Shown piece after piece: positions 1 through 64,000 of a stretch of 64,000 nucleotides of DNA. The notes beneath the pieces were generated by a model. The model ran no database searches, was not told the DNA's origin, and saw only the letters and a program-made list of their open reading frames with translations. How positions within the stretch are numbered: the first letter of the stretch is position 1; each line of letters opens with the position of its first letter. The position numbers and the translations under genes are program-made. The stretch lies in sequence record MH816966; one strand, given 5' to 3'. This DNA is from Escherichia phage FEC19.

Positions 1-27
1 GCGAACGCGCCTGCAAGTGAAGAGTTT

Positions 28-369
28 TCATTTGACCTTCTCCAATTGGAATCTTGCTTCTGGAAAGCCTGCGACAAACATGTCACGGCCCTCGACATCA
101 CGCTTCACGAACCAACGCATTCCGCTGACTACCGTGAAGACAATTTGCCTTCCATCAATAATAAGTCCTTTTGCCTCATAAAGCAAATAAGTCTGACCGA
201 CTTTGAAGCTTAACATATCCTTGCTTGTGCTGGTGCACTTGAGCCGCCACTGGGTGAGATTTGATTCGCTTGCTTCGATGTCAACAACCTTACCGCGCAG
301 CGACGATGTGCGCTGAAGCTCTTGCATTTGCTCGTCGAACGTGAGTTCACGGCCTTCTTGCTCTTCCAT
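28..369 (-). CDS. hypothetical early protein (113 aa)
   Basis: Intact ORF in a co-directional tightly packed minus-strand array; no recognisable motif. Confidence 0.45.
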   Translation of the reverse strand: MEEQEGRELTFDEQMQELQRTSSLRGKVVDIEASESNLTQWRLKCTSTSKDMLSFKVGQTYLLYEAKGLIIDGRQIVFTVVSGMRWFVKRDVEGRDMFVAGFPEARFQLEKVK

Positions 370-869
370 TATTCCTCCACGACGCGATAAGCAATGATGT
401 CATAAACGCTTCCGTTGTGCTGCCACAGCCATCCTTCTGAATTGGATGAATAAGAAGACTTCTCTTCATTCCTCCACATCAACATGACCTTCTTACCAGG
501 CACCGGATTCTTGCCGCCAGCCCATTCAATCCAACCTTCATGAGATTCTTCGGGCTTCTTCAAGTGCTCATGCTTCTCACCGATGTGGGCGACAGGTTGA
601 CGGCTTCCGTAATAGAATGCCAACGCAACGTCGTAGGATGGATGGGTGTTGGATAAGCAAATGTCATCACACCAAAGCTCCATGGTGCGCGACTTAAGCG
701 TCATCATATTAGTATACCACTCGATGGTGTAGTGGTCGTTAAGGTTGCCGACAATATAGAAGTTGCGGCAAAAGTGCGCAGCGTCATCCGACTTCTCGCG
801 GCTATAGCTTCTGATTGCGCCTGCCTTTACAGCCATTTCCAATACTGCTTCGAGTTGTTCGATTTTCAT
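369..869 (-). CDS. hypothetical protein (166 aa)
   Basis: ORF abutting its neighbours (start overlaps next stop); His/Trp-rich, no confident family assignment. Confidence 0.45.
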   Translation of the reverse strand: MKIEQLEAVLEMAVKAGAIRSYSREKSDDAAHFCRNFYIVGNLNDHYTIEWYTNMMTLKSRTMELWCDDICLSNTHPSYDVALAFYYGSRQPVAHIGEKHEHLKKPEESHEGWIEWAGGKNPVPGKKVMLMWRNEEKSSYSSNSEGWLWQHNGSVYDIIAYRVVEE

Positions 870-1111
870 TTCTTTACTCCTAGTTCAATTTGATAGCCGA
901 TTGACAATTCATTTTCGCCGATGTTGAATGCATCAACGGGCTGCGACATCACCGCCTTTAAATATACCTTCTTGCGCCGCTTTGCCTTGTACAAACAACG
1001 GTCGCCGCTGCGGTTGTAGATGTTAAGCCAGGTGCGCTTACTGATCTTATAAGGCACATGCGGCTTGATGAATAATAAACGGGCCTTAAGATTGGATGTC
1101 ATAGTATTCAC
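866..1111 (-). CDS. hypothetical basic protein (81 aa)
   Basis: ORF overlapping the upstream gene by 4 nt (coupled); Lys/Arg-rich. Confidence 0.4.
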   Translation of the reverse strand: MNTMTSNLKARLLFIKPHVPYKISKRTWLNIYNRSGDRCLYKAKRRKKVYLKAVMSQPVDAFNIGENELSIGYQIELGVKK

Positions 1112-1410
1112 TTCCCTCCAAACGTTGCAACACGGATGTCGCGACGCGAAAAAGTCAGAACAGTGTCAAGGCTGCCAGCACAGGTTATGAATATATCGTC
1201 TGCAACAAGGTCATACCCGCCGACGCAAAGAATAAATGTGTCATCGCTATTCTTTAATAGCATGATTGCTGCAACACCGTCCTTTTTATTCTTAAAGAAG
1301 AATACTGGCTCACCGCCTTCTTGCGTCTCCTTGAACTCTTTAATTGCACCACAGTTCACGGCTTCTTGCAAAGCATTCAAAACCTTTTTCTTCATTGCTT
1401 CGTTACTCAT
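1108..1410 (-). CDS. hypothetical protein (100 aa)
   Basis: Start refined to ATG at 1410 (MSNEAMKKK) preceded by AAGGAG; the longer ORF-track start lacks an RBS. Confidence 0.5.
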   Translation of the reverse strand: MSNEAMKKKVLNALQEAVNCGAIKEFKETQEGGEPVFFFKNKKDGVAAIMLLKNSDDTFILCVGGYDLVADDIFITCAGSLDTVLTFSRRDIRVATFGGK

Positions 1411-1438
1411 AATCAATTCTCCTTTGCTTGATGAACTA

Positions 1439-1466
1439 AGTATAATACAGGCAAATAAAAAGGCAA
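1439..1466 (-). promoter_or_regulatory. sigma70-like promoter for 1108-1410
   Basis: Minus sense TTGCCT-16-TATACT; -35 lies inside the upstream terminator stem. Confidence 0.4.
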
Positions 1467-1485
1467 GCATTTAGCTCACCTTTTT
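1457..1485 (-). terminator. rho-independent terminator (copy 1 of a duplicated cassette)
   Basis: Minus-strand RNA 5'-AAAAA GGUGAGC UAAAU GCUUGCC UUUUU-3'; the stem uses G-U wobbles that pair only in the minus-sense transcript. Confidence 0.5.
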
Positions 1486-1488
1486 GAA

Positions 1489-1749
1489 TTAAATATTCTT
1501 CGCCTCTTCGTGGAGGCCGACCGACCTTAGTTTTCGTCGCAAGTAAGCTTTCTTTTCACTCTCCCGCCCGGCTGGAGTCACGCGCCAGCGTAATGTGTTC
1601 TCCAGATTCTTGCGTCGGTTGTGCTTGTCGAGTAGCTCTACCAGTGCCTTTGCGTCGTCGAGTGTTAATGCCACGGGCCGCGACCCATTAACGGCTTGTC
1701 GAAGCTTCCGCGCGGCAACGGCTAACTTAGTCATCGGACCTTTGTTCAC
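1489..1749 (-). CDS. hypothetical basic protein (86 aa)
   Basis: ORF followed directly by a hairpin terminator; Arg/Lys-rich, possible nucleic-acid binder. Confidence 0.45.
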   Translation of the reverse strand: MNKGPMTKLAVAARKLRQAVNGSRPVALTLDDAKALVELLDKHNRRKNLENTLRWRVTPAGRESEKKAYLRRKLRSVGLHEEAKNI

Positions 1750-2129
1750 GGCAACTCCTTATTCATAGGCGTGATAGACAACACCTTTACGTCTGTGATG
1801 TCACGGTTGTATTCGCGCTTGATTTGTAGAATCTGGGATTGGATGCGCGCGATAAAGTGCCACGTGATGCCTTCCTTAACGTTAATCCAGGCCGCAAGCT
1901 GAATTGAATCGATTTCACTTCTCAATGTCATCGGTCTGTAAGCAGCACTTTGTGCACCATAAGCAGGCTGTGTATCGTAAGCTGAATACTTGAATGACAC
2001 CAAGAACATTCTTTCTTCAAGCTGACTCTCGCTATTAGGATTCTTATCACAATTAGCCATGTGTCGCAAGAACTCTTCATGCGGAAGATGCATCACATCG
2101 TGACAATACGGACAACGTTTCATTCTCAT
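1746..2129 (-). CDS. small zinc-finger-like protein, paralog A
   Basis: N-terminus KRCPYCHDVMHLPHEEFLRHMANCDKNPNS parallels the neighbouring gene (C-P-x-C ... H ... C ... NPxNS); start chosen to avoid overlap with the upstream stop. Confidence 0.5.
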   Translation of the reverse strand: MRMKRCPYCHDVMHLPHEEFLRHMANCDKNPNSESQLEERMFLVSFKYSAYDTQPAYGAQSAAYRPMTLRSEIDSIQLAAWINVKEGITWHFIARIQSQILQIKREYNRDITDVKVLSITPMNKELP

Positions 2130-2130
2130 T

Positions 2131-2415
2131 TTACACCTCATGCAAGAAAGACAAAGATTTGATGCAGACTATTTCTTTTCCAGATACTTCCTTTATTGTA
2201 TCCAGCAGGCTTTCATACGCCTTTTTGGTGATCACCATTTCTTTCGTGGTAACGATTCCTGTTGCGCCTGAGCCGTCGTCTGCTTCCGCGTGATAATGAT
2301 AATAGTAACGCGTCGAATTTTCAGGATTAGCTTCACAAACGTTAACGTGATGTAAATATTCTTCAACAGGAAGTCGCATAGTTAACAAGCAATGTGGGCA
2401 GCGTTGCACCTTCAT
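2131..2415 (-). CDS. small zinc-finger-like protein, paralog B
   Basis: N-terminus QRCPHCLLTMRLPVEEYLHHVNVCEANPENS; tandem paralog of 1746-2129. Confidence 0.5.
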   Translation of the reverse strand: MKVQRCPHCLLTMRLPVEEYLHHVNVCEANPENSTRYYYHYHAEADDGSGATGIVTTKEMVITKKAYESLLDTIKEVSGKEIVCIKSLSFLHEV

Positions 2416-2648
2416 TTTGCATACTCCATAGCATATTGCTGCAGCTTAAACGCAGCCTTTTGTAATTGTTTGTGACGTTCAAATAACGTCTCACGCTTTT
2501 CAGCAGGGCAATCGGCGCGAAGCATTGTTATGGCAACGCTTGACATAGCATTCAATAAAAACTGAAAACGAGACACCATTCTCAGCTCATTACGCTTGTT
2601 GAAAGACAGCTTACCCAGCGCGGCATTCATAATTGCACCTCGACACAC
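2412..2648 (-). CDS. hypothetical protein (78 aa)
   Basis: ORF overlapping the upstream gene by 4 nt. Confidence 0.4.
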   Translation of the reverse strand: MCRGAIMNAALGKLSFNKRNELRMVSRFQFLLNAMSSVAITMLRADCPAEKRETLFERHKQLQKAAFKLQQYAMEYAK

Positions 2649-2944
2649 GATTCACTAGCCTTGAATCCCCAGCCTTCCAGACCGACTTCGCCGCAGTAAC
2701 GCGCCATTGCACGCTCATCCAAGAACCAACCGTGATATTGCTCTATGTACTTTGGTTTTTCTGAATAACAGTGAATGACTCCGTCGTCATCAATGGCCAC
2801 GTAACGCGTGCCAGGCGCGACTGGTACAACTACGTTTGGGTGGACGATTGGCCAAGGCTTGATGTGTACGGCTGTGTCTAACTTAACGTTTGGCACCCTT
2901 GAAAGGTCTTTGTAAGCGCCCTCGTCCATTCCTAAGTAAATCAT
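2627..2944 (-). CDS. hypothetical protein (105 aa)
   Basis: ATG at 2944 preceded by GAGGTGA; downstream of the duplicated promoter/terminator cassette. Confidence 0.5.
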   Translation of the reverse strand: MIYLGMDEGAYKDLSRVPNVKLDTAVHIKPWPIVHPNVVVPVAPGTRYVAIDDDGVIHCYSEKPKYIEQYHGWFLDERAMARYCGEVGLEGWGFKASESCVEVQL

Positions 2945-2976
2945 AATTCACCTCGCTTGTTAGTCTTGATGAAAAG

Positions 2977-3005
2977 AGTATAAGTATTGATAAAAGAAAA
3001 GGCAA
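2977..3005 (-). promoter_or_regulatory. sigma70-like promoter for 2627-2944
   Basis: Minus sense TTGCCT-17-TATACT; duplicate of the 1439-1466 arrangement. Confidence 0.4.
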
Positions 3006-3024
3006 GCATTTAGCTCACCTTTTT
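2996..3024 (-). terminator. rho-independent terminator (copy 2 of the duplicated cassette)
   Basis: Same 30-bp sequence AAAAGGCAAGCATTTAGCTCACCTTTTTGA as at 1459-1488. Confidence 0.5.
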
Positions 3025-3029
3025 GATAT

Positions 3030-3362
3030 TCATTTTACATAGTGGAGTAGGTCAATCTCTATCTCGTGCCTTGTCCTTGTTATCTTTGTATCACCCGTCC
3101 TGTGGGAGACTTGATGGAAGAAAGAGTCTTTGTGAGCGCATCGTTCAAACATCACGCTGGCAAATCTGCAGCCGCATATTGCATCAAGCTTTGCTCCGTT
3201 AGACAAAAGGTTGAATGTCAATACAGTGTTATCCATCCTTGCATTTTGCTTGATGCAGGACTTTAAGAAGGCGTAAGAATCGGCAAATGATTTGTGCCTT
3301 TTACAAATATCTTTAACCTTTTCACGCTCATGCGCGGCGAGTATCTGATCACGTGTCATCAC
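3030..3362 (-). CDS. hypothetical protein (110 aa)
   Basis: ORF in operon context, followed by the terminator at about 2996-3024. Confidence 0.45.
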   Translation of the reverse strand: MMTRDQILAAHEREKVKDICKRHKSFADSYAFLKSCIKQNARMDNTVLTFNLLSNGAKLDAICGCRFASVMFERCAHKDSFFHQVSHRTGDTKITRTRHEIEIDLLHYVK

Positions 3363-3598
3363 TGCACCTCTGTTATTCCGGTAATGCGAACGATTACGGT
3401 GTCATCTAAATTGAACTGCTGCCGCGCGACGCGCTTGATGTCGTCCTTAAGGTCCGCAATCAACTCCCTTGTTAACACTGTACGCTCTGAGACGTCATAT
3501 TGAACGTCAAAGGTATACTCGCCATAAAATACCGCGCCATTGGGAAGTTGTACGACATAGAATGCCATGTACATTGCATTGATATAATCTTCCATCAT
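3359..3598 (-). CDS. hypothetical protein (79 aa)
   Basis: Start refined to the internal ATG forming an ATGA overlap with the upstream stop. Confidence 0.4.
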   Translation of the reverse strand: MMEDYINAMYMAFYVVQLPNGAVFYGEYTFDVQYDVSERTVLTRELIADLKDDIKRVARQQFNLDDTVIVRITGITEVQ

Positions 3599-3942
3599 AC
3601 ATTCTCCACGGGTCGACGAATGAGTTTGCGTAATCCTTCGGGCCAGACCTTCTTGATGACGGCCTTTGCTGGGCTGGATGAAAGCTTCTTCAGCTTCAAT
3701 AGGACACATCCTTCATCATCGTTCGGTTGCACCTGGATAACGACTCGCGCTTGTCGGTCGATGACCATGACATCCCCAATGCGAATGTCTTTTACCAACA
3801 CGCCCATCTCCTTCGTGCCGGATACGCCATTGATGTGATCAAAACCTTTTCGCAGCGGTTTCATTATTTCTTCTCCTGCCATTTCTCTGACACGCTTCTT
3901 AATCTCTGCGCCAAACAACACTTCGTCTTTAACATGAGCCAT
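3595..3942 (-). CDS. hypothetical protein (115 aa)
   Basis: Start refined to MAHVKD to remove overlap with the upstream gene. Confidence 0.4.
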   Translation of the reverse strand: MAHVKDEVLFGAEIKKRVREMAGEEIMKPLRKGFDHINGVSGTKEMGVLVKDIRIGDVMVIDRQARVVIQVQPNDDEGCVLLKLKKLSSSPAKAVIKKVWPEGLRKLIRRPVENV

Positions 3943-4408
3943 GGTCGAGTACCTTATAGAATTTAGTGGTGAATCGCTCATCGCCATAGTAGCGATACTT
4001 GCCGCCGCCAGTGTTATCAAACCTTACCCATTGAATTAAAGTCTGGTCAGCGTCGTGCGACACGTAAATCACCCGGCCATTAACAGGAATTGCGCCCTCT
4101 TCCGCGTCCTTGCTTATGATTGAATCGCCGTTCTTGATGTCAAATATGTCAATCGGCTTAAGGCGCGGCTTTTTATCAACATAAGTTTGAATAGGAACTC
4201 TTACGCAACGTGATTGATGATGGACAAGTCTTTCAACATGCCTTTTGGTTGGCGGTAAAATCTCGAATGACTCAACGCCTGCAAACTCGCTGTCGATAAA
4301 TTTATTTATTTTCATCCTTAATGGAATTGGGACGTTACATTGACTTGTTGCTGCTAAAATAATTGCTGCTTCTGTTTTACTTAACATTAAAGGGCGATGA
4401 ATGATCAT
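3929..4408 (-). CDS. hypothetical protein (159 aa)
   Basis: Intact ORF in the co-directional early array; no recognisable motif. Confidence 0.45.
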   Translation of the reverse strand: MIIHRPLMLSKTEAAIILAATSQCNVPIPLRMKINKFIDSEFAGVESFEILPPTKRHVERLVHHQSRCVRVPIQTYVDKKPRLKPIDIFDIKNGDSIISKDAEEGAIPVNGRVIYVSHDADQTLIQWVRFDNTGGGKYRYYGDERFTTKFYKVLDHGSC

Positions 4409-4410
4409 AA

Positions 4411-4566
4411 TTAACCTCTGATTTGTGACACAAAACGTTTATAATGTTCTTTGGCTAAGACGCGTGCGCGCTCTTTCGTATGGCCGCTGGCTTCAAGTAC
4501 GCGACGAAGCTGCTTGATTGCGTCTGCTTTACTAACCTTGTTATCGTTAAACTGAAATTTATTCAT
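4411..4566 (-). CDS. small basic protein (51 aa)
   Basis: Not in the ORF track; exactly fills the gap between neighbours, with its ATG overlapping the upstream TGA (ATGA). Confidence 0.3.
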   Translation of the reverse strand: MNKFQFNDNKVSKADAIKQLRRVLEASGHTKERARVLAKEHYKRFVSQIRG

Positions 4567-4784
4567 GCTTCACAAGCCGCCTTAATTTGACGTGGAGTAA
4601 CGATGACTACTTCACCAACCAGTGACTTGTCATCTTCTTTTACCGTATCGATTCGAACGCGATAGTGATTGCGACCGCGTGAATCAGTAAGGTATTGATC
4701 CAGCTCAAGGATGGTGCCTGCGCGCATATTCTGTCCTGACATCCAACGGATACGGTCGCCAGCCTTAAGAGTTTTCTTTCTCAT
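4563..4784 (-). CDS. hypothetical protein (73 aa)
   Basis: Start refined to MRKKTLKAGD; the longer ORF-track N-terminus overlaps the upstream gene. Confidence 0.4.
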   Translation of the reverse strand: MRKKTLKAGDRIRWMSGQNMRAGTILELDQYLTDSRGRNHYRVRIDTVKEDDKSLVGEVVIVTPRQIKAACEA

Positions 4785-4791
4785 CTTCAAC

Positions 4792-5070
4792 TCACTTATA
4801 GTATTTAAACATAGCCGCGCAAAAATCCTGCATGGCATTCTTAATTTGCTTCTTGAACAACGGGTCATGCATCGTTTCAACATTCGTCTTAATCCGAACG
4901 TGACCGATAACATCAAACGCAGTTGCTGGCATCGGCTCATAGATTTCATGATCGTTCAAGATTATATCTAGTCTTGACTCAGAAATCACGGGATAATTCT
5001 TTCCAGCAGTAAACTGGTCATCAATCGATAACGTGCACTTGACAAAGAATACTTTGTATGTAGTAATCAT
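4792..5070 (-). CDS. hypothetical protein (92 aa)
   Basis: Intact ORF in the early array. Confidence 0.45.
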   Translation of the reverse strand: MITTYKVFFVKCTLSIDDQFTAGKNYPVISESRLDIILNDHEIYEPMPATAFDVIGHVRIKTNVETMHDPLFKKQIKNAMQDFCAAMFKYYK

Positions 5071-5276
5071 AGTGAGTCCTTCGGGCCGCAGTAGCGCCCG
5101 TCCAGGTAGCGGTCGTATTGGATTAAAGCGAATGTTTTCAACGAAAGGTTACGGCGCTTAAACAGGTGACCAGTTGATGGATTCTGCTCGTGCGCCGTTG
5201 GATAAAGGCGTGTCAGGTAGTGGATGAGGACTTGTAAAGCTCTACGTTGCTTTGTTATTCTCCCTTGTGTATTCAT
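5067..5276 (-). CDS. hypothetical basic protein (69 aa)
   Basis: ORF with 4-nt overlap downstream; weak RBS. Confidence 0.35.
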   Translation of the reverse strand: MNTQGRITKQRRALQVLIHYLTRLYPTAHEQNPSTGHLFKRRNLSLKTFALIQYDRYLDGRYCGPKDSL

Positions 5277-5466
5277 GGTTGAATCTACCCTCTGTCAATA
5301 TCCGGTCGTGGATTACTATACCAGTACAGCGCAGGCGGTTGGCATTGCTTCGCGCCTTTGCTGCTTGATGAGGATTGAACAAGCCAAACAAACTAGCCTT
5401 AAAGGCAAACTGGTAATATTTGATTAAAGTACTAAGTGCTAACTCAATCCTGTCTAAATTAATCAT
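5242..5466 (-). CDS. hypothetical protein (74 aa)
   Basis: ATG preceded by GAGGTGA; overlaps the next ORF by 35 nt, so one of the two may be spurious. Confidence 0.3.
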   Translation of the reverse strand: MINLDRIELALSTLIKYYQFAFKASLFGLFNPHQAAKARSNANRLRCTGIVIHDRILTEGRFNHEYTRENNKAT

Positions 5467-5505
5467 AATATCACCTCGTCAGAAAAGCAAATATTTTGAT
5501 GATAA

Positions 5506-6153
5506 TTATCCTGTGGCCTGCATATTGCGTACATACTTCTGCTCTAATGAATAGATGAAGTCGGCGACCGTCAATCCTTTTGTGTGCCACTCATACATTG
5601 TGTAGCCTGTATTCAGGAAATAGCCGCGCACCTTGTCCATTGCTTCAGCTTCCTCCATGGAAGCCATCAGCGCGGCGACGTTATCATAAGAAGGCACAAA
5701 TCCCTTCTTGCGTAGCGCATTGCGCAAATCTTTAGTTCTGAATCCAATCTTGCACAGGTCATCACGGCCCGTTGAAGATGCAACCTTCGGCAGTGCAAGG
5801 AACTCTTTGAGGAACATCGAGATGTTCAGGTCGCCTGCATCATCAAGCTTCTGGAGTCGGTTGCGACCGCGACCCTTGAATTCACTTGCACGAGGGTGAG
5901 CGCCAAAACAATGCGCCCCTTCCAATTTAGGGTCGATGATCATCAAATCTTTGCCTACGCGCAATTCAACGTAGTAAAGGTATGTCTCATCGACAAGCTT
6001 CGTGCGTTTACAGGTGATGGAGTCCTTATCGTACCCAAAACCACGCAACACGGTTGAAATCATCCGGTTCATTTCTTCTCCATGAACGTCACTCTCTTTG
6101 TTCAGTTCACCGAGATGTTGAAAGAATTTAGCGATGTTGATTGCTTTATTCAT
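5506..6153 (-). CDS. hypothetical protein (215 aa)
   Basis: ORF immediately downstream of and coupled to the primase-helicase gene. Confidence 0.5.
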   Translation of the reverse strand: MNKAINIAKFFQHLGELNKESDVHGEEMNRMISTVLRGFGYDKDSITCKRTKLVDETYLYYVELRVGKDLMIIDPKLEGAHCFGAHPRASEFKGRGRNRLQKLDDAGDLNISMFLKEFLALPKVASSTGRDDLCKIGFRTKDLRNALRKKGFVPSYDNVAALMASMEEAEAMDKVRGYFLNTGYTMYEWHTKGLTVADFIYSLEQKYVRNMQATG

Positions 6154-7823
6154 CAGAATTCATCCTTATCTCTTCCTAAAGAACGTTTGCGTTCAATAAC
6201 CTTCTTCAAGAATTCAATATCTTCAGGGTCAGACTCGTCGCGGATAAGATACGCTAAGATAGTCATCAAATCAGAAATGTATTCCCCTGCTTCATTCTTA
6301 ATCAGCGGCGTAAAGTAACCACGCTGGTTGCGATAGGTTGCAGGCTCAAATCCAAGCTTCGACATGTGCGGCGCAAGGGTACGTGAGAAAGGCGACTTGC
6401 CGCACTTAGCTCTGAATCCCATAGCGATTGCACCACTGGTGATGTGCCAGCGTCCGCTGTGATGTCGGTCATAAGGCGCGGTGATGACGACTTCAACAAG
6501 GTCGTTGTCGACCATCTCGTCACGGATAACGCCGCGAGCGCGTTCCATTTCGTTCTTGCTGAACTCAGTAAGCATACGAGATGTCTCACCGACAAAGGCG
6601 TTATAACCTGCTTCGCCGTGCTTCTCCATCCACGCAGCGCACTCAGCCATCAGCTGCCAAACGTCTTCTTTCAAAGTTGAAAGGTCAGCTTGGAAGTCTT
6701 TAGACCAGTTCGGTTGCCCGTCCTTGTCGGCGAGTTGGCCAACAAAGATAGGATACACACGACGGTTGCCTGTATCGTCACGTTGCATGCCTGCGTATTC
6801 GTTGCCGTCCATGATAGCAATCCACTGGCGTGGTTTAACCTGCGTGTCTTCAAATTTGAAGTCCAGGTCATCTTCCGTCTTAGTCAGGAATGCTTTCATG
6901 TTTTCGATGTCGGCCTTTTTAAAGCCTGTCATCTCACCAACGTTCGCGATAATTGAGCGACCCGTAATAGCTCGCAAGAACGGGTTGAAGTTCTGCGCGG
7001 CCAAGTTCAACGGAATCGGTGTTGCGTGGCGGTCGTTCATAATAGCTTCGCAAAGTAGCTTACTAAAATAACTCTTCCCTGCGTTCTGGCCGCCGATGAG
7101 CGCAATGGAGATTGGCGCTTGACAGCCAGGGTTGGTCAGGCGGTTATAGAGCGATAGCCAAAAATACACACCGATTTGTCGGTTTAACTCTGTATCGAAC
7201 GGTCGGAATAGCTCGATAAGGTATTTCTCGATGCGCGCAGTGCCGTCCCATTCAGGAAGCTTCTTGTAGAAGAAGTCCATCAGGTCGTCGCGCTGATAAC
7301 GCATGGCCCATTCCTTATAGGATTGAGCGACCTGACGTGAGTTTGGGTTGGACAGACCTGCTGCGTCGACAGCGGCAACTATCTCTGTGACTTCCAATGT
7401 ACGGTCGGTGAATGTTTCGCCGCGATGGTCGACTAAGCGTCCACGAAAAGTATCTTTGTGAGGGAATGGGACAATGCCGCTTCCCTTATCAAACAACGCG
7501 TCGAAAACCGCATAACGGTTCATGTCACTCGTCCGGTCCGCCTGAAGAACAAAATCATCTTTCGTCGGTTTGTAGTGAGGGAACTTGATTACCTGAAGTG
7601 AGGCGAGCAAACGTGCTCTTTCAACCAAGTCTTCTTCGCCGTAGCACTCCATGCGCTCTGCATCTTTCTCAACAGCCTTATGCTGGAGGCTGATTTTAGC
7701 TCTGGTGCCTTGCTGCTCTGCCGCTTGCATCTCTTCTGACACACCAGCGTCTTGAATTTCGTCAAAGATTGCACCAAATTCATCACCTGTATCCTCTGGA
7801 AGATTGTCATGTTCAATTGACAT
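6153..7823 (-). CDS. DNA primase/helicase-like P-loop NTPase (VirE/D5-like)
   Basis: 556 aa with Walker A IALIGGQNAGKSYFSKLL; AGGAGG RBS before the ATG. Confidence 0.65.
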   Translation of the reverse strand: MSIEHDNLPEDTGDEFGAIFDEIQDAGVSEEMQAAEQQGTRAKISLQHKAVEKDAERMECYGEEDLVERARLLASLQVIKFPHYKPTKDDFVLQADRTSDMNRYAVFDALFDKGSGIVPFPHKDTFRGRLVDHRGETFTDRTLEVTEIVAAVDAAGLSNPNSRQVAQSYKEWAMRYQRDDLMDFFYKKLPEWDGTARIEKYLIELFRPFDTELNRQIGVYFWLSLYNRLTNPGCQAPISIALIGGQNAGKSYFSKLLCEAIMNDRHATPIPLNLAAQNFNPFLRAITGRSIIANVGEMTGFKKADIENMKAFLTKTEDDLDFKFEDTQVKPRQWIAIMDGNEYAGMQRDDTGNRRVYPIFVGQLADKDGQPNWSKDFQADLSTLKEDVWQLMAECAAWMEKHGEAGYNAFVGETSRMLTEFSKNEMERARGVIRDEMVDNDLVEVVITAPYDRHHSGRWHITSGAIAMGFRAKCGKSPFSRTLAPHMSKLGFEPATYRNQRGYFTPLIKNEAGEYISDLMTILAYLIRDESDPEDIEFLKKVIERKRSLGRDKDEF

Positions 7824-7889
7824 TTAATCCTCCTGATACGGCTTTGTTATATTGTTGCATGGATATATCCTTTCAGGGTGCGGTAAATA

Positions 7890-7910
7890 AACGCCAGAAA
7901 TCTGGCGTTG
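7890..7910 (-). terminator. hairpin terminator downstream of 7960-8250
   Basis: Perfect inverted repeat ACGCCAG-AAAT-CTGGCGT with U-rich sequence following on the minus transcript. Confidence 0.5.
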
Positions 7911-7959
7911 TATATTAATATAGTAAAACTCAGTTTAAAGCAATATAACTGGTGAACTA

Positions 7960-8250
7960 TCAGCAAGGAAATTGGTCAGCGTATGCCTTTCTCAATTTGT
8001 TTACTGACTGAACAGAATGAAGGTATTGGCAATCGGTGAAGATGCGGCGCAAACAATCCATAGAAGACAGGTCATCGTTAGTAACCACCAGAATCTCTTC
8101 CGAAGGGCAACCAGCTTCTTTGGCAATCTCATTAAGATTTGAGCCATTAATTTCTTCAACACGTTTCACCTCATCGATACCGTAAACATCAACGGCAACT
8201 TCGATGTCGTCATCGCTGATATTCTCACCATAAAGAATTACAATATTCAT
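7960..8250 (-). CDS. hypothetical acidic protein (96 aa)
   Basis: ORF followed by a hairpin terminator. Confidence 0.45.
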   Translation of the reverse strand: MNIVILYGENISDDDIEVAVDVYGIDEVKRVEEINGSNLNEIAKEAGCPSEEILVVTNDDLSSMDCLRRIFTDCQYLHSVQSVNKLRKAYADQFPC

Positions 8251-8369
8251 TTACTCACCCCTGCCAAATAATGTGCCATATCCAATACATATAATAGCCC
8301 CAGGATGATAACAAGGGAAATGATTAATGTGTATTTCTTTACGGCTTTCATATGTATCTATACCTAAAT

Positions 8370-8633
8370 TTACTGTTGAGGATCACCGATGGAGTCTGTC
8401 GCATCCCATTCAACGCGTGCTGTACGTTCTGCTGGTGGACAACCTTCTCCGGCGTAAAGCTCCACCACACCTTCGTGAGAGCAGCACTGGCACTCTACAA
8501 GGTCGCCGTCCTCCCAGGCACCTTCTTCTGCATTGCGATGCTGCCGCACCTTGATCACATCGCTTGCACAGTTAGGACAAGTCGAAAGACTGCTTGTGAC
8601 GTTCCAAACGAACTCGTTGCGGAAAGCACCCAT
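8370..8633 (-). CDS. small zinc-ribbon protein
   Basis: CPNC ... CQCC cysteine pairs; start refined to the internal ATG abutting the upstream stop. Confidence 0.4.
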   Translation of the reverse strand: MGAFRNEFVWNVTSSLSTCPNCASDVIKVRQHRNAEEGAWEDGDLVECQCCSHEGVVELYAGEGCPPAERTARVEWDATDSIGDPQQ

Positions 8634-8634
8634 G

Positions 8635-8925
8635 CTACACCTCTTGATCTCGCTGTTGTTGAATCGCGGCTGCAGCTTCTTCAAAATTGACGGGCTCAAC
8701 GGTAAATGTCGCGCTGACAGTGAAGTTGTTAATCGTCAGCAAAGTATTGAAACGCTCTGCATTCAGATTCATCGCCACGTGCGTCGACACATTAAGGATT
8801 GCACCAACGACTTCTTCCACCGCATAGCCTTTAAACAGAGGAAGAATTTCATTGACAAGCTTCAGCTCGTTCTCCACGCGAAGTTTTTGTGCTTCTTCAG
8901 TGGTCATCATTTTTGGTTCGTTCAT
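8635..8925 (-). CDS. hypothetical protein (96 aa)
   Basis: Intact ORF in operon context. Confidence 0.45.
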   Translation of the reverse strand: MNEPKMMTTEEAQKLRVENELKLVNEILPLFKGYAVEEVVGAILNVSTHVAMNLNAERFNTLLTINNFTVSATFTVEPVNFEEAAAAIQQQRDQEV

Positions 8926-8930
8926 TTTTA

Positions 8931-9074
8931 TTCCTTAACAAATTCAGAGTAGTGTTTGGCCGCAGCCGATTGGTGGTGAGCCATGACACCTTCAAGGGTG
9001 GGAAGCTCTACGTGCTTAGGTTCTAACGAATTTAACAGACCTTCAAGCTCGATGTTCAATTCTTCGCTTTGCAT
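8931..9074 (-). CDS. small hypothetical protein (47 aa)
   Basis: Not in the ORF track; ATG preceded by GAGGTGA and the ORF fills the gap to the next gene. Confidence 0.3.
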
Positions 9075-9132
9075 AAATCACCTCTGCTTCAGTTCATAAA
9101 ATGATTATAGTTGCTAGAAAAATAAAAGCAAA

Positions 9133-10215
9133 CTATTTTATGCCACCTGCGCGACGATTTATCATATCAAGTTGATTCTCAATATAAGGCATGACTACTG
9201 CTTCAACAAAAGCGGTCCAGCCTTTCTTGCCTTCACCTTTCCGGTGACAGTCGTGAGCGCAACCGAAAACGAATTCATGTTCAGCGCCAGGGATTGGGCC
9301 TCGAAAATAAGCGCCGTATGGGTCGCCGTTGGTGTGCTCTTCACCCCAAGGACAGATGATGCGGCATTTACCTGACATGTTTTCAACCACATCGCCATCG
9401 GACCCTTCGCCCATCTTATTGCGCGCAAGGATTTGCTGGGCTATTTTATACCAAACAGCATCATATTTGTATTCGTCAACGTCGATTTGAATTTCACGCT
9501 TTTGCGGCATAACGACGTGGAAACCGAAGGCTTGGCAAATCTCTTCGATTGTGTAGCGCAAGGAATAGTCTGCATGGACAAGTCGGCAGCGGAACGGGTC
9601 GCCGTTCTCATCGACATATTTATAGGGGCCGTCGTGAGTCACACGCTTGTTGTTGATGCACCCAGGAACACGGCCCACGCGCGTCACGTCTTTAATCGTG
9701 TTGTCGCCGCCCTTCTTGAGTACCATGTTTACGAAAGACCCAAGGAATGCTTTGAACTGAATAAGATGGTCAATCGGTTCTTTAAAGAAGTACCACAGCT
9801 GATGGTTGTTCGGCGAAGTCTCGACGATGACGGTTGGTTTTAGGCGCTCGAAAAAGAATTCCAAATCTAAATCGCCCTTTGACCCTTTACCGTGCCCAAT
9901 GTCGTCGACCATCATCGCCATGCCATGACCAAAGGCCGATTCCGTGCGCCAGTATCGCATCTCGCCTGTCTTTGGGTTGGGAGACTTACGCATTGAACTT
10001 ATGCAGGCGTAACCGTTCTGATGTTGCATCAGCGGCTTGCCAAGCTTCCAAGGCTTAGGCCAGAAGCTGCTGTTAATCTTTTTGCCGCGCTCGTCAGTCT
10101 GCACTGTTGCTTCAGGCGCAAACACGGTCATGACGCGTTCATCTTCTGGAATGCCTCTTTGGAGTTCCGTCAAAAACTCTTCGATTATTTTTGCTTCTTC
10201 TCTTAAACTAGCCAT
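9133..10215 (-). CDS. putative primase-polymerase (prim-pol/AEP-like) with C-terminal zinc-binding region
   Basis: VDDIGHG (DxD-like), SPNNHQLWYFF and RVPGCINNK segments resemble prim-pol motifs; C-terminal CPWGEEH ... GCAHDCH cysteine/histidine cluster. Confidence 0.5.
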   Translation of the reverse strand: MASLREEAKIIEEFLTELQRGIPEDERVMTVFAPEATVQTDERGKKINSSFWPKPWKLGKPLMQHQNGYACISSMRKSPNPKTGEMRYWRTESAFGHGMAMMVDDIGHGKGSKGDLDLEFFFERLKPTVIVETSPNNHQLWYFFKEPIDHLIQFKAFLGSFVNMVLKKGGDNTIKDVTRVGRVPGCINNKRVTHDGPYKYVDENGDPFRCRLVHADYSLRYTIEEICQAFGFHVVMPQKREIQIDVDEYKYDAVWYKIAQQILARNKMGEGSDGDVVENMSGKCRIICPWGEEHTNGDPYGAYFRGPIPGAEHEFVFGCAHDCHRKGEGKKGWTAFVEAVVMPYIENQLDMINRRAGGIK

Positions 10216-10244
10216 CTTTCTTTCCTTCGGTGATCAATACCTGC

Positions 10245-10272
10245 AGTATAATATTGAGTGATACAAAGTCAA
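10245..10272 (-). promoter_or_regulatory. sigma70-like promoter for the prim-pol gene
   Basis: Minus sense TTGACT-16-TATACT in the divergent intergenic region. Confidence 0.45.
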
Positions 10273-10375
10273 CAATATTTACCATTTAGTTCACAATTTC
10301 GATTTACTTTGCTTTATACTATATCTGCAATTATACTATCAGAAAATATTTCCGCACTAACAAAGGTCGCCTGAA

Positions 10376-10702
10376 ATGAACGAAAAAGATACGAAGCAAC
10401 GCGAACGTGCAACACACGTCGGCATCGTTGAGTCCTTCCTTAATACAAGACTGAATTCAAGTCTTACAATTATGCGATTCCTGGGTCAACCAGACAGAAT
10501 CAAATTCATCTTTGCCGCAAATCCGGTATCGCTTTACATCCCTGTTGAATCCATGGCGTACCTGGTGCGCGACGAGCAAGGGTGGAAGATACCAAACACG
10601 ACTGTTTTCTTCAGCCACGTTGACGGTGAGATGTTTGAACGAAAAGAAGATTGCCATTTTATTCCAGTATATCTGGACCTTGAAAGCGTAGTGGAGTTAT
10701 AA
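10376..10702 (+). CDS. hypothetical protein (108 aa)
   Basis: First gene of the plus-strand block; stop overlaps the helicase ATG (TAATG). Confidence 0.45.
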   Translation: MNEKDTKQRERATHVGIVESFLNTRLNSSLTIMRFLGQPDRIKFIFAANPVSLYIPVESMAYLVRDEQGWKIPNTTVFFSHVDGEMFERKEDCHFIPVYLDLESVVEL

Positions 10703-11886
10703 TGAACATTCCAGAATTTAATAATGAGCCAGTGATTCAGTTCAACGCGCAACAGATTGATGCCATCGAAAAGGCCGTTGCATGGTACAAGCGATTGCAG
10801 GACGGTAAAACGACGAAGCGCGTGTTTTTCATCGCTGGCTATGCAGGAACAGGTAAAACCTCTATTGCGCGTGAGATTGTGCGCCGTTGTGTCGGTGAGT
10901 ACGGTGCCATTTATATTGCGCCGACCGGAAAGGCCGCCAGCCGATTGAAGCAGAAAGGGTGTCGTGGCGCGAAGACCCTTCACCAGTTCATCTATAACGT
11001 GCGCGGCGTAAATGACGACAATGAGCCAATATTTTCGAGAAAGTCAAAGCTGGACGAAAAGCCGCATCTTGTAGTCCTTGATGAAGCTTCAATGGTTGGC
11101 GAGTGGGATACAGAGCGCCTTCTTGATCACCGCATCCCTGTGCTGGCATTAGGCGACATTGGACAAGTCCCTCCAGTAAAAGCCGCCGCCTACTTTACTG
11201 AAGATGCCGTTGACGTCCTGTTAACCGAAATCATGCGGCAGGGGAAAGAGTCCAACATAATCCGCGCTTCCTTCTTCGTGCGACAGGGCAACCGACTTCC
11301 TCCGCGTGAATACGATGACGTAAAGGTGTTGGCTGAATCGCCGCGCGTTACCGCGCTGAAGAAATTCATGGGCGAAGATGATCAAATTATTTGTTCATAT
11401 AATAGCACTAAAGATAAATGGAATTCATTATTGCGACAAGTGAGCGGACGTATAACGCCAATGCCAGGAATCGGCGAGAAAGTTATTTGCACATTCAACC
11501 AACACGGGCCAGGATTCTGTAATGGCGAGCAAGGGATTGTTATTAGTTATGAGCCAGTGCCGGACTTTGAAAGGGATGAAGACGAGTCTAATGAAATCAT
11601 GTATGTCAATTTGCGCTCGCTTACCGATGGCAAGGATATAAAGGTTAAGATCAATCCTCTTTCCTTCTCTACTGATCAGGAAGTGCGCAAAGAGGCTCAA
11701 CGCGCTGTTGGAGGTATGGACTATGGCTATGTCATAACGGTGCACAAATCGCAAGGCAGCGAGTGGGACAATGTGTGCGTGCTGGAAGAAATCTTGCGCG
11801 GCGTTCCGTATGCCAAGATGATGTACACAGCCATCACCCGCGCTAAGAAGAATCTGACCGTGTACCGTGATTTGAAAGCGCGTTAA
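10702..11886 (+). CDS. SF1 RecD/Dda-like DNA helicase
   Basis: Walker A GYAGTGKTS, Walker B VVLDEASMV, VHKSQGSEWDNV and AITRAKKNL; GTGGAG RBS. Confidence 0.85.
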   Translation: MNIPEFNNEPVIQFNAQQIDAIEKAVAWYKRLQDGKTTKRVFFIAGYAGTGKTSIAREIVRRCVGEYGAIYIAPTGKAASRLKQKGCRGAKTLHQFIYNVRGVNDDNEPIFSRKSKLDEKPHLVVLDEASMVGEWDTERLLDHRIPVLALGDIGQVPPVKAAAYFTEDAVDVLLTEIMRQGKESNIIRASFFVRQGNRLPPREYDDVKVLAESPRVTALKKFMGEDDQIICSYNSTKDKWNSLLRQVSGRITPMPGIGEKVICTFNQHGPGFCNGEQGIVISYEPVPDFERDEDESNEIMYVNLRSLTDGKDIKVKINPLSFSTDQEVRKEAQRAVGGMDYGYVITVHKSQGSEWDNVCVLEEILRGVPYAKMMYTAITRAKKNLTVYRDLKAR

Positions 11887-12045
11887 TGTTGACGTAAATT
11901 TACGAAAAATAAAACTGAAAATCAGTTTAATTAAAGTGGCATCGCCGCCAGAGTTTTTAGTTGCTACTGGCGGCGACTGAAGGCATAATTAAGTTATCCC
12001 AAACGGGGAATATAAAATAAACTAATTTATTTAAGGACTGTGAAT

Positions 12046-12885
12046 ATGGCCGAAGCAATCAAAGTATTATCTAAAGAAGAAAAACAAGCAGCTGCAGCAG
12101 AACGTCGTCGCGTGGCTGAAGAAAAACGCCTGGCTAAAAAGAAAGAAGCCGAAGAAAAACGCCAGAAGCGTGAGCAGGAAAAACAAGCCAAGCGTGAAGA
12201 AGCTGCGCTGAAACGCAAGCAGGCTGCTGATGAGAAGGCTCAGAAGCGTGCTGAAGAAGCAGCGAAGAAAGCCAAAGAGCGTGCAGAAAAGGCTGCTGCT
12301 AAGAAAGCAGAGCGTGAAGCCGCTAAAGCAGCAAAAGAAATCGAAAAGGCAAAGGCTAAAGAAGAAGCCAAGCGCCTGAAAGCTGAACAAGCTGCTGCTA
12401 AGAAAGCAGAGCGTGATCAAGCCCGTGCTGCAGCGAAGGCCGAAAAAGAGAAGGCCAAAGAAGAAGCTAAAGCGAAACGCAAGGCAGAGCGTGAAGCTGC
12501 TAAGATTGCGGCTAAAGAAGCTGCAGAAAAGCAGAAAGAACAGCGTAAGAAAGAAGCTGAAGAACGTCGCAAAGCCATCGCAGAACGTAAGGCTGCTAAA
12601 AAGGCAAACGGTCAGCGTCGTGCAAAAGCAACCCACTTCATCTACACTGGCAATGGCCTGAGCCAGCCGCAAGAGCATTCCACCCGTGGACGCGTTCTGG
12701 CGGCGATCAAAGAAGGCGAAGTTGGCGTGGCGCAGTCTATCGATGAGCTGGGCGAAAAAGTTAAAGATCAACTGTTTGGCGCTTCCGTTCGCTCCTACCT
12801 GAGCAAGCTGGAAGAGATGGGCCACATCGAGTTTGTCGATGTTGAATCCAACGAAGATGCCGAAGACGGTGATCAAGCGGAATAA
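12046..12885 (+). CDS. Lys/Glu/Ala-rich low-complexity protein with globular C-terminal domain
   Basis: About 200 aa of KAKEEAK/AEEKR repeats then an ordinary-composition C-terminal domain; ATG at 12046 with AAGGA RBS preferred over the GTG at 12040. Confidence 0.6.
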   Translation: MAEAIKVLSKEEKQAAAAERRRVAEEKRLAKKKEAEEKRQKREQEKQAKREEAALKRKQAADEKAQKRAEEAAKKAKERAEKAAAKKAEREAAKAAKEIEKAKAKEEAKRLKAEQAAAKKAERDQARAAAKAEKEKAKEEAKAKRKAEREAAKIAAKEAAEKQKEQRKKEAEERRKAIAERKAAKKANGQRRAKATHFIYTGNGLSQPQEHSTRGRVLAAIKEGEVGVAQSIDELGEKVKDQLFGASVRSYLSKLEEMGHIEFVDVESNEDAEDGDQAE

Positions 12886-12912
12886 CCTTAGGACGGTTAT
12901 GCAGCGGTAATT

Positions 12913-12939
12913 GACCCACACTTGTTGTGGGTCTTTTTT
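12913..12939 (+). terminator. rho-independent terminator
   Basis: GACCCACA-CTTGT-TGTGGGTC followed by TTTTTT. Confidence 0.7.
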
Positions 12940-12964
12940 CATCTGTACTAAATAAAATGACTTG

Positions 12965-12993
12965 TTGCTGTAAAATAATTTAGCTATTATACT
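12965..12993 (+). promoter_or_regulatory. sigma70-like promoter
   Basis: TTGCTG-17-TATACT upstream of 13018. Confidence 0.45.
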
Positions 12994-13017
12994 TCTCATA
13001 TCACCCACAAAGGACAA

Positions 13018-14013
13018 ATGAACATGAAACAACCTGTAATGATTATCGGCGGCGGACTGGCAGGACTTATCACCGCGTGTCACTTCCCGAACTCTGTTGT
13101 GTACGAAGCAGGGGAACGAGCGCAACAGCACAAGGCGCTGCTACGCTTTCGCAGCGAAGAAGTAAGCCGTATTACCGGAATCCCTTTTAAGGCCGTGACA
13201 GTTGACAAGGCTGTGTATTTTCGCGGCAACTACTATCACGACCATTGCCCAATCAACCTTGCCAATATGTATTCCATGAAGGTCACCAATCAATTTGGCA
13301 GCCGTTCAATCATGAAGCTTAAGACTGCAACGCGTTATATTGCGCCTGATGACTTTTATGATCAGCTTGTCGACAAACTGGGTGACCGCATATTCTTTGA
13401 TACTCCGGTTGATACTCTTTGCGGCTATAGCGAGACGCCAATCATCAACACGTCGCCGCTGCCAGTAATGATGAAGCTTGCTGGGATTGATCAAAAGCTT
13501 GATTTCTCATTTGATAAAGCAAACATTCGCGTTTACCGCTTTAAGATTAAACGTAAGTGTGATTTGTATCAGACAATTTACTTCCCTGACTACTCCGTCA
13601 GAACTTACCGCGCATCAATTACTGGTGACACGCTTATCATTGAAACAATTCCTTTGGTCAGCGTGAGTGAAGCTGCAGTTGAAGCCGCTGGCGGCATCAC
13701 TCGTTACCGTGACATGAAGCTGCGCGCAGAAGTCGACGAAGTGTTGACAGCCTTTGGCCTCTCATGGAGTGACATTGCTCTTGAAGAAGTTGAAAAGGTC
13801 GACCAGAAATATGGCAAGATTGTCGACATTCCGAAAGACTTGCGACACGCCCTACTCCTGCAGCTGACTATGGATTTGAACGTGTTCAGTGTCGGTCGAT
13901 TTGCTACCTGGCGCAACATTTTGCTTGATGACGTTGCCCATGACCTTGTTGAAGTTGAAAAACTCATCAAAGCAAATAACTATCAAAAATTTGCTTATAT
14001 TGCTAATAAATAA
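13018..14013 (+). CDS. FAD/NAD(P)-binding Rossmann-fold oxidoreductase (possibly UDP-galactopyranose-mutase-like)
   Basis: N-terminal VMIIGGGLAGLITA (GxGxxG); C-terminal VGRFATWRNILLDDV resembles the conserved C-terminal motif of flavin mutase/amine-oxidase-like enzymes. Confidence 0.6.
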   Translation: MNMKQPVMIIGGGLAGLITACHFPNSVVYEAGERAQQHKALLRFRSEEVSRITGIPFKAVTVDKAVYFRGNYYHDHCPINLANMYSMKVTNQFGSRSIMKLKTATRYIAPDDFYDQLVDKLGDRIFFDTPVDTLCGYSETPIINTSPLPVMMKLAGIDQKLDFSFDKANIRVYRFKIKRKCDLYQTIYFPDYSVRTYRASITGDTLIIETIPLVSVSEAAVEAAGGITRYRDMKLRAEVDEVLTAFGLSWSDIALEEVEKVDQKYGKIVDIPKDLRHALLLQLTMDLNVFSVGRFATWRNILLDDVAHDLVEVEKLIKANNYQKFAYIANK

Positions 14014-14014
14014 T

Positions 14015-14043
14015 TTGCTTTCTGCTTCAATGGGCGTATACTT
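14015..14043 (+). promoter_or_regulatory. sigma70-like promoter with -10 inside a palindrome loop
   Basis: TTTGCT-17-TATACT; the -10 lies between 11-bp arms CTGCTTCAATG and CATTGAAGCAG. Confidence 0.45.
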
Positions 14044-14078
14044 TAATCATTGAAGCAGAACTCATAGAGGAAACGAAA

Positions 14079-14525
14079 ATGAAACGAATCACTGGAATCG
14101 CGCTTGCCGCTACTGCTATTCTCGGCACCATGTATATGGAAGCGACTGAAGCTGCCATCCGTACTTCCGATTCAATCGCTGTTTACGATTGCGAAGCGAT
14201 GGACGGCAAGACCTCAGCAACGACTGGTGCAAAGATTACCACTTACATCGGTGTGAACGAGCAAGAAGGTCTGAATATTCAGATTCAAGGATTCACAGGG
14301 AAAGGTACCAACCGTACTCCGTGGATGCAACGTTTCACTTTCGTCCAACCTCGTTCAACTGGCGACTTTATCAATCTGATTGGTGAAAACCGTTCTGGTG
14401 CAGAAATCTTTACATCAATGAGTTCTAATAATGAACCAAAGAAAAGTTTTCAGTTGCTTTATAACGCACAATTCGTTTATCATTGCACCTTCTCTGGTGA
14501 TCAGCAACTAGTGAATTACCGTTAA
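14079..14525 (+). CDS. secreted protein with signal peptide
   Basis: N-terminal MKRITGIALAATAILGTMYMEA hydrophobic signal-like segment; two Cys in the mature part. Confidence 0.5.
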   Translation: MKRITGIALAATAILGTMYMEATEAAIRTSDSIAVYDCEAMDGKTSATTGAKITTYIGVNEQEGLNIQIQGFTGKGTNRTPWMQRFTFVQPRSTGDFINLIGENRSGAEIFTSMSSNNEPKKSFQLLYNAQFVYHCTFSGDQQLVNYR

Positions 14526-14538
14526 TAGGATAATTAAA

Positions 14539-15369
14539 ATGAAAGTTGAATTAATTCGATACACCCAAGATGCACTTGACCTTTTGCTGGAAACAAAGAA
14601 CACGCGCATGACTGGTAAGCCTGTCTCTGAGATGACGGAATCAGAGAAGCAAGAGCATTGGCGCTACATGCTTGATACAATCAAGTCGCCTTTTGACTTT
14701 GTGGACTATATCTTTGACATCACCGATGTTTCAAAGAATATGACCCATCAGATGGTGCGCACACGCACAGGCGCATATCAAGAACGCACCAGCCGCGCTC
14801 AGGAGTCGTCTGCATTTGATGCGATTCGTCCGAAGGCATTCTCACACCAAAATCCAGAGTTGATTGATCAATGTGAAGCATTTGGGACTGATGAAGAGCA
14901 CCAGTCTTTACTTCAAAAGCAATACTTAGCAGAGAAGTGGGATGATGCGATGGCGACTATCGATGTTTTGTATCAAGAGCTTCGCGCGGCTGGCGCAGAG
15001 ATTCAAGATGCACGTGCCGTGTTGCCTTCTAATATGCAAACGCATATCATGGCAAAGTTCAACTTGCGCACGCTGCAACAGATGGCGTCAAACCGCTTGT
15101 GCACGCGCACTCAAGGCGAGTATCAAGAAGTATTCCGCGCGATGGTTGCTGAAGTCCTCAAGGTGCACCCGTGGGCAAATCCATTATTACAGCCGCAATG
15201 CATCGGTATGGGTAAATGCGCGTTTCCTCGTCATGGCAAAGCCCATTGCCCTTGGTATCGTGATTGGATGGATACCACGGCACAGCAAGAAGAGTTGCGC
15301 ATCCAGTTTTGGAGTGCGATGCCAATCACCAACAATCCAGTTGCTAAAGATGGAGTATCAAAAGGATGA
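14539..15369 (+). CDS. flavin-dependent thymidylate synthase (ThyX)-like protein, noncanonical motif
   Basis: VRTRTGAYQERTS aligns to the ThyX RHR-x7-S region and ARAVLPSNMQTHIMAKFNLRTLQQMASNR to the ThyX helix [29 protein letters not shown] (recalled from memory). Confidence 0.55.
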   Translation: MKVELIRYTQDALDLLLETKNTRMTGKPVSEMTESEKQEHWRYMLDTIKSPFDFVDYIFDITDVSKNMTHQMVRTRTGAYQERTSRAQESSAFDAIRPKAFSHQNPELIDQCEAFGTDEEHQSLLQKQYLAEKWDDAMATIDVLYQELRAAGAEIQDARAVLPSNMQTHIMAKFNLRTLQQMASNRLCTRTQGEYQEVFRAMVAEVLKVHPWANPLLQPQCIGMGKCAFPRHGKAHCPWYRDWMDTTAQQEELRIQFWSAMPITNNPVAKDGVSKG

Positions 15370-16238
15370 GCATTAAAAACAGCGAAATCTTAAACGTATT
15401 CGACCTTGACGGAACGCTGTTTGATGACCGTTGGCGCTTAGACCGCATCAAGGTGGCAGGTCCGTTGTCAGACTATGATGACTATCACAGCGGTATTGGT
15501 TATGATCAGTTCTATCCTCACATTGCATCAGCAGTAGAGTCGGCATCTCTTCGCGGTGAGGCGGTTGAATATTGGACTGCAAGGCCAGAAAAATACAGAC
15601 AAGTGACTTTTGAACGTCTGGATAATGTTTTTCCTTTTGATGAATTTACAATCAAGATGAGAGACTATGGCGACAAACGTCCATCAACTATTATGAAATC
15701 TGCATGGCTATCGCACGCATTGCGGCACGGCGATTATCGAATCATCAATGTATTCGACGACCGACAAGACGTACTCGCGCGGATGCAAGATGAAGCATTG
15801 TATTATAATTCCGTTGCTCAAAATAAAATCGCTTTTACATTTAATCTTTGCAAGGCAGGTGAAGTGGTGCAACAATTAGCAATTGATCCAAGCGCAACAG
15901 GGCAAGAAGAGACTAAGGCTGTGGAAGTTGAACAATCTCCGGCAACTGCCGCCGATATTCTTGATGCAATGGCAGCAACCTTCCGTGAGCGCAACGCTGT
16001 CTATGGTGATAACGCTGTGATGGTAGGTCAGGTTATGCAAGTGCTTTTCCCTAATGGCGTGACGTTGAAAACGCCGGAAGACTACCACATGTGGCATCTG
16101 TTCGAGCTTAAGATTGTCAAGCTTACACGCTTCGCAATCAGCGGCCTGAAGCACGAAGACTCTATACACGATGATGGTGTTTACAGCGCCATGTGTGAAC
16201 GTCTTGTTAACGCCCATAATATTAATTTCAATAAATAG
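15366..16238 (+). CDS. HAD-superfamily phosphatase fused to a C-terminal domain of unknown function
   Basis: HAD motif I FDLDGTLF plus downstream T, K and DD motifs; C-terminal about 120 aa with RERNAVYGDNAVMVGQVMQVLFPNG of unknown affiliation. Confidence 0.6.
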   Translation: MSIKNSEILNVFDLDGTLFDDRWRLDRIKVAGPLSDYDDYHSGIGYDQFYPHIASAVESASLRGEAVEYWTARPEKYRQVTFERLDNVFPFDEFTIKMRDYGDKRPSTIMKSAWLSHALRHGDYRIINVFDDRQDVLARMQDEALYYNSVAQNKIAFTFNLCKAGEVVQQLAIDPSATGQEETKAVEVEQSPATAADILDAMAATFRERNAVYGDNAVMVGQVMQVLFPNGVTLKTPEDYHMWHLFELKIVKLTRFAISGLKHEDSIHDDGVYSAMCERLVNAHNINFNK

Positions 16239-16268
16239 TTTACTTGTGCGTTTCGATGAGTTATATTT
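16239..16268 (+). promoter_or_regulatory. sigma70-like promoter with -10 inside a palindrome loop
   Basis: TTTACT-18-TATATT; the -10 lies between 12-bp arms CGTTTCGATGAG and CTCATCGAAACG. Confidence 0.45.
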
Positions 16269-16303
16269 ATCTCATCGAAACGAAGTCCAAAAAGGATAAA
16301 TAA

Positions 16304-16987
16304 ATGAAAAAAGTAATTGTTGTAACTGGCTGCAATTCCGGTCTTGGTAAATCCATTTTTGACACCCTTGGCGCTTACGGTCATGAAGTTGTCGGTATTG
16401 ATTTGGAGAACGGCTATGACATCCGTAACGCGAAACAGATGAAAGAGCTTCTCTCTCAATACGACGTAGAAGGCTTGATCAACTGCGCTGGCGTCAACTC
16501 CAACAACTGGTTCGAAGATGTTAACTACGAAGAGTTCAATCGCGTTATGCACACCAACGCCTTCTCTTTCGTCAACACGACTCAGGCCGCGCTGAAAAGT
16601 CTTATCGACAACAAAGGTTTTGTGATCAATATCGTTTCTAACGCTGCGCATATTCCTATGACGTCCAGCTTGTGTTATAATGCTTCCAAGGCTGCTGCGC
16701 TCATGATTAGCAAGCAGATGGCTCACGAGCTTACGCCTAAATACGGGATCACGGTATTCTCTATTAGTCCTAACAAGCTACGTGGTACTGGCATGTCCAA
16801 ACAAATTGAAGATGCTGTTTGCGCGACTCGCGGCTGGACTCCTGAGTATGCTGCTGAATACCAGAAAAAGGCGTTGATGAATGGATTGGAGACTGAGCCG
16901 CAAGTAATTGCTGACTTCATTCGCCATATCTTAATTACGGGCGCATGGCGCTTTATGTCTGGTACTGATATTCCATTTGGGAAATAA
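16304..16987 (+). CDS. short-chain dehydrogenase/reductase (SDR)
   Basis: Cofactor motif VTGCNSGLGKS (TGxxxGxG) and catalytic YNASKAA (YxxxK). Confidence 0.8.
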   Translation: MKKVIVVTGCNSGLGKSIFDTLGAYGHEVVGIDLENGYDIRNAKQMKELLSQYDVEGLINCAGVNSNNWFEDVNYEEFNRVMHTNAFSFVNTTQAALKSLIDNKGFVINIVSNAAHIPMTSSLCYNASKAAALMISKQMAHELTPKYGITVFSISPNKLRGTGMSKQIEDAVCATRGWTPEYAAEYQKKALMNGLETEPQVIADFIRHILITGAWRFMSGTDIPFGK

Positions 16988-16990
16988 ATC

Positions 16991-17161
16991 ATGACTATCA
17001 AAGTTGTTGTAGAAGTGATTGGCGACGTGGCAGAAGTGAAGATTGATCAAGAAGGCGTTGGATTTGAAGTAATAAGAATCGAAAACGCAAAGATTAACCA
17101 CGAGCGCGTCGGTTCAATTGAGACTTATTCCATAGAAGGCAACACAGTAATTAATCAATAA
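16991..17161 (+). CDS. small hypothetical protein (56 aa)
   Basis: Not in the ORF track; fills the SDR-to-VOC gap; weak RBS. Confidence 0.25.
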   Translation: MTIKVVVEVIGDVAEVKIDQEGVGFEVIRIENAKINHERVGSIETYSIEGNTVINQ

Positions 17162-17181
17162 TATTTAATTAAGGAAACAAA

Positions 17182-17733
17182 ATGCCACATTTTAAAATTG
17201 AACAAATCGCCCTGTCAATTCCAGATGCTCAGCGCGCACAGGATTTTCTGGCTAAAATCGGCCTGACAGAATGGTTCCATGATCATGTTGTTGCTACTGG
17301 TCGCGTATTTGAAGCTGATGACTTTAAAGGTCAGCGCGGCGATTGCACCAACGAAGCTGACTTGCGCTTCAACTATCAAGCTGGCAACGGCACCGATGGC
17401 GGCGCTGGTAAGCCTCTTGAACTTGAAATTCTTGACTACACGAAAGGCCGCAACTGGATTAACGAAAACATCGAATACATCGATGCACATGACAATCAGG
17501 TTAGCCATCTTGGTATGCACGTGACTGCCGCTGAACTTGCTGAATGGCGCAAGTTCTTTAAAGAAGAAGGCATTCAGGTTGCGCAGGAAGTTGTGACCGA
17601 CTCTCACACCAACCCAAACATTGCTGGTCAGCGTCGTTACAACTATGTGATCTTTGATACGCGTGAAATCATTGGTGTCGACCTTAAGTTCATCGTGCGG
17701 TTGAATCAAGACGGTACTCCGTACACTGTATAA
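17182..17733 (+). CDS. VOC/glyoxalase-fold protein (tentative)
   Basis: N-terminus HFKIEQIALSIPDAQRAQDFLAKIGLTEW has the glyoxalase/bleomycin-resistance-like pattern. Confidence 0.45.
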   Translation: MPHFKIEQIALSIPDAQRAQDFLAKIGLTEWFHDHVVATGRVFEADDFKGQRGDCTNEADLRFNYQAGNGTDGGAGKPLELEILDYTKGRNWINENIEYIDAHDNQVSHLGMHVTAAELAEWRKFFKEEGIQVAQEVVTDSHTNPNIAGQRRYNYVIFDTREIIGVDLKFIVRLNQDGTPYTV

Positions 17734-17749
17734 CGAATCGTGAATCTGT

Positions 17750-17775
17750 GGCCGTCCTAATGGGCGGCCTTTTTG
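17750..17775 (+). terminator. rho-independent terminator
   Basis: GGCCGTCC-TAAT-GGGCGGCC followed by TTTTTG. Confidence 0.65.
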
Positions 17776-17787
17776 TAGGAGGCCAAT

Positions 17788-18330
17788 GTGTTATTTCTCC
17801 CTTATGACTTCGAAACAACCGGATTAACCGTGCACCCGAAAGCGCCGCTTGGAATGCAGCCGCGCCCTATTGAATTTGCAGGCCTGTTGACGGATGGAAA
17901 AGAGATTCTTGAAACTTTCGAGTTCATAATTAATCCTGAAATTGTGATTGAAGAAATCATCACAAAGATTACCGGATTAACCAATGAAGACCTTGAGTGC
18001 AATCCACCCTTTATTCATTTCGTTCCGCAACTAAAAGACATCTTCAAGAAGACTGATGCCACTATCGCGCACAACCATGCGTTCGATAAGAACATCCTTG
18101 ATTATGCATTGCAGCGCGAAGGTCTTACACTTGGTGATGTTAATTTTCCAGAAATAAACATTTGTACAGTCGAGCAAACCTTGCCTATTTTTGGCCGAAG
18201 AGTTAAGCTTCAAGAGCTGTATGAATTATATTTCGGAAAATATGAACAGAAGCACCGTGCATTAGACGACGTAATATTACTGCACAAAGTCTGCCAACAA
18301 ATTGGCGTATATGACATCTGGAGTAAATAA
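17788..18330 (+). CDS. DnaQ-like 3'-5' proofreading exonuclease (DEDDh)
   Basis: Exo I LPYDFETTGL, Exo II HNHAFDKNIL, Exo III HRALDDV; GTG start after GGAGG. Confidence 0.85.
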   Translation: MLFLPYDFETTGLTVHPKAPLGMQPRPIEFAGLLTDGKEILETFEFIINPEIVIEEIITKITGLTNEDLECNPPFIHFVPQLKDIFKKTDATIAHNHAFDKNILDYALQREGLTLGDVNFPEINICTVEQTLPIFGRRVKLQELYELYFGKYEQKHRALDDVILLHKVCQQIGVYDIWSK

Positions 18331-21227
18331 TGTTTCCACAATTGAGAGTTCGCAGCGGTTACACGTTCAAAGAAGTATATGGACGGCATCCTGAAATTAT
18401 AGCACGGCTCAAAGAGTTGGGCTGCGAAGTCGCGGCATTAGTTGATAACAATACATGGGGTCACGTTCGCTGGGAAAAGGAATGCCAGAAAAATGATATT
18501 AAGCCTATGTTCGGCATGGAGATTCCAATCATCGACCCTGATGCGGACCCGAAAAAGGGATTCAAACCGAAGGCTTGGATATTGGCGCTTGACCTGAAAT
18601 CCTTTTACAATGCGACCACGCTTGCAACACAGCGCGGCGGATTGACCCGTGCAGAGTTCGGGGCGCTGGATGGCGTCGTTAAATTCTGTGGCGGTGCCGT
18701 GGAGCTGCTGCGGCCAGAGGACTACGATTATATAGACGTCAACCCATCATCGTTCCTTTTGGCCAAGCGCCAGGTATTGGCTCACCGCAGCAACGGAAGG
18801 CCGCTGGTTTTAACCGGATACAACCACATGCCTTCACCTGAGCACGTTGACTTTGCTTATGCTTGGGAAGTGCGCGACACGGTTAAGCCGCACTGCATCG
18901 TTGACGCGGAAGACTTGCGCAAACAGCTTAAAGGAATCCTGACCGAAGATGAGTTGAATCAAGCAACGGCCAATGCGGTTGATATTGCAAACGGAATCGT
19001 TGGGCTTGACCTGAAGCTGCGCAAGGCACCGATTATCCACCTTGCTGGTGACATGGTAAAGCTTGCTCGTGAGGGGATGGAGTACCGCCTCAAAGCAGGT
19101 CACATCAAAGAATGGACGCAGGAATATGAGGACCGATTCAACGAAGAGATTCACCAGATTCAGCTGAAAGATTTCGACTCATACTTTCTGGTGGTAGCGG
19201 ACCTTGTACGATTTGCAAAAACAAAAATGCTCGTCGGACCCGCTCGCGGCTCATCGGCTGGTTCACTGGTTTGTTATTGCCTCGGCATCACGGAAGTTGA
19301 CCCAATCCCGTATAAGCTGCTATTTGCCCGATTCATCGACGTAAGCCGCGCCGACCTCCCTGATATTGATATTGACTTTGAGGACACCAAACGCTATATG
19401 GTGTTTGATTACCTCAAAGAAAAATACGGCGAAATGAACGTTGCAAAGCTTGGAAACATCAACACGCTTAAGGCCAACTCAGTAATGGCTCAGGTTGGTA
19501 AGAAGTTCAACATTGGATATCACGAAACGGCCAACATTAAAAACGCATTGCTTGAATACTCATCCGGTGACGCCCGTTATGGTCACGGTCTGGAGGATAC
19601 CTTTGCAACAACGACCACGGGCCAAGAGTTCGTGGCGAAATATCCTGACGCCGCGCGATGCATGGGTGACCTTGAGATTCACCCTTCTCACACTGGCGTT
19701 CATGCAGCGGGAATCATTGTGTGTAATGACCCAATCTCTGATTACTGTACTGTAACGGCGGAAGGGATTGCGCAAATTGATAAGCCTGACAGCGAATACC
19801 TTAACCTTTTGAAGCTTGATGCGTTGGGCCTTCGTACCCTCGGCATCATTTCTGATACTGGCGTGATAGATGCTGAAACGCTGTACGGAATCAAGCTTGA
19901 TGATCAAAGCGTCCTTGACATCCTTAACGAAAACAAAATGTCAGGCATCTTCCAGTTTGAAGGTGACGCTGTACGCTCAGTAACCAACTTTGTGCACGTT
20001 GATAACTTTAACAAAATCGATAACCTGACAGCACTTGGTCGACCTGGCCCGTTGTCATCCGGTATGGCCCAAAAATACATCGAACGCGCGGCAGGACGTG
20101 CGCCGATTGAGTACGACGTGCCGCAGCTTGAGCCGTACTTAAAAGAGACTTACGGCGTGTTCCTTTACCAAGAGCAAATCATGGCCGTGGTTAAAGAGAT
20201 TGGTTCATTTGACTGGGCGAAAACATCAGCCGTGCGTAAGGCGATGTCAGGTCGTAAGGGTGAGGAATACTTTAACAAGCTTGGCGAAGACTTCGTTGCA
20301 GGCGCAATAAATAACGGCGTACCGGAAGCGGATGCAAGAAAGCTTTGGCAGGCGATGGCGACGTTCGGGTCATGGGGCTTTAACAAGTCACACTCCGTGT
20401 CATACGCGGTCGTAACCTACTGGACCTTGTGGCTTAAACGACACTACCCGTTGGAATTTGCCGCTGCTTGCTTACGCGCTGCTAAGGACGAAGACCAGAC
20501 GATTGCGATATTACGTGAACTTGCGAAGGAAGGCGTGGATTATGTGCCAATCGACCCTGATCACTCTTCAATGAACTGGACCATCGCTAACGGAAAGCTA
20601 ATCGGCGGCATCATGAACGCTAAAGGGTACGGAATGGTGAAGGCGATGAAGTACATCGAAGCACGTGAAGCCGGAACCTTAACGCAAAAGCAGAAGGATG
20701 CATTGGCCAATGCTGAAGTCAAATACGGCGACCTTACAGAGATGCACACCAAGTTCGGCTGGGCATATAATGACCCATATCTTATTGGCGTCACTTCCGG
20801 CGCTTCAATACGCCAGATGAAGGAAGTAGGCGATGATGAGCGTGCAATAGTAATCGGCAAACTGACCAAGAAAGTGCTGGCAGACGAGAACGAAGCAACA
20901 CGCATCCGTAAACGTCTTGAGCGCGGCATTTACACAAAGCACGGCAAACTTAAAAAGGGTCTTCAAGCTGATGGTCGCTACGCAGAGTTTGACCAGTATG
21001 GAAACAAGCTTGAAACTCAATTCATCGACCTTATGTGCAAGGACGATTCGACCGACTCGCCAATGCGCTTCAGGATTCGCCCAGAGAAGTTCCAGAAATA
21101 CGGGAAGTACATTGCAGAGAACGTCGGGAACGGTGCATTCTTCCTGATGAAAGGCCGCAAGCTTGAAGGTATTGATATGTTCATCGTCGACGTTATCAAA
21201 CAGGTGTATCCAGATGGCAACAAATAA
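18330..21227 (+). CDS. DNA polymerase III alpha (DnaE)-like replicative polymerase
   Basis: 965 aa; PHP-like N-terminus and SHSVSYAVVTYWTLWLKRHYPLEFAAA segment; coupled to the exonuclease gene by TAATG. Confidence 0.9.
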   Translation: MFPQLRVRSGYTFKEVYGRHPEIIARLKELGCEVAALVDNNTWGHVRWEKECQKNDIKPMFGMEIPIIDPDADPKKGFKPKAWILALDLKSFYNATTLATQRGGLTRAEFGALDGVVKFCGGAVELLRPEDYDYIDVNPSSFLLAKRQVLAHRSNGRPLVLTGYNHMPSPEHVDFAYAWEVRDTVKPHCIVDAEDLRKQLKGILTEDELNQATANAVDIANGIVGLDLKLRKAPIIHLAGDMVKLAREGMEYRLKAGHIKEWTQEYEDRFNEEIHQIQLKDFDSYFLVVADLVRFAKTKMLVGPARGSSAGSLVCYCLGITEVDPIPYKLLFARFIDVSRADLPDIDIDFEDTKRYMVFDYLKEKYGEMNVAKLGNINTLKANSVMAQVGKKFNIGYHETANIKNALLEYSSGDARYGHGLEDTFATTTTGQEFVAKYPDAARCMGDLEIHPSHTGVHAAGIIVCNDPISDYCTVTAEGIAQIDKPDSEYLNLLKLDALGLRTLGIISDTGVIDAETLYGIKLDDQSVLDILNENKMSGIFQFEGDAVRSVTNFVHVDNFNKIDNLTALGRPGPLSSGMAQKYIERAAGRAPIEYDVPQLEPYLKETYGVFLYQEQIMAVVKEIGSFDWAKTSAVRKAMSGRKGEEYFNKLGEDFVAGAINNGVPEADARKLWQAMATFGSWGFNKSHSVSYAVVTYWTLWLKRHYPLEFAAACLRAAKDEDQTIAILRELAKEGVDYVPIDPDHSSMNWTIANGKLIGGIMNAKGYGMVKAMKYIEAREAGTLTQKQKDALANAEVKYGDLTEMHTKFGWAYNDPYLIGVTSGASIRQMKEVGDDERAIVIGKLTKKVLADENEATRIRKRLERGIYTKHGKLKKGLQADGRYAEFDQYGNKLETQFIDLMCKDDSTDSPMRFRIRPEKFQKYGKYIAENVGNGAFFLMKGRKLEGIDMFIVDVIKQVYPDGNK

Positions 21228-21636
21228 CCGCGAGCAAAAATACATATTCGTTCCTTTGAAGAAGCATTCAGAATCAATATTGAAGCTTCAACGAATCGAA
21301 TCGATGACTGGTGATGGCGTGCCGGACGTAATCGGCACCAACCGGAAAGGTCGCGGCTTTTGGCTTGAAATGAAGTTCTTTGAATCGTGGCCTGCAAGGG
21401 CCACCACTGCACCTTTCAGAAATGCATTTGAGAAAGGTCAGTGCAGCTTTCTTTCTTCGTGGAATGATTGGAAATACCCATCATTTGTTTTGCTTAAAGT
21501 CGATTCTGAGAAGATGTTTTATTTAGTCCACCCTTCGATTGAATTAAAGCGTTATAATATTGCAGACGTTCAACGTGAGATAATCGTGAAGGGAACTATT
21601 CACCACATCATTAAGTATTTAGAGGAATTGTCATGA
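21214..21636 (+). CDS. VRR-NUC-like nuclease
   Basis: GVPDVIGTNRKGRGFWLEMKF; start refined to MATNNREQKY; sits immediately upstream of the SNF2 helicase. Confidence 0.55.
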   Translation: MATNNREQKYIFVPLKKHSESILKLQRIESMTGDGVPDVIGTNRKGRGFWLEMKFFESWPARATTAPFRNAFEKGQCSFLSSWNDWKYPSFVLLKVDSEKMFYLVHPSIELKRYNIADVQREIIVKGTIHHIIKYLEELS

Positions 21637-23156
21637 AAACACAAGGGATGCGCCACCAGCTTCTGGCGCTTGATAAAGCAGGCCGCAGAAAATACTTTGC
21701 CTATTTCATGGAACAGGGTCTTGGTAAAACTTGGACCGCTTTGGCAGAGTTTGAAAAGCACTTCACCGCTGGCGCGTTCGATGCCATGGTAGTCATCGCT
21801 CCAAACGGTGTCCACTCAAACTGGATTCGTCGTGAAGCGCCAGAGCACCTTTCCATCAAGTGGATTGGGCACTACTGGCGCGGCAACGATAAGATGAAAA
21901 CTAAAAAGGGCAAGGCGCTTTGGGAGAAGATGTTTGCTGATCACTACCCCGAAGGCGAAGTGCCTGCGCGCATCTTCTCATTCAACATCGATACTGTCAA
22001 CACACCAGTCGGTTATCAACACATCGAGTCGGTCTTGAAGAAGTACCGCTGCCTGATGATCATCGACGAATCAACGCGCATCAAGAATAACACAGCCAAA
22101 CGCTCCATCAAGGTTGTGGAATTGGGACGGCTGGCAAAGGCCCGTCGAATCCTTTCTGGCACGCCGTTGCCGCGCTCGCCTGCGGATATTTACATGCAAT
22201 ACCACTTCCTTGAAGCAGGATTGCTCGGCACCAAATCATTCCGTGCCTTTAACTCTGAATTTACAGTGCTGCTTGAAGCGCACGACCCAGAGATGCAAGC
22301 CATCCTCAAGAAAATCGGCGGCAATGGCTATGGGATTCCGCAAGTGCCGCGCAAAGACCAGTTTGGCCGACCGATGTACAAGAACCTTGACAAGCTTATC
22401 CGGCTGATGGAACCGCACTATTTTCGTGCAACAAAAGCAGAATACTTGCCTGACCTTCCAGAGAAGGTGTACAAGTTTATTGACTTCGAGTTGTCGCCTA
22501 AACAACGCGATGTTTACGATGAACTCAAGAATGAGTACAACTATTTGATGGAATACAAGGGCGAAGAAGAAAACGTCAAGTTTGAGATGATCGCGTCGCG
22601 CACTAAGATGAAGCAGGTGACATCCGGCTTTGTTAAGGTGTATGATGAGATGGTCTACATGGAAGACAACCCACGATTCACGGCCTTTAAGGATTATGTG
22701 GAAGGTGTGCTGGAAGATGACCCAGAGCGCAAATTCATCGTTTGGGCCATCTTTAAGGAAGAGATGAACCAGATTAAGGACTGGCTTGAGTCTGAAGGCG
22801 TGGTCACTGGTGTATACAATGGTGAAACGTCCAAAGAGCAGCGAGAGTTCTTAATTGATGACTTCCAGAAGAATACAGTCGAGAACGGCGGAACGCAAGT
22901 CTTGGTTTGCCACGCTGCAGCGGCAGGCATCGGCATCACTCTTACCGCCGCTGACTTGGCAATTTATTATTCTTGCAACTACGACAACGAGCTGCGCAAA
23001 CAATCCGAAGACCGAAATCACCGCATCGGCACCAAATCAAGCGTGTTGTATGTTGATTTTATTGGTGTTGATACCATCGACGAAGAAATTCAGCGTTCAC
23101 TCAGTATGAAGTCAATGCTTGCTGATCACATCCTCGACGGCAAAAAGATGAATTAA
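21633..23156 (+). CDS. SNF2-family helicase
   Basis: LMIIDESTRIKN (DExx box), ILSGTPL, and a C-terminal helicase domain; ATGA overlap with the upstream gene. Confidence 0.85.
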   Translation: MKTQGMRHQLLALDKAGRRKYFAYFMEQGLGKTWTALAEFEKHFTAGAFDAMVVIAPNGVHSNWIRREAPEHLSIKWIGHYWRGNDKMKTKKGKALWEKMFADHYPEGEVPARIFSFNIDTVNTPVGYQHIESVLKKYRCLMIIDESTRIKNNTAKRSIKVVELGRLAKARRILSGTPLPRSPADIYMQYHFLEAGLLGTKSFRAFNSEFTVLLEAHDPEMQAILKKIGGNGYGIPQVPRKDQFGRPMYKNLDKLIRLMEPHYFRATKAEYLPDLPEKVYKFIDFELSPKQRDVYDELKNEYNYLMEYKGEEENVKFEMIASRTKMKQVTSGFVKVYDEMVYMEDNPRFTAFKDYVEGVLEDDPERKFIVWAIFKEEMNQIKDWLESEGVVTGVYNGETSKEQREFLIDDFQKNTVENGGTQVLVCHAAAAGIGITLTAADLAIYYSCNYDNELRKQSEDRNHRIGTKSSVLYVDFIGVDTIDEEIQRSLSMKSMLADHILDGKKMN

Positions 23157-23169
23157 TATCAAAAATAAT

Positions 23170-23198
23170 TTGACTTGTCACGGAAGATGAGTCATAAT
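23170..23198 (+). promoter_or_regulatory. sigma70-like promoter
   Basis: TTGACT-17-CATAAT followed by the TCATCGAAACGAA leader motif also seen at 16271-16284. Confidence 0.5.
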
Positions 23199-23230
23199 TA
23201 CTTCATCGAAACGAAATAGAGGAATACAAA

Positions 23231-23494
23231 ATGGTACGCATCCTTGAACGTTACAAAAATGAAGCTACTGGCGCAATCGCGTTCAAACGTCTTTTGGTCA
23301 AAGAAATTGACGGTATGTTCCGCGTTGTAAAAGAGTTTGATTATGGCAACGGTGCTGGGGTGAATACCGTAATTATGCCTGGCATCAAGGCATATAAGAC
23401 TTTAAAAGGCGCTGAGAAGGCTTTGGCGGCTTGGAAACCTGAACGTTATCAAATGACCCGTGTTGAAGGGCTAATGCAAGAAGGTAAAATATGA
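23231..23494 (+). CDS. hypothetical protein (87 aa)
   Basis: ORF downstream of a TTGACT-17-CATAAT promoter. Confidence 0.45.
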   Translation: MVRILERYKNEATGAIAFKRLLVKEIDGMFRVVKEFDYGNGAGVNTVIMPGIKAYKTLKGAEKALAAWKPERYQMTRVEGLMQEGKI

Positions 23495-24048
23495 GCAATA
23501 TTAATTGGGAAGATGATTTGCCGCAGGTTGCTCCTGAGAGCATTCAGGAGCGTCTTGCGCGCTTAGTATCTGAATTGGCAGAGCGCCAAGAAGCTTTGAC
23601 AGAGCTTGAAGATGAAGCTGATATGCAAAAGCAGCGCATCAGTGAAATCAAAACTGTTCTGCTTCCTGGCGTTATGGATGAGCTTGGCGTGTCCGAAATC
23701 AAGCTTGAAGACAAGACCAAAATCAAGGTCGAGTCAAAAGTAAACGCTTCAATCAAGAAAGAAAATGAATTGAAGGTATTCGATTGGCTTGTCAACAATG
23801 GTTACGGCGGCTTGATCAAGTCCAGCGTCACGGCTGAGTTCGGTCGCGAAGAAATCGAGCAAGCGCAAGAGATTGTTGCCGCGCTGCGTGAAGATGGTGT
23901 TGAAGCCACGTTGAAACAAGGCGTTCATTCTGCTACACTGAAGTCGTTTGTAAAAGAACAGCTGGAAGCGGGCAATCCAGTTAGTGAAGATATTAGCGTT
24001 TTTGAATACAAAGAAGCTAAAATAACCTTGCCTAAAAGCAAAAAGTAA
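23491..24048 (+). CDS. hypothetical coiled-coil protein (185 aa)
   Basis: Acidic, heptad-like N-terminus; sits just upstream of the SSB-like gene. Confidence 0.45.
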   Translation: MSNINWEDDLPQVAPESIQERLARLVSELAERQEALTELEDEADMQKQRISEIKTVLLPGVMDELGVSEIKLEDKTKIKVESKVNASIKKENELKVFDWLVNNGYGGLIKSSVTAEFGREEIEQAQEIVAALREDGVEATLKQGVHSATLKSFVKEQLEAGNPVSEDISVFEYKEAKITLPKSKK

Positions 24049-24107
24049 TTTAACCTTTATCTTGAAATCAGGTTGCCACGAAACTTGATACTATAGGAAA
24101 ATATCAA

Positions 24108-24968
24108 ATGTCTAAGAAAGAAACCACCGAAGTTGCAGTGAAAAACACCCAGATGTCCGCTATGGCTGATTTTGTCGACATGACCGATTTTGGCGCTGGT
24201 TTTGAAGGTGCCGATGCCGATGCGTATGCCATTCCTTTTATCGTCGTACTGCAGAAGATGTCTCCTATGGTCGACGAAGATGATCCAAAACACGTTCCTG
24301 GCGCAAAGGCTGGCATGCTTTACAACACCGTTACTGGTGAGTTGTATGACGGCAAGAAAGGCGTGCAGATCATCCCTTGCGCATTCAAACGCACCTTCAT
24401 TCTTTGGGGCGGTCGCGAGTCCGACGATAAAGGCTTTAAAGGTGAATTCACCAAAGAGCACGTTGATGCAGAAGTCGCGGCAGGCCGCGCTGTTGAGATC
24501 AACGGTAAGGTATTCGTGCCGGACGAAAACGGCAAGGTGCACGAGAAGAAATCTCCTTACTACGCAGATACACGCAACCACTTCGTAATTCTGTTGAACG
24601 AAGAAACTGGTGAATTTGGTAGCGCAATGCTGTCTCTGACTTCTTCCATGATCAAGCCGTCTCGCATGCTGATGACCGCTCTGCAGCAGAAGAAAGTTCA
24701 GACTCCGCAGGGTCTGAAAACGCCGCCGACCTTTATGAACATCGTTCGCATGGGTACTGCATCCCAGTCCAAAGACGGCAACACCTGGTCTGTTCTGAAG
24801 TTTGAGCTGGAAGGTCTGGTGCAGGACAAAGGCCTGTACGAAGTCGCCAAGGCATTCCACAACGACGTAGTGGGCGGTAACGTTAACATCGACCGCAGCA
24901 AGCAGGAAGAAGCAAGCGGTGCCGCTGGTCCTGTCAATGAAACTCCTACCGACGCAGAAGAGTTTTAA
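24108..24968 (+). CDS. putative ssDNA-binding protein
   Basis: Acidic C-terminal tail ending in Phe (ETPTDAEEF), as in T7 gp2.5 and bacterial SSBs; AGGAAAA RBS. Confidence 0.45.
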   Translation: MSKKETTEVAVKNTQMSAMADFVDMTDFGAGFEGADADAYAIPFIVVLQKMSPMVDEDDPKHVPGAKAGMLYNTVTGELYDGKKGVQIIPCAFKRTFILWGGRESDDKGFKGEFTKEHVDAEVAAGRAVEINGKVFVPDENGKVHEKKSPYYADTRNHFVILLNEETGEFGSAMLSLTSSMIKPSRMLMTALQQKKVQTPQGLKTPPTFMNIVRMGTASQSKDGNTWSVLKFELEGLVQDKGLYEVAKAFHNDVVGGNVNIDRSKQEEASGAAGPVNETPTDAEEF

Positions 24969-24987
24969 TCGACAATCAAATCAACAA

Positions 24988-25013
24988 GGCTGCCGATTGG
25001 CGGCCTTTTATTT
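24988..25013 (+). terminator. rho-independent terminator
   Basis: GGCTGCC-GATT-GGCGGCC followed by TTTTATTT. Confidence 0.6.
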
Positions 25014-25025
25014 ATCTGGTGCATC

Positions 25026-25544
25026 ATGATAGAAAGAATTGTACCGCTCTTGAAGATTCTGGCCCTTGTTGGCGCGTTTGCCGCTGGATCATACGTTGAA
25101 GACCTGCAGCAAACCAACGCATCACTGGCCAAGGATAATCAATATCTGACATCGCTTAATGAGCGTAAGGACAAGATAAATGCACTCGAAGAGCAAATTG
25201 CATCTTTACAGGTTGAATCGGCATCGGCATATGAGAAAGGTCGCCAGGAAGCGCAACTGGTTGCTGATGACACTATTGCTCGTTACAAGTCTGGGAATAT
25301 CAAGTTGCGCGCGCAACTCAGCTGCTCCCGTGAGTTACTCAGGAGTATGCCCGACTCTGCGACCACTGGACGCCTCTCTATCCCAGAAGGAAACTGTGGA
25401 CTATCAGAAGAAGATGTCAGTTTTCTTGTTCAGTTCGCCGCAGAAACAAATCGATTAAAAGAGAAAGTTAATAGCTTGATTGATACTTATAATCAGGCTA
25501 AAATAAAAATCGATCAATTCAATGCATCAAAGGAAAATAAATGA
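25026..25544 (+). CDS. i-spanin (Rz-like)
   Basis: N-terminal TM helix IVPLLKILALVGAFAAGSYV followed by a long coiled coil; embedded lipoprotein ORF in the +1 frame. Confidence 0.6.
   Translation: MIERIVPLLKILALVGAFAAGSYVEDLQQTNASLAKDNQYLTSLNERKDKINALEEQIASLQVESASAYEKGRQEAQLVADDTIARYKSGNIKLRAQLSCSRELLRSMPDSATTGRLSIPEGNCGLSEEDVSFLVQFAAETNRLKEKVNSLIDTYNQAKIKIDQFNASKENK
25231..25458 (+). CDS. o-spanin (Rz1-like lipoprotein) embedded in the i-spanin gene
   Basis: MRKVARKRNWLLMTLLLVTSLGISSC signal with lipobox ISSC, then a Pro-rich mature part. Confidence 0.5.
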   Translation: MRKVARKRNWLLMTLLLVTSLGISSCARNSAAPVSYSGVCPTLRPLDASLSQKETVDYQKKMSVFLFSSPQKQID

Positions 25545-26164
25545 AACAGATTTATGCAAACATTCGCCAGTGGGCTTCTGACCGTAACATCATCCAAGGT
25601 TGCGACCTTAAGGACCAATACCCGAAGCTTATCAGCGAGTTCGGGGAGTTAACCGACCACGTTGATCAACTCCATGACCTTGTGTTCTTCGACCCTGAAA
25701 TTGGATATACAGAGCAAGCCATCTGTGACTTGCAGGCAGCAATTAAGGACGACATCGGCGATTGCCTTGTTGTGTTGACCATCCTGGCGGCGCAAAACGG
25801 TACTGAAATCGAAAACATTAATGGCGGCGGTTGTGCTGATAAAGGCGCTCACCCTCATTCATTCATCCTTCGCCTGGCAAAGACCCTTGGACGGCTTGGT
25901 GATGCTATTGCTAAGAATCAGACCATGGATATTGACGTCACCATCATGGCCGCAGTCGATTACCTTTCCGGCGTAGCTCATGATTATGGCCTTCGCTTAT
26001 CCGACTGTGCGCAAGCGGCCTACGAAGACATCAAGGACCGCAAAGGTGTCATGTACAACGGAACGTTCATCAAATCTACTGATCCAGCTTATGAGCACTC
26101 CTGCAAAATGGTAAAGAAGCTGGAACTTGAAGACCGTGTGATCAGAGAAGTTACAGGACAATAA
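25541..26164 (+). CDS. MazG-like nucleotide pyrophosphohydrolase (tentative)
   Basis: EFGELTDHV and DDIGDCLVVLTILAAQNG resemble the EExxE and EExxD motifs of all-alpha NTP pyrophosphohydrolases. Confidence 0.45.
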   Translation: MKQIYANIRQWASDRNIIQGCDLKDQYPKLISEFGELTDHVDQLHDLVFFDPEIGYTEQAICDLQAAIKDDIGDCLVVLTILAAQNGTEIENINGGGCADKGAHPHSFILRLAKTLGRLGDAIAKNQTMDIDVTIMAAVDYLSGVAHDYGLRLSDCAQAAYEDIKDRKGVMYNGTFIKSTDPAYEHSCKMVKKLELEDRVIREVTGQ

Positions 26165-26166
26165 TT

Positions 26167-27129
26167 ATGACAGCATTAAAACCAATGAAGGGTTGCCAAC
26201 GTAAGCAGATTATCGAGCGCGGCGAGGACGTGCCGCTGCCTTGCGGACTGTCATTCAAGGTCGATGGCATACGTGCAATGGCGTATGACAACTTGCCAAT
26301 GGGCACTTCCGGCATGCCGTTGCGCAACGTTCAAATCAAAAAAGAGTTCCTCTTTTTGGGTGAACTAATTCACGGACTTGATGGAGAGCTAATCGACGGC
26401 AATCCAAATGATAAGAACGTCATGCAACAGGCCTATACTGCATGCATGAATACTGATGCAATCACTAACTTTACATGGTGGGTGTTTGATGACTTCAGCG
26501 ACCCTGATCTGCCTTTTGAAAAGCGTTATGCAAACTATCGAGCTAGAGTTGCTGAGGTCAATCAGCATCTCATCAACCATGGTCGACGCCCATTCCTTCG
26601 CGCTCTCGAATATCGAAACATCGAAAATATGGAACAGTACGCGGCGATGCAAATCGAAGCAGACCAGCTTGGATATGAAGGCTTGTATGGCAAGTCTTGG
26701 ACGGGCAAATACAAGCATGGCCGCGCGACGCCGAAGTCACGTGATGTGTGGAAGGACAAGCCGTGGACGGATGAAGAAGGATTGATCATAGACTTCGTTG
26801 AGATGATGGAGAACAACAACGAAGCATTCATTGACGAATTGGGTCGCACCAAGCGTTCAAAAGAGGCTGAAGGTTTAGTTGCAAAAGGATACCTTGGCTC
26901 ATTCGTAGTCGTCAATCCGAAATATGTGGATGAGAAAGGTGAAATGATTCCTTTCCGCGTATCCGCTGGTTCAATGCCTATGGCAGAGAGAAAAATGCTT
27001 TGGGAGAATCGCGAGAACTATCGCGATAAATATCTAACGTATAAATTCTTTAACTTCGGCATTGTTGATGTGCCGCGCTCTGCTTTGTATAAATGCTTCC
27101 GTGATATTACCGATATGGAGTATTTTTAA
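26167..27129 (+). CDS. ATP-dependent DNA ligase
   Basis: Motif I KxDG (FKVDGIRAM) and a downstream EGLYGK segment. Confidence 0.8.
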   Translation: MTALKPMKGCQRKQIIERGEDVPLPCGLSFKVDGIRAMAYDNLPMGTSGMPLRNVQIKKEFLFLGELIHGLDGELIDGNPNDKNVMQQAYTACMNTDAITNFTWWVFDDFSDPDLPFEKRYANYRARVAEVNQHLINHGRRPFLRALEYRNIENMEQYAAMQIEADQLGYEGLYGKSWTGKYKHGRATPKSRDVWKDKPWTDEEGLIIDFVEMMENNNEAFIDELGRTKRSKEAEGLVAKGYLGSFVVVNPKYVDEKGEMIPFRVSAGSMPMAERKMLWENRENYRDKYLTYKFFNFGIVDVPRSALYKCFRDITDMEYF

Positions 27130-27203
27130 GACACTAGATAAATAATTGGTGCGGATAATCTATCGCGTTGTTTTATAGAATTTAATATACAGTGTATACA
27201 TAA

Positions 27204-27229
27204 AGCCGGAAATCTCCGGCTTTTCTTTT
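27204..27229 (+). terminator. rho-independent terminator
   Basis: AGCCGGA-AATC-TCCGGCT followed by TTTCTTTTATTT. Confidence 0.7.
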
Positions 27230-27246
27230 ATTTACCTTTCGCCTTA

Positions 27247-27274
27247 TTTACTTTCAAAACCTTCGGCCTATACT
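27247..27274 (+). promoter_or_regulatory. sigma70-like promoter
   Basis: TTTACT-16-TATACT upstream of 27306. Confidence 0.5.
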
Positions 27275-27305
27275 ATTAATATTCGTAATCAAAAGGTGAA
27301 TTATA

Positions 27306-27848
27306 ATGAAATCGAAAACTTTAAAGATTGTTTTGATCACCATCATGGCTATGCTGACAGTCTTGTTCTTCACCAAAAGTGCAGCGGCTGAAAGTATGTT
27401 TACGCCGCCAAATAGTAATGCCAAAGTGTTAACGAGATATTTTAACAACGGCCAATCGTTCGAATTTTGCTGGAACAAATATGATGTGATAAAGGAAAGG
27501 TTTGATAAGGAAAAGATGTGCGTAATGAATGATCGCGGTCGCCAAGTCGTTTCGTTTGTGTTCGGAATGTCAATTGCAAAAGTTGATGCCGCTGAAATCG
27601 TTGTCAGGTATAATACATTGGACAGCGGCCTTGTCGACAAGACATACCCTGTTGCAGTAGACAGCAGGACAGGCGGCGCACTCATACTCACTCCAGAAGA
27701 TAAATCAGATGTCGTTAACATGCTCATCAACAGCAAAGACGTAATCGTGTTTTATCATGTTGAAGGCGTATCAGACTACCAAATGGCCTACTATCCACTG
27801 CCCTTAAGAGATGCTTCAGGTAATGTTAAGACACAGGATGTGCGTTGA
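27306..27848 (+). CDS. secreted protein with signal peptide
   Basis: MKSKTLKIVLITIMAMLTVLFFTKSAAAE; own TTTACT-16-TATACT promoter and AAGGTGA RBS. Confidence 0.5.
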   Translation: MKSKTLKIVLITIMAMLTVLFFTKSAAAESMFTPPNSNAKVLTRYFNNGQSFEFCWNKYDVIKERFDKEKMCVMNDRGRQVVSFVFGMSIAKVDAAEIVVRYNTLDSGLVDKTYPVAVDSRTGGALILTPEDKSDVVNMLINSKDVIVFYHVEGVSDYQMAYYPLPLRDASGNVKTQDVR

Positions 27849-27862
27849 CATGGGTGGTAGTT

Positions 27863-28075
27863 ATGCAGAAAGATTTGGAAGAAAACAAAAGGCTGAAAAA
27901 GGCTTTGACGTCTCAAATCTTGTCCCTGTTGGTAAAGCTTATTGGGGAGTCAATTAGCAACAAGGTGGCACGGGCCGCGATTGTTGGCGTGATTGGCATG
28001 GCGGGGTATTACTTCGACTTGCCAGACATTGATACAAGTTCCGCGCCGCCAGTCCAGGTTGAAGCCGTGAAATAA
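27863..28075 (+). CDS. small membrane protein (70 aa)
   Basis: ATG at 27863 after GGTGG; one predicted TM helix (AAIVGVIGMAGYYF). Confidence 0.4.
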   Translation: MQKDLEENKRLKKALTSQILSLLVKLIGESISNKVARAAIVGVIGMAGYYFDLPDIDTSSAPPVQVEAVK

Positions 28076-28099
28076 ACAAAGGCCCATATGGGCCTTTTT
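28076..28099. terminator. bidirectional terminator between convergent plus and minus blocks
   Basis: Perfect palindrome GGCCCATATGGGCC flanked by an A-run upstream and TTTTT downstream. Confidence 0.7.
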
Positions 28100-28100
28100 C

Positions 28101-28745
28101 TTACATAACTGCTAGTGCATCCTTGTAACGCTTCCGTCGCAAATCCCCATGGTTAGCCGTATTCGGCGCGGCCCCGTTAATCCGCTTCACGGTCGAATCA
28201 AATGCACCCGCATCGGCAAGTGGAATGCAACCGCTGTTCTTGAAGAACCACGCTGCGCTGTCAGCGATGTATTTCGGCTCAGTCAAAATGTCAGGGTTAT
28301 TCAAGGCGTCATACCCTGATTGCTTTGAATACTCTGCATAGTTATCCTTTCCAGTCAGCTGAATGGCACCACGGCCACGGTACTTCCAACCGTCGCCAGA
28401 TGCTACCGAACCATTTCCCATTCGGTTTGCATATGTATTATTGGCGATTTCCATTGGTTTACGGGCAATCGACAACGCCAAGGAGTTTGGTGCGCCACCG
28501 AAACGACCGCTGACGCTGTAACGGCTAGGCCACGTGTTGGCAAGACCCTGTGCAGAGTAGTTGAGATTTTCCACAAATGTTCTCAAGCTGCCTGTCTCTA
28601 CTCCTACGTTTGCAAGGAATGCCGCGATGGCATTCTTGCTTTTGATTCCGTAGTGCTCACAAGCCTGCTTGAAAGGGTCCACCCATTTCTCTGCGACATC
28701 CATGCTGCATCCGGTCCCTTTAGATATTACGTTTGCATTAATCAT
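28101..28745 (-). CDS. endolysin, glycoside hydrolase family 19-like
   Basis: AAFLANVGVETG and RGRGAIQLTGKDNY segments typical of GH19 phage lysins; AAGGTGA RBS. Confidence 0.85.
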   Translation of the reverse strand: MINANVISKGTGCSMDVAEKWVDPFKQACEHYGIKSKNAIAAFLANVGVETGSLRTFVENLNYSAQGLANTWPSRYSVSGRFGGAPNSLALSIARKPMEIANNTYANRMGNGSVASGDGWKYRGRGAIQLTGKDNYAEYSKQSGYDALNNPDILTEPKYIADSAAWFFKNSGCIPLADAGAFDSTVKRINGAAPNTANHGDLRRKRYKDALAVM

Positions 28746-28753
28746 AAATCACC

Positions 28754-30541
28754 TTATGCGCTTCTGTACCAGCCGTTCAAGACGACATATCGCGGCAGAG
28801 TTGAAACAGCCGTTGGGACGGACTGCCCTGCATCGCCAGTGTTACCGACCACATCGTGAGTGTGAGCGGGGAGGGTATATCCATGGCTGTGATTGCCAGC
28901 GTAATTTATATTCAACCCATGAGTGTGTGACCCAGAAGATTGAATATTGTGAACGTGGTTGCCGTTAGTTGAGGTGTTGTATTTATAGTTGTCCCAGTCG
29001 CCGCCCTTTCGACTTCCGAAGTTGTTGTGCGTCCCATCATACACGCCATACCGCGCATCATTCGTATTTGCTTCACCCCAGCTACTGTCATGGTGGTGGT
29101 TGCCTGCTGAATCCATTCCGTGCACGTGAGCACCGTTTTGACTGGTATCGCCTGTGTGGTTATGGTTGCCTGCGTCTCCAGTGGTATTGGACCATGGACC
29201 ACTCTGTCGCGTAGTTATGTTCACGCTGTGATTGTGCAGAGGAAGCATGGCGGCGGTAAGAGTAACAGAGTCTGCACCTCCAGTGTCAAGACCGTTTCTT
29301 GCCGTGCCAGACGTCCTGATGACCATGTTATCAGGCAACCTGGTCCATACCTGACCGTAAGCGCCCAGTTTAGTATTTGGGTTAGTGCCATTAGTCAAGA
29401 ATCGAGTCTCACCGACTTCGAATACATCACCCATAGTTATCAACTTCGCGGCCAAAGCATCGAGTTGGCGCTTTGTGACAAACTGTTGCGGCTCACTAGC
29501 ATCGACACCGATTTGCGCCGCGCCGAATGCTTGAAGAAGACGCCAAACGGTGCCGTCATAAATAATAGTAAAAGGAAGAAGACCGACGATGGACCCTGCT
29601 GGCAGCTCGCCGCCGTCGAATCCAAGGACTGCAACTTTGTTTGCACCAATGGTCACGGTAACAGGTCCGGTGGTCGTTACATCATTGACAATTGTCAGGC
29701 GACTACCTGCTGACGGAGGCCATGAATAACCTGCTGGAACGGTAAGGATTATATCTTGTGCGCCTTTACCTGATGCAAGATTCGGCGTTCCAATTTGCAC
29801 GTCTTGAACAGTTGCATTTTGAATCCAAGCACTCCAAGCGCCAGACGTATAAGAGCGGGTGAAAACATATCCGTTCATTGACGTGTATTGTTGCAGGGCG
29901 AAAGTCTGCGCATTAACCTGCCAAGCGCAAACCTGGAGACGACCTGCAACCTTCGTCGCACCAACCGCGTTCGGGATGTTAGAGCAGAGAGCGGCGACTG
30001 CGTCAGATTGAATAACAATAGTTGTGGAAGTCGTGATATTATCAAAGTCCACAAAGTTTGAAATCAGTCCGCGAACAAAATACGGGTTTTGCGCATCGCC
30101 GCCAGCAGGCATAGGAATATATTTTCGCGCTTCGCTAGGCAGCGTCAATTCCTGCCAAGATTCCGTTTCGCCGTTAGCTGGGACTGCGCTGGTGTTGCCG
30201 TCAACCACGCTCTGGAAAATGCGCCATTCAGGCGCTGAAGGGGTGCCAGAGTTGCTTACAACGATGGCATTTTTCGGGTATCCATCTGGCTTCAAGTCAG
30301 ACGAGAAATACTGTTGAGCGCCGTGGTCCTGGATGAACATAAGGTTGTCGGTGATCAGATTCAGCAACCAGTTCATCGACTCACGTTCAACTGCTTTCGC
30401 GGCGACGTTTCCGGCTTCCAGCGCAAGTGCATAGTCAGGGGTGTAGCCGCGCTGGAAGTTCACATAACCGCTTGGACTTGCATCCGGCACCACGGATACA
30501 TCACCGCTTTGCGCGAAAGGTCTGTTAATAAGTGTTGGCAT
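28754..30541 (-). CDS. tail fibre protein with His-rich C-terminal repeats
   Basis: Start refined to MPTLINRPF; C-terminal HNHSV, NHNHTG, AHVHG, NHHHD, NHVHN, SHTHG, NHSHG, AHTHD repeats resemble metal-binding HxH motifs of long tail fibre tips. Confidence 0.7.
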   Translation of the reverse strand: MPTLINRPFAQSGDVSVVPDASPSGYVNFQRGYTPDYALALEAGNVAAKAVERESMNWLLNLITDNLMFIQDHGAQQYFSSDLKPDGYPKNAIVVSNSGTPSAPEWRIFQSVVDGNTSAVPANGETESWQELTLPSEARKYIPMPAGGDAQNPYFVRGLISNFVDFDNITTSTTIVIQSDAVAALCSNIPNAVGATKVAGRLQVCAWQVNAQTFALQQYTSMNGYVFTRSYTSGAWSAWIQNATVQDVQIGTPNLASGKGAQDIILTVPAGYSWPPSAGSRLTIVNDVTTTGPVTVTIGANKVAVLGFDGGELPAGSIVGLLPFTIIYDGTVWRLLQAFGAAQIGVDASEPQQFVTKRQLDALAAKLITMGDVFEVGETRFLTNGTNPNTKLGAYGQVWTRLPDNMVIRTSGTARNGLDTGGADSVTLTAAMLPLHNHSVNITTRQSGPWSNTTGDAGNHNHTGDTSQNGAHVHGMDSAGNHHHDSSWGEANTNDARYGVYDGTHNNFGSRKGGDWDNYKYNTSTNGNHVHNIQSSGSHTHGLNINYAGNHSHGYTLPAHTHDVVGNTGDAGQSVPTAVSTLPRYVVLNGWYRSA

Positions 30542-30551
30542 TGCCGTTCCT

Positions 30552-33290
30552 CTACACGATGTATTTAATTTTTGATAAAAGGGTTGATGCCCAATCACCA
30601 GTTAAGTCAGTTATGTTCATGCTTGAAACATAACCACCAGCAGCACTTCTCGGAAAGTTTACTGTTGCTACAACATCACCATTAGAAGCAATCAATTGAA
30701 TTCCAGTGGCAAGTGATCCTGGGTTTTTGATGTATATAGAAGTCGCAGTTTTCTTTGCGAAATCTTCGCTTGTTGAAATTGCAAGCGCATTCATCGTACT
30801 ACCAGACACAAGCATCAAGCTTAAAATATCAAGTTCAAGAGTCGTACCAACTTCGGTCGGCAAGTCTTTCCCTGATATCAAACCGATGCTGATGCCGCCT
30901 GTCGATCCATCCCAGGTAGAGCCTTCAACAATCTCAGCGGCAAGGTCAATTTCGATACGTTGCAAATCACCTGCGCCTATGTTGTAGAATTTAGGGATAT
31001 AGCCACCCATCCCATCCGGTACAGTTACAAAAAGTTTTTGACCGTTAACCGTGTTGTTTTTGACTATTGCGATAAACGACAAAGGGCCAGTCAGGGTGCC
31101 AGTGTATTTAGTAGCAAGTACAGCGCGTGCATAACCGGACGCTGGCACAGTCCCTATTGTAGCGGAAAGCTTGAATGATGGGAACTGGTTGGGCACACCG
31201 CTGATTGGCGTCGCTGTGACAGTGTTTACGCCATCCTCAATGATATTGCCAAAAGATGTACCGTCGTTTGGCTGTGTGTAGCGCCAATAGTTAGTGATTG
31301 CCGTGCGTGGTATTTCACGACCAAAGTCATCTCTTGATGCTTTTGAGATTGAATAGTCGTTGACAAGCGCGCCGTCGACGACCTGGTTCACACCTTTCAA
31401 AGATTCAAGCTGGCGTATCACACCGTTGAAGTTGTTCAGCGGCCACTCGTTAATGCCGCCAACTCTGATGATACCGTCAGTGTTAATCCACGCAACACCT
31501 TCCGTTTCAAATCCTACGCGCGTGTCTGTTATGTCGCTGACAGTCAAATCGATATCAGATAAGTCTGCGACTTCTTGGTAAAGCTGCCATCGTATTCCGG
31601 CATTTGCTGGCAAGAATCCTTCATTCCTGTCGCCAACTAGCGTCTTAAAGTTGTCAGACAGGTTGTTGGCGAAATAAGGTCCGATGACGTATTCCATGTA
31701 ATAGTCGGCGGTCGGAGGCGGCGGTACTCCATCCAGCCTGCTAACGTTCCATGAGCGTCTGATTCCATCAGTCTCTGCAATCAGCGTGGCGTTCCCTGGG
31801 TACGGGTAGCCGCCGATTGAGCCAGAGTATGCAAGTGATGAGCCAGGTTGCATGAATGACTCGCCAACTACACCGTTTCTTGTCGTCAGCGGTCCGTTTG
31901 CACAGGAGATGTTATTGAGCGTTCCCGCCGTTACAGACAGGATTGCTGTTCCGTCAGAAGGAGGGTTTTGCGTTCCATAAAAATAAGGCTCAGGCCCATT
32001 TGGATTCTGAACAGGGTCGCAGACGCAAATCGAGTATCCAAACAAAAGGGCATCAGACCCTTCAGGCAATTCACGAGTTTGAGTTGATCCAGCGGCAGTC
32101 GCCTTCAACTCTATTGAAAAGCTGGTACTTACTCCAGAAGCAGCGGTTGCCGTCTGCTCTACAATCCAGATTCGATACCAATCGCCGCCAATTGCTTTTA
32201 TGCCACCACGGTTTGATTCCCTTCTTACTCCATCGAATTTGCCTTTGATGAAATAGCTCAATGACGGGTCCAAGTTGAACTGGCCAGTGACGGGGTCAAA
32301 CAGCTTTCCATTACTCGATGCATCACTATTCTCTGTAACAGAAACAGAAGCGACGTTTTCAGAAAGCACCTTTATGTAGAAGCTATAGCAAACGTTGACG
32401 CCAGCCTGCGAAGGAAGCGAAATTGATTTGGCACTTGGATTATTGGCCAAAGAATACACAGGCTCACCGCTTGAAGCCGTCTTGATGACCCTTACTGCGT
32501 TGGCAAAATTCTCTATGGCCTCGCCTGGGTAATCGCCACACAACTGCCCATAGTAATCAGGCCCACCATACTGTCTGGTATCGCCGCCGACAAGCCCTGC
32601 GCCGGAACCATTTCCCCATGAGTACCAATCTGGGTGCGCCATCCGTGACACGGTGCCTGACACTCCGCTGATGGTCAGCCCGGCGTTGTTGCCATGGCTT
32701 AAAAGTATCTGCTTATAATCATGCTGAATCTCAGTTGACCCCTGCCAGTCGTACAGAAGGAATGAGCCATTGGTTGATTCAGACGAAGACACCGCGCCTT
32801 GAGTATTGTCGGTCACATATGCGTAGCGTGATGAAGAGTAATCCCAAGACTCTCCACGGTTGAAAATCCACTTAAGCATGCGGTTGATACTTTCGATGCG
32901 GCCATCACTTGTAAGCGTCAGATAACGAAGCTTAAGAAGTATGCGCGCTTCTTCGATATTCTTTACAACCTTCCCGCCAGCACCAAAGAAGTTGCCGCCG
33001 ATGTTGTCCGCACCTTCAAAGTTGTCGCGCGTCGGTCCAAACGCCCAGTTGTGCTCATAATTGCTTAAGTCCACAAAGTCTCTTGGTATGCAAAGAATGT
33101 CGCACCAAATATAAATTCCCATTGCATCACAAGTGTCAATGTTAAAAATGTTATTGTACCAGTCAGTCCAAAACTGATCTTGGTATCTTTCATACCAGTC
33201 ACTTTTCTTTTGCACCAAAGATGTAATGTTTGGTGCATTGTTCTGCATCCACTTAAGGTTTTGCAACAGGTTTGTGTCAAACTTTTGCAT
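30552..33290 (-). CDS. large tail fibre/baseplate-associated structural protein (912 aa)
   Basis: Gly/Ser/Thr/Asn-rich beta-type composition; between the baseplate J-like gene and the fibre gene. Confidence 0.55.
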   Translation of the reverse strand: MQKFDTNLLQNLKWMQNNAPNITSLVQKKSDWYERYQDQFWTDWYNNIFNIDTCDAMGIYIWCDILCIPRDFVDLSNYEHNWAFGPTRDNFEGADNIGGNFFGAGGKVVKNIEEARILLKLRYLTLTSDGRIESINRMLKWIFNRGESWDYSSSRYAYVTDNTQGAVSSSESTNGSFLLYDWQGSTEIQHDYKQILLSHGNNAGLTISGVSGTVSRMAHPDWYSWGNGSGAGLVGGDTRQYGGPDYYGQLCGDYPGEAIENFANAVRVIKTASSGEPVYSLANNPSAKSISLPSQAGVNVCYSFYIKVLSENVASVSVTENSDASSNGKLFDPVTGQFNLDPSLSYFIKGKFDGVRRESNRGGIKAIGGDWYRIWIVEQTATAASGVSTSFSIELKATAAGSTQTRELPEGSDALLFGYSICVCDPVQNPNGPEPYFYGTQNPPSDGTAILSVTAGTLNNISCANGPLTTRNGVVGESFMQPGSSLAYSGSIGGYPYPGNATLIAETDGIRRSWNVSRLDGVPPPPTADYYMEYVIGPYFANNLSDNFKTLVGDRNEGFLPANAGIRWQLYQEVADLSDIDLTVSDITDTRVGFETEGVAWINTDGIIRVGGINEWPLNNFNGVIRQLESLKGVNQVVDGALVNDYSISKASRDDFGREIPRTAITNYWRYTQPNDGTSFGNIIEDGVNTVTATPISGVPNQFPSFKLSATIGTVPASGYARAVLATKYTGTLTGPLSFIAIVKNNTVNGQKLFVTVPDGMGGYIPKFYNIGAGDLQRIEIDLAAEIVEGSTWDGSTGGISIGLISGKDLPTEVGTTLELDILSLMLVSGSTMNALAISTSEDFAKKTATSIYIKNPGSLATGIQLIASNGDVVATVNFPRSAAGGYVSSMNITDLTGDWASTLLSKIKYIV

Positions 33291-33296
33291 AGTTCC

Positions 33297-34568
33297 TCAC
33301 ACAAATTTAACGTTGATGAAGCCGCGCATAGTATTCGCCTTATCCCAAGGGTTGGCAATCCACTCGCTGCCGTAATCGGATGGATAATTTGGCGCTGCCT
33401 GTCCGCTTTTTACTGCTGCAATTTTGCAATCTTTAATGTACAGACCTGGATACTCGCAAGACACTGCTGAAGCAATCTCAAAAGAAGATTGAGATTGGCC
33501 CACTGCATATCCTTGCTCGCCGTTAAAATTTCCATTACCGTAATTCAACACAGCGGCAATAATGGATTCGGCATCGGCGGTTGCGGTGCCTCTTACAACA
33601 GTAATATCGACATACAAGTCATATATGACAGCAGTGTTGAACTTTACGAAATAAGACAGTTGCGATTCTTCGTCGACAACTTCTATTCCATCAGGCGAGT
33701 TGACTGGATCACCCTGGTTGGTAGCACCAAAGTCCCACGGCTGGCCGCCCATCTTTGCCTTGAAAATAGTCTCAGCAAAAACTTGCTTATCGAACGTTCC
33801 GCTTGCGCACACCCAGACACCGTTAGGCGTTGAAAAGGTGATGCCGCGCACCGTTCCAGGCAATCCCGTGTCGTTCTCCACGACCATCACCGATTCCACG
33901 CCGTCGACCGACATGGCGCGAGCGCGAATAGCACCAAGCGATGCAATTCCCTGCTGGTAAAGGCGCTTAACGCGAGCGGCCTTTAACGCTCCGTCGCCCA
34001 TGTATTGTGTTCCTGGCACGGTCGTCGTTTCCGACGTTGAATAAGTTCTTGACCATCCGATGACGTCATAACCTTGCACCACTGTGAACTCTTCATCAGG
34101 TGCAACAGTGAATGATCCATAGTCTTTTGACGCAAGAGTCATATTGCTTGTCTTGCCAGTCGAAGCGATTTGAACGTCTTCCAGCACATACCAGTATGTA
34201 CCATTTGAATCAGTAAGAAGACTTCCAGCAGGAATTTCCAGCAGCGGCGTTCCCTCTGCAGTCACACCTTTCAGCATCGTGCTTACGTTTTTTGTGCGCT
34301 CGATACCAAGAAACGCCGCGATTGCATCAAGATATACTCCATATGAGTAGTTAGGGTTGATGAGACTTCCCAATTCGGCATTGTTCTTCATCACTGAAGT
34401 TCTTGCCAACGTCTCTGTTGCGATTAGCGTGCCTTGCGGCGTCGAAGCATCAACATCAAGCCCGACCCCTAAAGACTCAATCCATTCACCTTGAACATCA
34501 GCCAATAAATCTGCCGTGTCAATGGTGATCACACCAGTACTTACTATGTAAGAATATTGTGCACTCAT
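33297..34568 (-). CDS. baseplate J-like protein
   Basis: 423 aa; position between spike-like and fibre genes, as in P2/Mu-type baseplates. Confidence 0.5.
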   Translation of the reverse strand: MSAQYSYIVSTGVITIDTADLLADVQGEWIESLGVGLDVDASTPQGTLIATETLARTSVMKNNAELGSLINPNYSYGVYLDAIAAFLGIERTKNVSTMLKGVTAEGTPLLEIPAGSLLTDSNGTYWYVLEDVQIASTGKTSNMTLASKDYGSFTVAPDEEFTVVQGYDVIGWSRTYSTSETTTVPGTQYMGDGALKAARVKRLYQQGIASLGAIRARAMSVDGVESVMVVENDTGLPGTVRGITFSTPNGVWVCASGTFDKQVFAETIFKAKMGGQPWDFGATNQGDPVNSPDGIEVVDEESQLSYFVKFNTAVIYDLYVDITVVRGTATADAESIIAAVLNYGNGNFNGEQGYAVGQSQSSFEIASAVSCEYPGLYIKDCKIAAVKSGQAAPNYPSDYGSEWIANPWDKANTMRGFINVKFV

Positions 34569-35293
34569 TCTATCATATTCCCAGTTCTGTTTCCAGGCCC
34601 GTTACCGATATGCCCGTGAGTGGATACATCAATGCCGCCGACCGTTGTGCCAGTCGGAAGCGTTGCCGTCGTTCCTTCTTTGCCTTCTATCCCACCATTG
34701 AATGTTGCTTTTCCATTTACTATCAATTGTTGATCGATAGTGGTTATCGGGGTCTTGACGTTTACTCCAGCAGACGCAGTTATGTTTATTGAGTCATCGC
34801 TTAGTGCAATTCTCACAGCGCCGCTGAGGGATTGAATTACCATTGACCCCGCATCCTCTCCGCTTATGGTGTATTTTCGGAATACATCCGGTATGAACAG
34901 TCCATCAGCGAAAGTTTTTACACGGCCATTGGTAGGCGCGGTCGGCTTCAATTCTTCAAGGAATGTCGACAACTCGCGGTCGCCAGCGAATATCCAGCCC
35001 AAGTCGCCTTCCTTCAAAGGGAAGTTGATCACGAATCCGCCGCCGCCGATTGCCAGTACCGGAATTGACACCAAAGGTTGACGCTCCACTGGCTTATCAT
35101 CAAGACTTACGAAATGAATAACAGGTTTTATGACTGCTAAATTTTTCTTGCGGTCATAAGATATTACTTGCGCAGGAATCATGCCATCAGTGGTATACTT
35201 GCCACGGTCCAGCATTCCCTGAAGCGCGGCAAACATACTTGATTTGTCAGTTTGGTTGGGGCTTGTAAGTTGGGTTAACTTTTCTGCCATCAT
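34565..35293 (-). CDS. baseplate spike/assembly protein (gpV-like)
   Basis: N-terminal OB-like segment then Gly-rich C-terminus ending GHIGNGPGNRTGNMIE; AAGGAG RBS. Confidence 0.5.
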   Translation of the reverse strand: MMAEKLTQLTSPNQTDKSSMFAALQGMLDRGKYTTDGMIPAQVISYDRKKNLAVIKPVIHFVSLDDKPVERQPLVSIPVLAIGGGGFVINFPLKEGDLGWIFAGDRELSTFLEELKPTAPTNGRVKTFADGLFIPDVFRKYTISGEDAGSMVIQSLSGAVRIALSDDSINITASAGVNVKTPITTIDQQLIVNGKATFNGGIEGKEGTTATLPTGTTVGGIDVSTHGHIGNGPGNRTGNMIE

Positions 35294-35350
35294 AGACTCC
35301 TTATATCTGATCAACAAATTATAATCTATAAGGAGTCTATAAGCAATATT

Positions 35351-35872
35351 TTAGCGATTTGACTTTGATTCTTTAATGGCAGCTTCGTTTGAGTAGGCTT
35401 CATTAAGTGATTTTGCTATTAAACCATCAAACATGGCAAATGCATCACGCAGTGAATAGTATTCTTCCAACTCCTTTAAAGATGCAAGGCCGTTATTTAT
35501 TAGACTTGCAACCATTGGCTCAAGATAATTAGGCTCTACTGTCGGTGCATCAGCCAAGAATCTATTTGGAATTTTGGTGCTTTTCCAATCGCTAAGGAAT
35601 CCAAAGTTGTGCTTTTTAACGGCTTCCATCAATACTTTCAACACAAGATTAGGCGGCAAGTGATTAGGAATACTTTTCACTTCCTCACTAATTACTTTTT
35701 CAGAATTAAGCCTTACTTTGGACCCGTCATATTTGATCACATAACATTCACTCAATAATTCAAGTGGAGTTAATATACTTATGTCATCCACCATTTCAAA
35801 TGCATCTATTGCGCTAAATTGATGAATTTCATAAGTCACGCCAAACAAGTCGATTATTTTATTCTTTCTCAT
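35351..35872 (-). CDS. hypothetical protein (173 aa)
   Basis: AT-rich gene inside the baseplate module, flanked by AT-rich spacers. Confidence 0.4.
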   Translation of the reverse strand: MRKNKIIDLFGVTYEIHQFSAIDAFEMVDDISILTPLELLSECYVIKYDGSKVRLNSEKVISEEVKSIPNHLPPNLVLKVLMEAVKKHNFGFLSDWKSTKIPNRFLADAPTVEPNYLEPMVASLINNGLASLKELEEYYSLRDAFAMFDGLIAKSLNEAYSNEAAIKESKSNR

Positions 35873-35874
35873 AT

Positions 35875-36747
35875 TTATGCCGATGGTGCAACGCCGCCCG
35901 TCACCGTAAATATATCATCACGACTCGCTAAATCATATTCAAGTTGCATGATGACAAATGTGGTGTCGTTCAAGCTTGGGTTTAAGACTGATTTGAATTT
36001 AACACCTTGTGCAAGCTTCAAATCTGCGTTATACATACAAGTGAAGTCTGCACCCCACTCGTTCCACATCGGTATTCCGACAAATTCCTCAATGACTGTA
36101 ATCTGGTCTGGATTTAGAATTTTGTCTTTATCCTTAACAATTAACGTATCGTCATCAATGTATGCCGCGATGGAGTTGCGTTGATAGTTCTGGATCTCAA
36201 GCAGCAGCGCAGCAGCAACATATGTCGTTCTTCCTGGATTCACAAGGCGCTGATTATTAATCGACGTGTCGCAAATAACAGTATCGATGTCCATTTGTTT
36301 TGCAGACCATTCCACGAACTCTTTGAAAGTCGGGTTGGATGGCGCAGCTTGAGTTATGAACTTCGTTCTGTTTATTTGGTTGGTGTAACAAGTGATTCTG
36401 ATGACTATATTCGGCGGCGGCGCTGTTATCTCAACTGTCGTCACCTGTCCCTTGTATACCAAGTTGCTGCTGATTACGTTTCCCTCTCTGTATCCAGCTT
36501 CAATAGTCACGTTGACGTAGTTCGCCGCCAGCTGACCTTGATCACGCAGACGTTTGTTGAATGCCGTGAAGTTGGAAAGCAGGTACTCTCTCAAGTACCC
36601 TGTTAATCCTGCGACTTCAATCGTGGCCTTATTCTGAACGGAAAGTGCTGCCTTTTTGATTCGGCATCTAAGCATCAATCCTTCATCAAGCACTTGGCTT
36701 GTGCCATCCGGCATAAATAAGGTGACTTTAAGGATTCTCTTTTTCAA
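35875..36747 (-). CDS. tail/baseplate hub protein (tentative)
   Basis: 290 aa immediately downstream of the tape-measure gene. Confidence 0.45.
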   Translation of the reverse strand: MKKRILKVTLFMPDGTSQVLDEGLMLRCRIKKAALSVQNKATIEVAGLTGYLREYLLSNFTAFNKRLRDQGQLAANYVNVTIEAGYREGNVISSNLVYKGQVTTVEITAPPPNIVIRITCYTNQINRTKFITQAAPSNPTFKEFVEWSAKQMDIDTVICDTSINNQRLVNPGRTTYVAAALLLEIQNYQRNSIAAYIDDDTLIVKDKDKILNPDQITVIEEFVGIPMWNEWGADFTCMYNADLKLAQGVKFKSVLNPSLNDTTFVIMQLEYDLASRDDIFTVTGGVAPSA

Positions 36748-36751
36748 ATTA

Positions 36752-38932
36752 TCACCACTTCAAAGGTGTAGCAGTAAGGTTGTTTATGTCGTTGATATCA
36801 TCTTGTTCAAGCACACGCTTAGTCTCAATCGCCGTGCTTCTTGGGTCTTGAGCGCCGTTGACGTTGATGACAACGTTTTTCTGACCCATAGTGATATCAC
36901 GCCCACCAGGTCGACTATTCGCGGAAAGGTCACTGCCGTATTTCTGGAATGCCTCAAGCTGAAATGCCGCAAGACGAGCATTCTTCATCGCTTCGGCCTG
37001 AATGTTCGGTCTTACACCTGGAGTTGAAGCCAGCTGCATGTTTTTAATATAATCCCTTTGCGTTCCAAGTTTAAGGTAAGTTTGAGCAAAGTCAATATCA
37101 CCTTTGTTTACTTGTCCTTGCATCAGCTGCTCAACTGGCACGTTGAGGTATCCTGCAATAGCTTCTTGCAGCTGTCTGTATTGCACCGTTTGGCGGGATT
37201 GTCCCTGTACTGGAGCGTAGCTGCCTTTTGGCGCTTCTACTCCGCTACCGCTAAGCACTGGAGTAACTGGTGCACCTTGCGGCGCTCCCGTGGCGTATTC
37301 TCCATTCGCCTGTCGTTCGAGAGCGGCCATTACCTTGCCAGGGTATGCACGGGTGTTCTTTCCCCATCCGCTGCGGTCATATCCGCCGTGATACATAGTC
37401 AGCGCAAGATTCCAATCGCCATTAGCAGCGGTGAAATATTCCTTGAGAAGTTGAGCGCCGCCCATAATGTTTTGTCTAGGGTCGTTGCCGTCTGTGATGC
37501 CAAGACCCTTGAAGTTGGAAGGCATTATTTGCATCAGTCCGGTCGCGCCTGCTCCGCTTACGGCATTAGGGTTGAATCCAGATTCGACTTCTGTGACGGC
37601 CTTCATCATCGCAACAGGTATTCCATAACGCTTGGAGGCTTCCTCATAGATTGAGTCGTAAGCGGTCGGATTGCCTGACCCCAAGTTATTGCCTACGGTC
37701 GCACCAGTACTTAGTGCTGGTGTTCCAGGTATGGCGGATTGGCCTGCGCTTCGTCCTATCTCACCAGCCCATGCAGCCCACGCTTGTCGCTCATCAATGA
37801 CTCCAGCAAAGGTTGAAACGGCGCTTGAAAACAGGTTTATATCGCGAGTGAAAAGTGCTTGCGCAGAACGTTGTTCAGCCGCGTTTTGCTCCTGGTTCCT
37901 CTGGCGTTTCACATCGCCGTCGGCCATCTGCGTGATCCATCTATCAACGGCACGCTCGTGACGCTCGTTAACAGCCGCTTGTTTATCAAACGGGTGTTTC
38001 AAGTCAGCGATGAAATTGTCGACAAATTCAGACCATCCATCAGACATTCTTTGGAACATCATCTGGAATCCTTCGACTGTATCGGCAGTCTTGCTGACAA
38101 GCGTCGAGAATGCCGGCATCACGTTCTCGCCGATTACCAGTTCAATGCGTCGCCAGTCTTCTTGAATTTGGCCCATGCTGTTTCGTATCGTTTCAAGTGC
38201 GGCCTGCTGTCTTTGCAGCTTCGCGGTTTCTTCGTCGCTTATACGGGTGCTTTCTTTGACTGATTGATTTCGCTCACGAAGCGCACGGACTTCATCAGCG
38301 GTAAAACCTGCCAGAGCACCAATAGCACGAGCGGTTTGCTCATTTACACTTCTCAGCTTTGTGCCAATTTCATCAAGCAGCTGGTTTGTGTCTTTTATGC
38401 CGCCGTTACTGTTGAAAGGACTGGTTCCCATCTTGTTAAGCAACAAGTTGTCCTTGTTCATAACATCTGGGTTGGTGTATGCGTTGAATGCGAGATTAGA
38501 AGCCTTGCTGATCAAATCCCTTGACCCTTGCGCACCAAGAACTCCGCCTGAACTCTCATTCAATTGTCGCTGTAATTGCTCCACGCCAATTGGTGAAAGT
38601 CCTGCTTCAAATCCCAGCTTCCTTTGCGCTTCGTATTCTTTTCGAACATCAACAATGGATTTGACGACGACAGCCAATCCTGCGACAACAGGAACGAGCG
38701 CGGCAAAGCGATAAGTAAGCCGCGCAAGGATTCCGTCAATAGACCCCAGTTCAGCTGTGAGAGGCTTCAGCTCACCAAACACATCTTTGAATGCTCCGGT
38801 GAAGTCTTTACCAGCGGCCTTTGCCTTTTTGTTTGTCTGATCAACCTTATCTTGCAATTGCTCAAGACGATTGATGGACTCTTTCAAGTCCACCGTATAT
38901 TGAAGAACAAATTTTTCTAATGAGTCAGACAC
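36752..38932 (-). CDS. tail tape measure protein with lytic transglycosylase (SLT) domain
   Basis: Long helical N-terminal region; SLT motif EVESGFNPNAVSGAGATGLMQIMP. Confidence 0.75.
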   Translation of the reverse strand: MSDSLEKFVLQYTVDLKESINRLEQLQDKVDQTNKKAKAAGKDFTGAFKDVFGELKPLTAELGSIDGILARLTYRFAALVPVVAGLAVVVKSIVDVRKEYEAQRKLGFEAGLSPIGVEQLQRQLNESSGGVLGAQGSRDLISKASNLAFNAYTNPDVMNKDNLLLNKMGTSPFNSNGGIKDTNQLLDEIGTKLRSVNEQTARAIGALAGFTADEVRALRERNQSVKESTRISDEETAKLQRQQAALETIRNSMGQIQEDWRRIELVIGENVMPAFSTLVSKTADTVEGFQMMFQRMSDGWSEFVDNFIADLKHPFDKQAAVNERHERAVDRWITQMADGDVKRQRNQEQNAAEQRSAQALFTRDINLFSSAVSTFAGVIDERQAWAAWAGEIGRSAGQSAIPGTPALSTGATVGNNLGSGNPTAYDSIYEEASKRYGIPVAMMKAVTEVESGFNPNAVSGAGATGLMQIMPSNFKGLGITDGNDPRQNIMGGAQLLKEYFTAANGDWNLALTMYHGGYDRSGWGKNTRAYPGKVMAALERQANGEYATGAPQGAPVTPVLSGSGVEAPKGSYAPVQGQSRQTVQYRQLQEAIAGYLNVPVEQLMQGQVNKGDIDFAQTYLKLGTQRDYIKNMQLASTPGVRPNIQAEAMKNARLAAFQLEAFQKYGSDLSANSRPGGRDITMGQKNVVINVNGAQDPRSTAIETKRVLEQDDINDINNLTATPLKW

Positions 38933-38935
38933 AGT

Positions 38936-39352
38936 TTACCCCTTGTTTGGAGTCTCGCCGCTGAGGAATGGCGCGATTAATCGCATCGATTCGCCAATAA
39001 ATGCTGCAGCCATTTCGCCGCCAGCTTGTTCCCAGTATCCTTCACGTTCAGCGTGAGTCTCTGGGTTGATTCCGTTTTCCATCAACACTGCTTCGAAAAC
39101 CAATTTCAAGTTTTCCCAGTCGCCAAGATGGTTGTCAATAAGTGCGCCAGTGCTCAGCGGAATTTCTTGCCCGACATCAAGTTCAACCTTTGCAAAGCTT
39201 AACACTTCCATTGTGTATTCTGAACGGAATGCAGGGTCTTTTGACATTGCAAATTCGATGAATCGGCGCTGTATGTTCCAACCTTCCATCGCAGTCATTT
39301 TGCTGATTTTAATTTCTACTTTACGACCAGTTTGTTTATTGGTGATCTTCAT
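38936..39352 (-). CDS. putative tail assembly chaperone
   Basis: Acidic 138-aa protein directly upstream of the tape-measure gene. Confidence 0.45.
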   Translation of the reverse strand: MKITNKQTGRKVEIKISKMTAMEGWNIQRRFIEFAMSKDPAFRSEYTMEVLSFAKVELDVGQEIPLSTGALIDNHLGDWENLKLVFEAVLMENGINPETHAEREGYWEQAGGEMAAAFIGESMRLIAPFLSGETPNKG

Positions 39353-39353
39353 T

Positions 39354-39914
39354 TTATATTCCTACTGTTGATTTTATTTTATTATATAACGAACTCACAG
39401 TTGTAGTCAAACTGACTGGCTCTTTAATAGCCACGCCATTTGACGATTCATCTGCGGACTGTTTAGGGTCAAAGCTTCCTTGAATACTAAATGACGTCTG
39501 TTCAAATGTTATTACAATTGAGACTCCATTCAGGTTTTCTTCTGACTGAGTTATTTCGACATCAGACATCGACATTTTGCTTGCAATTATGCTTCGAGAA
39601 GTTATTGAAAATGTGACTTCATCATTGTCGAATGTATTAATTATGTTTTCAATAGTCGATTGGTCGTTGCAAATTACGTTTAGCGCCATGTGCGCTGGCA
39701 TTATTACTTTTGCCGCCTGTAGATTGCTTACTGAGGATGTACTTGATACTTCCACCACCTGCATCGCCGTTCCAGCAATTGGAAATTGAGTAGTTTCTGC
39801 TGGTGATGTTATTTCTGCAGACACTGGAGAAAGCCTTGTCCAGACAGGAAGCCCTGTCGACTCATTCGTTATGGTCAGAGATTGACCAGAAAGCAGAATC
39901 GAAACAAAGTCCAT
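39354..39914 (-). CDS. tail-associated hypothetical protein
   Basis: ORF packed in the tail operon. Confidence 0.45.
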   Translation of the reverse strand: MDFVSILLSGQSLTITNESTGLPVWTRLSPVSAEITSPAETTQFPIAGTAMQVVEVSSTSSVSNLQAAKVIMPAHMALNVICNDQSTIENIINTFDNDEVTFSITSRSIIASKMSMSDVEITQSEENLNGVSIVITFEQTSFSIQGSFDPKQSADESSNGVAIKEPVSLTTTVSSLYNKIKSTVGI

Positions 39915-40447
39915 CAGAACATCCCCTTGATGCCATTCATCACCTTTGTTGCAACGCCAGTGACGCTGGCAGTAGTCTCTTTTATATAAGCGATGCCGCG
40001 CTCAATGACAGTGGAGTCGGCTGCTTGCGCTGTTTGAATAGACACATCCTGCTGTGTTAATATCTCGTGGAAGACCAGTTGTATGGGTTGTGAAGTTATA
40101 TTGTCAGCATCTTGGCTGAGATTGTTATTTTGCAGCACCATACGTTCAAATATTAGCCCACGAGAATTTATTGTGTATATAGTGGACCTATTTTGCAGCA
40201 TCTTTGCGATTGCTTCGGACGCGCTTTTTGTCTGTGCTATTACAGTCACAGTCAATATTCTAGGCATTTTGACCCTGCCATCGACAATATAGCTTCCATC
40301 CTCCCTTTGGTTCTTGAATATCTTTGCTTGGAGTCTTATTTTAACGTTAACAATCGCCCAACCAAGCGTTGACACTTCCCCAAGGTTGAAGCTTCTTATT
40401 GTGAAGCTTCTGTTGGAAAGACTATATGACAATAAATCGATAGCCAT
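39914..40447 (-). CDS. tail-associated hypothetical protein
   Basis: ORF coupled to both neighbours. Confidence 0.45.
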   Translation of the reverse strand: MAIDLLSYSLSNRSFTIRSFNLGEVSTLGWAIVNVKIRLQAKIFKNQREDGSYIVDGRVKMPRILTVTVIAQTKSASEAIAKMLQNRSTIYTINSRGLIFERMVLQNNNLSQDADNITSQPIQLVFHEILTQQDVSIQTAQAADSTVIERGIAYIKETTASVTGVATKVMNGIKGMF

Positions 40448-40944
40448 TAAATTGACCCCAATATACTCTGCACCACGCCTTTTGCAATTTGTGATGTGCT
40501 CTGTGCGCCGCCGTAGCTGGCAAACACGAATGTGTATCTGTTTGTCTTACGACGACCGGATTGCTCAATGGAGTCGCCAAGCGGACCGCTGATGATGGTC
40601 CCGTTCGAAAATGCTACTCTGCCGCCATCAGGATATGTAATAAGCATTGATGTGACATCCTGTATAGGAAGCCACTTGAATCCGCCTTTACGAGCGGAAA
40701 GCAAAAGCTTTAGATTTATGTCGTCTTCAGTGTTTGGGATCACTGCAATGGATACGCGAACGACGGCGGCCTTGTCATAAATACAAATGCCGCCGTCATA
40801 AGTAAGTTGATAGCCTACTGATTCAACTTCCTCAATAATTAGCGAATCCTGGTCATCAGACAAAGAACTGATATTCAGCCCAACAGGAAAAGATTGGAGA
40901 GCGACAATTCTAATGCTTGTGCCAAATCCACTAATATTGACCAT
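40447..40944 (-). CDS. tail tube-like protein, paralog 2
   Basis: N-terminus MVNISGFGTSIRIVA parallels MINVSGFGASIRLVA of 41895-42362. Confidence 0.55.
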   Translation of the reverse strand: MVNISGFGTSIRIVALQSFPVGLNISSLSDDQDSLIIEEVESVGYQLTYDGGICIYDKAAVVRVSIAVIPNTEDDINLKLLLSARKGGFKWLPIQDVTSMLITYPDGGRVAFSNGTIISGPLGDSIEQSGRRKTNRYTFVFASYGGAQSTSQIAKGVVQSILGSI

Positions 40945-40946
40945 GT

Positions 40947-41213
40947 TTACTCCGCAGATGCAGATTTAACTGCTGCAAGAATTTCATCCTTATAAGAAAG
41001 ACCTTTGATGTCAATCTCATGTTCCTTTGCATAAGCCTTCAATTCAGAGACGCTCATTGAATCAAAATCAACTTTCGATTCCACTGCCTTCTCTTCAACC
41101 TGTTCTTTCTTCTCCGCAACAGGGTTTGAAGTCTTTTTGAATAATTCCGATGCGTCTTCAAATTTTTCGCCAAATTTCATGACGCCATTAGCAAAATGAA
41201 TTACTTGTGCCAT
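40947..41213 (-). CDS. hypothetical acidic protein (88 aa)
   Basis: ORF in the tail operon. Confidence 0.4.
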   Translation of the reverse strand: MAQVIHFANGVMKFGEKFEDASELFKKTSNPVAEKKEQVEEKAVESKVDFDSMSVSELKAYAKEHEIDIKGLSYKDEILAAVKSASAE

Positions 41214-41569
41214 TATTGATTACTCACCTTTATACGTTCGCCATAAATAGTCACCACTTCAGCGGTGAATCCAAGAATACCGTTTTGGATGGTGACAGTC
41301 AATGAGTCGATTCCGGCAACGTCTGCTTTCTTCAGAATAGCATCTGCAATCGACTTTCTCGCACCGTCTTCATCAACGGGCGATTTGAAAACAGTGCCTA
41401 AATAATCGACTCCGTTTTCAACATCGTACAAGTCTTCACCAAGTCGCATTTGATGCGCTGCCTTGATAACTTGTACCATGGCCTTTTCTCCTGACAGAAT
41501 ATTCAAATTTCTTCCATCAGGCAGAAACAGGTCGTTGTTATCATTAACTTCAATCGTTAGAGTTGTCAA
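41213..41569 (-). CDS. hypothetical tail-module protein (118 aa)
   Basis: Coupled ORF. Confidence 0.4.
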   Translation of the reverse strand: MTTLTIEVNDNNDLFLPDGRNLNILSGEKAMVQVIKAAHQMRLGEDLYDVENGVDYLGTVFKSPVDEDGARKSIADAILKKADVAGIDSLTVTIQNGILGFTAEVVTIYGERIKVSNQ

Positions 41570-41895
41570 ATTGCAAACTCCGCTTCAGCAGTTTTCTGGA
41601 ATTCAGCCAACTCAGATTCTGACATGTAATATAAATTACAGCCGCCAGAGTTAAAATTCTCATAATCGGGTGTGCTGTCAAAAATAAAATTGCCGTACCC
41701 AATCATGAGATATTTATAAGGCACCATTGGTATACCACCAAAACAACGTACCCCCTGAATCAACAATTCGCCATTGCGGTAAACATCTGCGCACATGTGC
41801 TCAATTGCGGCGAATATGTGCAGCTGCCAATAAGCACCGTCAACGTTAAAGCTGATATTCTGGTTAGGTACGCTGTCAAGTGGTATTTGATACAT
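41566..41895 (-). CDS. hypothetical tail-module protein (109 aa)
   Basis: Coupled ORF. Confidence 0.4.
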   Translation of the reverse strand: MYQIPLDSVPNQNISFNVDGAYWQLHIFAAIEHMCADVYRNGELLIQGVRCFGGIPMVPYKYLMIGYGNFIFDSTPDYENFNSGGCNLYYMSESELAEFQKTAEAEFAI

Positions 41896-42362
41896 TATAA
41901 AATCTCTTGGTTGCTCACGCCAGTTTTGACTACGTTCTCAAACTTAAAGCGATATTGACGTGTTTTTACACGACCCTGAGACTGGATGCCAGGAATTACT
42001 GAGCCAGTCGTCAAAGTGCCCTTGTTCAGTGTAATGACCATGCCAGAAGGGTAGGTCAGAATAAGGGTGATCACGTCTTTCGCAGAGTTCTTTCGCTTGC
42101 CTACACGGTTAGCCGCTGCCAGAACATCTAAGTTCACATCGCTTTCAGAAGTAGGGATGATGTTGACGCCTACTTCAAGAGGGTTGGCACGGTTCCATAC
42201 TACCAGGTCACCGTTCAATCCCATTGCTGCTTCAGAGATTTGAAGATCAGGCGCGTCAATCGGATCAGCATCATCTGCGAAATCAGAAAGAGTTACACCA
42301 TTTGGAAAAGTGTTTGATGCCACTAAACGAATCGAAGCGCCAAAACCGGAAACGTTAATCAT
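41895..42362 (-). CDS. tail tube protein
   Basis: 155 aa immediately downstream of the sheath gene; paralog of 40447-40944. Confidence 0.6.
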   Translation of the reverse strand: MINVSGFGASIRLVASNTFPNGVTLSDFADDADPIDAPDLQISEAAMGLNGDLVVWNRANPLEVGVNIIPTSESDVNLDVLAAANRVGKRKNSAKDVITLILTYPSGMVITLNKGTLTTGSVIPGIQSQGRVKTRQYRFKFENVVKTGVSNQEIL

Positions 42363-42409
42363 TACAGATTCCTCTCAGAGAGATGGCCGCCAGTTACGGC
42401 GGCAATTAT

Positions 42410-43948
42410 TTAGATAAGAACGTCACGACCTTCAACGCGACGCACAGCATCATCTTTAGAGTAGATTAGCGTGTATGTTGCATAGTATTCGGTGCGCCCA
42501 TCGGAAGTGGTTTCAGTATCAAAATCTACAGTCAGCCAGTAACCGATAGTTTCAACCTGCCGCCAAGCAGTGTTGTCACCGGAAGTTTGCGTGATGTATT
42601 GTTTCTGAATCTCAGTCAGCGCCTTGCCAACAGAGATGGTGCCGTTCACTTTTGCGTTATCCACAGCAACCTGAATCATGGCTTGCACAGTCGCTTTCCC
42701 TTCTTCGTTAGCAGGGACGCGACCAAGATTCAAGAACATGCTGAACAGCTGAGATGTAATAGCAGACTTGAGCCACATTTCGTTGGCATAAGTGTTCATA
42801 TCAACTGCTGCTGTTGACCCGCCCATCAATACGCCGCGCTGGAAGAATGCCAAGGTTTGTCCGGCCTGCTGAGTAGCACCGATGTAGTTCGCACGGTTTT
42901 GATCAGCAGTATCTGCGCGAGAGTCAGTTGAAACAGTCACGTTGCGAGTATCAAACTGATAATACATGTAGTTTTGAGTCGCATTCACAGTATTATAGTT
43001 TGTTGCCGCGAGGATTTCAGCAGGTGCTTGGTCGATGTAATCGTTGGCAAGGTTAGTTGCGCGAATCATCATGCCAACGCCTGAGTACCCTTTCAGAGCG
43101 GTGTAGTATGACCCGATATTAGCGAACGAAGTCGAGAATAAATACATGTACATATTATTCTGCGAATGAGTCCACGCTGCCACAGCGGTAATCTCTTCCA
43201 GAGTTCGGTCTGCTCCAGCGAAAAGGAATGAGCCGAAGTTGTTGGAGATTTCCACAGATGCTGCGATTGCTTCTACCGGACTTGAAACGCCCTGGCCTGC
43301 AACGGTTACGGTGCCAGTGGTGGTCCAACCCAACGCTTGAGACGGGTCGGTCGGTTGGCCTGTGACGTTGATAGACAGGTTGCCTGCACCAGCGGTAGAC
43401 GGTGCTGCTTCCAGCGTGAACTGCTGAGTATTAGCATTCCAATACACTTCTGCATCAGCAAGTGCAGGCACCGATGTGCCACCTTCTGCTGCAAATTTAG
43501 TATTGATTGCCGTTTCCAGAAGTTCAGCAACATTTGCCAGACTTGTCGCTGCTGAAAGGTTAATTGCGTCAGTCAGGTAGTCTGTGCCATCGTAAGTGAT
43601 GCTTAAGATAGCGCCAGTGAATGCCTGAAACGTAGCAAGCACTTTAGGCTCAGTATCACCGATTACCATTGCTGGAATCGCAGTCGACACAATACGCGAG
43701 AAGCTGATCGAATCAGGCGAGTTAATTTGCTTGCTGATGAATCCAAAATATAATGCTGCGCGCTTATATTCTTCGGAAGAATAACCGAAATATGATCCAA
43801 CAGCATCAGCCGTTGAAAATTCTGCTACAATGCCAGGCGGCAGAACTGTATTAGAAGTCATGACGCGAAGAGACAGTTTGCGAACTGCAACAGCCGCGCC
43901 TGCTCCGACCCCTGATACAATTTTAATATAACGAGATTGACTGATCAC
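42410..43948 (-). CDS. tail sheath protein
   Basis: 512 aa Ala/Thr/Gly-rich structural protein just upstream of the tube gene. Confidence 0.6.
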   Translation of the reverse strand: MISQSRYIKIVSGVGAGAAVAVRKLSLRVMTSNTVLPPGIVAEFSTADAVGSYFGYSSEEYKRAALYFGFISKQINSPDSISFSRIVSTAIPAMVIGDTEPKVLATFQAFTGAILSITYDGTDYLTDAINLSAATSLANVAELLETAINTKFAAEGGTSVPALADAEVYWNANTQQFTLEAAPSTAGAGNLSINVTGQPTDPSQALGWTTTGTVTVAGQGVSSPVEAIAASVEISNNFGSFLFAGADRTLEEITAVAAWTHSQNNMYMYLFSTSFANIGSYYTALKGYSGVGMMIRATNLANDYIDQAPAEILAATNYNTVNATQNYMYYQFDTRNVTVSTDSRADTADQNRANYIGATQQAGQTLAFFQRGVLMGGSTAAVDMNTYANEMWLKSAITSQLFSMFLNLGRVPANEEGKATVQAMIQVAVDNAKVNGTISVGKALTEIQKQYITQTSGDNTAWRQVETIGYWLTVDFDTETTSDGRTEYYATYTLIYSKDDAVRRVEGRDVLI

Positions 43949-43960
43949 GTCGGTGTCCTC

Positions 43961-44446
43961 TTATTTAATGACTTGGCTGTTGACAGATTGCCACATAAGA
44001 CTGCTGTGGATTAAAGGCTTGTCGAATCCCTTCACACGTACAGTATATCTGGCGTTTCTTTGCCACGGTCCGTTTTTAATTGATTCGACAATCTTTGCTT
44101 CCATCGCAAGCCCAATTTGACCCAATGCCTGTCTAGCGTCTATTTTACCGGAAAAAATCTTTTTAGCAATTTTATTCTCTATTTCACTGCGCTCACTAAC
44201 GAATAATTCATAGGCATATCTCATGAATGGTCTGGGTGGCACTTCTACCCTGACTGGGCCTTGTCCAAAGTTCAAAACGGCTATGTGACCAAATTCGTTA
44301 AGCCGCGCGACTTCTGAAACCAACATTCCTTCTCCACCAGTTTCTGAAGGGTATCTGGTAGAATCAAACCATCCCGCCTCGACAGTAAGACCCTTCATAG
44401 ATTGAAGCGCCTTAATCTGTTTTTCTATCATTTTTGATTTTGTCAT
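43961..44446 (-). CDS. head-tail connector/tail completion protein (tentative)
   Basis: Start refined to MTKSKMIEKQ to remove overlap. Confidence 0.45.
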   Translation of the reverse strand: MTKSKMIEKQIKALQSMKGLTVEAGWFDSTRYPSETGGEGMLVSEVARLNEFGHIAVLNFGQGPVRVEVPPRPFMRYAYELFVSERSEIENKIAKKIFSGKIDARQALGQIGLAMEAKIVESIKNGPWQRNARYTVRVKGFDKPLIHSSLMWQSVNSQVIK

Positions 44447-44447
44447 A

Positions 44448-45029
44448 TTACACCGGAACGTCACCCAAATCATTATTAACAGCTCTTGCCACTGCAGGAG
44501 TATCAATTGAAATTGCGTTTCTGTGAAGTATTACCAAATCAAAAGAAGGGAATGATTCAAATTGCGACATATCATCATAAAACTTTTCATTATTATTCAT
44601 GTCGATTCGATATACTGAGGCCTGATGCTTTTTGAACCAATCTCTCAGATTAGCTTTATGAGTTATGAATCTTGCCAAATAAGTCAATACGTCATTAGCA
44701 GTAGGCTTTTCTGGGTCACCAGGGACTTCTGGAAATAAGCCACTAATTTGAAAACGTGTTGCGTATATCTGATCTTCAATATCTTTAAATTTGCCGTTTA
44801 CAAATTGAGACTCATCATTGACAAATTCACTTTTCCTCATGGACCATCCAAACGGAACTGAGAATAAAAGGTTAAACCAAATTTGGTCACCAGTCGGAAT
44901 GCCCTGTTGAGTCGGTTGATACTTTTTCTGGACCGGAACAGCAGAAAGGTCTGCACGACTATACGCCGCCAGACCTTCTTCAATTCGCGTTGCCAGCATG
45001 TCAATCAGGTCGACATCTGTCATATACAC
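44448..45029 (-). CDS. head-tail joining protein (tentative)
   Basis: ORF between capsid and sheath genes. Confidence 0.45.
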   Translation of the reverse strand: MYMTDVDLIDMLATRIEEGLAAYSRADLSAVPVQKKYQPTQQGIPTGDQIWFNLLFSVPFGWSMRKSEFVNDESQFVNGKFKDIEDQIYATRFQISGLFPEVPGDPEKPTANDVLTYLARFITHKANLRDWFKKHQASVYRIDMNNNEKFYDDMSQFESFPSFDLVILHRNAISIDTPAVARAVNNDLGDVPV

Positions 45030-45030
45030 C

Positions 45031-45417
45031 TCAAGTAGACACTGGAAAGCTTTGTTTTATTTCCACGGCAAGGCAAGTCGTCCAACCATCTTGGTCAAAC
45101 CATGTCGTTTCATCTTCCATTTTATACGTTTTCCCACCAAACACAAAATAGTCGCCGGAAGCGTCGCGGTCAAGGTCAACAATGTCTTTGTCTACCCAGA
45201 TTTTGACATAGTTCTTTTGAAGCTCCAATCCAAGCTCGACGTATTGATTTCGAAGAACAGCCTGCACCGAAGCAAGTAGCGTGATTGGTTCTTCATAAGT
45301 GGTAACGTAGTTGCGCATTTTATCAAGAGTGCGCCCCTTGTACATGTAATATTGAATCGGTTGGCGACCGATGACCTTTGTCGCAACTCGATATAAGTTT
45401 ACGCCAGGAATCCTCAC
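45031..45417 (-). CDS. head-tail adaptor (tentative)
   Basis: ORF in the connector region. Confidence 0.45.
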   Translation of the reverse strand: MRIPGVNLYRVATKVIGRQPIQYYMYKGRTLDKMRNYVTTYEEPITLLASVQAVLRNQYVELGLELQKNYVKIWVDKDIVDLDRDASGDYFVFGGKTYKMEDETTWFDQDGWTTCLAVEIKQSFPVST

Positions 45418-45878
45418 CAGAATACCCCACCAATTTTACGAAATCCTTCGCGCTCTGGAAGACCGCCAAACGACAAGCCGCCGACAGCCAGTGCTTGCAG
45501 AAGCGCCCAAAGCGCCATGCCATAAGGAGTACTTGAAAGCCAGTATTCCCAACCATCACTTGCAGGCGGCGCTACCTTATTCACGGTGATGTCACCGATT
45601 GTTGCACCAGTCACGAAGCCGCCTTGTTCAACTCCGTCACCAGAAGACACAGACACCTGTTGGTCTGTGGCTATGCATAAAAGATGAGCCGTCATATATT
45701 CCAATGCCAGCTCCAATTTACTGCCATTTAAAACACGACAAGGACTGTCTTGTGATTCAATAAATTCACATGCCATGTCATAGAAAACTTGAAGCGTTGT
45801 GTCAGGGAATTTTACCTGATCAGCAAACTGTGGAAATTTTATTCTGAACTTTTCGTAATCTAATGACATGGCATTCAC
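45414..45878 (-). CDS. head completion protein (tentative)
   Basis: ORF in the connector region. Confidence 0.45.
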   Translation of the reverse strand: MNAMSLDYEKFRIKFPQFADQVKFPDTTLQVFYDMACEFIESQDSPCRVLNGSKLELALEYMTAHLLCIATDQQVSVSSGDGVEQGGFVTGATIGDITVNKVAPPASDGWEYWLSSTPYGMALWALLQALAVGGLSFGGLPEREGFRKIGGVFW

Positions 45879-45883
45879 CTTAT

Positions 45884-46348
45884 TTAAACGCGGAACAAAT
45901 CATCTTCTTGTTCGCCGCTCAATTTAACCTTGATGCGCTTGTCAGCCGTCTCACGCGTCATAGGTGCGAACGGGTCATCTGACATGCCGCGCACTTCTTT
46001 AGCGACAGCTTTATGATTGCCAACGATGTCGTGGTTAACCACTTTAACCAGACCTTTTTCAAGGTGCTGCTTGAATACGTGATGATCTTTTAAATGTTCA
46101 AAATCAGCATCGCTTACAACGGTGACGATTCCTTCAGGAGTCCACAAAGGTGCACCATCAGCGCCTTTTGCCATTTCACCAAAGCCGGAAGTTGCCGAAG
46201 TAAGACCAGCACCGCCCTTGATCAGAATCTGTTTGCGAATATTTGGAAGAGCGCCTGAACCAGCTTTTGCATTCGGGTTTTCTTTCACTTCCGTATAGAA
46301 AGTGTAGTTGACTGACATAGACATAGTTGAAACGATGTATTTTGGCAT
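45884..46348 (-). CDS. hypothetical structural protein (154 aa)
   Basis: First gene after the capsid gene and its intergenic hairpin. Confidence 0.45.
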   Translation of the reverse strand: MPKYIVSTMSMSVNYTFYTEVKENPNAKAGSGALPNIRKQILIKGGAGLTSATSGFGEMAKGADGAPLWTPEGIVTVVSDADFEHLKDHHVFKQHLEKGLVKVVNHDIVGNHKAVAKEVRGMSDDPFAPMTRETADKRIKVKLSGEQEDDLFRV

Positions 46349-46408
46349 TTTGTAGTCCTATTTATATAAGCCTCAGATAAGCCCCTACAGCCCTTGAGGT
46401 CTATTGAT

Positions 46409-46438
46409 ATGGGGCGAAGCCTTTCGACCACGCCCCAT
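46409..46438. other. strong hairpin in the spacer after the major capsid gene
   Basis: ATGGGGCG ... CGCCCCAT, 8-bp perfect arms with a 14-nt loop. Confidence 0.35.
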
Positions 46439-46463
46439 GTGTTTTACTGTGTAATCACAGCAA

Positions 46464-47603
46464 TTAGATACCAGTCATACGGACGACTGCGAAAGGACGC
46501 TTGAGCAGAACGCCTGCTGTTGCGTTTGCGTAGTCTTCAACGTAGCTCTTAGCACGTTTCTCAACGCCCAGAGTCATGAACTTAGTCTGAACCAGCTGGC
46601 TGAATACGGAACCATCGTCGCTTGAACCATCAATTGAGGAATCGATGTGATCAGCGTACAGATATGCCACGTTCAGGAAAGTCGGGTCACTGCCAAGTGC
46701 GCCGTTGAGTTCCGGTGCAGATTTGATCTTCATCTTCGGATAAGTCTGGGTGATCCAGTCACGTACAGAAATACCGAAGTCGGTGGTGTTTGACAGCCAA
46801 TCAATAGAGTTGGTCGGCAGCGCCAGAGTCATATCAACCTTCTCTGGATCAATCTGGTCCTGAGAGTTGACACGGATTTGACGAACCATCAAACGGATGT
46901 CTGCAGTCACCTGTTGGAAGGTCGCAGTAGCCCAGCCGGAAGTGGTGTTTGAAGTCATCGCCGCTGGCAGGTTTGGATCATTCAGGAAGCCGAACGTGCG
47001 GTTGTTCCCGTTGTACCAGCCATAGAAGCCGATTGCGTTACGCATGATTTCCAGAGATACAGCAGCCTGCTGGCGCTTGGTCTCTGCGGAGTTCAGACGC
47101 ATCGCAGACGCGCGACCTTCTTCCAGCATGCCGACTGCCATGCCCATTTCACCACGAACGATGGAGCGGCGTTCAAAGTTTACGTTCCAGCTTGCCAGAG
47201 GAATAGAGGTGAAATCACCATATTCAACTGCGGTGCCAGCTGGTTCAACGATACCCTGAACGATTTCCGCATCTTCCCACTGACCAACGGTGTCAATACC
47301 AACCAGCTCATCGATTTTACGAGCGGCGGTCATGATTTTGACGAAGCCAGGCAGCCACTGTTGCAGGAATTGCAGCGGGGTCGGGATTGATGGCGTGGTC
47401 TGCGGCGCAGTAAACGCGGCGTCACCTACGCGGAAAGCGCCTGCACGGTTTAAGTGCTCAATCTGATCACGCACAATCGCGGAATCAAACACAATACCGA
47501 TACGAGCAAGCTGGGAAACAGCCGCGTCGGTTACGGATTGCATATCAAAAGGACGCACCTTGCTCGCTGGGAGGCGAGAGTGTGTTTGGCTAATGCGAGT
47601 CAT
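46464..47603 (-). CDS. major capsid protein
   Basis: 379 aa; downstream of scaffold-like and accessory genes and followed by a 115-bp spacer with a strong hairpin. Confidence 0.65.
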
Positions 47604-47617
47604 TATTCACCTGCCTA

Positions 47618-48235
47618 TTAACGAGTCAATTGTACAATGGTATAAGTGGAAGACTGGACGCTTGGGCCGGAAAGGGCAATAGTCGTCGGGTCAATCACAA
47701 TACCGCCTGGGATGGCAACCATGCCAGTTGGCAATGAGCCAGTATAGGCGATAATTGCACCAATAGGCAAGTTGTTCGGGTTGTTACCGCTGGAAATGCC
47801 TTTAGGTACATAAGCAAGCAGGTCGCCATAGTTAAGCGTCTGCGGACTGGTGCTTGGGTTGAATACTTCAACTACGAGGCCCGTGCACATATCATAGAAC
47901 TCGCCTTCGCTATATTGAGGCAGAACCATGCTGGCACCCAAAGGGCCAGTAGAGTTGCCATACAGCGCGTAACGCTTGCTATTGCCGAGGATGCCGTAGT
48001 AGTTAGTGCCGCCCAGCTCAACTTCAAAGTCCTGCGCGCCCAAAGTTTTGGTTTGACCAGTACCCATTAAGGATACGTCAGTCTTAAAACCGAACACACG
48101 GCTGATGGCGTTTACGTTTGCGCCTTCGTTAGCGTTGGCAATTCGGCCTGGCTTCCCACGCTGTGGGCCGTCGCGAACGATGTCGCCAGGAAAGCCAGTT
48201 GTATATTGACGGCCTACACTAGTTTGGAAAGTCAT
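47618..48235 (-). CDS. capsid-associated structural protein (possible decoration protein)
   Basis: Gly/Thr/Ser-rich protein between scaffold and capsid genes; start refined to ATG at 48235 (MTFQTSVGRQY). Confidence 0.5.
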   Translation of the reverse strand: MTFQTSVGRQYTTGFPGDIVRDGPQRGKPGRIANANEGANVNAISRVFGFKTDVSLMGTGQTKTLGAQDFEVELGGTNYYGILGNSKRYALYGNSTGPLGASMVLPQYSEGEFYDMCTGLVVEVFNPSTSPQTLNYGDLLAYVPKGISSGNNPNNLPIGAIIAYTGSLPTGMVAIPGGIVIDPTTIALSGPSVQSSTYTIVQLTR

Positions 48236-48237
48236 GT

Positions 48238-49656
48238 TTATTCCCCTTTCAACCAAGCTTCAAACGCTTCGTCAGTTGCTGCAGAATCCGCAGCGGCCTT
48301 TTGTTTTGCGACTACACGCTGTTTTTGACCGTGTTCAACGCCGCGCAGATAATTATCCACCACGTCAAACTCAGCACCATCAACGCACTTCAAGCCTAAC
48401 TTTTTAGCGCCATATTTCGCTACGGACTTGGAGTCCATAGTTGCATGATCAAAGGCACCAACAACTTTAGACAGGCGCTGGTAGAGGCTATTCTTACGAG
48501 CAGAATCAGCGTAGAAAGCAGCAACTGCTGAATCAGATGCCATTGAGTGTTCCCCTTTTGCTGGACCTGGCGACGCTTTCGCCGCTTTTGTCGGTTTGTC
48601 ATCTTTTTCGACCGAAGCCCCCTTTACGTTGCTGTTTTGCAGGCCGCTAACCACATCTTCAGCTTTGTCGCAAGGTGATACATCTTCAGCCTTGACTTCA
48701 ACTTCTTCGTCTTTGACTTCGGCTTCAACTTCTTCTTCATCACCTACCGCGCCACCTTTCAGTTTTGCAATAAGTGCTTCGATTTGGCTGATCAGTTGCG
48801 GAAGCTCGCCGCCAGCGTGAGATTCAGTTTCAACTTCAAACTTCTCTTCACCTTCTGGAGTCTCTTCAGCTTCTGCTTTGACTTCTGGATCAACCATCAC
48901 TTCTTCACGTTCTTCGGTTGAATCCTTCTCTTCTGCTTTCACTTCAACTTCGTCCTGATGAGCAGCTTCGGTGCTCTCTTCATTCAGAAATTGTTCGAGC
49001 GCAGGGATCAGTGACTTCAGCTGTTCAACAGCATTATCACGCGCTTTACCTTTTAACGGTTTTGGCATGTCTAAATCCTCGTTGGATGGTGTTACAGTCG
49101 TCAAACAAAGATGGTCAAAGCAACGACCATCCAGCACCCGTGCACCTGGTACTCGACCAACGTCCACGAGAGCAATGTGGTTGCCGCGAAGAGTTGTCTG
49201 TACCACTTCATACGGCTGCCCGTCAAACTCTCCAGACTGTATGATGAATTCACAGTCATAGCCCAAAGACAAGTCAACCTTTCCAGAATCGATGGCTTTC
49301 TTCAGACGACGGCTAAAAACTTTAAGGTCGCCGCGCATCCATGGCTTGTCATAATAAACATTGCCAGTTAGAACGCCATCAACGCCATACTCTTCGGGTG
49401 CTGTGTTATCCTCATCACCTTCGAATCCAGAAAGCATTTCGTGATTGTCGATGAAAGGGATATTTTTGAATGAATCTATCGCTTCGGGGTCTTTCACCGC
49501 TGACTCTGGGCGATAAACTTTTACGATGCGATTCGGATCACCATCAAGTCCAACCTGACCTGCAGAATAATCAAAAATGCCAAATGACGAAATGGGACAA
49601 CCCACAATCGTCAAGAATCCATTTTTGTCAATTTCGCGTGCCGTTTGCATTCGCAT
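48238..49656 (-). CDS. prohead protease/scaffolding-like protein
   Basis: Globular N-terminal about 180 aa followed by a long acidic Glu/Val/Lys-rich helical region (EEVEAEVKDEEVEVKAED). Confidence 0.55.
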   Translation of the reverse strand: MRMQTAREIDKNGFLTIVGCPISSFGIFDYSAGQVGLDGDPNRIVKVYRPESAVKDPEAIDSFKNIPFIDNHEMLSGFEGDEDNTAPEEYGVDGVLTGNVYYDKPWMRGDLKVFSRRLKKAIDSGKVDLSLGYDCEFIIQSGEFDGQPYEVVQTTLRGNHIALVDVGRVPGARVLDGRCFDHLCLTTVTPSNEDLDMPKPLKGKARDNAVEQLKSLIPALEQFLNEESTEAAHQDEVEVKAEEKDSTEEREEVMVDPEVKAEAEETPEGEEKFEVETESHAGGELPQLISQIEALIAKLKGGAVGDEEEVEAEVKDEEVEVKAEDVSPCDKAEDVVSGLQNSNVKGASVEKDDKPTKAAKASPGPAKGEHSMASDSAVAAFYADSARKNSLYQRLSKVVGAFDHATMDSKSVAKYGAKKLGLKCVDGAEFDVVDNYLRGVEHGQKQRVVAKQKAAADSAATDEAFEAWLKGE

Positions 49657-49744
49657 CCACCCTCAAATAAGTATTGTGTATTATATCTAATGAAAAAAAC
49701 TTAGGCAAACAATAATTATGGTTTGAATATGTATAACAACCGAT

Positions 49745-50030
49745 ATAGCCGCGCCTTAATTAGTGTGATACGGATGATACGGATAAAATGAGGCGTATTT
49801 TTATCCGTATCGGTGTATAAGCCGCGCTATCACTGGTGTGCTACGGATGATACGGATGATACGGATACTTTTCATATATAAGAGTTTATAAAAAAAATAA
49901 AATTAAATTAGATATATAATTTTAAATTAATTTATTTGAATTCCTATAAAGTATCGCGGCAACGCGTATCATCCGTATCATCCGTAAGATTCTTTTGAAA
50001 ACAACTACTTACTTGATACGGATGATACGT
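49745..50030. repeat. iteron-like 9-bp repeat array flanking an AT-rich core
   Basis: GATACGGAT units, direct at 49767-49784, 49843-49868 and 50015-50029 and inverted at 49803-49811 and 49967-49987, around an 80-bp core of over 80% A+T (49869-49950). Confidence 0.7.
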
Positions 50031-50073
50031 CATTATACGCGTAAAATCCTGCGGCAATCCATTGCCAGGCGAT

Positions 50074-50211
50074 TCAGTGAATATTAAAAAGCACTCCAGC
50101 AACTAAAACGCCAATCAGCATCGAGTCGTAAACAGCCCATTTCCAAGAAAGCAAAGAGTTGCAATTAATATTTCGCACTTTAACGTAACGTGACTGAATA
50201 ATCTTTTGCAT
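50074..50211 (-). CDS. small membrane protein (45 aa)
   Basis: Not in the ORF track; GAGGAAG RBS; C-terminal hydrophobic helix MLIGVLVAGVLFNI. Confidence 0.3.
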   Translation of the reverse strand: MQKIIQSRYVKVRNINCNSLLSWKWAVYDSMLIGVLVAGVLFNIH

Positions 50212-50221
50212 AACTTCCTCT

Positions 50222-51142
50222 TTAGTTCAACTTAATTGCGGTGATCTGTCCGTAAACGGTAGATGTCAATGCGTCTGTGCATTGATAGTTTAGATACACA
50301 TTGCCAGGCGCGGCAAGAGTAATTATCTTTGTTGGAATATTGCCGCCGAAACGACCTGCAGCCCGAATGCCAGCAGACATCGTGAATGCATCATCCGTAA
50401 TATCTGAATTACTTGTTGACAATTTTACTGTAATTCCGGTATTCGCTTGAACTCCTTCTGTTGCGACAGTCAACTGACTTGCTGTCACAAGCCATTTCCC
50501 TGCAGGCAGGTTTAATGTTGCCAGATTCACCAGAGTTGTCGGAGGATTGCTTACACTATTGCTTGTGTTTTGCACATTGCTTGCAGCAGCATTAAGAACT
50601 CCAGAACCATCAATTGATAGTGTCGTTCCTACTTTTACGCCACCCAAGGTTGATGCTGATGCAATCGGTAACGAGTATTGAGTAACACTAATTGTACCGT
50701 CACCTGCAACACTTATGCCACTTCCTATCTTGACACCGCCGAGAACAGAAGCCGTTGCCGCTGGTAACGTGTATTGGTTGCCGCTGGATTTGACTACCTT
50801 AACGGCGACAGCATTCTTGGACCCTCCAGACTCCATGCCTATAATCACCGCTTCTCCAAAAGCGATGGTGATTGTAGATGCAGTTAAACCAGTCTGCACG
50901 TCTGTTATGTTCATTTTGGGAACTGAAAGTGTCAGATTCGGCTTGCTGGTAGAATCGCCATCATTACCGATCATAAAGAATTGACCAACTGAATTGTATC
51001 CAGACGCCAATGGCGGACTCAATGGAACAATCAGGTTTTTATCGGATGTAAATTCTGAAACAATCGCCAAACCGTTAGCATATACAGCAGGCAATACTGG
51101 CGTTTGTCCAGATAGAGGAAACGTGCTGATTGGTATCGTCAT
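50222..51142 (-). CDS. fibre-repeat structural protein in the head module
   Basis: Internal repeats LPAATASVLGGVKIGSGISVAGDGTISV and LPIASASTLGGVKVGTTLSIDGSGVLN of the phage fibre-repeat type; start refined to MTIPISTFPL. Confidence 0.55.
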   Translation of the reverse strand: MTIPISTFPLSGQTPVLPAVYANGLAIVSEFTSDKNLIVPLSPPLASGYNSVGQFFMIGNDGDSTSKPNLTLSVPKMNITDVQTGLTASTITIAFGEAVIIGMESGGSKNAVAVKVVKSSGNQYTLPAATASVLGGVKIGSGISVAGDGTISVTQYSLPIASASTLGGVKVGTTLSIDGSGVLNAAASNVQNTSNSVSNPPTTLVNLATLNLPAGKWLVTASQLTVATEGVQANTGITVKLSTSNSDITDDAFTMSAGIRAAGRFGGNIPTKIITLAAPGNVYLNYQCTDALTSTVYGQITAIKLN

Positions 51143-51149
51143 AATGACC

Positions 51150-52001
51150 TCAAATGATTGGTATTTTTCTGCACTTGCAGTGTATTGCCCATCCAGGAGG
51201 ACCGATGTCACCCTTTTTGAACTTCAATTCGCCGCCAACTTCCCATAGGCGCTTGTCATCAAGTTTAAATCTCATTCCGTCGACGTGTTCATGAGAGATT
51301 CGCGGCTCCTTTCCTGCTCCTGAGTGCGCCCATTCAAATTCTTCAACTCCATTCTGGCGCATTCTTTCATCGCTCAGAACGCAATACAATTTGCTTGTCT
51401 GGTCTTTGGCGATTAAGTCGACTCTCTTTGCAGAGAAGTGTTTTACGTTTCGCAGCGCCGCCTGAATGCCTGACGTGCCTTGCTGGGCTGGGTCGGGCGA
51501 AGTCAGTGAAAGCATAACTGCTTCGTACACTCTGTTGTGAATATCCTCGCCAACCTTGGTCACTAGAGTCGTGTTGAACGTCTCGCTTGTTCTAAGAGTG
51601 TTCTCAACGAATTTGTTATATGTGGCCTTTGGCGCTTCTATGCCTGCGGACTTAAGGCTGGCGAATGTAGCAGAAGTGGCACCCTTTTCGACCGACTTGA
51701 TAAAATCAGCGGCAATCTTCGACCCAACACGCGCAAACGCCTTTGCCCATTTCAGCTGCAGACGTTTCATAAGAGTTTGGAATGTTGAATCAGCAGAGTC
51801 TTGCGCAAAGAACTTCTGCACCTGCTTCTTTTCAAGCCATTCTGAAATGCCTGCCTGATAGTCATCAATCATCGCATAGCAAAGACCTTTCATCTCACGA
51901 CGGTAGGCCATCGCAATAGCGTTTGATGGGATTATCGGACTGCCGCGCCCGATTCTATCGGGTGAGCGGCGTTCACGTTTTTTCGAAGCTTTAAAAGCCA
52001 T
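51150..52001 (-). CDS. minor head/head morphogenesis protein (Mu F-like)
   Basis: Position directly after the portal; start refined to MAFKASKKRERR, 1 nt after the portal stop. Confidence 0.6.
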   Translation of the reverse strand: MAFKASKKRERRSPDRIGRGSPIIPSNAIAMAYRREMKGLCYAMIDDYQAGISEWLEKKQVQKFFAQDSADSTFQTLMKRLQLKWAKAFARVGSKIAADFIKSVEKGATSATFASLKSAGIEAPKATYNKFVENTLRTSETFNTTLVTKVGEDIHNRVYEAVMLSLTSPDPAQQGTSGIQAALRNVKHFSAKRVDLIAKDQTSKLYCVLSDERMRQNGVEEFEWAHSGAGKEPRISHEHVDGMRFKLDDKRLWEVGGELKFKKGDIGPPGWAIHCKCRKIPII

Positions 52002-52002
52002 A

Positions 52003-54378
52003 TCAACCTTGCTTCGGTGAATTAGTAGGATTATTGAGTGCTCCGTATGCTTGAGAGCAATCACCCTTCAACCACTCTTTGAATGAGTTCACATCTAATT
52101 CGTGGATTGAGTCGAATCCGTTCCAACCGTTACCAAATGATGCCTGATAAGCTTCTTTTGCTTCTTCTGCTGAATCGAATCCAAGCATGCACTTGTGTTC
52201 ATCGAACTCGCCAGAGTAGTTATCGTTTTGGTTCACGATAAAGACCTTCGGCGACTTCAGATTTGTGCCAACAAAGCAGTCGACTTCATCGCCGTCCGCG
52301 CCCTTGGTGCCTTTGATGAATCCGTAGTGGTGCGGCATCTTGACTGCCCATTCACCGTCAAGGCTGTTTCCTCTACGGATGCTGTTGCGAGGATTCTCAA
52401 TCCCAAGAATCAGCCCATGCAACTTCATCTTAGGTAATGATGCTGCGTCCATCTTTCCAACGTTGTGTCGTAAGTTGACGACATTACCTTTGACGCTTGG
52501 AAGGGTAGACGGTTGCACCGACCGTGAATCTTTTTGAGGGTCAAAATCCACATCCTGACCTTCTTTCAGGTAGTAATCCGCAATACCCTCCAGACCTTCT
52601 TTCAACTGCGTTAGGACATCAACCTGATGGCTTGATTCATCGTCGGTATCGTCCATGTTGATTTCGACAGGCGCTCTGTCAGGGTTTTCCGCCAACTCAC
52701 CGCGCGCGGCACCTTCTGGCATAATGCCTGTTTCACTGTAGAACTGGCCGCCCATCTTAACGACATCAGCTTTCGCCTGTTCAATATCGGCCTTACCTTG
52801 TAGGACTTCACCAGCAGACTTGCCAAGCAATGCCATATTCTCTGGAGACATCCCTGGTGTTTCTTCTGCCGCATCTTCCGGCAGACGGTTGTAGCCGCTG
52901 TTTTTGTCGTCTTTGATGCGGTCGCGCTCTTCATCAGGAGAAATGACGCCAGCATCAATAAGAGTTTTGCCAGTGTTGGCTCGCTTATCATTGATTTCTG
53001 CAAGTTGAGTAGCAGTAAGTGAGCCAACTGGTTCCCATGCAACCTTAACATCGACATCCACCCCTTCTGATTTGAGAAGGATTTTGTAATGGCGGTCGAG
53101 AATTTTTGTCAGGTCATGCTGCTGGCACGTTTCCAACTCTTCGTGATAGCTGACCATCTCGAATTCACCAGTGGCGTTAAAGCCTTTTGGCGAAGTCCCA
53201 AGCAGTTTGGTCGACGGAACTTTTGCGATTGCGGCCACCAGCTGGTACTGGTTCATGATGATGCTGTCGAAGTCTGACAAGTTGATATCAAACTGGTCCA
53301 TCTCTTCTTTTTGGCCAAGCACTTTGACTGCATAGTTGTCGCGGTACTTGATCCACATCATCAGACGTTCTGCAAAAGACCGCTCATTGGCAATCGCCTT
53401 GTCAACGTCGGTCCGCAGCGTGGTTGTACGCTTGGACATCGCCAGCAATGGCGCTTCGTTAGCGGTACGTTCAGCGGCATAGATGCGTTCATAAATCTGC
53501 TGAGTCAGAGGAATGCCGCCGTAAATATAAGTTGGCTTGAGAATATCAGCTGGCTCATCATTGCGCAAGATGATGAGGTGACTTCGATGATAACGTTGTC
53601 CACTGATCACCCAGTATTCTGGATCATAGAAGTGCTGTGATGCAGGGTCGGCGGTGTTTTCAGACGTCAAAAATGGCATCATCCAATAAGGGTCGACCTG
53701 AATGATTCCCTTATAAGACCCCTTTGTCACACCATCAATGTTAAAAGGCTTGCTGTAATATTCTGGGTCATCGCTACGCACATCAAATATGATGACGCGG
53801 ATACCAAAAATATTTTTGAATCGTTCGGCTTCAACTAAGTGCTCTTTGATATTAAATTCTTTATCAATTTGCTTTAGGCGTTCGCTTGCCTGTACTGACA
53901 ATTCTGACTCAGAACTGGATTTGACTTCCCATCCTTTACGGACCGCATCGCGGCCTACCATGGAACAAGCCTTGTTCACCAGCCAGTGCTGCGCGATGAT
54001 GGCGCAAGCTTGATATCCGATAAATGATTGCGATAAGTACCAGTTTTGCAACTGAATAGGTACTGTGTATGGGTTGACTTGCCCTTCTGAACTGATGTTC
54101 TTTAAGGCATTATCCATAACTTTTTTGGATACTGTTGCGGAATCGACTGAGCGACCTTTTATGATTGCAACACCATCGCCATTAATATCAGGCTCATATA
54201 AAGGGAAGTCATCAACCGTTTTAAAGGTCGGTCGATTGCTTTCAGTCTTTTCCCAGCGTTGACCGCTGCCGCGCCTTTCAAGGCGTTCAAACGGTGCCAA
54301 TGGGTCGCCTGGCGGCATCTCCGCTGGTTCGGCTTCTGGTTGCGTCTTCTCCCAGAGTTTTATGCCAAGAATTTTCAT
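52003..54378 (-). CDS. portal protein with C-terminal inorganic pyrophosphatase-like domain
   Basis: Portal-like central region; last about 160 aa carry HHYGFIKGTKGADGDEVDCFVG and GFDSAEEAKEAYQASF, resembling family I pyrophosphatase; start at ATG 54378 (MKILGIK) with GGTGG RBS. Confidence 0.65.
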   Translation of the reverse strand: MKILGIKLWEKTQPEAEPAEMPPGDPLAPFERLERRGSGQRWEKTESNRPTFKTVDDFPLYEPDINGDGVAIIKGRSVDSATVSKKVMDNALKNISSEGQVNPYTVPIQLQNWYLSQSFIGYQACAIIAQHWLVNKACSMVGRDAVRKGWEVKSSSESELSVQASERLKQIDKEFNIKEHLVEAERFKNIFGIRVIIFDVRSDDPEYYSKPFNIDGVTKGSYKGIIQVDPYWMMPFLTSENTADPASQHFYDPEYWVISGQRYHRSHLIILRNDEPADILKPTYIYGGIPLTQQIYERIYAAERTANEAPLLAMSKRTTTLRTDVDKAIANERSFAERLMMWIKYRDNYAVKVLGQKEEMDQFDINLSDFDSIIMNQYQLVAAIAKVPSTKLLGTSPKGFNATGEFEMVSYHEELETCQQHDLTKILDRHYKILLKSEGVDVDVKVAWEPVGSLTATQLAEINDKRANTGKTLIDAGVISPDEERDRIKDDKNSGYNRLPEDAAEETPGMSPENMALLGKSAGEVLQGKADIEQAKADVVKMGGQFYSETGIMPEGAARGELAENPDRAPVEINMDDTDDESSHQVDVLTQLKEGLEGIADYYLKEGQDVDFDPQKDSRSVQPSTLPSVKGNVVNLRHNVGKMDAASLPKMKLHGLILGIENPRNSIRRGNSLDGEWAVKMPHHYGFIKGTKGADGDEVDCFVGTNLKSPKVFIVNQNDNYSGEFDEHKCMLGFDSAEEAKEAYQASFGNGWNGFDSIHELDVNSFKEWLKGDCSQAYGALNNPTNSPKQG

Positions 54379-54540
54379 TGTTAACGCCACCTGACAGTGA
54401 AAGGGAATCAATCTATATTATAAATATTCATGTGTTTGTAAGCAAATGATATGTATGGTGATCATAAATAGTTCATAAAATATTTTGCTTTTGTATCATT
54501 TTGAGTTATATTTTAGTTAACCAAACGAAAGGAGATTGAA

Positions 54541-54957
54541 ATGAGCACAACAATTGTATTTGTCGTCCTACACAACGGCGAAGTCGTTAACGTATGCGAA
54601 TATGAAGAACTGGCAAAGGCCACTGCTGCGCGATACGAAGGTGCTACTATTGACCCGTGGATTTTAGATGCGCGCAACGTCTTGCAGGCGACTTTGGATG
54701 AGTGGCTGTTGGGTCGCAAAGTCTATCCAGTAGACGACATCGACTCAATTCAAGGTGAAACAGTATATTTTGAAGATGAATGCGTTCGCGGCATCGGCAA
54801 ATTTATGGGATTGTGCCCATCTTCATCCAAAAATAAATTTTATCGTATTCAAGTTGAAGAAAACGATATGTTTGACAAAGTTACGCGCTCGATTGTTCCT
54901 GACGGCGGCACTCCAATCTTTATGGCAGAATCAGACATCAAGGGGATCATCAAATGA
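54541..54957 (+). CDS. hypothetical protein (138 aa)
   Basis: Strong AAGGAG RBS; opposite strand to the flanking portal and terminase genes. Confidence 0.5.
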   Translation: MSTTIVFVVLHNGEVVNVCEYEELAKATAARYEGATIDPWILDARNVLQATLDEWLLGRKVYPVDDIDSIQGETVYFEDECVRGIGKFMGLCPSSSKNKFYRIQVEENDMFDKVTRSIVPDGGTPIFMAESDIKGIIK

Positions 54958-55193
54958 GAACGTTAACCGAACTCGATGTTTTGAAAGACGTTGCAGCCGC
55001 GCTGGGCGTAGAATTATCCGAAAAGGCGACACTAGGTGCTTTGCGTCGGGATTTACTCGAAGCTGTTGACCGCAACGATTTTGACCGTAAGTGTATGCAA
55101 AAGAAGATTCGGCAGGCGGTGAGAGCGGGTAAGCGATTCCGTGCCAGGTCGTTTGCCGCAAGAAAGCTTGACCTTCAGCACGGAATGCTTTGA
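54954..55193 (+). CDS. hypothetical basic protein (79 aa)
   Basis: ATGA-coupled to the upstream gene; Arg/Lys-rich C-terminus. Confidence 0.45.
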   Translation: MRTLTELDVLKDVAAALGVELSEKATLGALRRDLLEAVDRNDFDRKCMQKKIRQAVRAGKRFRARSFAARKLDLQHGML

Positions 55194-55196
55194 TTG

Positions 55197-56657
55197 TTAA
55201 AGGTTAGAGAAGAAGCCGGATGCTGCAACGATTGGTTTCATCAATGCCATGATTGCTGCGTCCGCTTTGTTAGGTGATTTGACTCCACGCTTTGCCATAT
55301 CCTTTTTGGATTCAACTTTGAACTTGCCAAGAACAGACGTATCTTTGCGCGGCGCTGACATCTCAAAAAGAAACGTCTCAATCTCTTCAGTAGTCCAAGC
55401 TGGAATCCCAAGTTCCGGTATACCATCGGTGTCGATTGAAATCAATTCATCAGTCGGATATACGGCTTGCCCAGTTGCATATTCGTATGTCTTTCTGAAT
55501 CTCTCTGCAATTTCAGTCCACTTTTGCGCTTTTATGTTTGCGAAATGGTCTTTATTGAGTATTTCAACGTGTGGTAGCTCAAGAAAAACGTCATCAGGAT
55601 CATCAACAGACCCTTGCGCGTTGAACGCATTAAATTCGATTCTTGGAAATGATGGATTTTCATGTATTGCATACTCGTTTAGTTCATCAAACTTTGAACC
55701 AGCAAAAGCGCCGACACCGATGGCGTCATAAGTTATGGAAGCGCCGAATGTAAGCGCATCTTTCCAAACTCCGCTTGCCGATTTCAACAATTCATCTTCC
55801 AGGCCTTCCCACGTCTTGATGCCGCGCAATACGTTTCCTGTGACGAATGCAGTGGCGTTAAGGTCGTCGCCATCGTCCGCTACGTCAAAGCCTATACGGT
55901 TAGACCCTGACAAACTCCAGCCCAGCGTTGGGTGCTTGTGGAGATTAAGCGCGGCCTTAACGAATGCGCGGTTGATTACAGATTTGTCGCCGCCAGTCTT
56001 CGGCACGCCGCCATAAACGTGCTCTGCCTTTTTCGGGTCACGCTCGTACATGCCTGCAATAACGTCCAACATTGTTTGCGACAAGAATGGATTATCTTGC
56101 CAGTTTATCTTTTTAACAATTGCATTCTTCGGCGGTCGCATAACAAAGTTTTGATATACGAAATCGGCCTCTTCATCAGGGTTAAAGATGATCCATATTT
56201 CGGACCCTTCTTTACGTATTGTCGGCTCAATAATGTCCCACTGTTCTTCAGTAAGCGCGTGCGCTTCTTCCAGCCAAAGAACATCAACGCCTTCTGTTGA
56301 TTTGATTTCATCAACGTTACGTGCGATACCATAAAATAGAAATTCAGATTTAGTTCTTTTGTGTTCGATAGAGTTCTTTAATAAATTGAACTCATCTTTA
56401 AAATCAGAAATCTCTATTTTGTCTTTTAATAGTGTATATACAGATTCAGAAATCTTGTTCTGGAATTGTCGAACGCAAAGGAATTTTAATTTGAAGTTTG
56501 CCGCCAAATAAATAGCAAAACCAGCGGCATCGTGCGATTTGGAAGATGCACGACCGCCGTATATTACTTTGTATCGCGCTTTTGTCTTCCAGACTTCTTT
56601 TAAAGCAGGATTCAACTGGTACATGAATTTCCAATTATGTGTTAATATTTTATTCAT
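55197..56657 (-). CDS. terminase large subunit
   Basis: 486 aa; Walker A YGGRASSKSH near the N-terminus and a C-terminal nuclease-like half. Confidence 0.85.
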   Translation of the reverse strand: MNKILTHNWKFMYQLNPALKEVWKTKARYKVIYGGRASSKSHDAAGFAIYLAANFKLKFLCVRQFQNKISESVYTLLKDKIEISDFKDEFNLLKNSIEHKRTKSEFLFYGIARNVDEIKSTEGVDVLWLEEAHALTEEQWDIIEPTIRKEGSEIWIIFNPDEEADFVYQNFVMRPPKNAIVKKINWQDNPFLSQTMLDVIAGMYERDPKKAEHVYGGVPKTGGDKSVINRAFVKAALNLHKHPTLGWSLSGSNRIGFDVADDGDDLNATAFVTGNVLRGIKTWEGLEDELLKSASGVWKDALTFGASITYDAIGVGAFAGSKFDELNEYAIHENPSFPRIEFNAFNAQGSVDDPDDVFLELPHVEILNKDHFANIKAQKWTEIAERFRKTYEYATGQAVYPTDELISIDTDGIPELGIPAWTTEEIETFLFEMSAPRKDTSVLGKFKVESKKDMAKRGVKSPNKADAAIMALMKPIVAASGFFSNL

Positions 56658-56834
56658 ATTATAGTTTGCTTGTACAAGCTATATCAAGTAAAATTATGAT
56701 TCCAGCTTAGTAGTGGATAAAGGGTGATCTTTCGGCCAGATTTTTTCTGGCCATTTTTTTGATTAAAATTCACAAAAAGTTTGCCTTTCTGAAACTCTGC
56801 GTTATAATCATATTAACTCAAAACCGGAGGTAAT

Positions 56835-57050
56835 ATGAAACTCATCGACCGTGCCATCAAAGCCATAGATAACCATTCCACAGCTATTGCATTTGTAATG
56901 GGATTCTGTTTTACTGCTGCGTTTGGCGACGTTCACACATTCAAGTCTGTCATCTTGTGCTGGTCTATCTGGTCCCTCATTTCTCTGGTTTTGATTCTTC
57001 CGATGACGTGGCTTATCCTTACTTGTCTGGAATCTCAAGGTGAAGACTGA
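56835..57050 (+). CDS. small two-TM membrane protein (holin-like)
   Basis: GGAGG RBS; two hydrophobic helices and a charged C-terminus (LESQGED). Confidence 0.4.
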   Translation: MKLIDRAIKAIDNHSTAIAFVMGFCFTAAFGDVHTFKSVILCWSIWSLISLVLILPMTWLILTCLESQGED

Positions 57051-57271
57051 TGAGACTATCAATCAAAGAGCGGGCAAAACGTCCCAAAAGGAGTGAGCCA
57101 AAAGCGAAATATACATGCGTAGGCGGTCCATTCGACGGTCAAGCGATGTGGCTTTCAAAATCTAATCCATCGACGGTTGAGTTTAGCCTTCATGGAATGC
57201 GCGGCAGATACCTGCTAAACAGAGAAACAATCGGCAGCACATTTGTGGAGTGGAAAGAAAATGGCAAGTGA
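57050..57271 (+). CDS. hypothetical basic protein (73 aa)
   Basis: TGATG-coupled ORF. Confidence 0.4.
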   Translation: MRLSIKERAKRPKRSEPKAKYTCVGGPFDGQAMWLSKSNPSTVEFSLHGMRGRYLLNRETIGSTFVEWKENGK

Positions 57272-57494
57272 ATTAACTTTAAAAGTACCAAAAGAAGTGC
57301 TAGATAAGGCATATGCAGATTCTGTAAAAGAATTGGCCGTGGTGCTTGGGATTGAAAATGAATTTAACGTTCAATTGCAATTCCTTAAGGACACGCTTCA
57401 AATTAAAGAGAATAGAGAGGCTGGAAGCGGTGCGCCTTTAGCTCTGGCAATCCTCTATACAGGTCTGATTTTGCAATCTGGAGACGAACTGTGA
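57261..57494 (+). CDS. hypothetical protein (77 aa)
   Basis: Start refined to MASELTLK. Confidence 0.4.
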   Translation: MASELTLKVPKEVLDKAYADSVKELAVVLGIENEFNVQLQFLKDTLQIKENREAGSGAPLALAILYTGLILQSGDEL

Positions 57495-57652
57495 ATCGTT
57501 GGTGCAGTTGGAAGTTGAAACGTCTTGCCTGGGCCAATGCCGCCAATTCTGCTGGCCCAATCACCGCTGGCGTTGGGTCGGTATGGGATGGCGAAGGCCG
57601 TTGGGACTCGCTGTGTGGTACGCGCCTATTCTTTCGCGTAAAATAATTATCA

Positions 57653-57680
57653 CCCTTCCCACTTCGGGAAGGGAATTTAA
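57653..57680 (+). terminator. hairpin, possible terminator or attenuator
   Basis: CCCTTCCC-ACTTC-GGGAAGGG followed by AATTTAAA. Confidence 0.4.
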
Positions 57681-57690
57681 AGAGGTTATC

Positions 57691-58032
57691 ATGAACAACA
57701 CTTTATCACAACTGCTAATCTGGACTATCGCCGCTATCATCGGCACCGTCATTATGATGTCAAGCGCAAAGGCGCAAACTGATATTTGCGGCAGACTTAT
57801 TTCTGAGAATGGCGAGATTTATTATGGCAACTCAAAAGGCGATTATATATCACCTGAAGTTTGCGCTCAGAAGAAGGCGGAAATGCAAAAGCAGTATCAT
57901 GAAGATCAATCCATATCTCAGGCCGCGCTGATTGAATTAAGTATATCAGCCATCATCTTTCTGATCGTTTTTATGCTCATTATTAAACCAAATAATGACA
58001 GCAACCGTCATATTCCTCTCAAAAGAAATTAA
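57691..58032 (+). CDS. membrane protein with N- and C-terminal hydrophobic helices
   Basis: ATG at 57691 after AAAGAGG; the longer ORF-track N-terminus is rejected. Confidence 0.45.
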   Translation: MNNTLSQLLIWTIAAIIGTVIMMSSAKAQTDICGRLISENGEIYYGNSKGDYISPEVCAQKKAEMQKQYHEDQSISQAALIELSISAIIFLIVFMLIIKPNNDSNRHIPLKRN

Positions 58033-58070
58033 GGCTATAATACGGTTGTCGACAAAACGAGGACCGTAAA

Positions 58071-60407
58071 ATGCCAAGGCTAATATTCAAAAACAACTTT
58101 GAGGTCGCGCTTGCTCAGCCAACGACGACTTCAGACACCACAATTACAATCCGCTCAGGGTCGGGCTTTCCGACCTTGGCCGCAAACGAGCGTGTAGTGG
58201 CGACAATCGTCGACGCTGCAACAGGCCTCCAATTCGAAATCATCACAGTAACAGCCGTCGTTGGTGATGTCCTGACCGTTCAGCGTGCACAGGAAGGGAC
58301 TGCAGCGCGTGCATGGGCGGCTGGCGACATGCTTTCCATTCGAACAACTGCTGCGACTTTGACGGGTACTGTCCGAAACTTTGGCGTAATTCCTAATGGA
58401 GTAAACCTTAACGCGCTGAACGGAAGCTGGTTCGGGCAGTATTACCAACTGGCTGATTCTGGGGCATCAATATCACTCAACTATCCTGTCGCACAAGCGG
58501 GAATACTTGAAGTTTTACAAACGGGAGTTTCAACGAACGGATGTGTTCAGCGATACACACCTTACAACACTAACACTGTATACCAGAGGCTGTATAATGC
58601 CATCACATCAACTTGGTCTGATTGGGTTCAAGTTTATAATACGCAAAGCGTTATACCAGTCGCAAATGGCGGTACAGGACAAACGACCATCCAAGGGATG
58701 AAGTCTGCTTTTGGATTCGGAACGGTCGCTGATCAAAACATTGTTCCCACTTCAATGGGCGGTACGGGATCAGCAGACAATGCGCAGGCATGGCTTAACA
58801 TTCGTCCACAAGGGTCGACTCCGCTGGCTGGCGACCCTGTGAATGATTATGATGCCGCAACTAAGCGTTGGGTTGAGAACTTAGTAAATACTGGCACCGT
58901 TGGCCCAAGCATGAACGGTGTTATGAACTATGGCGTCGGTGACTTCCACTTACGCGACAGTCGTGCTTATATTCAACCATATGAAGTCGTTGCTGATGGG
59001 CAGTTGTTAAACCGCGCTGACTGGCCTGAACTTTGGGCGTATGCGCAAATGCTTTCTCCTATTGCTGATGCCGACTGGCTTGCTGACCCAGCGAAACGCG
59101 GCAAGTATTCACTTGGTAATGGCACAACGACATTCCGTGTACCAGACAGAAATGGTGTCCAGACCGGTTCCATACAAGCCTTATTTGGCAGGGGTGACGG
59201 CGGTAATTCATCGGCCAACGGAGTCGTTTCTGAGTCAGGTGCACCAAATATAACTTACTCCGCGCCGCACACAATGGTCACGTTGGCTTCTGCGCCAAGT
59301 CAGGTGGCGACTAATGGCGCTTTTCAGTCGATCACTTCTGGGGACTCTCCAGCAGCAGCAGGTTCTGGTTCAAGATTCATACAAACAAACTTTGACGCTT
59401 CTCGATCAAGCCCTGTATACGGAAGATCAGCAGCGGAAATCGTTCCGCGTAACTTTGTTGGCGTTTGGGTGATTCGTGCATCGGGTGGCTTTGTTGCCGC
59501 GAATACGACTTGGAGCGTTATTAATGGTGACGCAGTAAAACCTGCAACCGGAACGCTTGTCAGAGGCGGCAGTGTAAAATCTGAATATAAAATTGGCACC
59601 AACATTGCGTATCAAGCATTCTTGCAAGCATACGGTAAGATTGATGGATTAACGTCTGAACAAGGTGCTGTGATATCTAATGGGGTGCAAGAATGGAAGT
59701 TTGCGCAAGATGGCACATTTTATTTCCCTAACTCCATAAATCAAATTGGCACGGAAAGGACAGACGGGGCGCTGAATGTTAATGCATATCTCAGACCAAA
59801 AGACCTTGTTGCGCAACCGTTAAACTCAGTAGGCGTTGCAGCGTATGAAAGCAACGGCATGAGGATGATAAACTTCAACCAGTCAACACCTGGGTATGTA
59901 TCATATTTTTCAGGGGATTGGTATGCTGGCAGCTATACATTCGGAGGCGTTCGAGGCACTGGAACTGATTTGATGCACGCGCAAATATCCATAAACAATG
60001 GGCAAGGCGCTGCAGCAGATTTCAAATTCATGCCTGATGGTACTGCTACTGCAGGGAACTGGGTCAGCACGTCTGATGAGAGGGTCAAGACAAATATTCA
60101 AAGGATCTCCGACCCGTTAGGAAAGATGAGATTGATCAAGGGTGTGACTTGGGAGCGCCTTGATAAGTCAGAGAAACCGAATGGCATCGGATTTATAGCT
60201 CAAGATGTAGAAGGTGTATTTCCTGACGCAGTAAAAACTTTGAAATATTCAAACACGGAACTCAAGGATGGGACTGTTGTCGAAGATATCAAGTCAGTTG
60301 ACACTTACGGCGTTGCAGCGGCACTGCACCACGAGGCTATTCTCGCATTGATGGATCAAATAGATGAACTCAAGGCAGAGATAGCCGCGCTGAAAGCAGC
60401 GAAATAA
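58071..60407 (+). CDS. tail fibre/tailspike with C-terminal S74 intramolecular chaperone domain
   Basis: C-terminal SDERVKTNIQRISDPLGKMRLIKGVTWERL and coiled-coil tail, typical of self-cleaving chaperone domains of fibres and endosialidases. Confidence 0.8.
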   Translation: MPRLIFKNNFEVALAQPTTTSDTTITIRSGSGFPTLAANERVVATIVDAATGLQFEIITVTAVVGDVLTVQRAQEGTAARAWAAGDMLSIRTTAATLTGTVRNFGVIPNGVNLNALNGSWFGQYYQLADSGASISLNYPVAQAGILEVLQTGVSTNGCVQRYTPYNTNTVYQRLYNAITSTWSDWVQVYNTQSVIPVANGGTGQTTIQGMKSAFGFGTVADQNIVPTSMGGTGSADNAQAWLNIRPQGSTPLAGDPVNDYDAATKRWVENLVNTGTVGPSMNGVMNYGVGDFHLRDSRAYIQPYEVVADGQLLNRADWPELWAYAQMLSPIADADWLADPAKRGKYSLGNGTTTFRVPDRNGVQTGSIQALFGRGDGGNSSANGVVSESGAPNITYSAPHTMVTLASAPSQVATNGAFQSITSGDSPAAAGSGSRFIQTNFDASRSSPVYGRSAAEIVPRNFVGVWVIRASGGFVAANTTWSVINGDAVKPATGTLVRGGSVKSEYKIGTNIAYQAFLQAYGKIDGLTSEQGAVISNGVQEWKFAQDGTFYFPNSINQIGTERTDGALNVNAYLRPKDLVAQPLNSVGVAAYESNGMRMINFNQSTPGYVSYFSGDWYAGSYTFGGVRGTGTDLMHAQISINNGQGAAADFKFMPDGTATAGNWVSTSDERVKTNIQRISDPLGKMRLIKGVTWERLDKSEKPNGIGFIAQDVEGVFPDAVKTLKYSNTELKDGTVVEDIKSVDTYGVAAALHHEAILALMDQIDELKAEIAALKAAK

Positions 60408-60414
60408 TTCACTC

Positions 60415-60440
60415 AAGGCGCTGAAAAGCGCCTTTACTTT
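60415..60440 (+). terminator. rho-independent terminator after the fibre gene
   Basis: AAGGCGCT-GAAA-AGCGCCTT followed by TACTTTAT. Confidence 0.6.
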
Positions 60441-60460
60441 ATGCGCTATTAAGTTATACT
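60433..60460 (+). promoter_or_regulatory. sigma70-like promoter
   Basis: TTTACT-16-TATACT, overlapping the tail of the preceding terminator. Confidence 0.45.
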
Positions 60461-60488
60461 CATTATACGTTAACAAGTGAGGTGTATT

Positions 60489-60770
60489 GTGAAATTTGAA
60501 GATATTGATAAGGCTCATAAAGCAAAAGCGTTGCCTAAATATGTGATTTGCGGAATTGATCCTGAAGACAACCGCTTGGTTTTCTTGAAACAAGTTGATA
60601 GCAATGATTCTGGCGACGCAGTTAATTGGTGCATCCCTTTGTTTGAGACAGCAGAAGAAGCCCAGAAAGTATTGTCAGAAAGCAATCTGCCTAAACACTA
60701 CAACGTGATTTCACAAGATGACATGGCAAAATTAGTGTTTAATTTTATGGATATTGGGAGAAGGTTCTAA
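60489..60770 (+). CDS. hypothetical protein (93 aa)
   Basis: GTG start after GAGGTG; downstream of a TTTACT-16-TATACT promoter. Confidence 0.4.
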   Translation: MKFEDIDKAHKAKALPKYVICGIDPEDNRLVFLKQVDSNDSGDAVNWCIPLFETAEEAQKVLSESNLPKHYNVISQDDMAKLVFNFMDIGRRF

Positions 60771-60979
60771 TGGAAATTAAATTATTGTCCGATTTCGTAA
60801 AAAGTATTGAAGCCAAAGGCATGACAATCAAGGCTAAGAAAGGCGGCATTGTCTGCATTGACAAACAACAAAGCGATCAAGGCATATCACTTGATGACAT
60901 CAAAACTATGCAAAAGCTTAATAAGAAAGGCGACTTGCACAAGTTCTTGAAGGATATTGGAGCGGTGGACAATGGATAA
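60770..60979 (+). CDS. hypothetical protein (69 aa)
   Basis: Coupled ORF. Confidence 0.4.
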   Translation: MEIKLLSDFVKSIEAKGMTIKAKKGGIVCIDKQQSDQGISLDDIKTMQKLNKKGDLHKFLKDIGAVDNG

Positions 60980-61073
60980 AGAGTCACGACGCTTTGCATT
61001 TTGGGGCACGGTATGCATTGCCGCGCTGTTTGGTATCGCTTATGCAATTGCTTACGCTGCAGCGGCATAAATC

Positions 61074-61469
61074 ATGATCATCGATATTGAAAAGGCTCTC
61101 AAGCGCGAATTGACGCCAGGTGCGACTCCTGGCGAAGAAGCCTACTACCGACCGAAGGCGCAACGCACCAATGAGATTCCGGTCGTGAAGCGGACAGTGA
61201 ATAAGAACGGTCAGCGGTCGCGACCGCGCTCTATCCGGTCCGGTGAAAGGCTGAAAACGATTCGCCAGTGTCTACAACGACTCGAAATCATGGGTTGTCG
61301 CGCTTATATCGACCCTGATGGAAAGGTCATGGTGAGAATTGGCAATAGTACACAACTACAAGACGGATTGCCTTGCGGCGAATCCAGACCCATAGCAAAG
61401 ACCGACCGTGTGGCTACTGGCCGCGAGGTTGAGGAAAGTTGGTTGGGTGCTTTCTTATTAAAATATTGA
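61074..61469 (+). CDS. hypothetical basic protein (131 aa)
   Basis: ORF in the plus-strand late-right block. Confidence 0.4.
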   Translation: MIIDIEKALKRELTPGATPGEEAYYRPKAQRTNEIPVVKRTVNKNGQRSRPRSIRSGERLKTIRQCLQRLEIMGCRAYIDPDGKVMVRIGNSTQLQDGLPCGESRPIAKTDRVATGREVEESWLGAFLLKY

Positions 61470-61476
61470 GGTCGAC

Positions 61477-61671
61477 ATGAATAAAAATGAATCAGTAGCA
61501 TTCTTGCAATGGCTTGAAGGTGTGGTGGAGTATTACGCTCCAAAAGACCGTTTCATCTTTCAAGGTAAAAGCTTCAAGCGCAAAGGCCAAGCCGAGAAGG
61601 CAGCGCGCAAGTACTGGAAGGAAGTTTATTCAGAGTTCTTTCAGCACATCGGCACAGCTGGTATCGATTGA
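61477..61671 (+). CDS. hypothetical protein (64 aa)
   Basis: ORF in operon context. Confidence 0.4.
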   Translation: MNKNESVAFLQWLEGVVEYYAPKDRFIFQGKSFKRKGQAEKAARKYWKEVYSEFFQHIGTAGID

Positions 61672-61766
61672 TGAATCCAATCGTTACAATTAATAAACCG
61701 ATTTGAATGCCGCGCTATGCGGCTTTATTATAATTTAAGTTAATCACCCTCATGAAAGGTAATGAT

Positions 61767-62147
61767 ATGTCAAATAAGAATGATTCTATTCACAATACAT
61801 ATACTAAAGGCAGCGGAATGGCCTTTGGTGGCAGTATCAAAATTGACGCTCCATCTTGCGATTCTGATGGATTGGAAGTCGGCAACCGAGACTTAACATG
61901 GGTTTTACGTCGCCAATCCGATTTAGAAGAGAAGCTGGAAAATATTGAGCGTTCTCTTGAAAGTCTTCGCGACCAGCTTTTTGGTTGTCCTGAAGATGAT
62001 TCAAAACCTGGACCATATGCATCCAATCATGGTTTGATTGATAATATGCTTGCTATTACCGCTCGATCAATTGGTAAAACTGTGTCCATTGAATCATTGA
62101 TCAGTCAGATTGCGGATGGCTTTGGTGATGCCCATAAGAGTGAATAG
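61767..62147 (+). CDS. hypothetical protein (126 aa)
   Basis: Start refined to ATG at 61767 after AAAGGT; followed by a terminator. Confidence 0.4.
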   Translation: MSNKNDSIHNTYTKGSGMAFGGSIKIDAPSCDSDGLEVGNRDLTWVLRRQSDLEEKLENIERSLESLRDQLFGCPEDDSKPGPYASNHGLIDNMLAITARSIGKTVSIESLISQIADGFGDAHKSE

Positions 62148-62176
62148 TGGGTGTTGCTGATTTAACCGTGAATCGT

Positions 62177-62202
62177 GGGTCGCTGTGGCGGCCCTTTCTT
62201 TT
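62177..62202 (+). terminator. rho-independent terminator ending the plus-strand right block
   Basis: GGGTCGC-TGTG-GCGGCCC (one G-U pair) followed by TTTCTTTT. Confidence 0.6.
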
Positions 62203-62216
62203 GCCTGCCGCGCAGG

Positions 62217-62679
62217 AGTGTACTGCAAATTTACTGTGGGCACAAAATAGTACGGTACTGTCTAGGACTTTTTCTTTGAAAAGTTAGTGGACCAAATGTG
62301 TCGTATTTTGATTAGTGTACTGCAAATTTCATCAAGTACCAAAACGCACCAAAAGACCCATGCCCTAAAAACCACACGAACGCAATAATCAATCGCCGTT
62401 ACAGTTTCCAGCGTTACAATTAGAAAGCGAATGATTCGGCGCATAATAATATGAAGCATAATAGTTCGAAAGCGAATGATTGCGCGCAGAATAATATCGG
62501 TTGGGATTATTCTAGATGTCGGTAATTTCGCATGCGTACTATTTTCGGGCGAAGGGTCGGCATATTTCTCGTTTTAGTTCGGAACGAAGGGAAAGTTTTG
62601 CGCCTTTATAAAACAACGACTTGCGCGACCCGCCTTAACGTTCCGATATAGGTGTCTATATAAAACAACGACTTACGCG
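62217..62679. repeat. direct-repeat-rich noncoding region
   Basis: 16-bp AGTGTACTGCAAATTT at 62217 and 62314; about 30-bp GAAAGCGAATGATT...ATAATAT at 62424 and 62468; 22-bp TATAAAACAACGACTT(G/A)CGCGA at 62606 and 62658. Confidence 0.6.
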
Positions 62680-62802
62680 ATGTTCTCCATTTAACGTAAT
62701 ACCTGTTATGCGAACTAAGGCGCATCTCGATGAAGATTATGCGACGAAGAAGGGAAGGATAAAGGAGTTTTCGCGGAGAAGCGCATCGAGATAGGGGCGA
62801 AG

Positions 62803-62824
62803 AAAAGCCGCGACTAAGCGCGGC
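62803..62824 (-). terminator. rho-independent terminator ending the CpG-rich minus-strand gene set
   Basis: GCCGCG-ACTAAG-CGCGGC with a U-run following on the minus transcript. Confidence 0.55.
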
Positions 62825-62850
62825 CTATTAGTAACGGTGGGTGATTATAA

Positions 62851-63060
62851 TTAAAGGAATAATCCGGCGCGTTTAATTTGCCCAAGGACGTTATCGCGAC
62901 GGCGACGCATAACCGCGTATTTAACTTCTTCTTCGTATCCCCAGCCGCCGATGGATAACATCGAGTTCATATTATCGCATAATTCCTTAAGCTCGCGAAA
63001 CATATCGATTACGGCGGAGCGATGGGCGCGCGCGTTAAGAGAGTTATTCATATTAATCAT
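62851..63060 (-). CDS. hypothetical protein (69 aa), CpG-rich island
   Basis: ORF with codon composition distinct from the rest of the window; followed by a minus-strand terminator. Confidence 0.4.
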   Translation of the reverse strand: MINMNNSLNARAHRSAVIDMFRELKELCDNMNSMLSIGGWGYEEEVKYAVMRRRRDNVLGQIKRAGLFL

Positions 63061-63070
63061 TTTCTTCTCC

Positions 63071-63361
63071 TTAAAGGCTTACGATTTTAAAGAAAGTTAC
63101 TTCGCCGCCGAGTTGCGGTACAGCGATATATTCGCCGCCGATTTCGGTAATCGTATAAACGAAGCCGTTAATCGTTACGCGGTAGGATACGATGTCCTCG
63201 TCGCGATACTTGTAAAGGTCGAGGAAGTTGATCGGCTCATAAATAGCCTCGATAGTCGCGTCGACGTTAAAAAGATAGACGTGTTTAAGTTTTTCACCAA
63301 ATACATTGGAGTTTTCGGAAGTCTCGACGCGAGCGTCGCGGATAGCGGCTAAAGTAATCAT
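63071..63361 (-). CDS. hypothetical protein (96 aa), CpG-rich island
   Basis: ATG preceded by CTAGGAG RBS and the conserved promoter/leader cassette. Confidence 0.45.
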   Translation of the reverse strand: MITLAAIRDARVETSENSNVFGEKLKHVYLFNVDATIEAIYEPINFLDLYKYRDEDIVSYRVTINGFVYTITEIGGEYIAVPQLGGEVTFFKIVSL

Positions 63362-63429
63362 AATATTCTCCTAGTTAGTCGGGAGGGTAGCGACCTATTC
63401 GCTACCTCATCCCCTCTCGATATAAAACA

Positions 63430-63457
63430 TTATAGTCTTAGTGTACGAATAAGTAAA
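63430..63457 (-). promoter_or_regulatory. promoter of conserved right-end cassette (copy 1)
   Basis: Minus sense TTTACT-16-TATAAT with conserved flanks, upstream of 63071-63361. Confidence 0.5.
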
Positions 63458-63468
63458 GCACTTTTTCG

Positions 63469-63771
63469 TTATTTTGCGATAAAATATTTATAAGCCTTAT
63501 CGCCTTCTACGTCGATATACTCGACGATAATTAATTCTTCGCCGCGTGGCGTAACCGTCTCGATAAGGGTAACGGCTTCGTCGTCGGTCTTCGCGAAGCG
63601 GATTGCGCTACGTTCGGCATACTTAATATCGTCGAAGGATAATCCGACGAAGGCGACGGCGCGCGCTTTAATAATGCTCGTTTCGAGTTCCGCGTTAACG
63701 GCGGCGATAAGAGAGCGAACGGTTAAGCGGTCTTCGTCGTAAGTAAGGATAGAAGAGATTAAAGTGGTCAT
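63469..63771 (-). CDS. hypothetical protein (100 aa), CpG-rich island
   Basis: Start refined to ATG at 63771 after GGGAG; its own TTTACT-16-TATACT promoter. Confidence 0.45.
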   Translation of the reverse strand: MTTLISSILTYDEDRLTVRSLIAAVNAELETSIIKARAVAFVGLSFDDIKYAERSAIRFAKTDDEAVTLIETVTPRGEELIIVEYIDVEGDKAYKYFIAK

Positions 63772-63827
63772 AATAAAACTCCCGGTGCTAGTAGAAGGAA
63801 GGGCCATCGCCCGTCTCGATATGAACA

Positions 63828-63855
63828 AGTATACGCGAGTGTACGAAGAAGTAAA
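63828..63855 (-). promoter_or_regulatory. promoter of conserved right-end cassette (copy 3)
   Basis: Minus sense TTTACT-16-TATACT followed by the GTTCATATCGAGACGGG leader, upstream of 63469-63771. Confidence 0.45.
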
Positions 63856-63899
63856 GAAAAAAGATAAAATAATTTATCGCATTTTTATCGAAAAAGTGC

Positions 63900-63927
63900 T
63901 TTACTTTTTTCTACACTATATTATAAT
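63900..63927 (+). promoter_or_regulatory. promoter of conserved right-end cassette (copy 2)
   Basis: TTTACT-16-TATAAT driving a plus-strand gene whose ATG is at 63998 (truncated by the window end). Confidence 0.5.
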
Positions 63928-64000
63928 GTACTCATATCGGGACGGGATGAGTTAACGAATAGGTCGTTAACGCCTCTCCCCAACTAGGAGTTTATTATGG

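What the first reader, a model, noticed from the sequence alone, without database searches (positions are those of the whole stretch)
24108..24968. SSB-like protein recognised only by its acidic Phe-terminated tail
The C-terminus ETPTDAEEF matches the acidic tail ending in an aromatic residue that mediates partner binding in T7 gp2.5 and bacterial SSBs. The body of the protein has no motif I can recognise, so it could be a divergent ssDNA-binding or annealing protein.
Basis: partly seen in the sequence, partly recalled or inferred. Interest (0 to 1): 0.35.

Follow-up and report, generated by a model that had tools for sequence, protein, structure and literature searches.

The report
Unannotated phage ssDNA-binding protein candidate
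This gene of an E. coli phage, labelled "hypothetical" in almost all of the roughly 500 phage genomes that carry it, most likely encodes the phage's missing single-stranded-DNA-binding protein, with a conserved acidic tail ending in phenylalanine that probably docks other replication proteins.

Summary
ORF 24108-24968 (+, 286 aa) ends in ETPTDAEEF. All 119 full-length close homologues end in Phe, with the tip P-x-[DE]-A-[DE]-x-F after a variable, disordered linker.

The window is a Wifcevirus (PB1-like E. coli myophage). The protein belongs to Pfam PF23977 (Pam3 gp34-like, function unknown), a family of at least 4,800 clusters.

No sequence or profile link to gp2.5, gp3 or bacterial SSB was found. 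No other SSB was found in the window or in Wifcevirus or Pbunavirus annotations.

The gene always follows a coiled-coil partner, DUF7307 (74 of 77 loci), and usually an SNF2 helicase. In some distant phages a canonical SSB lies next door, so the role may be specialised rather than that of the general SSB.

One GenBank record already calls a 29%-identical homologue "gp32-like ssDNA-binding protein".

This is a new member of a known kind, of moderate interest.

The parts
24108..24968 (+). gp34-like ORF, 286 aa including the stop codon. It is the candidate ssDNA-binding protein.
   Evidence: ORF list and sequence. Pfam PF23977 at 4e-86 and PHROG 2402 of unknown function.
24108..24227 (+). N-terminal region, aa 1-40. 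It is acidic, of low to medium model confidence, and carries the conserved motif DFG-x-GFEG-x-D-x-D-[SA]-[FY]-AIPF, which leads into the first core strand.
   Evidence: Alignment A1. Block pLDDT values of 35, 51, 71 and 59. Net charge -5.
24228..24887 (+). Folded core, aa 41-260. Its OB-type order is strand 86-100, an inserted subdomain, strands 151-163 and 170-178, helix 179-194, then strands 211-222 and 225-237.
24888..24944 (+). Variable linker, aa 261-279, rich in Ser, Gly, Ala, Glu and Asp and predicted to be disordered.
   Evidence: Low pLDDT. Length and sequence variation in A1.
24945..24965 (+). C-terminal tip PTDAEEF. The family motif is P-x-[DE]-A-[DE]-x-F at the free carboxyl end.
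23491..24048 (+). DUF7307 / Pam3 gp33-like ORF, 185 aa. It has a long N-terminal helix, a small alpha/beta domain and a basic C-terminus. It is the obligate upstream partner gene.
   Evidence: Pfam PF23984 at 3e-37. Immediately upstream on the same strand in 74 of 77 viral loci. AlphaFold2 model with helix 18-65. Annotated as Mu Gam-like in two GenBank records.
23231..23494 (+). 87-aa ORF, the first gene of the apparent transcription unit. In my loci it was found only in the closest (Wifcevirus) relatives.
   Evidence: PHROG 27467 of unknown function. Detected only in loci L008-L010.
21633..23156 (+). SNF2-family helicase or translocase, usually encoded just upstream of the gene pair.
   Evidence: Pfam SNF2-rel_dom plus Helicase_C. 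Present upstream in 61 of 77 loci.
23170..23198 (+). Sigma-70-like promoter match, TTGACT-17-CATAAT, ahead of the 87-aa ORF.
   Evidence: Consensus scan, 10 of 12 positions. This is a pattern match only.
24986..25017 (+). Intrinsic-terminator-like hairpin with a 9-bp stem (6 G-C pairs) and a TTATTTATCT tail, 18 nt after the stop codon.
   Evidence: A terminator is also annotated after the homologue in YuA and under the matching region of phage WFC.

Best explanation
The gene most likely encodes a divergent OB-fold single-stranded-DNA-binding protein of the phage replication and recombination module.

The proposed mechanism has three parts. The neutral, folded core (aa about 41-260) would bind ssDNA on the OB surface, which carries invariant Trp, Arg and His residues. 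A flexible acidic linker would present the conserved tip P-x-[DE]-A-[DE]-x-F. The terminal Phe and its carboxylate would dock into a pocket on a partner. The likeliest partner is a phage replisome protein such as the PolIII-alpha-type polymerase or a helicase. This is how the tails of T7 gp2.5, E. coli SSB and T4 gp32 recruit their partners.

The protein would act together with its obligate neighbour DUF7307, a coiled-coil and possibly Mu-Gam-like protein. It would usually also act with the SNF2 translocase encoded upstream. In Wifcevirus and Pbunavirus, where no other SSB is encoded, it is probably the replicative SSB.

What is shown: the ORF, the family, tail conservation, the predicted fold and its neighbours, the synteny, and the absence of another recognisable SSB. 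What is inferred: ssDNA binding, tail-mediated recruitment, the identity of the partner, and the replicative role.
For: 2. Tail. The terminal Phe is invariant and the tip motif is conserved after a variable, disordered linker. Twenty-three distant members end in [IVAM]-P-F, for example DDIPF, like the bacterial SSB tip.
3. Context. The gene lies in the replication module, between the PolIII-alpha, exonuclease and SNF2 genes and the MazG and ligase genes.
4. Vacancy. No SSB is annotated anywhere in Bas99 or vB_Eco4M-7. None was found among 10 unassigned ORFs, or by phmmer with three SSBs, gp2.5 and gp3 against all window ORFs. A 2025 description of the Pbunavirus replication machinery lists no SSB.
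6. Strong conservation. Identity is 50-60% across phages of Escherichia, Pseudomonas, Burkholderia and Xanthomonas. A promoter-like site and a strong terminator-like hairpin flank the three-gene unit.

Against: No sequence or profile relationship to gp2.5, gp3 or bacterial SSB was detected. The zinc site of gp32 and gp3 is absent, since the only Cys is not conserved.

In Vibrio phage H2, in Klebsiella phage K21lambda1 and in 9 of 77 metagenomic loci, a canonical SSB is encoded right beside the pair. There the protein cannot simply be 'the' SSB.

The strict pairing with DUF7307 has no counterpart in known SSB systems. One GenBank record calls a homologue 'primase' and another 'putative holin'. 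I judge both to be errors, because neither fits the fold or the composition.
Confidence: 0.6

Rival explanations
1. It is a specialised ssDNA-binding, annealing or mediator protein rather than the general replicative SSB. In this reading it would be functionally gp2.5-like, or comparable to RPA working with SMARCAL1. It would work as a fixed module with DUF7307 (possibly a Gam/Ku-like dsDNA-end binder) and the SNF2 translocase. The module would process DNA ends or stalled forks for recombination-dependent replication or end protection.
For: DUF7307 is immediately upstream in 74 of 77 loci, and the other three loci are cut at that edge. An SNF2 helicase is upstream in 61 of 77 loci. A canonical SSB is encoded next to the pair in several lineages. 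A RecB/exonuclease V-like gene follows the pair in Yuavirus phages and was detected in two metagenomic loci, directly downstream in one. DUF7307 is annotated as Mu Gam-like by two independent groups.
Confidence: 0.27
2. It is an OB-fold adaptor or decoy whose main job is protein binding. The SSB-like tip would compete with host SSB for the host proteins that normally bind the SSB tip (chi, PriA, RecQ, ExoI, RecO). That would redirect or block host DNA metabolism, or counter a defence system, without coating ssDNA.
For: Distant members carry tips like the host SSB tip (D-D-I-P-F) even when a canonical SSB with the same tip is encoded next door. The closest solved structure, phiC31 gp3, also works as a protein-binding cofactor of an integrase.
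Against: The Wifcevirus and Pbunavirus tip (A-[DE]-x-F) lacks the Ile-Pro of the host motif. From general knowledge of SSB-tip interactions, not tested here, that Pro matters for binding host partners. The core is very strongly conserved, with invariant aromatic and basic residues, as expected of a nucleic-acid-binding surface. The gene sits in the replication operon, not among early host-takeover genes.
Confidence: 0.08
3. It has no role in DNA metabolism and is, for example, a holin, a structural protein or a primase, as a few database records state.
For: The phiLCL12 homologue is named 'putative holin'. The PADD homologue is named 'primase'.
Against: The protein is hydrophilic, and the model shows no long hydrophobic helix that could span a membrane. 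Pfam detects no domain other than PF23977, so no primase domain, and no primase appears among the structural matches. The gene lies outside the structural module. The real primases are annotated elsewhere in the genome.
Confidence: 0.03

Closest known systems
Gp3-like family (Pfam PF18897) of Streptomyces phages: phiC31 gp3 and, per PMC11795197, the similar TG1 gp25. These act as recombination directionality factors and also as SSBs.
   Different: No sequence or profile similarity was found (hhalign probability below 1%). The zinc-binding Cys/His cluster is missing. gp3 has no acidic Phe tail, since it ends ...NDAIAD; the paper instead predicts that an N-terminal peptide makes the contacts. 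Wifcevirus genome records carry no annotated integrase for such a cofactor to act on.
T7 gp2.5, an SSB and annealing protein
   Same: Both are predicted or known OB-fold proteins with an acidic C-terminal tail ending in Phe: T7 ...EEADEDGDF against ...ETPTDAEEF here. Sizes are similar (232 and 286 aa). Both are encoded among the replication genes of a virulent coliphage.
T4 / RB69 gp32
   Different: There is no zinc site. The structural score is weak, and Pfam reports no family other than PF23977 for this protein. From general knowledge, the gp32 tail does not end in Phe.
Bacterial-type SSB (Pfam PF00436), including the phage copies in Vibrio phage H2 and Klebsiella phage K21lambda1
   Different: No HMM or phmmer match was found. 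The core is about twice as large. The two proteins coexist side by side in some phages, so they are not interchangeable.

Membership tests
Pfam PF23977 (Pam3_Gp34, function unknown) | Match to the family HMM above the gathering score of 27 bits | tested here: met
   289.1 bits, E 4.2e-86, covering profile positions 3-234 of 235. Also PHROG 2402 at 3.6e-105.
Pfam PF23977 (Pam3_Gp34, function unknown) | Adjacent gp33-like (DUF7307, PF23984) gene, as the Pam3 gene numbering implies | tested here: met
   PF23984 at 2.6e-37 for ORF 23491-24048. Immediately upstream on the same strand in 74 of 77 loci.
Bacterial-type SSB (PF00436) | Sequence match to the SSB OB domain | tested here: not met
   No Pfam hit other than PF23977. 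phmmer with E. coli, H2 and K21lambda1 SSBs finds nothing in the window.
Bacterial-type SSB (PF00436) | OB-fold core | tested here: met
Bacterial-type SSB (PF00436) | Disordered linker ending in the acidic tip D-D-D-I-P-F | tested here: inconclusive
   A disordered acidic tail ending in F is present. Here the tip is D-A-E-E-F, without Ile-Pro. Twenty-three distant family members do end in x-P-F.
Bacterial-type SSB (PF00436) | Homotetramer that wraps ssDNA | not testable with these tools
   Only a single-chain prediction was available.
T7 gp2.5-like SSB/annealase | Sequence or profile similarity to gp2.5 | tested here: not met
   hhalign of A1 against gp2.5 gives probability 0.1%. phmmer gives no hit.
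T7 gp2.5-like SSB/annealase | Acidic C-terminal tail with an essential terminal Phe | tested here: met
   The terminal Phe is invariant in 119 of 119 close homologues, with acidic residues at positions -3 and -5. Essentiality was not tested.
T7 gp2.5-like SSB/annealase | ssDNA binding and strand annealing | not testable with these tools
   This needs biochemistry.
Gp3-like directionality factor / SSB (PF18897) | Match to the family HMM or profile | tested here: not met
   The Pfam scan gives only PF23977. hhalign of 263 family members against 120 gp3 homologues gives probability 0.4%.
Gp3-like directionality factor / SSB (PF18897) | Shared fold | tested here: met
Gp3-like directionality factor / SSB (PF18897) | Zinc-binding Cys/His cluster in the OB core | tested here: not met
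   The protein has a single Cys (C91), and it is not conserved.
T4 gp32 family | Zinc-containing OB core and sequence match | tested here: not met
Mu Gam / Ku-like end-binding proteins (tested for the partner DUF7307) | Profile similarity to Mu Gam | tested here: inconclusive
   hhalign probabilities are 0.8% and 0.6%. Even so, the same segment aligns each time and the overall layout matches: a long N-terminal helix followed by a small alpha/beta domain. Two GenBank records call it Mu Gam-like. No fold search was left to run on this model.

The most novel reading that the evidence does not exclude
The SNF2 translocase, DUF7307 and the gp34-like protein together form a widespread, undescribed three-part phage machine for DNA ends or stalled forks. 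A Gam/Ku-like coiled-coil dimer would hold the double-strand end or junction. The OB-fold protein would coat the adjacent single strand. Its SSB-type tip would bring in the phage polymerase, or in lineages with D-D-I-P-F tips the host proteins that bind the SSB tip. The machine would be distinct from, and additional to, the ordinary SSB.
Probability: 0.2. Interest if true: 0.65.

Novelty: new member of a known kind. Interest (0 to 1): 0.42.

Why it matters
[quoted passage not shown] Wifcevirus phages are reported to replicate unusually fast. Published descriptions of their replication machinery list a polymerase, exonuclease, primase, helicases and ligase but no SSB. This gene is the obvious candidate for that missing part.
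- **Scale.** The family has at least 4,800 clusters at 50% identity and occurs in 509 phage records. Almost all of those I inspected call it hypothetical.
- **A testable handle.** The conserved Phe-terminated tip could be used to find the protein's binding partners.
- **An open question.** The strict pairing with DUF7307, and co-occurrence with canonical SSBs in some phages, hint at a role beyond simply coating ssDNA.

Tried and rejected
- **PDB by sequence.** Neither the single sequence nor the family profile found anything. The same was true of the DUF7307 profile.
- **Profile comparisons.** hhalign of the family against T7 gp2.5, against phiC31 gp3 alone, and against a 120-sequence gp3 alignment were all negative. 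I therefore claim resemblance in function and fold, not homology or membership.
- **Other libraries.** NCBIfam and PADLOC gave no hit for either protein of the pair.
- **Search for another SSB or annealase in the window.** Pfam and PHROGs scans of 10 unassigned ORFs found none. phmmer with five query proteins against all ORFs of 50 aa or more also found none.
- **Literature.** No paper mentions PF23977, DUF7307 or PHROG 2402. I found no paper linking Pbunavirus or Wifcevirus to an SSB.
- **DUF7307 against Mu Gam.** The comparisons were not significant.
- **Internal '...D-x-D-S-F-A-I-P-F' motif.** I considered whether this N-terminal motif is a second SSB-like tip. In the model it runs straight into the first core strand (residues 44-47), so I dropped the idea.
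- **'Holin' and 'primase' labels.** I rejected both, because neither fits the composition, the fold or the genome position.
- **Tail type against polymerase type.** A[DE]xF tails go with PolIII-alpha (30 of 30 loci where a polymerase was seen). xPF tails go with PolA (4 of 5). The pattern is real but confounded by phylogeny, so it is not evidence for the partner's identity.

Full report
**1. The observation**

It runs from an ATG at 24108 to a stop codon at 24966-24968 on the + strand. It is 286 aa long and ends ...GPVNETPTDAEEF. An AGGA ribosome-binding site lies 9 nt upstream of the ATG.

The window is 98% identical to Escherichia phage vB_EcoM_WFC and other Wifcevirus myophages. The literature describes these as distant relatives of the Pseudomonas PB1-like Pbunavirus genus.

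**2. The tail is a conserved motif, not a chance feature**

- Of the 120 closest database relatives, all 119 full-length proteins end in Phe. The one exception is a fragment.
- Within this set, Ala is at position -4 in 115 of 120, Asp or Glu at -3 in 115 of 120, and Pro at -7 in 93 of 120. The tip is therefore P-x-[DE]-A-[DE]-x-F at the free carboxyl end.
- The 15-20 residues before the tip vary in length and sequence. They are of low confidence in the structure model.
- A profile search of 1.84 billion cluster representatives found 4,801 family members.
- Among 263 members of usable length, 228 end in Phe and 251 in a hydrophobic residue. They average 2.4 acidic and 0.6 basic residues in the last eight.
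- Twenty-three of the distant members end in [I/V/A/M]-P-F, for example ...DADDIPF...ENDDIPF and ...DMDEEIPF. That is the tip seen in the canonical SSBs of Vibrio phage H2 and Klebsiella phage K21lambda1, which end ...PPMDFDDDIPF.

A conserved tip at the end of a variable, disordered acidic linker is the hallmark of SSB-type recruitment tails. That statement rests on established knowledge of E. coli SSB, T7 gp2.5 and T4 gp32.

**3. What the body of the protein is**

By sequence, the protein matches only the uncharacterised Pfam family PF23977 'Pam3 gp34-like' (E 4e-86) and PHROG 2402 'unknown function'. Nothing in the PDB matches by sequence or by profile. NCBIfam and PADLOC give no hit.

An AlphaFold2 model built on 75 homologues is confident. 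Mean pLDDT is 85.7, and the ten-residue blocks covering residues 41-260 score 90-98. Its element order is:

- strand 86-100;
- an inserted subdomain;
- strands 151-163 and 170-178;
- helix 179-194;
- strands 211-222 and 225-237.

I read this as the canonical OB order of three strands, a helix and two more strands.

Against predicted viral structures (BFVD) there are 32 hits at E <= 0.001. Most are uncharacterised phage proteins. One of them is named 'Single-stranded DNA-binding protein'. Weaker hits, at E between 0.007 and 0.014, include proteins named 'DNA binding protein', a second 'Single-stranded DNA-binding protein' and 'Recombination directionality factor'.

The top hit carries functional weight. 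The paper PMC11795197 states that the TG1 directionality factor is similar to those of phiC31 and phiBT1. It shows by gel shift that the TG1 protein binds ssDNA and not dsDNA, and it concludes that the protein is an SSB with a second job.

The resemblance is at the level of fold only. hhalign of the family against T7 gp2.5, against gp3, and against a 120-sequence gp3 alignment gave probabilities below 1%. The zinc-binding cluster of gp32 and gp3 is absent, because the single Cys is not conserved. gp3 also lacks an acidic Phe tail.

**4. Genomic context**

The gene lies in the replication block. The order is: DEDDh exonuclease, PolIII-alpha-type polymerase, a small ORF, SNF2 helicase (21633-23156), an 87-aa ORF, DUF7307 (23491-24048), this gene, spanins, a MazG-like gene, and an ATP-dependent ligase.

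A promoter-like site at 23170-23198 and a strong terminator-like hairpin at 24986-25007 bracket the last three genes. A terminator is also annotated after the YuA homologue.

No SSB could be found elsewhere:

- none is annotated anywhere in Bas99 or in the vB_Eco4M-7 region;
- ten unassigned ORFs gave no SSB or annealase family;
- phmmer with three bacterial-type SSBs, gp2.5 and gp3 found nothing among all ORFs of the window;
- a 2025 account of the Pbunavirus replication machinery lists polymerase, exonuclease, primase, ligase, three helicases or translocases and a resolvase, but no SSB.

The SSB slot is therefore vacant in this phage group.

**5. An obligate partner, and a complication**

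In 77 related viral loci, a DUF7307 (PF23984) gene lies immediately upstream on the same strand in 74. The other three loci are cut at that edge. This holds down to about 29% identity. An SNF2 helicase lies upstream in 61 of 77 loci.

The DUF7307 model shows one long helix (residues 18-65) followed by a small alpha/beta domain of moderate confidence. The protein ends in a basic stretch...AKITLPKSKK. Two GenBank records annotate it as 'Mu Gam-like end protection protein' or 'DNA ends-protecting protein, Mu-like'. My own profile comparisons with a Mu Gam alignment were not significant, although the same segment aligned each time. I had no fold search left for this model.

The complication is that some distant phages encode a canonical SSB directly beside the pair:

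- in Vibrio phage H2 the order is helicase, gp33-like, gp34-like, SSB, PolA;
- Klebsiella phage K21lambda1 is similar;
- in 9 of 77 metagenomic loci a canonical SSB is adjacent, and there the gp34-like tail itself ends in -IPF.

In Yuavirus phages a RecB/exonuclease V-like gene follows the pair. So across the family the protein is not simply a substitute for SSB. It may have a more specialised job together with DUF7307 and the SNF2 translocase.

Tail type tracks polymerase type. A[DE]xF tails go with PolIII-alpha in 30 of 30 loci where a polymerase was seen, and xPF tails go with PolA in 4 of 5. This is confounded by phylogeny, so I do not use it as evidence for the partner.

**6. Independent support and prior knowledge**

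Of 509 phage records with a homologue, every one of the 60 listed rows that carries an annotation says 'hypothetical' or 'unknown function'. I found three exceptions elsewhere:

- Phage PADD: 'primase'.
- Phage phiLCL12: 'putative holin'.

I regard the last two as errors. The protein is hydrophilic and has an OB fold, and Pfam reports no domain other than PF23977, so no primase domain. No paper in the searchable library mentions the Pfam or PHROG identifiers.

**7. Most likely mechanism**

This is an OB-fold ssDNA-binding protein of the replication and recombination module. The core would bind ssDNA; the invariant W100, R156, H158 and W227 are candidate contacts, by inference only. The acidic linker would keep the tip mobile. 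The terminal Phe and its carboxylate would dock on a partner protein, as in gp2.5, SSB and gp32. In Wifcevirus and Pbunavirus it is probably the replicative SSB.

I put 0.6 on this explanation. The rivals are:

- 0.27 that it is a specialised ssDNA-binding, annealing or mediator factor working as a fixed module with DUF7307 and SNF2;
- 0.08 that it is mainly a protein-binding adaptor or decoy with an SSB-like tip;
- 0.03 that it has nothing to do with DNA.

Nothing here is experimental. ssDNA binding, the tail's partner and the role of DUF7307 are all inferred.

**8. Novelty and score**

Divergent phage SSBs with OB folds and acidic tails are a known kind. At least one annotator has already called a distant homologue gp32-like. 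This is therefore a new member of a known kind, not a new kind.

It still has value. It fills a gap in the replication machinery of therapeutically used phages. It gives a function to a very large 'hypothetical' family. It also exposes an unexplained obligate partnership.

Interest is 0.42. The most novel reading not excluded is a three-part machine for DNA ends or stalled forks, made of the SNF2 translocase, a Gam-like protein and this SSB-like protein. I give that reading a probability of 0.2.

Noticed in passing
window 23491-24048 (+): DUF7307 (Pam3 gp33-like) is the obligate upstream neighbour of the gene (74 of 77 loci). It has a long N-terminal helix and a basic C-terminus (AKITLPKSKK), opposite in charge to the acidic tail of its neighbour. 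Two GenBank records call it Mu Gam-like, but my profile comparisons with Mu Gam were not significant.
   Followed up: partly
window 21633-23156 (+): An SNF2-family translocase is encoded upstream of the pair in 61 of 77 related loci, which suggests a conserved three-gene module. A 2025 Pbunavirus paper notes that its fold resembles chromatin remodellers rather than unwinding helicases.
   Followed up: partly
L086 6744-7220 (Vibrio phage H2); L087 10126-10461 (Klebsiella phage K21lambda1); loci L056-L068: In these distant relatives a canonical SSB ending in ...DFDDDIPF is encoded next to the gp33/gp34-like pair. In the nine metagenomic loci the gp34-like protein itself ends in -IPF, so two proteins with the same kind of tip coexist.
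   Followed up: partly
window 25026-25544 (+), with 25180-25458 (+) embedded: An Rz-like i-spanin with an embedded o-spanin (lipobox LGISSC) sits inside the replication module, between the SSB candidate and the MazG-like gene. It is about 3 kb from the endolysin gene.
   Followed up: no
window 24986-25017 (+): A strong intrinsic-terminator-like hairpin lies 18 nt after the stop codon. A promoter-like site at 23170-23198 precedes the 87-aa ORF. Together they suggest that the 87-aa ORF, DUF7307 and the gp34-like gene form one transcription unit.
   Followed up: partly
window 21163-21636 (+): A 157-aa ORF starts inside the 3' end of the polymerase gene and ends 4 nt into the SNF2 gene. PHROGs labels it 'DNA helicase' (phrog_2165). 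The Pbunavirus paper describes a Holliday-junction resolvase gene next to the SNF2 gene, which is probably this one. It co-occurs with PolIII-alpha in nearly all related loci.
   Followed up: no
L088 5587-6486 (Pseudomonas phage PADD); protein P0084 (phage phiLCL12): Homologues of the SSB candidate are annotated 'primase' and 'putative holin' in public records. Both labels look like mis-annotations.
   Followed up: partly
window 24168-24239 (+), aa 21-44: The N-terminal motif DFG-x-GFEG-x-D-x-D-[SA]-[FY]-A-I-P-F is nearly invariant and superficially resembles an SSB tip (D-x-D-...-I-P-F). In the model it runs into the first core strand, so it is probably structural. A role in self-association is not excluded.
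   Followed up: no
window 17182-17733 (+): A 183-aa ORF upstream of the exonuclease and polymerase genes has a weak, sub-threshold Pfam match to the glyoxalase/bleomycin-resistance fold (E 8e-4). It matches no PHROG family.
   Followed up: no

What the first reader, a model, noticed from the sequence alone, without database searches (positions are those of the whole stretch)
25026..25544. Embedded spanin pair located away from the endolysin
An Rz-like i-spanin with an embedded Rz1-like lipoprotein ORF (lipobox ISSC, Pro-rich) sits in the middle of the replication module, about 3 kb from the GH19 endolysin on the opposite strand. No holin is adjacent to the endolysin; holin-like genes are at 27863 and 56835. 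The lysis functions are therefore scattered rather than in a cassette.
Basis: partly seen in the sequence, partly recalled or inferred. Interest (0 to 1): 0.4.

Follow-up and report, generated by a model that had tools for sequence, protein, structure and literature searches.

The report
Known embedded spanin pair in wifcevirus
The window is a Wifcevirus coliphage, and the flagged gene really is an Rz/Rz1-type pair of nested genes that break the host outer membrane at lysis, but this pair is already catalogued and annotated in near-identical phages, so it is an ordinary feature in a slightly unusual place.

Summary
Observation confirmed. Window 25026-25544 (+) encodes a 172-aa inner-membrane spanin (N-terminal membrane anchor, PHROG "Rz-like spanin" E=1.4e-26). 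Nested in its +1 frame is a 75-aa lipoprotein gene (25231-25458; signal MRKVARKRNWLLMTLLLVTSLGISS|C). Both frames are intact in 12/12 wifceviruses. The same nested lipoprotein, with a shared motif, is present in 40/40 related loci, including Yersinia phage PY54 and Burkholderia phage Mica, where the pair directly follows holin and endolysin.

It is not new. The window is 98.7% identical to phage vB_EcoM_WFC. The ECML-117 copy (98% identical) is listed as an embedded spanin pair in Kongari et al. 2018. Mansfield and Bas98-101 carry i-/o-spanin annotations.

The location claim holds: the pair lies between a Pam3_Gp34-like gene and MazG/DNA ligase, 2.6 kb from the convergent GH19 endolysin. The holin claims do not hold. 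The ORF at 27863-28075 lies 25 nt from the endolysin stop and is only marginally hydrophobic. Neither candidate matches a holin family.

One added lead: in the sister genera Pbunavirus, Kylevirus and Myosmarvirus the same slot holds a Bbp1-like membrane protein. Elsewhere that protein is the last gene of endolysin cassettes, so the slot may be an old lysis slot.

The parts
24986..25007 (+). Intrinsic terminator hairpin (9-bp stem, GATT loop) followed by a T-rich tail running to about 25017. It lies only 18 nt upstream of the i-spanin ATG.
   Evidence: Terminator scan. MFE -15.9 kcal/mol, and the stem is kept in 12/12 wifceviruses: one loop change in WFC, and one G-to-A change in AV128 that turns a G-U pair into A-U. 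Annotated as a terminator in WFC and Mansfield.
25018..25021 (+). Shine-Dalgarno-like GGTG, 4 nt before the i-spanin ATG
   Evidence: Read directly from the sequence. An RBS is annotated immediately upstream of the i-spanin start in Mansfield, and GGT in the same string is capitalised in the Kongari 2018 supplement.
25026..25544 (+). i-spanin gene (172 aa), an Rz-like inner-membrane spanin subunit. Its stop overlaps the MazG start (ATGA at 25541-25544).
   Evidence: PHROG 1327 'Rz-like spanin' E=1.4e-26. Homologues are PY54 p62 (E=6e-14) and Mica i-spanin (E=2e-5). Three of 4 aligned family members hit Pfam PF03245, best E=6.1e-17. Periplasmic Cys at 100 and 124; Cys100 is invariant in the alignment.
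25038..25094 (+). N-terminal transmembrane anchor of the i-spanin (about aa 5-23, IVPLLKILALVGAFAAGSY)
   Evidence: Kyte-Doolittle mean 2.33 over 15 aa starting at residue 5, and 1.75 over 19 aa.
25231..25458 (+). o-spanin gene (75 aa precursor, 50-aa mature outer-membrane lipoprotein), fully embedded in the +1 frame of the i-spanin gene. An alternative upstream start at ATG 25180 (92 aa) is the one used in the GenBank annotations.
   Evidence: It is 42-47% identical to the nested o-spanins of PY54, Mica and LIET2, with the motif CP..P.D..L.Q.ET.D[YF]Q..MS.FLF. Kongari 2018 lists the ECML-117 o-spanin as 75 aa at the corresponding coordinates.
25297..25308 (+). Lipobox I-S-S-C. Cys26 is the predicted lipidated residue. 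The +2 residue is Ala rather than Asp, so outer-membrane sorting is expected.
   Evidence: Pattern match. Conserved as ISSC or MSSC in 12/12 wifceviruses. No dedicated SPase II predictor was available here.
25541..26164 (+). MazG-like pyrophosphatase gene, with its start overlapping the i-spanin stop
   Evidence: PHROG 1992 E=3e-62; start/stop overlap seen in the sequence.
26167..27129 (+). ATP-dependent DNA ligase gene, last gene of the spanin-MazG-ligase unit
   Evidence: PHROG 114 E=2.3e-42. A terminator-like hairpin follows at 27202-27223.
27863..28075 (+). Small conserved gene (70 aa; 76 aa from TTG 27845) convergent with the endolysin and 25 nt from its stop. PHROG 5165; candidate lysis-related protein, not a demonstrated holin.
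   Evidence: PHROG 5165 E=2.3e-8. Homologues sit next to the endolysin in Kyle, E217 and MTx and are found in about 290 Pbunavirus records. Marginal hydrophobicity. The Pantoea phage PA1 homologue, 'PA1-LRP', is reported to enhance endolysin killing (PMC11538084).
28101..28745 (-). GH19-type endolysin (214 aa) with no N-terminal signal or SAR segment
   Evidence: Pfam PF00182 E=2.3e-7; PHROG 181 endolysin E=1.9e-70; best 19-aa hydrophobicity 1.12.

Best explanation
This is the two-component (Rz/Rz1-type, embedded) spanin of a Wifcevirus coliphage.

Inferred mechanism, taken from established knowledge of lambda Rz/Rz1:
- The 172-aa i-spanin is anchored in the inner membrane by its N-terminal helix and extends a largely helical domain into the periplasm.
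- The 75-aa precursor nested in the +1 frame is processed by signal peptidase II at ISS|C, lipidated and sent to the outer membrane. Its 50-aa mature form binds the C-terminus of the i-spanin.
- The complex spans the periplasm and stays inactive inside the peptidoglycan mesh. Once the GH19 endolysin (28101-28745) has degraded the wall, the complex fuses the inner and outer membranes and completes lysis.
- Because spanins are harmless until the wall is gone, the pair can sit in an operon with MazG and DNA ligase rather than in a lysis cassette.

Transcription (inferred from the anatomy): the pair lies directly behind a conserved intrinsic terminator, leaving only 18 nt between the hairpin and the start codon, and its stop overlaps the MazG start. 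It is probably transcribed by read-through from the upstream replication genes.

Shown here: gene anatomy, conservation of both frames, family membership, synteny.
Inferred: topology, lipidation, membrane fusion, timing.
For: - Identity of the window: 98.7% to vB_EcoM_WFC over 3.2 kb, with 27 wifcevirus records matching.
- i-spanin: PHROG 1327 'Rz-like spanin' E=1.4e-26 and an N-terminal TMD. Its homologues PY54, LIET2 and Mica hit Pfam PF03245, best E=6.1e-17. In PY54 and Mica the gene sits in a holin-endolysin-spanin cassette.
- o-spanin: basic n-region, 13-aa hydrophobic core, lipobox ISSC, Ala at +2, one further Cys. It is 42-47% identical to the nested lipoproteins of PY54, Mica and LIET2. 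It is present in the +1 frame in 40/40 family loci and 12/12 wifceviruses.
- Null expectation for the nested ORF: 0.74%.
- Published: ECML-117 is listed as an embedded i-/o-spanin pair, with a 75-aa o-spanin, in Kongari et al. 2018 (PMC6139136).
- GenBank: i-spanin and o-spanin are annotated in Mansfield and Bas98-101.
- Operon anatomy: conserved terminator 24986-25007, ATGA overlap with MazG, next terminator at 27202-27223.
Against: - The window protein itself does not reach Pfam PF03245 even at E<=1. The link to Rz is transitive, through PHROG 1327 and homologues that are 27-32% identical.
- No dedicated lipoprotein or topology predictor could be run.
- No experiment on any wifcevirus spanin was found in the literature searches.
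- Substitution patterns within Wifcevirus carry little power. There are 14 variable sites in 228 overlapped nt against 26 in 282 non-overlapped nt, which is only a trend.
- Expression timing is unknown. The terminator directly upstream could mean low expression.
Confidence: 0.9

Rival explanations
1. The nested +1 ORF is a chance open frame and only the outer 172-aa membrane protein is real. That protein would then be a coiled-coil membrane protein serving replication or superinfection exclusion, which would fit its neighbours.
For: - The gene sits among replication genes and overlaps the MazG start.
- No Pfam, PHROG or NCBIfam model matches the nested product.
- WFC, ECML-117 and many other records annotate only the outer gene.
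Against: - The nested lipoprotein is conserved at 42-47% identity across phages whose outer proteins are only 27-30% identical to the window's.
- It is found in 40/40 family loci.
- The chance expectation is 0.74%.
- Homologous pairs sit right after endolysins.
Confidence: 0.03
2. The pair is a functional spanin, and its position is an old lysis-gene slot of the PB1-like supergroup rather than an oddity. In sister genera the same slot holds a Bbp1-like membrane protein (PHROG 1544) that is itself a lysis protein. Wifceviruses replaced it with an Rz/Rz1 pair acquired from an enterobacterial phage of the PY54/LIET2 type.
For: - Same gene order in Kyle, E217 and MTx: helicase, two hypothetical genes, a 201-aa membrane protein, MazG, ligase, the PHROG 5165 gene, then endolysin and tail fibre on the reverse strand.
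- The 201-aa protein is PHROG 1544. It has no homologue in the window.
- Its homologue Bbp1 is the last gene of the BPP-1 cassette bbp4-bbp3-bbp2(endolysin)-bbp1.
- In the metagenomic and prophage contexts looked at (loci L021-L025, from three family proteins) the Bbp1-like gene starts 4 nt inside the gene just upstream. That upstream gene is a GH108/PG_binding_3 protein in L022 and L023; the 156- and 169-aa upstream genes of L021, L024 and L025 have no Pfam hit on record.
- BPP-1 is listed as 'spanin-less', and CPT found no holin or spanin in MTx.
- The nearest spanin relatives are from Yersinia, Pantoea and Serratia phages.
Against: - The function of the Bbp1-like family is unknown. The weak GTA_holin_3TM match (E=0.02) was seen in only 1 of 21 members.
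- Pbunaviruses already have a predicted u-spanin elsewhere (E217 gp09, AWAC lipobox), so the swap is not one-for-one.
- There is no compositional trace of recent transfer at the spanin: GC 0.44-0.49, like its flanks.
Confidence: 0.4

Closest known systems
Escherichia phage ECML-117 embedded spanin pair (Kongari et al. 2018, BMC Bioinformatics 19:326; catalogued as singleton i- and o-spanin families)
   Same: Same genus. The i-spanin is 98.3% identical. The o-spanin has the same 75-aa length, the same lipobox ISSC and the same nesting offset of 205 nt in the +1 frame. The flanking genes are the same.
   Different: A few substitutions only, for example R3K in the signal peptide and S28R in the mature part. 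Nothing structural differs.
Phage lambda Rz/Rz1 (prototype embedded two-component spanin; Pfam PF03245 for Rz)
   Same: Type II inner-membrane protein with a helical periplasmic domain, plus an outer-membrane lipoprotein gene wholly nested in the +1 frame. Periplasmic cysteines are present in both subunits. The G-N-x-R-L...C motif region is shared with family members that do hit PF03245.
   Different: - The window i-spanin does not itself reach PF03245.
- The mature o-spanin is 50 aa with 8% Pro, against 40 aa and about 25% Pro in Rz1 (the Rz1 figures are from my own knowledge).
- Lambda's pair is the last gene of the S-R-Rz/Rz1 cassette, whereas this pair is detached and sits in a replication operon.
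Yersinia phage PY54 p62 and Burkholderia phage Mica i-/o-spanin
   Same: Same spanin family: i-spanins 27-32% identical, o-spanins 42% identical, the same nested +1 arrangement and the same conserved o-spanin motif.
   Different: Those pairs directly follow holin and endolysin in a canonical cassette. In this family, 9 of 13 upstream-neighbour types outside Wifcevirus and LIET2 are recognisable lysozymes or peptidases.
Phage T4 pseT.3/pseT.2 spanins
   Same: A precedent for spanin genes in a virulent myophage that are not linked to the holin and endolysin genes. Kongari 2018 states this explicitly.
   Different: The T4 genes are separated rather than nested, and they are unrelated in sequence family.

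Membership tests
Two-component spanin, embedded architecture (Rz/Rz1 type) | i-spanin with a single N-terminal transmembrane domain (N-in, C-out) | tested here: met
   Hydrophobic segment at about aa 5-23, Kyte-Doolittle 2.33 (15 aa) and 1.75 (19 aa). No other hydrophobic segment. Orientation was not predicted.
Two-component spanin, embedded architecture (Rz/Rz1 type) | Periplasmic domain of the i-spanin is helical / coiled coil | not tested
   No secondary-structure or coiled-coil predictor was run here. The Kongari 2018 supplementary table reports one coiled-coil segment for the near-identical ECML-117 i-spanin.
Two-component spanin, embedded architecture (Rz/Rz1 type) | o-spanin with a signal peptidase II signal and lipobox Cys, and no Asp at +2 | tested here: met
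   Tested by pattern only: MRKVARKRN (5 basic residues), WLLMTLLLVTSLG, then ISS|C-A. Conserved in 12/12 wifceviruses. The ECML-117 signal, differing only by R3K, is catalogued as an o-spanin in Kongari 2018. LipoP and SignalP are not available here.
Two-component spanin, embedded architecture (Rz/Rz1 type) | o-spanin gene entirely inside the i-spanin gene in the +1 frame | tested here: met
   25231-25458 lies within 25026-25544; the offset is 205 nt, which is the +1 frame.
Two-component spanin, embedded architecture (Rz/Rz1 type) | At least one periplasmic cysteine for intermolecular disulfide bonds | tested here: met
   i-spanin C100 and C124; mature o-spanin C15 in addition to the lipidated Cys. 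C100 is invariant in the alignment of four homologues. The o-spanin Cys-Pro motif is present in all four sequences, although the alignment shifts it in Mica.
Two-component spanin, embedded architecture (Rz/Rz1 type) | Outer-membrane disruption: complements lambda Rz/Rz1 mutants or is required for lysis in Mg2+ | not testable with these tools
   No experiment on a wifcevirus spanin was found in the literature searches.
Pfam PF03245 Phage_lysis (Rz) | Score above the family's gathering threshold | tested here: not met
   There is no PF03245 match for the window protein at E<=1. Three of 4 aligned homologues do match, best E=6.1e-17. The window protein is a divergent relative, not a Pfam-level member.
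PHROG 1327 (Rz-like spanin) | Significant full-length profile match | tested here: met
   E=1.4e-26, residues 6-160 against profile positions 9-156 of 158.
   - 27863-28075: best 19-aa hydrophobicity is 1.34, below the usual 1.6. It matches PHROG 5165 'unknown function' and has no Pfam or NCBIfam hit. A homologue, PA1-LRP, is reported as lysis-enhancing.
- 56835-57050: two hydrophobic segments, no family match, restricted to Wifcevirus.

The most novel reading that the evidence does not exclude
The slot between the Pam3_Gp34-like gene and MazG may be an ancestral lysis-gene slot of the PB1-like myophage supergroup.
- In Pbunavirus, Kylevirus and Myosmarvirus it holds a Bbp1-like membrane protein (PHROG 1544: glycine-zipper N-terminus, coiled coil, two C-terminal TMDs).
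- In BPP-1-like phages and prophages that protein is the terminal gene of the cassette, directly after the endolysin (identified in BPP-1 and in L022/L023). That is the place spanins normally occupy, and these are phages catalogued as 'spanin-less'.
- Wifceviruses would have replaced it in situ with an Rz/Rz1 pair.

If so, the Bbp1-like family (640+ members, no Pfam domain) is an uncharacterised lysis protein. It would be either a new holin class or a non-canonical outer-membrane disruptor.
Probability: 0.35. Interest if true: 0.55.

Novelty: already known. Interest (0 to 1): 0.15.

Why it matters
As it stands it matters little. It confirms a catalogued spanin pair. It also shows that many wifcevirus GenBank records leave the i-spanin as 'hypothetical', and that those records and the RefSeq re-annotations omit the nested o-spanin. 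That is useful only for annotation hygiene.

Two modest points go beyond that:
- Wifceviruses, which are used in coliphage cocktails against O157 (the listed hosts of ECML-117, vB_Eco4M-7n and Ro157lw include O157:H7/STEC O157), still have no identified holin.
- The syntenic replacement of a Bbp1-like membrane protein by a spanin pair gives a concrete, testable candidate for a missing lysis function in phages listed as 'spanin-less' or 'holin-less' (BPP-1 and MTx).

Tried and rejected
- Direct Pfam and NCBIfam matches for the i- and o-spanin: none. The Rz link had to be made through PHROG 1327 and through homologues.
- Substitution analysis of the two frames within Wifcevirus: the genomes are too similar. 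There are 40 variable sites in 510 nt, and the overlapped part is only slightly less variable (6.1% against 9.2%), so this was not used as evidence.
- Idea that the PHROG 5165 gene next to the endolysin is the PB1-type u-spanin: rejected, because it has no Cys and no lipobox.
- The 'u-spanin' label on Pbunavirus E215/JJ01 ORF85 (equivalent to E217 gp54 and homologous to window 23491-24048): rejected as a misannotation. The protein is soluble and highly charged.
- The real PB1-type u-spanin (E217 gp09, AWAC lipobox) and the multi-TM gp11 lie near the terminase. Neither has a homologue in the window.
- Idea that the Bbp1-like family is the RcGTA-type 3TM holin (PF11351): not supported. Only 1 of 21 members matched, at E=0.02; the other hits are generic glycine-zipper matches.
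- Search for a sigma-70 promoter between the terminator and the spanin: none. Only 18 nt are available, and promoter-like hits in the region are at shuffle level (10 found against 9.5 expected).
- Compositional sign of recent transfer at the spanin: none.
- Literature on wifcevirus lysis genes or transcription timing: nothing found.

Full report
**What the window is.** A 3.2-kb stretch around the finding is 98.7% identical to Escherichia phage vB_EcoM_WFC and 92-99% identical to 26 other records, all Wifcevirus or close relatives. The window is therefore a Wifcevirus genome read on the reverse strand of the WFC record. These are myophages that the Mansfield genome announcement describes as PB1-like.

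**The observation.**
- ORF 25026-25544 (+) encodes 172 aa.
- The +1 frame is open from 25180 to 25458. An internal ATG at 25231 gives a 75-aa product, MRKVARKRNWLLMTLLLVTSLGISSC-ARNS....
- The outer protein has one hydrophobic segment, at its N-terminus (about aa 5-23), and two Cys residues (100 and 124).
- The nested product has a basic n-region, a 13-residue hydrophobic core, lipobox I-S-S-C with Ala at +2, and a 50-aa mature part with one further Cys and 4 Pro.

**Is the nested ORF more than chance?**
- When the i-spanin's codons are resampled synonymously with phage codon usage, 148 of 20,000 versions (0.74%) contain a nested ORF with a lipoprotein-type signal.
- Among 69 ORFs of at least 120 aa in the window, only this one has such an ORF.
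- A six-frame scan of the whole window for SPase II-like signals gave three hits. The o-spanin was the only credible one.

**Conservation.**
- In 12 wifceviruses both frames are intact, with lengths 171-172 and 75 aa, and the lipobox is ISSC or MSSC. Divergence is too low for a useful two-frame substitution test.
- The stronger evidence comes from distant relatives. The i-spanins of Yersinia phage PY54, Pantoea phage LIET2 and Burkholderia phage Mica are 27-30% identical to the window's in the alignment (tblastn E down to 6e-14).
- Each of these carries a +1-frame lipoprotein that is 42-47% identical to the window's. The shared pattern is a lipobox, then a Cys-Pro, then P.D..L.Q.ET.D[YF]Q..MS.FLF.
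- A scan of IMG/VR with the family alignment gave 45 loci. All 40 with solid homology carry this nested lipoprotein.

**What it is.**
- The outer protein matches PHROG 1327 'Rz-like spanin' (E=1.4e-26).
- It does not itself reach Pfam PF03245 (Rz), but three of the four aligned family members do, best E=6.1e-17.
- In PY54 the homologue follows holin and a glycoside hydrolase. In Mica it follows a class II holin and a SAR endolysin and is annotated i-spanin/o-spanin.
- Thirteen representative genes found immediately upstream of family members outside Wifcevirus and LIET2 were scanned. Eight are Phage_lysozyme and one is a Peptidase_M15/VanY type.
- This is therefore an embedded two-component spanin. 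The mechanism I assign is carried over from lambda Rz/Rz1 and was not tested here: a periplasm-spanning complex of inner-membrane and outer-membrane subunits that fuses the two membranes once the endolysin has removed the peptidoglycan.

**It is already known.**
- Kongari et al. 2018 (PMC6139136) list ECML-117 among the embedded i-spanin and o-spanin singletons. Their supplement gives the i-spanin sequence, an o-spanin of 75 aa and coordinates 45375-45894 / 45461-45689, which correspond exactly to 25026-25544 / 25231-25458 here.
- GenBank records for Mansfield and for Bas98, Bas99, Bas100 and Bas101 annotate both genes. RefSeq re-annotations of WFC, WFH and ECML-117 call the outer gene 'Rz-like spanin'.
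- Many other records leave it 'hypothetical' and omit the nested gene.

**Location.**
- The pair sits after DNA polymerase III alpha/epsilon, two helicases and three uncharacterised genes.
- It sits before MazG and an ATP-dependent DNA ligase.
- The GH19 endolysin lies on the other strand at 28101-28745, at the end of the tail-fibre operon.

**Local anatomy.**
- A strong intrinsic terminator (24986-25007, -15.9 kcal/mol) ends 18 nt before the spanin ATG. Its stem is kept in all 12 genomes.
- The spanin stop overlaps the MazG start (ATGA).
- The next terminator follows the ligase, at 27202-27223.
- No promoter fits in the 18-nt gap, and sigma-70-like hits in the region are at shuffle level.
- I therefore infer that spanin-MazG-ligase is expressed by read-through of the terminator. 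Timing cannot be determined from sequence, and I found no transcriptome for these phages.
- Detached spanins have precedent. Kongari et al. note that the T4 spanins are not near t and e, and the LIET2 family member is also detached.

**Holin claims.**
- ORF 27863-28075 is in fact adjacent to the endolysin: convergent, 25 nt between the two stop codons, with a bidirectional terminator between them.
- It belongs to PHROG 5165 'unknown function'. It is conserved next to the endolysin in Kyle, E217 and MTx, and matches about 290 Pbunavirus records.
- Its hydrophobic stretch is marginal: best 19-aa mean 1.34.
- A paper on Pantoea phage PA1 reports that the neighbour of a homologous endolysin, 'PA1-LRP' (8.5 kDa, most similar to Kyle gp058), slows growth and enhances killing when co-expressed with the endolysin (PMC11538084). 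The published primers encode MVRRR... and RTILIS.... These fit Kyle's VRRRKRE... N-terminus and LRTLLIG segment, so the family link is my inference.
- ORF 56835-57050 has two hydrophobic segments, no family match, and is confined to Wifcevirus.
- No wifcevirus annotation examined names a holin.

**The slot.**
- Gene order is conserved in Kylevirus (Kyle), Pbunavirus (E217) and Myosmarvirus (MTx). The order is helicase, two conserved genes, slot, MazG, ligase, the PHROG 5165 gene, then endolysin and tail fibre on the reverse strand.
- In those three phages the slot holds a 201-aa protein of PHROG 1544 with a glycine-zipper N-terminus, a coiled coil and two C-terminal TMDs. It has no Cys and no nested lipoprotein.
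- The window has no homologue of this protein.
- Its homologue in Bordetella phage BPP-1 is Bbp1, the last gene of bbp4-bbp3-bbp2(endolysin)-bbp1.
- In the metagenomic and prophage contexts looked at (loci L021-L025) the family member starts 4 nt inside the gene just upstream. That gene is a GH108/PG_binding_3 protein in L022 and L023; the upstream genes of L021, L024 and L025 have no Pfam hit on record.
- The family has at least 640 members and no Pfam domain.
- BPP-1 is listed as 'spanin-less' by Kongari et al.. The MTx announcement states that no holin or spanin could be identified.
- This makes the slot look like a lysis slot, and the wifcevirus spanin look like an in-situ replacement.

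**Caveats on the slot idea.**
- Pbunaviruses have a predicted u-spanin elsewhere: E217 gp09, with the AWAC lipobox described by Kongari et al., next to a multi-TM gp11. Neither has a homologue in the window.
- The weak GTA_holin_3TM match of E217 gp52 was not reproduced in 20 other family members.
- I rate this reading at about 0.35-0.4.

**Verdict.** The location is as described, and it is conserved throughout the genus. The holin remarks are unsupported. The feature is already catalogued, so interest is low. The only lead with some novelty is the Bbp1-like protein that occupies the same slot in sister genera.

Noticed in passing
L004 4563-5168 (E217 gp52); L003 4020-4625 (Kyle); L020 6001-6606 (MTx); L019 3001-3633 (BPP-1 Bbp1): A large uncharacterised family (PHROG 1544; at least 640 proteins, no Pfam domain). 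Members have a glycine-zipper N-terminus, a coiled coil and two C-terminal TMDs. The family occupies the wifcevirus spanin slot in sister genera. In BPP-1-like phages and prophages it is the last gene of the cassette, after the endolysin in BPP-1 and in L022/L023.
   Followed up: partly
window 27863-28075 (+): A small basic protein of PHROG 5165 is conserved convergent to the endolysin across Wifcevirus, Kylevirus, Myosmarvirus and about 290 Pbunavirus records. It is annotated 'hypothetical' everywhere. The Pantoea phage PA1 homologue (PA1-LRP) is reported as lysis-enhancing. Its hydrophobicity is marginal, so it is not an obvious holin.
   Followed up: partly
window 27306-27848 (+): A 180-aa protein with a clear N-terminal signal peptide or anchor (MKSKTLKIVLITIMAMLTVLFFTKSAAA|ES) and no family match. 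It lies in a low-GC patch (0.35-0.375, against about 0.47 in the flanks) between the ligase and the PHROG 5165 gene. A gene of similar size sits at the same place in Kyle and MTx but not in E217; homology between them was not tested.
   Followed up: no
window 23491-24048 (+); L004 2901-3521: The Pbunavirus counterpart of this gene (E217 gp54, matching the position and length of JJ01 ORF85) is labelled 'u-spanin' in phage JJ01, by PHASTER transfer from an E215 annotation. The protein is soluble and highly charged, with no lipobox or TMD, so the label looks like a propagated misannotation.
   Followed up: yes
L026 3643-4026 (-) and 4895-5332 (-) (E217 gp09, gp11): The PB1-type u-spanin (AWAC lipobox plus C-terminal TMD) and a multi-TM membrane protein, whose JJ01 counterpart appears to be the ORF42 annotated 'holin', lie near the terminase. 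That is about 30 kb from the endolysin, so Pbunavirus lysis genes are scattered too. Neither has a homologue in the window.
   Followed up: yes
window 24108-24968 (+): The gene immediately upstream of the spanin matches Pfam PF23977 Pam3_Gp34 (E=4.2e-86, measured on the ECML-117 copy) and PHROG 2402. It is annotated 'hypothetical' in all wifcevirus records seen.
   Followed up: no
window 57691-58032 (+) and 56835-57050 (+): Two small membrane proteins lie in the cluster divergent from the terminase. One is a 113-aa protein with an N-terminal signal-like segment, two Cys and a strong C-terminal TMD; this is a u-spanin-like topology without a lipobox. The other is a 71-aa protein with two hydrophobic segments. 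Neither has a family match.
   Followed up: partly
window 25541-25544; L008 1542-1543: In WFC, vB_Eco4M-7, F13 and SP13 the tblastn match to the window's i-spanin stops at residue 170 of 172. In the one of these read directly (WFC) the i-spanin is 171 aa, ends in ...SKEK, and abuts MazG rather than overlapping its start. In the window and in most relatives the stop overlaps the MazG start (ATGA).
   Followed up: no

What the first reader, a model, noticed from the sequence alone, without database searches (positions are those of the whole stretch)
28754..29100. His-rich HxH repeat region at the tail fibre C-terminus
The distal roughly 110 residues contain at least eight H-x-H triplets in Gly/Asn/Ser-rich context, resembling the metal-coordinating HxH motifs of T4 gp37-type fibre tips. 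This indicates a metal-stabilised receptor-binding tip.
Basis: partly seen in the sequence, partly recalled or inferred. Interest (0 to 1): 0.4.

Follow-up and report, generated by a model that had tools for sequence, protein, structure and literature searches.

The report
T4-like metal-binding tail fibre tip
The histidine-rich stretch is the tip of a phage tail fibre built like the iron-studded needle at the end of the T4 long tail fibre; it is real, but ordinary, and has already been described for near-identical phages.

Summary
The window is a Wifcevirus (an E. coli myophage, 98.6% identical to Bas98). The finding lies in the C-terminus of the conserved tail fibre gene, whose real extent is 28754..30541 on the minus strand (595 aa).

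Eight H-x-H motifs exist and are far beyond chance: 1.8 are expected, and none of 20,000 shuffles reached 8. They span the last 160 residues (28856-29236). Only five lie inside the stated 28754-29100.

They are arranged 4 + 4 around a 44-residue His-poor insert. All 16 motif histidines are invariant in 8 orthologues, while the middle residue varies.

A profile of the family matches the crystal structure of the T4 gp37 tip (2XGF, E=1.4e-10) over almost its whole length. It also matches the gp10 C-terminal collar. The best reading is therefore a gp37-type collar, needle and head tip. The chain runs out through four HxH motifs, forms a small head, and returns through four more. In the trimer each motif should form a His6 metal site, giving eight per fibre.

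Metal binding, metal identity and receptor binding are inferred, not shown. A 2025 PLoS Biology paper already reports this for the orthologue in Bas99.

The parts
28754..30541 (-). Conserved Wifcevirus tail fibre gene (595 aa; stop codon 28754-28756). Orthologue of Bas98_0031 and Bas99_0031, the 'Gp32' of the BASEL paper.
   Evidence: 98.6% DNA identity to Bas98. Annotated orthologue starts. RBS GAGGAA before the ATG at 30541. PHROG 5717 tail protein, E=1.9e-176.
29426..30541 (-). N-terminal baseplate anchor and 'beads-on-a-string' shaft (aa 1-372), homologous to the Pbunavirus Pa193 gp47 tail fibre.
   Evidence: phmmer hit to PDB 9b45 chain 2, E=3.8e-32, query 20-391 of the GTG ORF against chain 3-368. 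Pa193 paper PMC11456595.
29240..29413 (-). Collar domain, N-terminal half (aa 377-434), gp10/gp37-D10 type. It ends in GGADSVTLTAAMLP, just before the first HxH.
   Evidence: Family profile hits the gp10 C-terminal domain 2FKK at E=1.4e-4 and 2XGF. Homologues carry Pfam PF21939 Gp10_C. Boundaries follow gp37 D10 as given in PMC6957217.
29090..29239 (-). Outgoing arm of the needle (aa 435-484) with four HxH motifs: HNH 436, HNH 460, HVH 472, HHH 482.
   Evidence: Alignment with gp37 and Felix O1.
28958..29089 (-). Head (tip) insert (aa 485-528): DSSWGEANTNDARYGVYDGTHNNFGSRKGGDWDNYKYNTSTNGN. No metal-type HxH. This is the presumed receptor-contacting end.
   Evidence: It holds 15 of 44 variable columns against 31 of 551 elsewhere in 8 orthologues (Fisher p=1e-7). 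dN is 12-fold and dS 3-fold above the N-terminal part. Only 11 representative clusters in 1.84 billion share this head.
28856..28957 (-). Returning arm of the needle (aa 529-562) with four HxH motifs: HVH 529, HTH 539, HSH 551, HTH 560.
   Evidence: The spacing mirrors the outgoing arm: 24, 12, 10 | 10, 12, 9.
28757..28855 (-). Collar domain, C-terminal strand(s) (aa 563-595), ending ...LPRYVVLNGWYRSA.
   Evidence: The conserved C-terminal Y..(L/V)..W.R.A motif is shared with gp10, gp37, Felix O1 and Xenorhabdus fibres.

Best explanation
The last ~219 residues of the conserved Wifcevirus tail fibre form a T4 gp37-type receptor-binding tip. A gp10/gp12-like collar domain is interrupted by a long insertion. 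In that insertion the chain runs away from the collar through four HxH motifs, folds into a 44-residue head, and runs back through four more HxH motifs. In the homotrimer the six strands (two per chain) twist into a thin needle. At each HxH level the six histidines (two from each of three chains) point to the three-fold axis and hold one divalent metal ion octahedrally. The metal is Fe2+ in T4. That gives eight ions per fibre, which rivet the needle together. The head at the far end touches the host surface.

Shown here: the motifs, their non-random clustering and invariance, the 4+4 layout, and homology to gp37/gp10.

Inferred: trimer geometry, metal occupancy and identity, and receptor contact by the head.
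For: Eight HxH against 1.8 expected, with 0 of 20,000 shuffles reaching 8.

All 16 motif histidines are invariant in 8 Wifcevirus orthologues down to 88% DNA identity. The middle residue changes in 3 motifs (N/S, V/S, H/Y), and a non-motif His in the head varies (H/N/R).

The family profile hits 2XGF (gp37 tip) at E=1.4e-10 across chain 14-237, and the gp10 C-terminal domain at E=1.4e-4. hhalign probability is 98.4%. Direct BLASTP to gp37 gives E=0.001.

gp37 has 3+4 HxH and seven Fe ions, so one motif corresponds to one ion. H929A and H931A are lethal (PMC6957217).

Across 127 family members with 3-25 HxH, the counts on the two sides of the largest gap are tightly coupled (r=0.88; 110 of 127 differ by 0 or 1). 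This is what an out-and-back hairpin predicts.

Cryo-EM-guided models of Felixounavirus Bas63 fibres, which are ~30% identical here, show the same collar, six-stranded needle and head (PMC12609058).

An AlphaFold 3 trimer of the Bas99 orthologue was reported to have a T4-like elongated tip with HxH motifs for ion coordination (PMC11990801).
Against: No trimer model could be made here. The AF2 monomer is poor (pLDDT 62, pTM 0.30) and found nothing by Foldseek.

The window protein alone gives no significant Pfam hit and no direct PDB hit for its C-terminus. The link needs a family profile.

No gp38-like or Tfa-like chaperone gene follows the fibre gene. The next gene is the endolysin.

The BASEL authors suggest a mechanical rather than specificity role, because the fibre is highly conserved.

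Metal content has never been measured for this fibre.
Confidence: 0.85

Rival explanations
1. The needle is metal-stabilised as described, but the fibre is not a specificity-determining receptor binder. It acts mainly as a rigid mechanical strut or trigger, or binds an invariant secondary receptor. Host range is then set by the second, T-shaped fibre (window 58071-60407).
For: The fibre is very conserved across the genus: overall dN/dS 0.04, and only 46 of 595 columns vary. The BASEL paper makes this suggestion and shows that all four isolates depend on the O16 O-antigen, which it assigns to the variable T-shaped fibre. The N-terminus matches the single baseplate-attached fibre of Pbunavirus.
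Against: What variation exists is concentrated eight-fold in the head (Fisher p=1e-7). dS is also raised there, as expected if tip modules are exchanged. In T4 the homologous head is the receptor contact (PMC6957217).
Confidence: 0.3
2. It is a T4 gp12-type short-tail-fibre receptor-binding domain with a single Zn site. The other histidines would be surface residues.
For: A weak Pfam match to PF14928 (short tail fibre receptor-binding domain), E=0.51, 11 bits against a cut-off of 23.8. gp12, gp10 and gp37 share the collar fold (PMC6957217).
Against: The Pfam match is far below threshold. The family profile found gp37 and gp10 structures but no gp12 structure. Eight invariant motifs in a mirrored 4+4 layout are not explained by a single site.
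Confidence: 0.04
3. The His-rich stretch is compositional low complexity or a chance pattern with no metal role.
For: The region is N/G/S/T/H-rich. At the DNA level there are only short imperfect repeats.
Against: 0 of 20,000 shuffles of the same composition reach 8 motifs. The histidines are invariant while the residues between them change. The same motif positions are invariant across a family of more than 3,000 proteins.
Confidence: 0.02

Closest known systems
T4 gp37 long tail fibre receptor-binding tip (domains D10-D11; PDB 2XGF)
   Same: A collar interrupted by an out-and-back needle with HxH motifs on both arms and a small head at the turn. The first HxH follows the collar directly. The C-terminal ...R.A strand is shared. 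Homology is detectable by profile (E=1.4e-10).
   Different: 4+4 motifs instead of 3+4. The head is 44 aa instead of 28 aa and has an unrelated sequence. Pairwise identity is only ~23-27%. The tip is fused directly to a short Pbunavirus-type shaft rather than to a long multi-protein fibre. No adjacent gp38-type chaperone gene.
Conserved tail fibre of Wifcevirus phages (Gp32 of ManiWeber/Bas99; Humolli et al., PLoS Biol 2025, PMC11990801)
   Same: The same gene: 91-98% DNA identity, the same length and the same eight HxH positions. [quoted passage not shown]
   Different: Nothing material. Equating it with 'Gp32' rests on its being the only HxH-rich ORF in the genome window; the GenBank locus tag is Bas99_0031.
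Felixounavirus long and short tail fibres (Felix O1 ORF184; Bas63 gp26/gp27; RBPseg class TC6)
   Same: A gp10-like collar plus a T4-like needle with 6-7 HxH motifs and a head. About 30% identical over the whole 219-aa tip.
   Different: Different N-terminal shafts and a different head sequence.
Xenorhabdus/Photorhabdus tail fibre proteins (P0001-P0004, P0115)
   Same: The closest relatives of the tip outside the genus (36% identity, E=9e-21). The head is 72% identical (31 of 43 aligned residues). They carry Pfam Gp10_C.
   Different: Only 2+2 HxH motifs, so a shorter needle. The N-terminus is a P2/lambda-type fibre repeat (PF03406). P0001 sits as an orphan gene in a bacterial island.
Pseudomonas phage Pa193 gp47 tail fibre (PDB 9b45)
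   Same: The N-terminal 372 aa are homologous, covering the baseplate attachment loop and three beads.
   Different: The Pa193 fibre is 962 aa with a different distal part. No HxH needle match was found (second domain not significant).

Membership tests
T4 gp37-type receptor-binding tip (collar-needle-head, 2XGF) | Sequence homology to the gp37 C-terminal region | tested here: met
   Family profile against 2XGF: E=1.4e-10 over chain 14-237. hhalign 98.4%. Pairwise BLASTP E=0.001.
T4 gp37-type receptor-binding tip (collar-needle-head, 2XGF) | gp10/gp12-like collar domain split by the needle insertion | tested here: met
   The profile hits the gp10 C-terminal domain 2FKK with both the N-terminal part and the C-terminal strand. 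Homologues pass the Pfam PF21939 threshold. The window protein alone does not reach Pfam significance.
T4 gp37-type receptor-binding tip (collar-needle-head, 2XGF) | Several HxH motifs on both arms around a His-poor head (out-and-back topology) | tested here: met
   A 4+4 layout with mirrored spacing. Arm counts are coupled across 127 relatives, r=0.88.
T4 gp37-type receptor-binding tip (collar-needle-head, 2XGF) | Homotrimer in which each HxH level forms an inward-facing His6 octahedral site | not testable with these tools
   Only monomer AF2 is offered. A published AF3 trimer of the orthologue is described as T4-like.
T4 gp37-type receptor-binding tip (collar-needle-head, 2XGF) | Bound Fe2+ (or another divalent metal) at the HxH sites | not testable with these tools
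   Needs ICP-MS, X-ray fluorescence or a structure.
T4 gp37-type receptor-binding tip (collar-needle-head, 2XGF) | Head domain contacts the host receptor | tested here: inconclusive
   Variation among orthologues is concentrated in the head, with raised dN and dS. There are no binding data.
T4 gp37-type receptor-binding tip (collar-needle-head, 2XGF) | Dedicated folding chaperones (gp38, gp57A) | not tested
   The gene directly downstream is an endolysin. The rest of the genome was not searched for chaperones.
T4 gp12 short tail fibre receptor-binding domain (PF14928) | Match to the family model above threshold | tested here: not met
   E=0.51, 11.1 bits against a cut-off of 23.8. No gp12 structure was found by the profile search.
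Pbunavirus-type baseplate-attached tail fibre (Pa193 gp47) | Homology of the N-terminal anchor and bead domains | tested here: met
   E=3.8e-32, query 20-391 against chain 3-368.

The most novel reading that the evidence does not exclude
The eight-ion His6 stack may be more than a passive rivet. It could be a metal- or pH-sensitive element, so that fibre assembly, rigidity or firing depends on Fe/Zn availability. That would mean about 48 bound ions per virion if there are six fibres. In parallel, the 44-residue head may be a rare exchangeable receptor cartridge shared with Xenorhabdus/Photorhabdus fibres, with needle length set by paired gain or loss of HxH units on both arms.
Probability: 0.1. 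Interest if true: 0.45.

Novelty: already known. Interest (0 to 1): 0.15.

Why it matters
The practical value is in annotation and phage engineering. The analysis fixes the true gene start. It gives a residue-level domain map (anchor, collar, outgoing arm, head, returning arm) for the conserved Wifcevirus fibre. It identifies aa 485-528 as the segment to swap or mutate when probing what this fibre binds. It also shows that the HxH needle is a large family (more than 3,000 proteins, 3-25 motifs per chain) in which the two arms grow and shrink together. None of this changes the current understanding of such fibres.

Tried and rejected
- Pfam scan of the whole protein: nothing significant.
- phmmer of the C-terminal 219 aa against PDB sequences: no hit. 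Only the family profile reached 2XGF.
- First single-sequence search of the big protein database: it returned distant Xenorhabdus and metagenome relatives but not the Wifcevirus orthologues. Those came from the phage collection and the second, profile search.
- AF2 monomer model of the tip with a 123-row alignment: mean pLDDT 62, pTM 0.30, with the head below 50. Foldseek against the PDB gave only non-significant gp10 hits (E>2). The model was not used as evidence.
- Bartual et al. 2010 (PMC2996694) is not held. The T4 facts are taken from PMC6957217 and PMC12609058.
- DNA-level repeat search in the needle: only 13-17-nt imperfect repeats at the AGNHxH units, so there is no sign of recent duplication.
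- Positive selection in the head: rejected. dN/dS is 0.09 with dS three-fold raised, which points to exchange or deeper divergence rather than dN>dS.
- The plus-strand ORFs overlapping the region (28669-28968, 28969-29214) were treated as antisense artefacts of the fibre gene.

Full report
**What is at the coordinates.** The finding lies in the 3' part of a minus-strand ORF, 28754..30598 (614 aa from a GTG). The annotated orthologues in Bas98, Bas99, ECO71P1, Mansfield, ECML-117, WFH and WFC all start 19 codons further in. In the window that ATG, at 30541, is preceded by GAGGAA and follows the upstream gene's stop by a few bases. The gene is therefore 28754..30541 (595 aa), and residue numbers below use that protein.

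The window is a Wifcevirus, an E. coli myophage of ~68 kb. The gene is 98.6% identical in DNA to Bas98 (HermannAdler), and 27 phage records carry it at 88-99% identity.

**Checking the observation.** There are exactly eight H-x-H triplets:
- outgoing side: 436 (HNH), 460 (HNH), 472 (HVH), 482 (HHH)
- returning side: 529 (HVH), 539 (HTH), 551 (HSH), 560 (HTH)

They span window 28856-29236, which is the distal ~160 residues.

The context is N/G/S/T-rich as claimed. Shuffling the C-terminal 175 aa gives 1.8 motifs on average, and none of 20,000 shuffles reaches 8. No other reading frame in the 64-kb window has even three.

**What the protein is.**
- PHROGs files it as a tail protein (phrog_5717, E=1.9e-176).
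- Residues 1-372 are homologous to the part of the Pseudomonas phage Pa193 gp47 tail fibre that was built into cryo-EM density (PDB 9b45, E=3.8e-32). That part comprises a baseplate-attachment loop and three 'beads' (PMC11456595).
- The C-terminal 219 aa have no direct PDB or Pfam hit, but they do have relatives:
  - Xenorhabdus and Photorhabdus tail fibres (36% identity, E=9e-21), which carry Pfam PF21939 (Gp10_C).
  - Felixounavirus fibres at ~30% identity, plus Xanthomonas DIBBI, Pantoea LIET2 and others.
- A profile of 15 such sequences hits the crystal structure of the T4 gp37 tip (2XGF) at E=1.4e-10 over chain residues 14-237. It also hits the gp10 C-terminal domain (2FKK) at E=1.4e-4, through both the N-terminal collar part and the last strand.
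- hhalign against gp37 gives 98.4% probability. Pairwise BLASTP gives E=0.001.
- In a joint alignment four features line up between the window protein, gp37, Felix O1 and the Xenorhabdus proteins: the first HxH after the collar, the last HxH before the head, the first HxH after the head, and the C-terminal ...R.A strand.

**Anatomy.** I used the T4 domain limits given by Islam et al. (D10 collar 811-881 + 1010-1026; D11 stem 882-931 + 960-1009; tip 932-959; PMC6957217). The window protein maps as follows:

| Segment | Residues |
|---|---|
| Collar | 377-434 and 563-595 |
| Outgoing arm | 435-484 |
| Head | 485-528 |
| Returning arm | 529-562 |

The HxH spacings are mirrored about the head: 24, 12, 10 | 10, 12, 9. 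T4 gp37 has 3+4 motifs and seven iron ions, so one motif corresponds to one ion. By the same rule this fibre would hold eight.

**Tests of the hairpin/metal model that could be run.**
1. Conservation within the genus. In eight Wifcevirus orthologues all 16 motif histidines are invariant. The residue between them changes in three motifs (N/S, V/S, H/Y). The one non-motif histidine in the head varies (H/N/R). The H-x-H pattern itself is what is kept.
2. Conservation across the family. A profile search found at least 3,325 proteins with 3 to 25 motifs per chain, and the motif histidines are the invariant columns.
3. Arm coupling. In 127 members the motif counts on either side of the largest gap are tightly coupled (r=0.88; 97 have out = back + 1, 13 have out = back). 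A chain that runs out and back in one needle must grow on both arms together. These 127 are the best-scoring hits and are partly related to one another, so the correlation is supportive rather than a formal test.
4. Comparison with the closest relatives. The Xenorhabdus proteins have the same head but only 2+2 motifs. The Wifcevirus needle is the same design lengthened by two units on each arm.

**The head.**
- Among the eight orthologues, 15 of 44 head columns vary against 31 of 551 elsewhere (odds ratio 8.7, Fisher p=1e-7).
- dN in the head is 0.12 against 0.01 in the N-terminal part. dS is also three-fold higher (1.36 against 0.45), so dN/dS stays low at 0.09. I read this as deeper divergence or exchange of the tip segment, not positive selection.
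- The head is also the part most similar to the Xenorhabdus fibres: 31 of 43 aligned residues identical, against 21 of 56 in the collar.
- An exhaustive search with the head alone found only 11 representative clusters in 1.84 billion proteins. These sit on needles of different lengths and on different shafts.
- The head therefore behaves as a rare, portable module. In T4 the equivalent subdomain is the LPS/OmpC contact.

**What could not be tested.** The decisive geometry is whether the histidines face the three-fold axis, and that needs a trimer.
- The AF2 monomer was poor (pLDDT 62, pTM 0.30) and Foldseek found nothing significant.
- Metal content and identity, and receptor binding, are experimental questions.
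- The Bas63 cryo-EM paper describes the same collar, six-stranded needle and head for Felixounavirus fibres (PMC12609058).

**Function.** The BASEL authors note that this fibre is highly conserved. They propose a more mechanical role, with the variable T-shaped fibre (here 58071-60407) recognising the O-antigen. My data agree that the fibre is conserved overall, but show that what does vary is the head.

The most likely picture is a rigid, metal-riveted needle whose head binds a conserved surface structure and feeds the baseplate trigger. That fits its homology to the only baseplate fibre of Pbunavirus. Whether it contributes to host range is open; I put the 'mainly mechanical or invariant receptor' reading at about 0.3.

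**Novelty and verdict.** It belongs to a very large, well-characterised class. Interest is low (0.15).

The small additions here are:
- the corrected gene start
- the residue-level domain map
- the arm-coupling statistic
- the clustering of variation in the head
- the rarity and portability of the head module

Noticed in passing
window 30542-30598 (-): The mechanical ORF starts at a GTG 19 codons upstream and overlaps the end of the preceding gene (30552-33290). The real start is the ATG at 30541, with a GAGGAA ribosome-binding site. All annotated orthologues agree.
   Followed up: yes
window 28101-28745 (-): The gene immediately after the fibre, 8 nt downstream, is the endolysin (PHROG 181, with a chitinase/GH19-like match). 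No tail fibre assembly chaperone lies between them, unlike T4 gene 38 after gene 37. Pantoea phage LIET2 has the same fibre-then-lysozyme order (L004).
   Followed up: partly
window 58071-60407 (+): A second tail fibre gene (778 aa, PHROG 6921, E=9e-237). It is probably the T-shaped dual-RBD fibre described for Wifcevirus (Gp114 of Bas99). It has fewer than three HxH motifs.
   Followed up: partly
window 30552-33290 (-): A 912-aa protein directly upstream of the fibre, annotated as hypothetical in all relatives (PHROG 4797, unknown function). Its N-terminal 258 aa match a 'structural protein' family. By position it is likely a baseplate or fibre-network component.
   Followed up: no
window 52003-54411 (-): A portal/minor-head-type protein (802 aa). 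Its C-terminal ~125 residues (661-790) match a domain that is also found inside very large phage proteins annotated as DarB-like antirestriction protein or endolysin. This may be a fused ejected-protein domain.
   Followed up: no
L012 8001-8933 (Xenorhabdus bovienii contig): The closest non-Wifcevirus relative of the tip is an orphan 310-aa tail fibre gene. No other phage structural genes lie within 8 kb. It sits next to an AlpA-like regulator remnant, a SrfB/virulence-factor cluster, a transposase and DndB.
   Followed up: partly
window 28958-29089 (-) compared with orthologues L006-L011: Synonymous divergence in the head segment is about three times that of the rest of the gene (dS 1.36 against 0.45). 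This suggests that the tip has been exchanged between Wifcevirus lineages.
   Followed up: partly
P0109 (metagenome protein): One family member ends in a Cys/Leu/Ser-rich tail in place of the head and returning arm. This looks like a frameshift or assembly error rather than a real variant.
   Followed up: no
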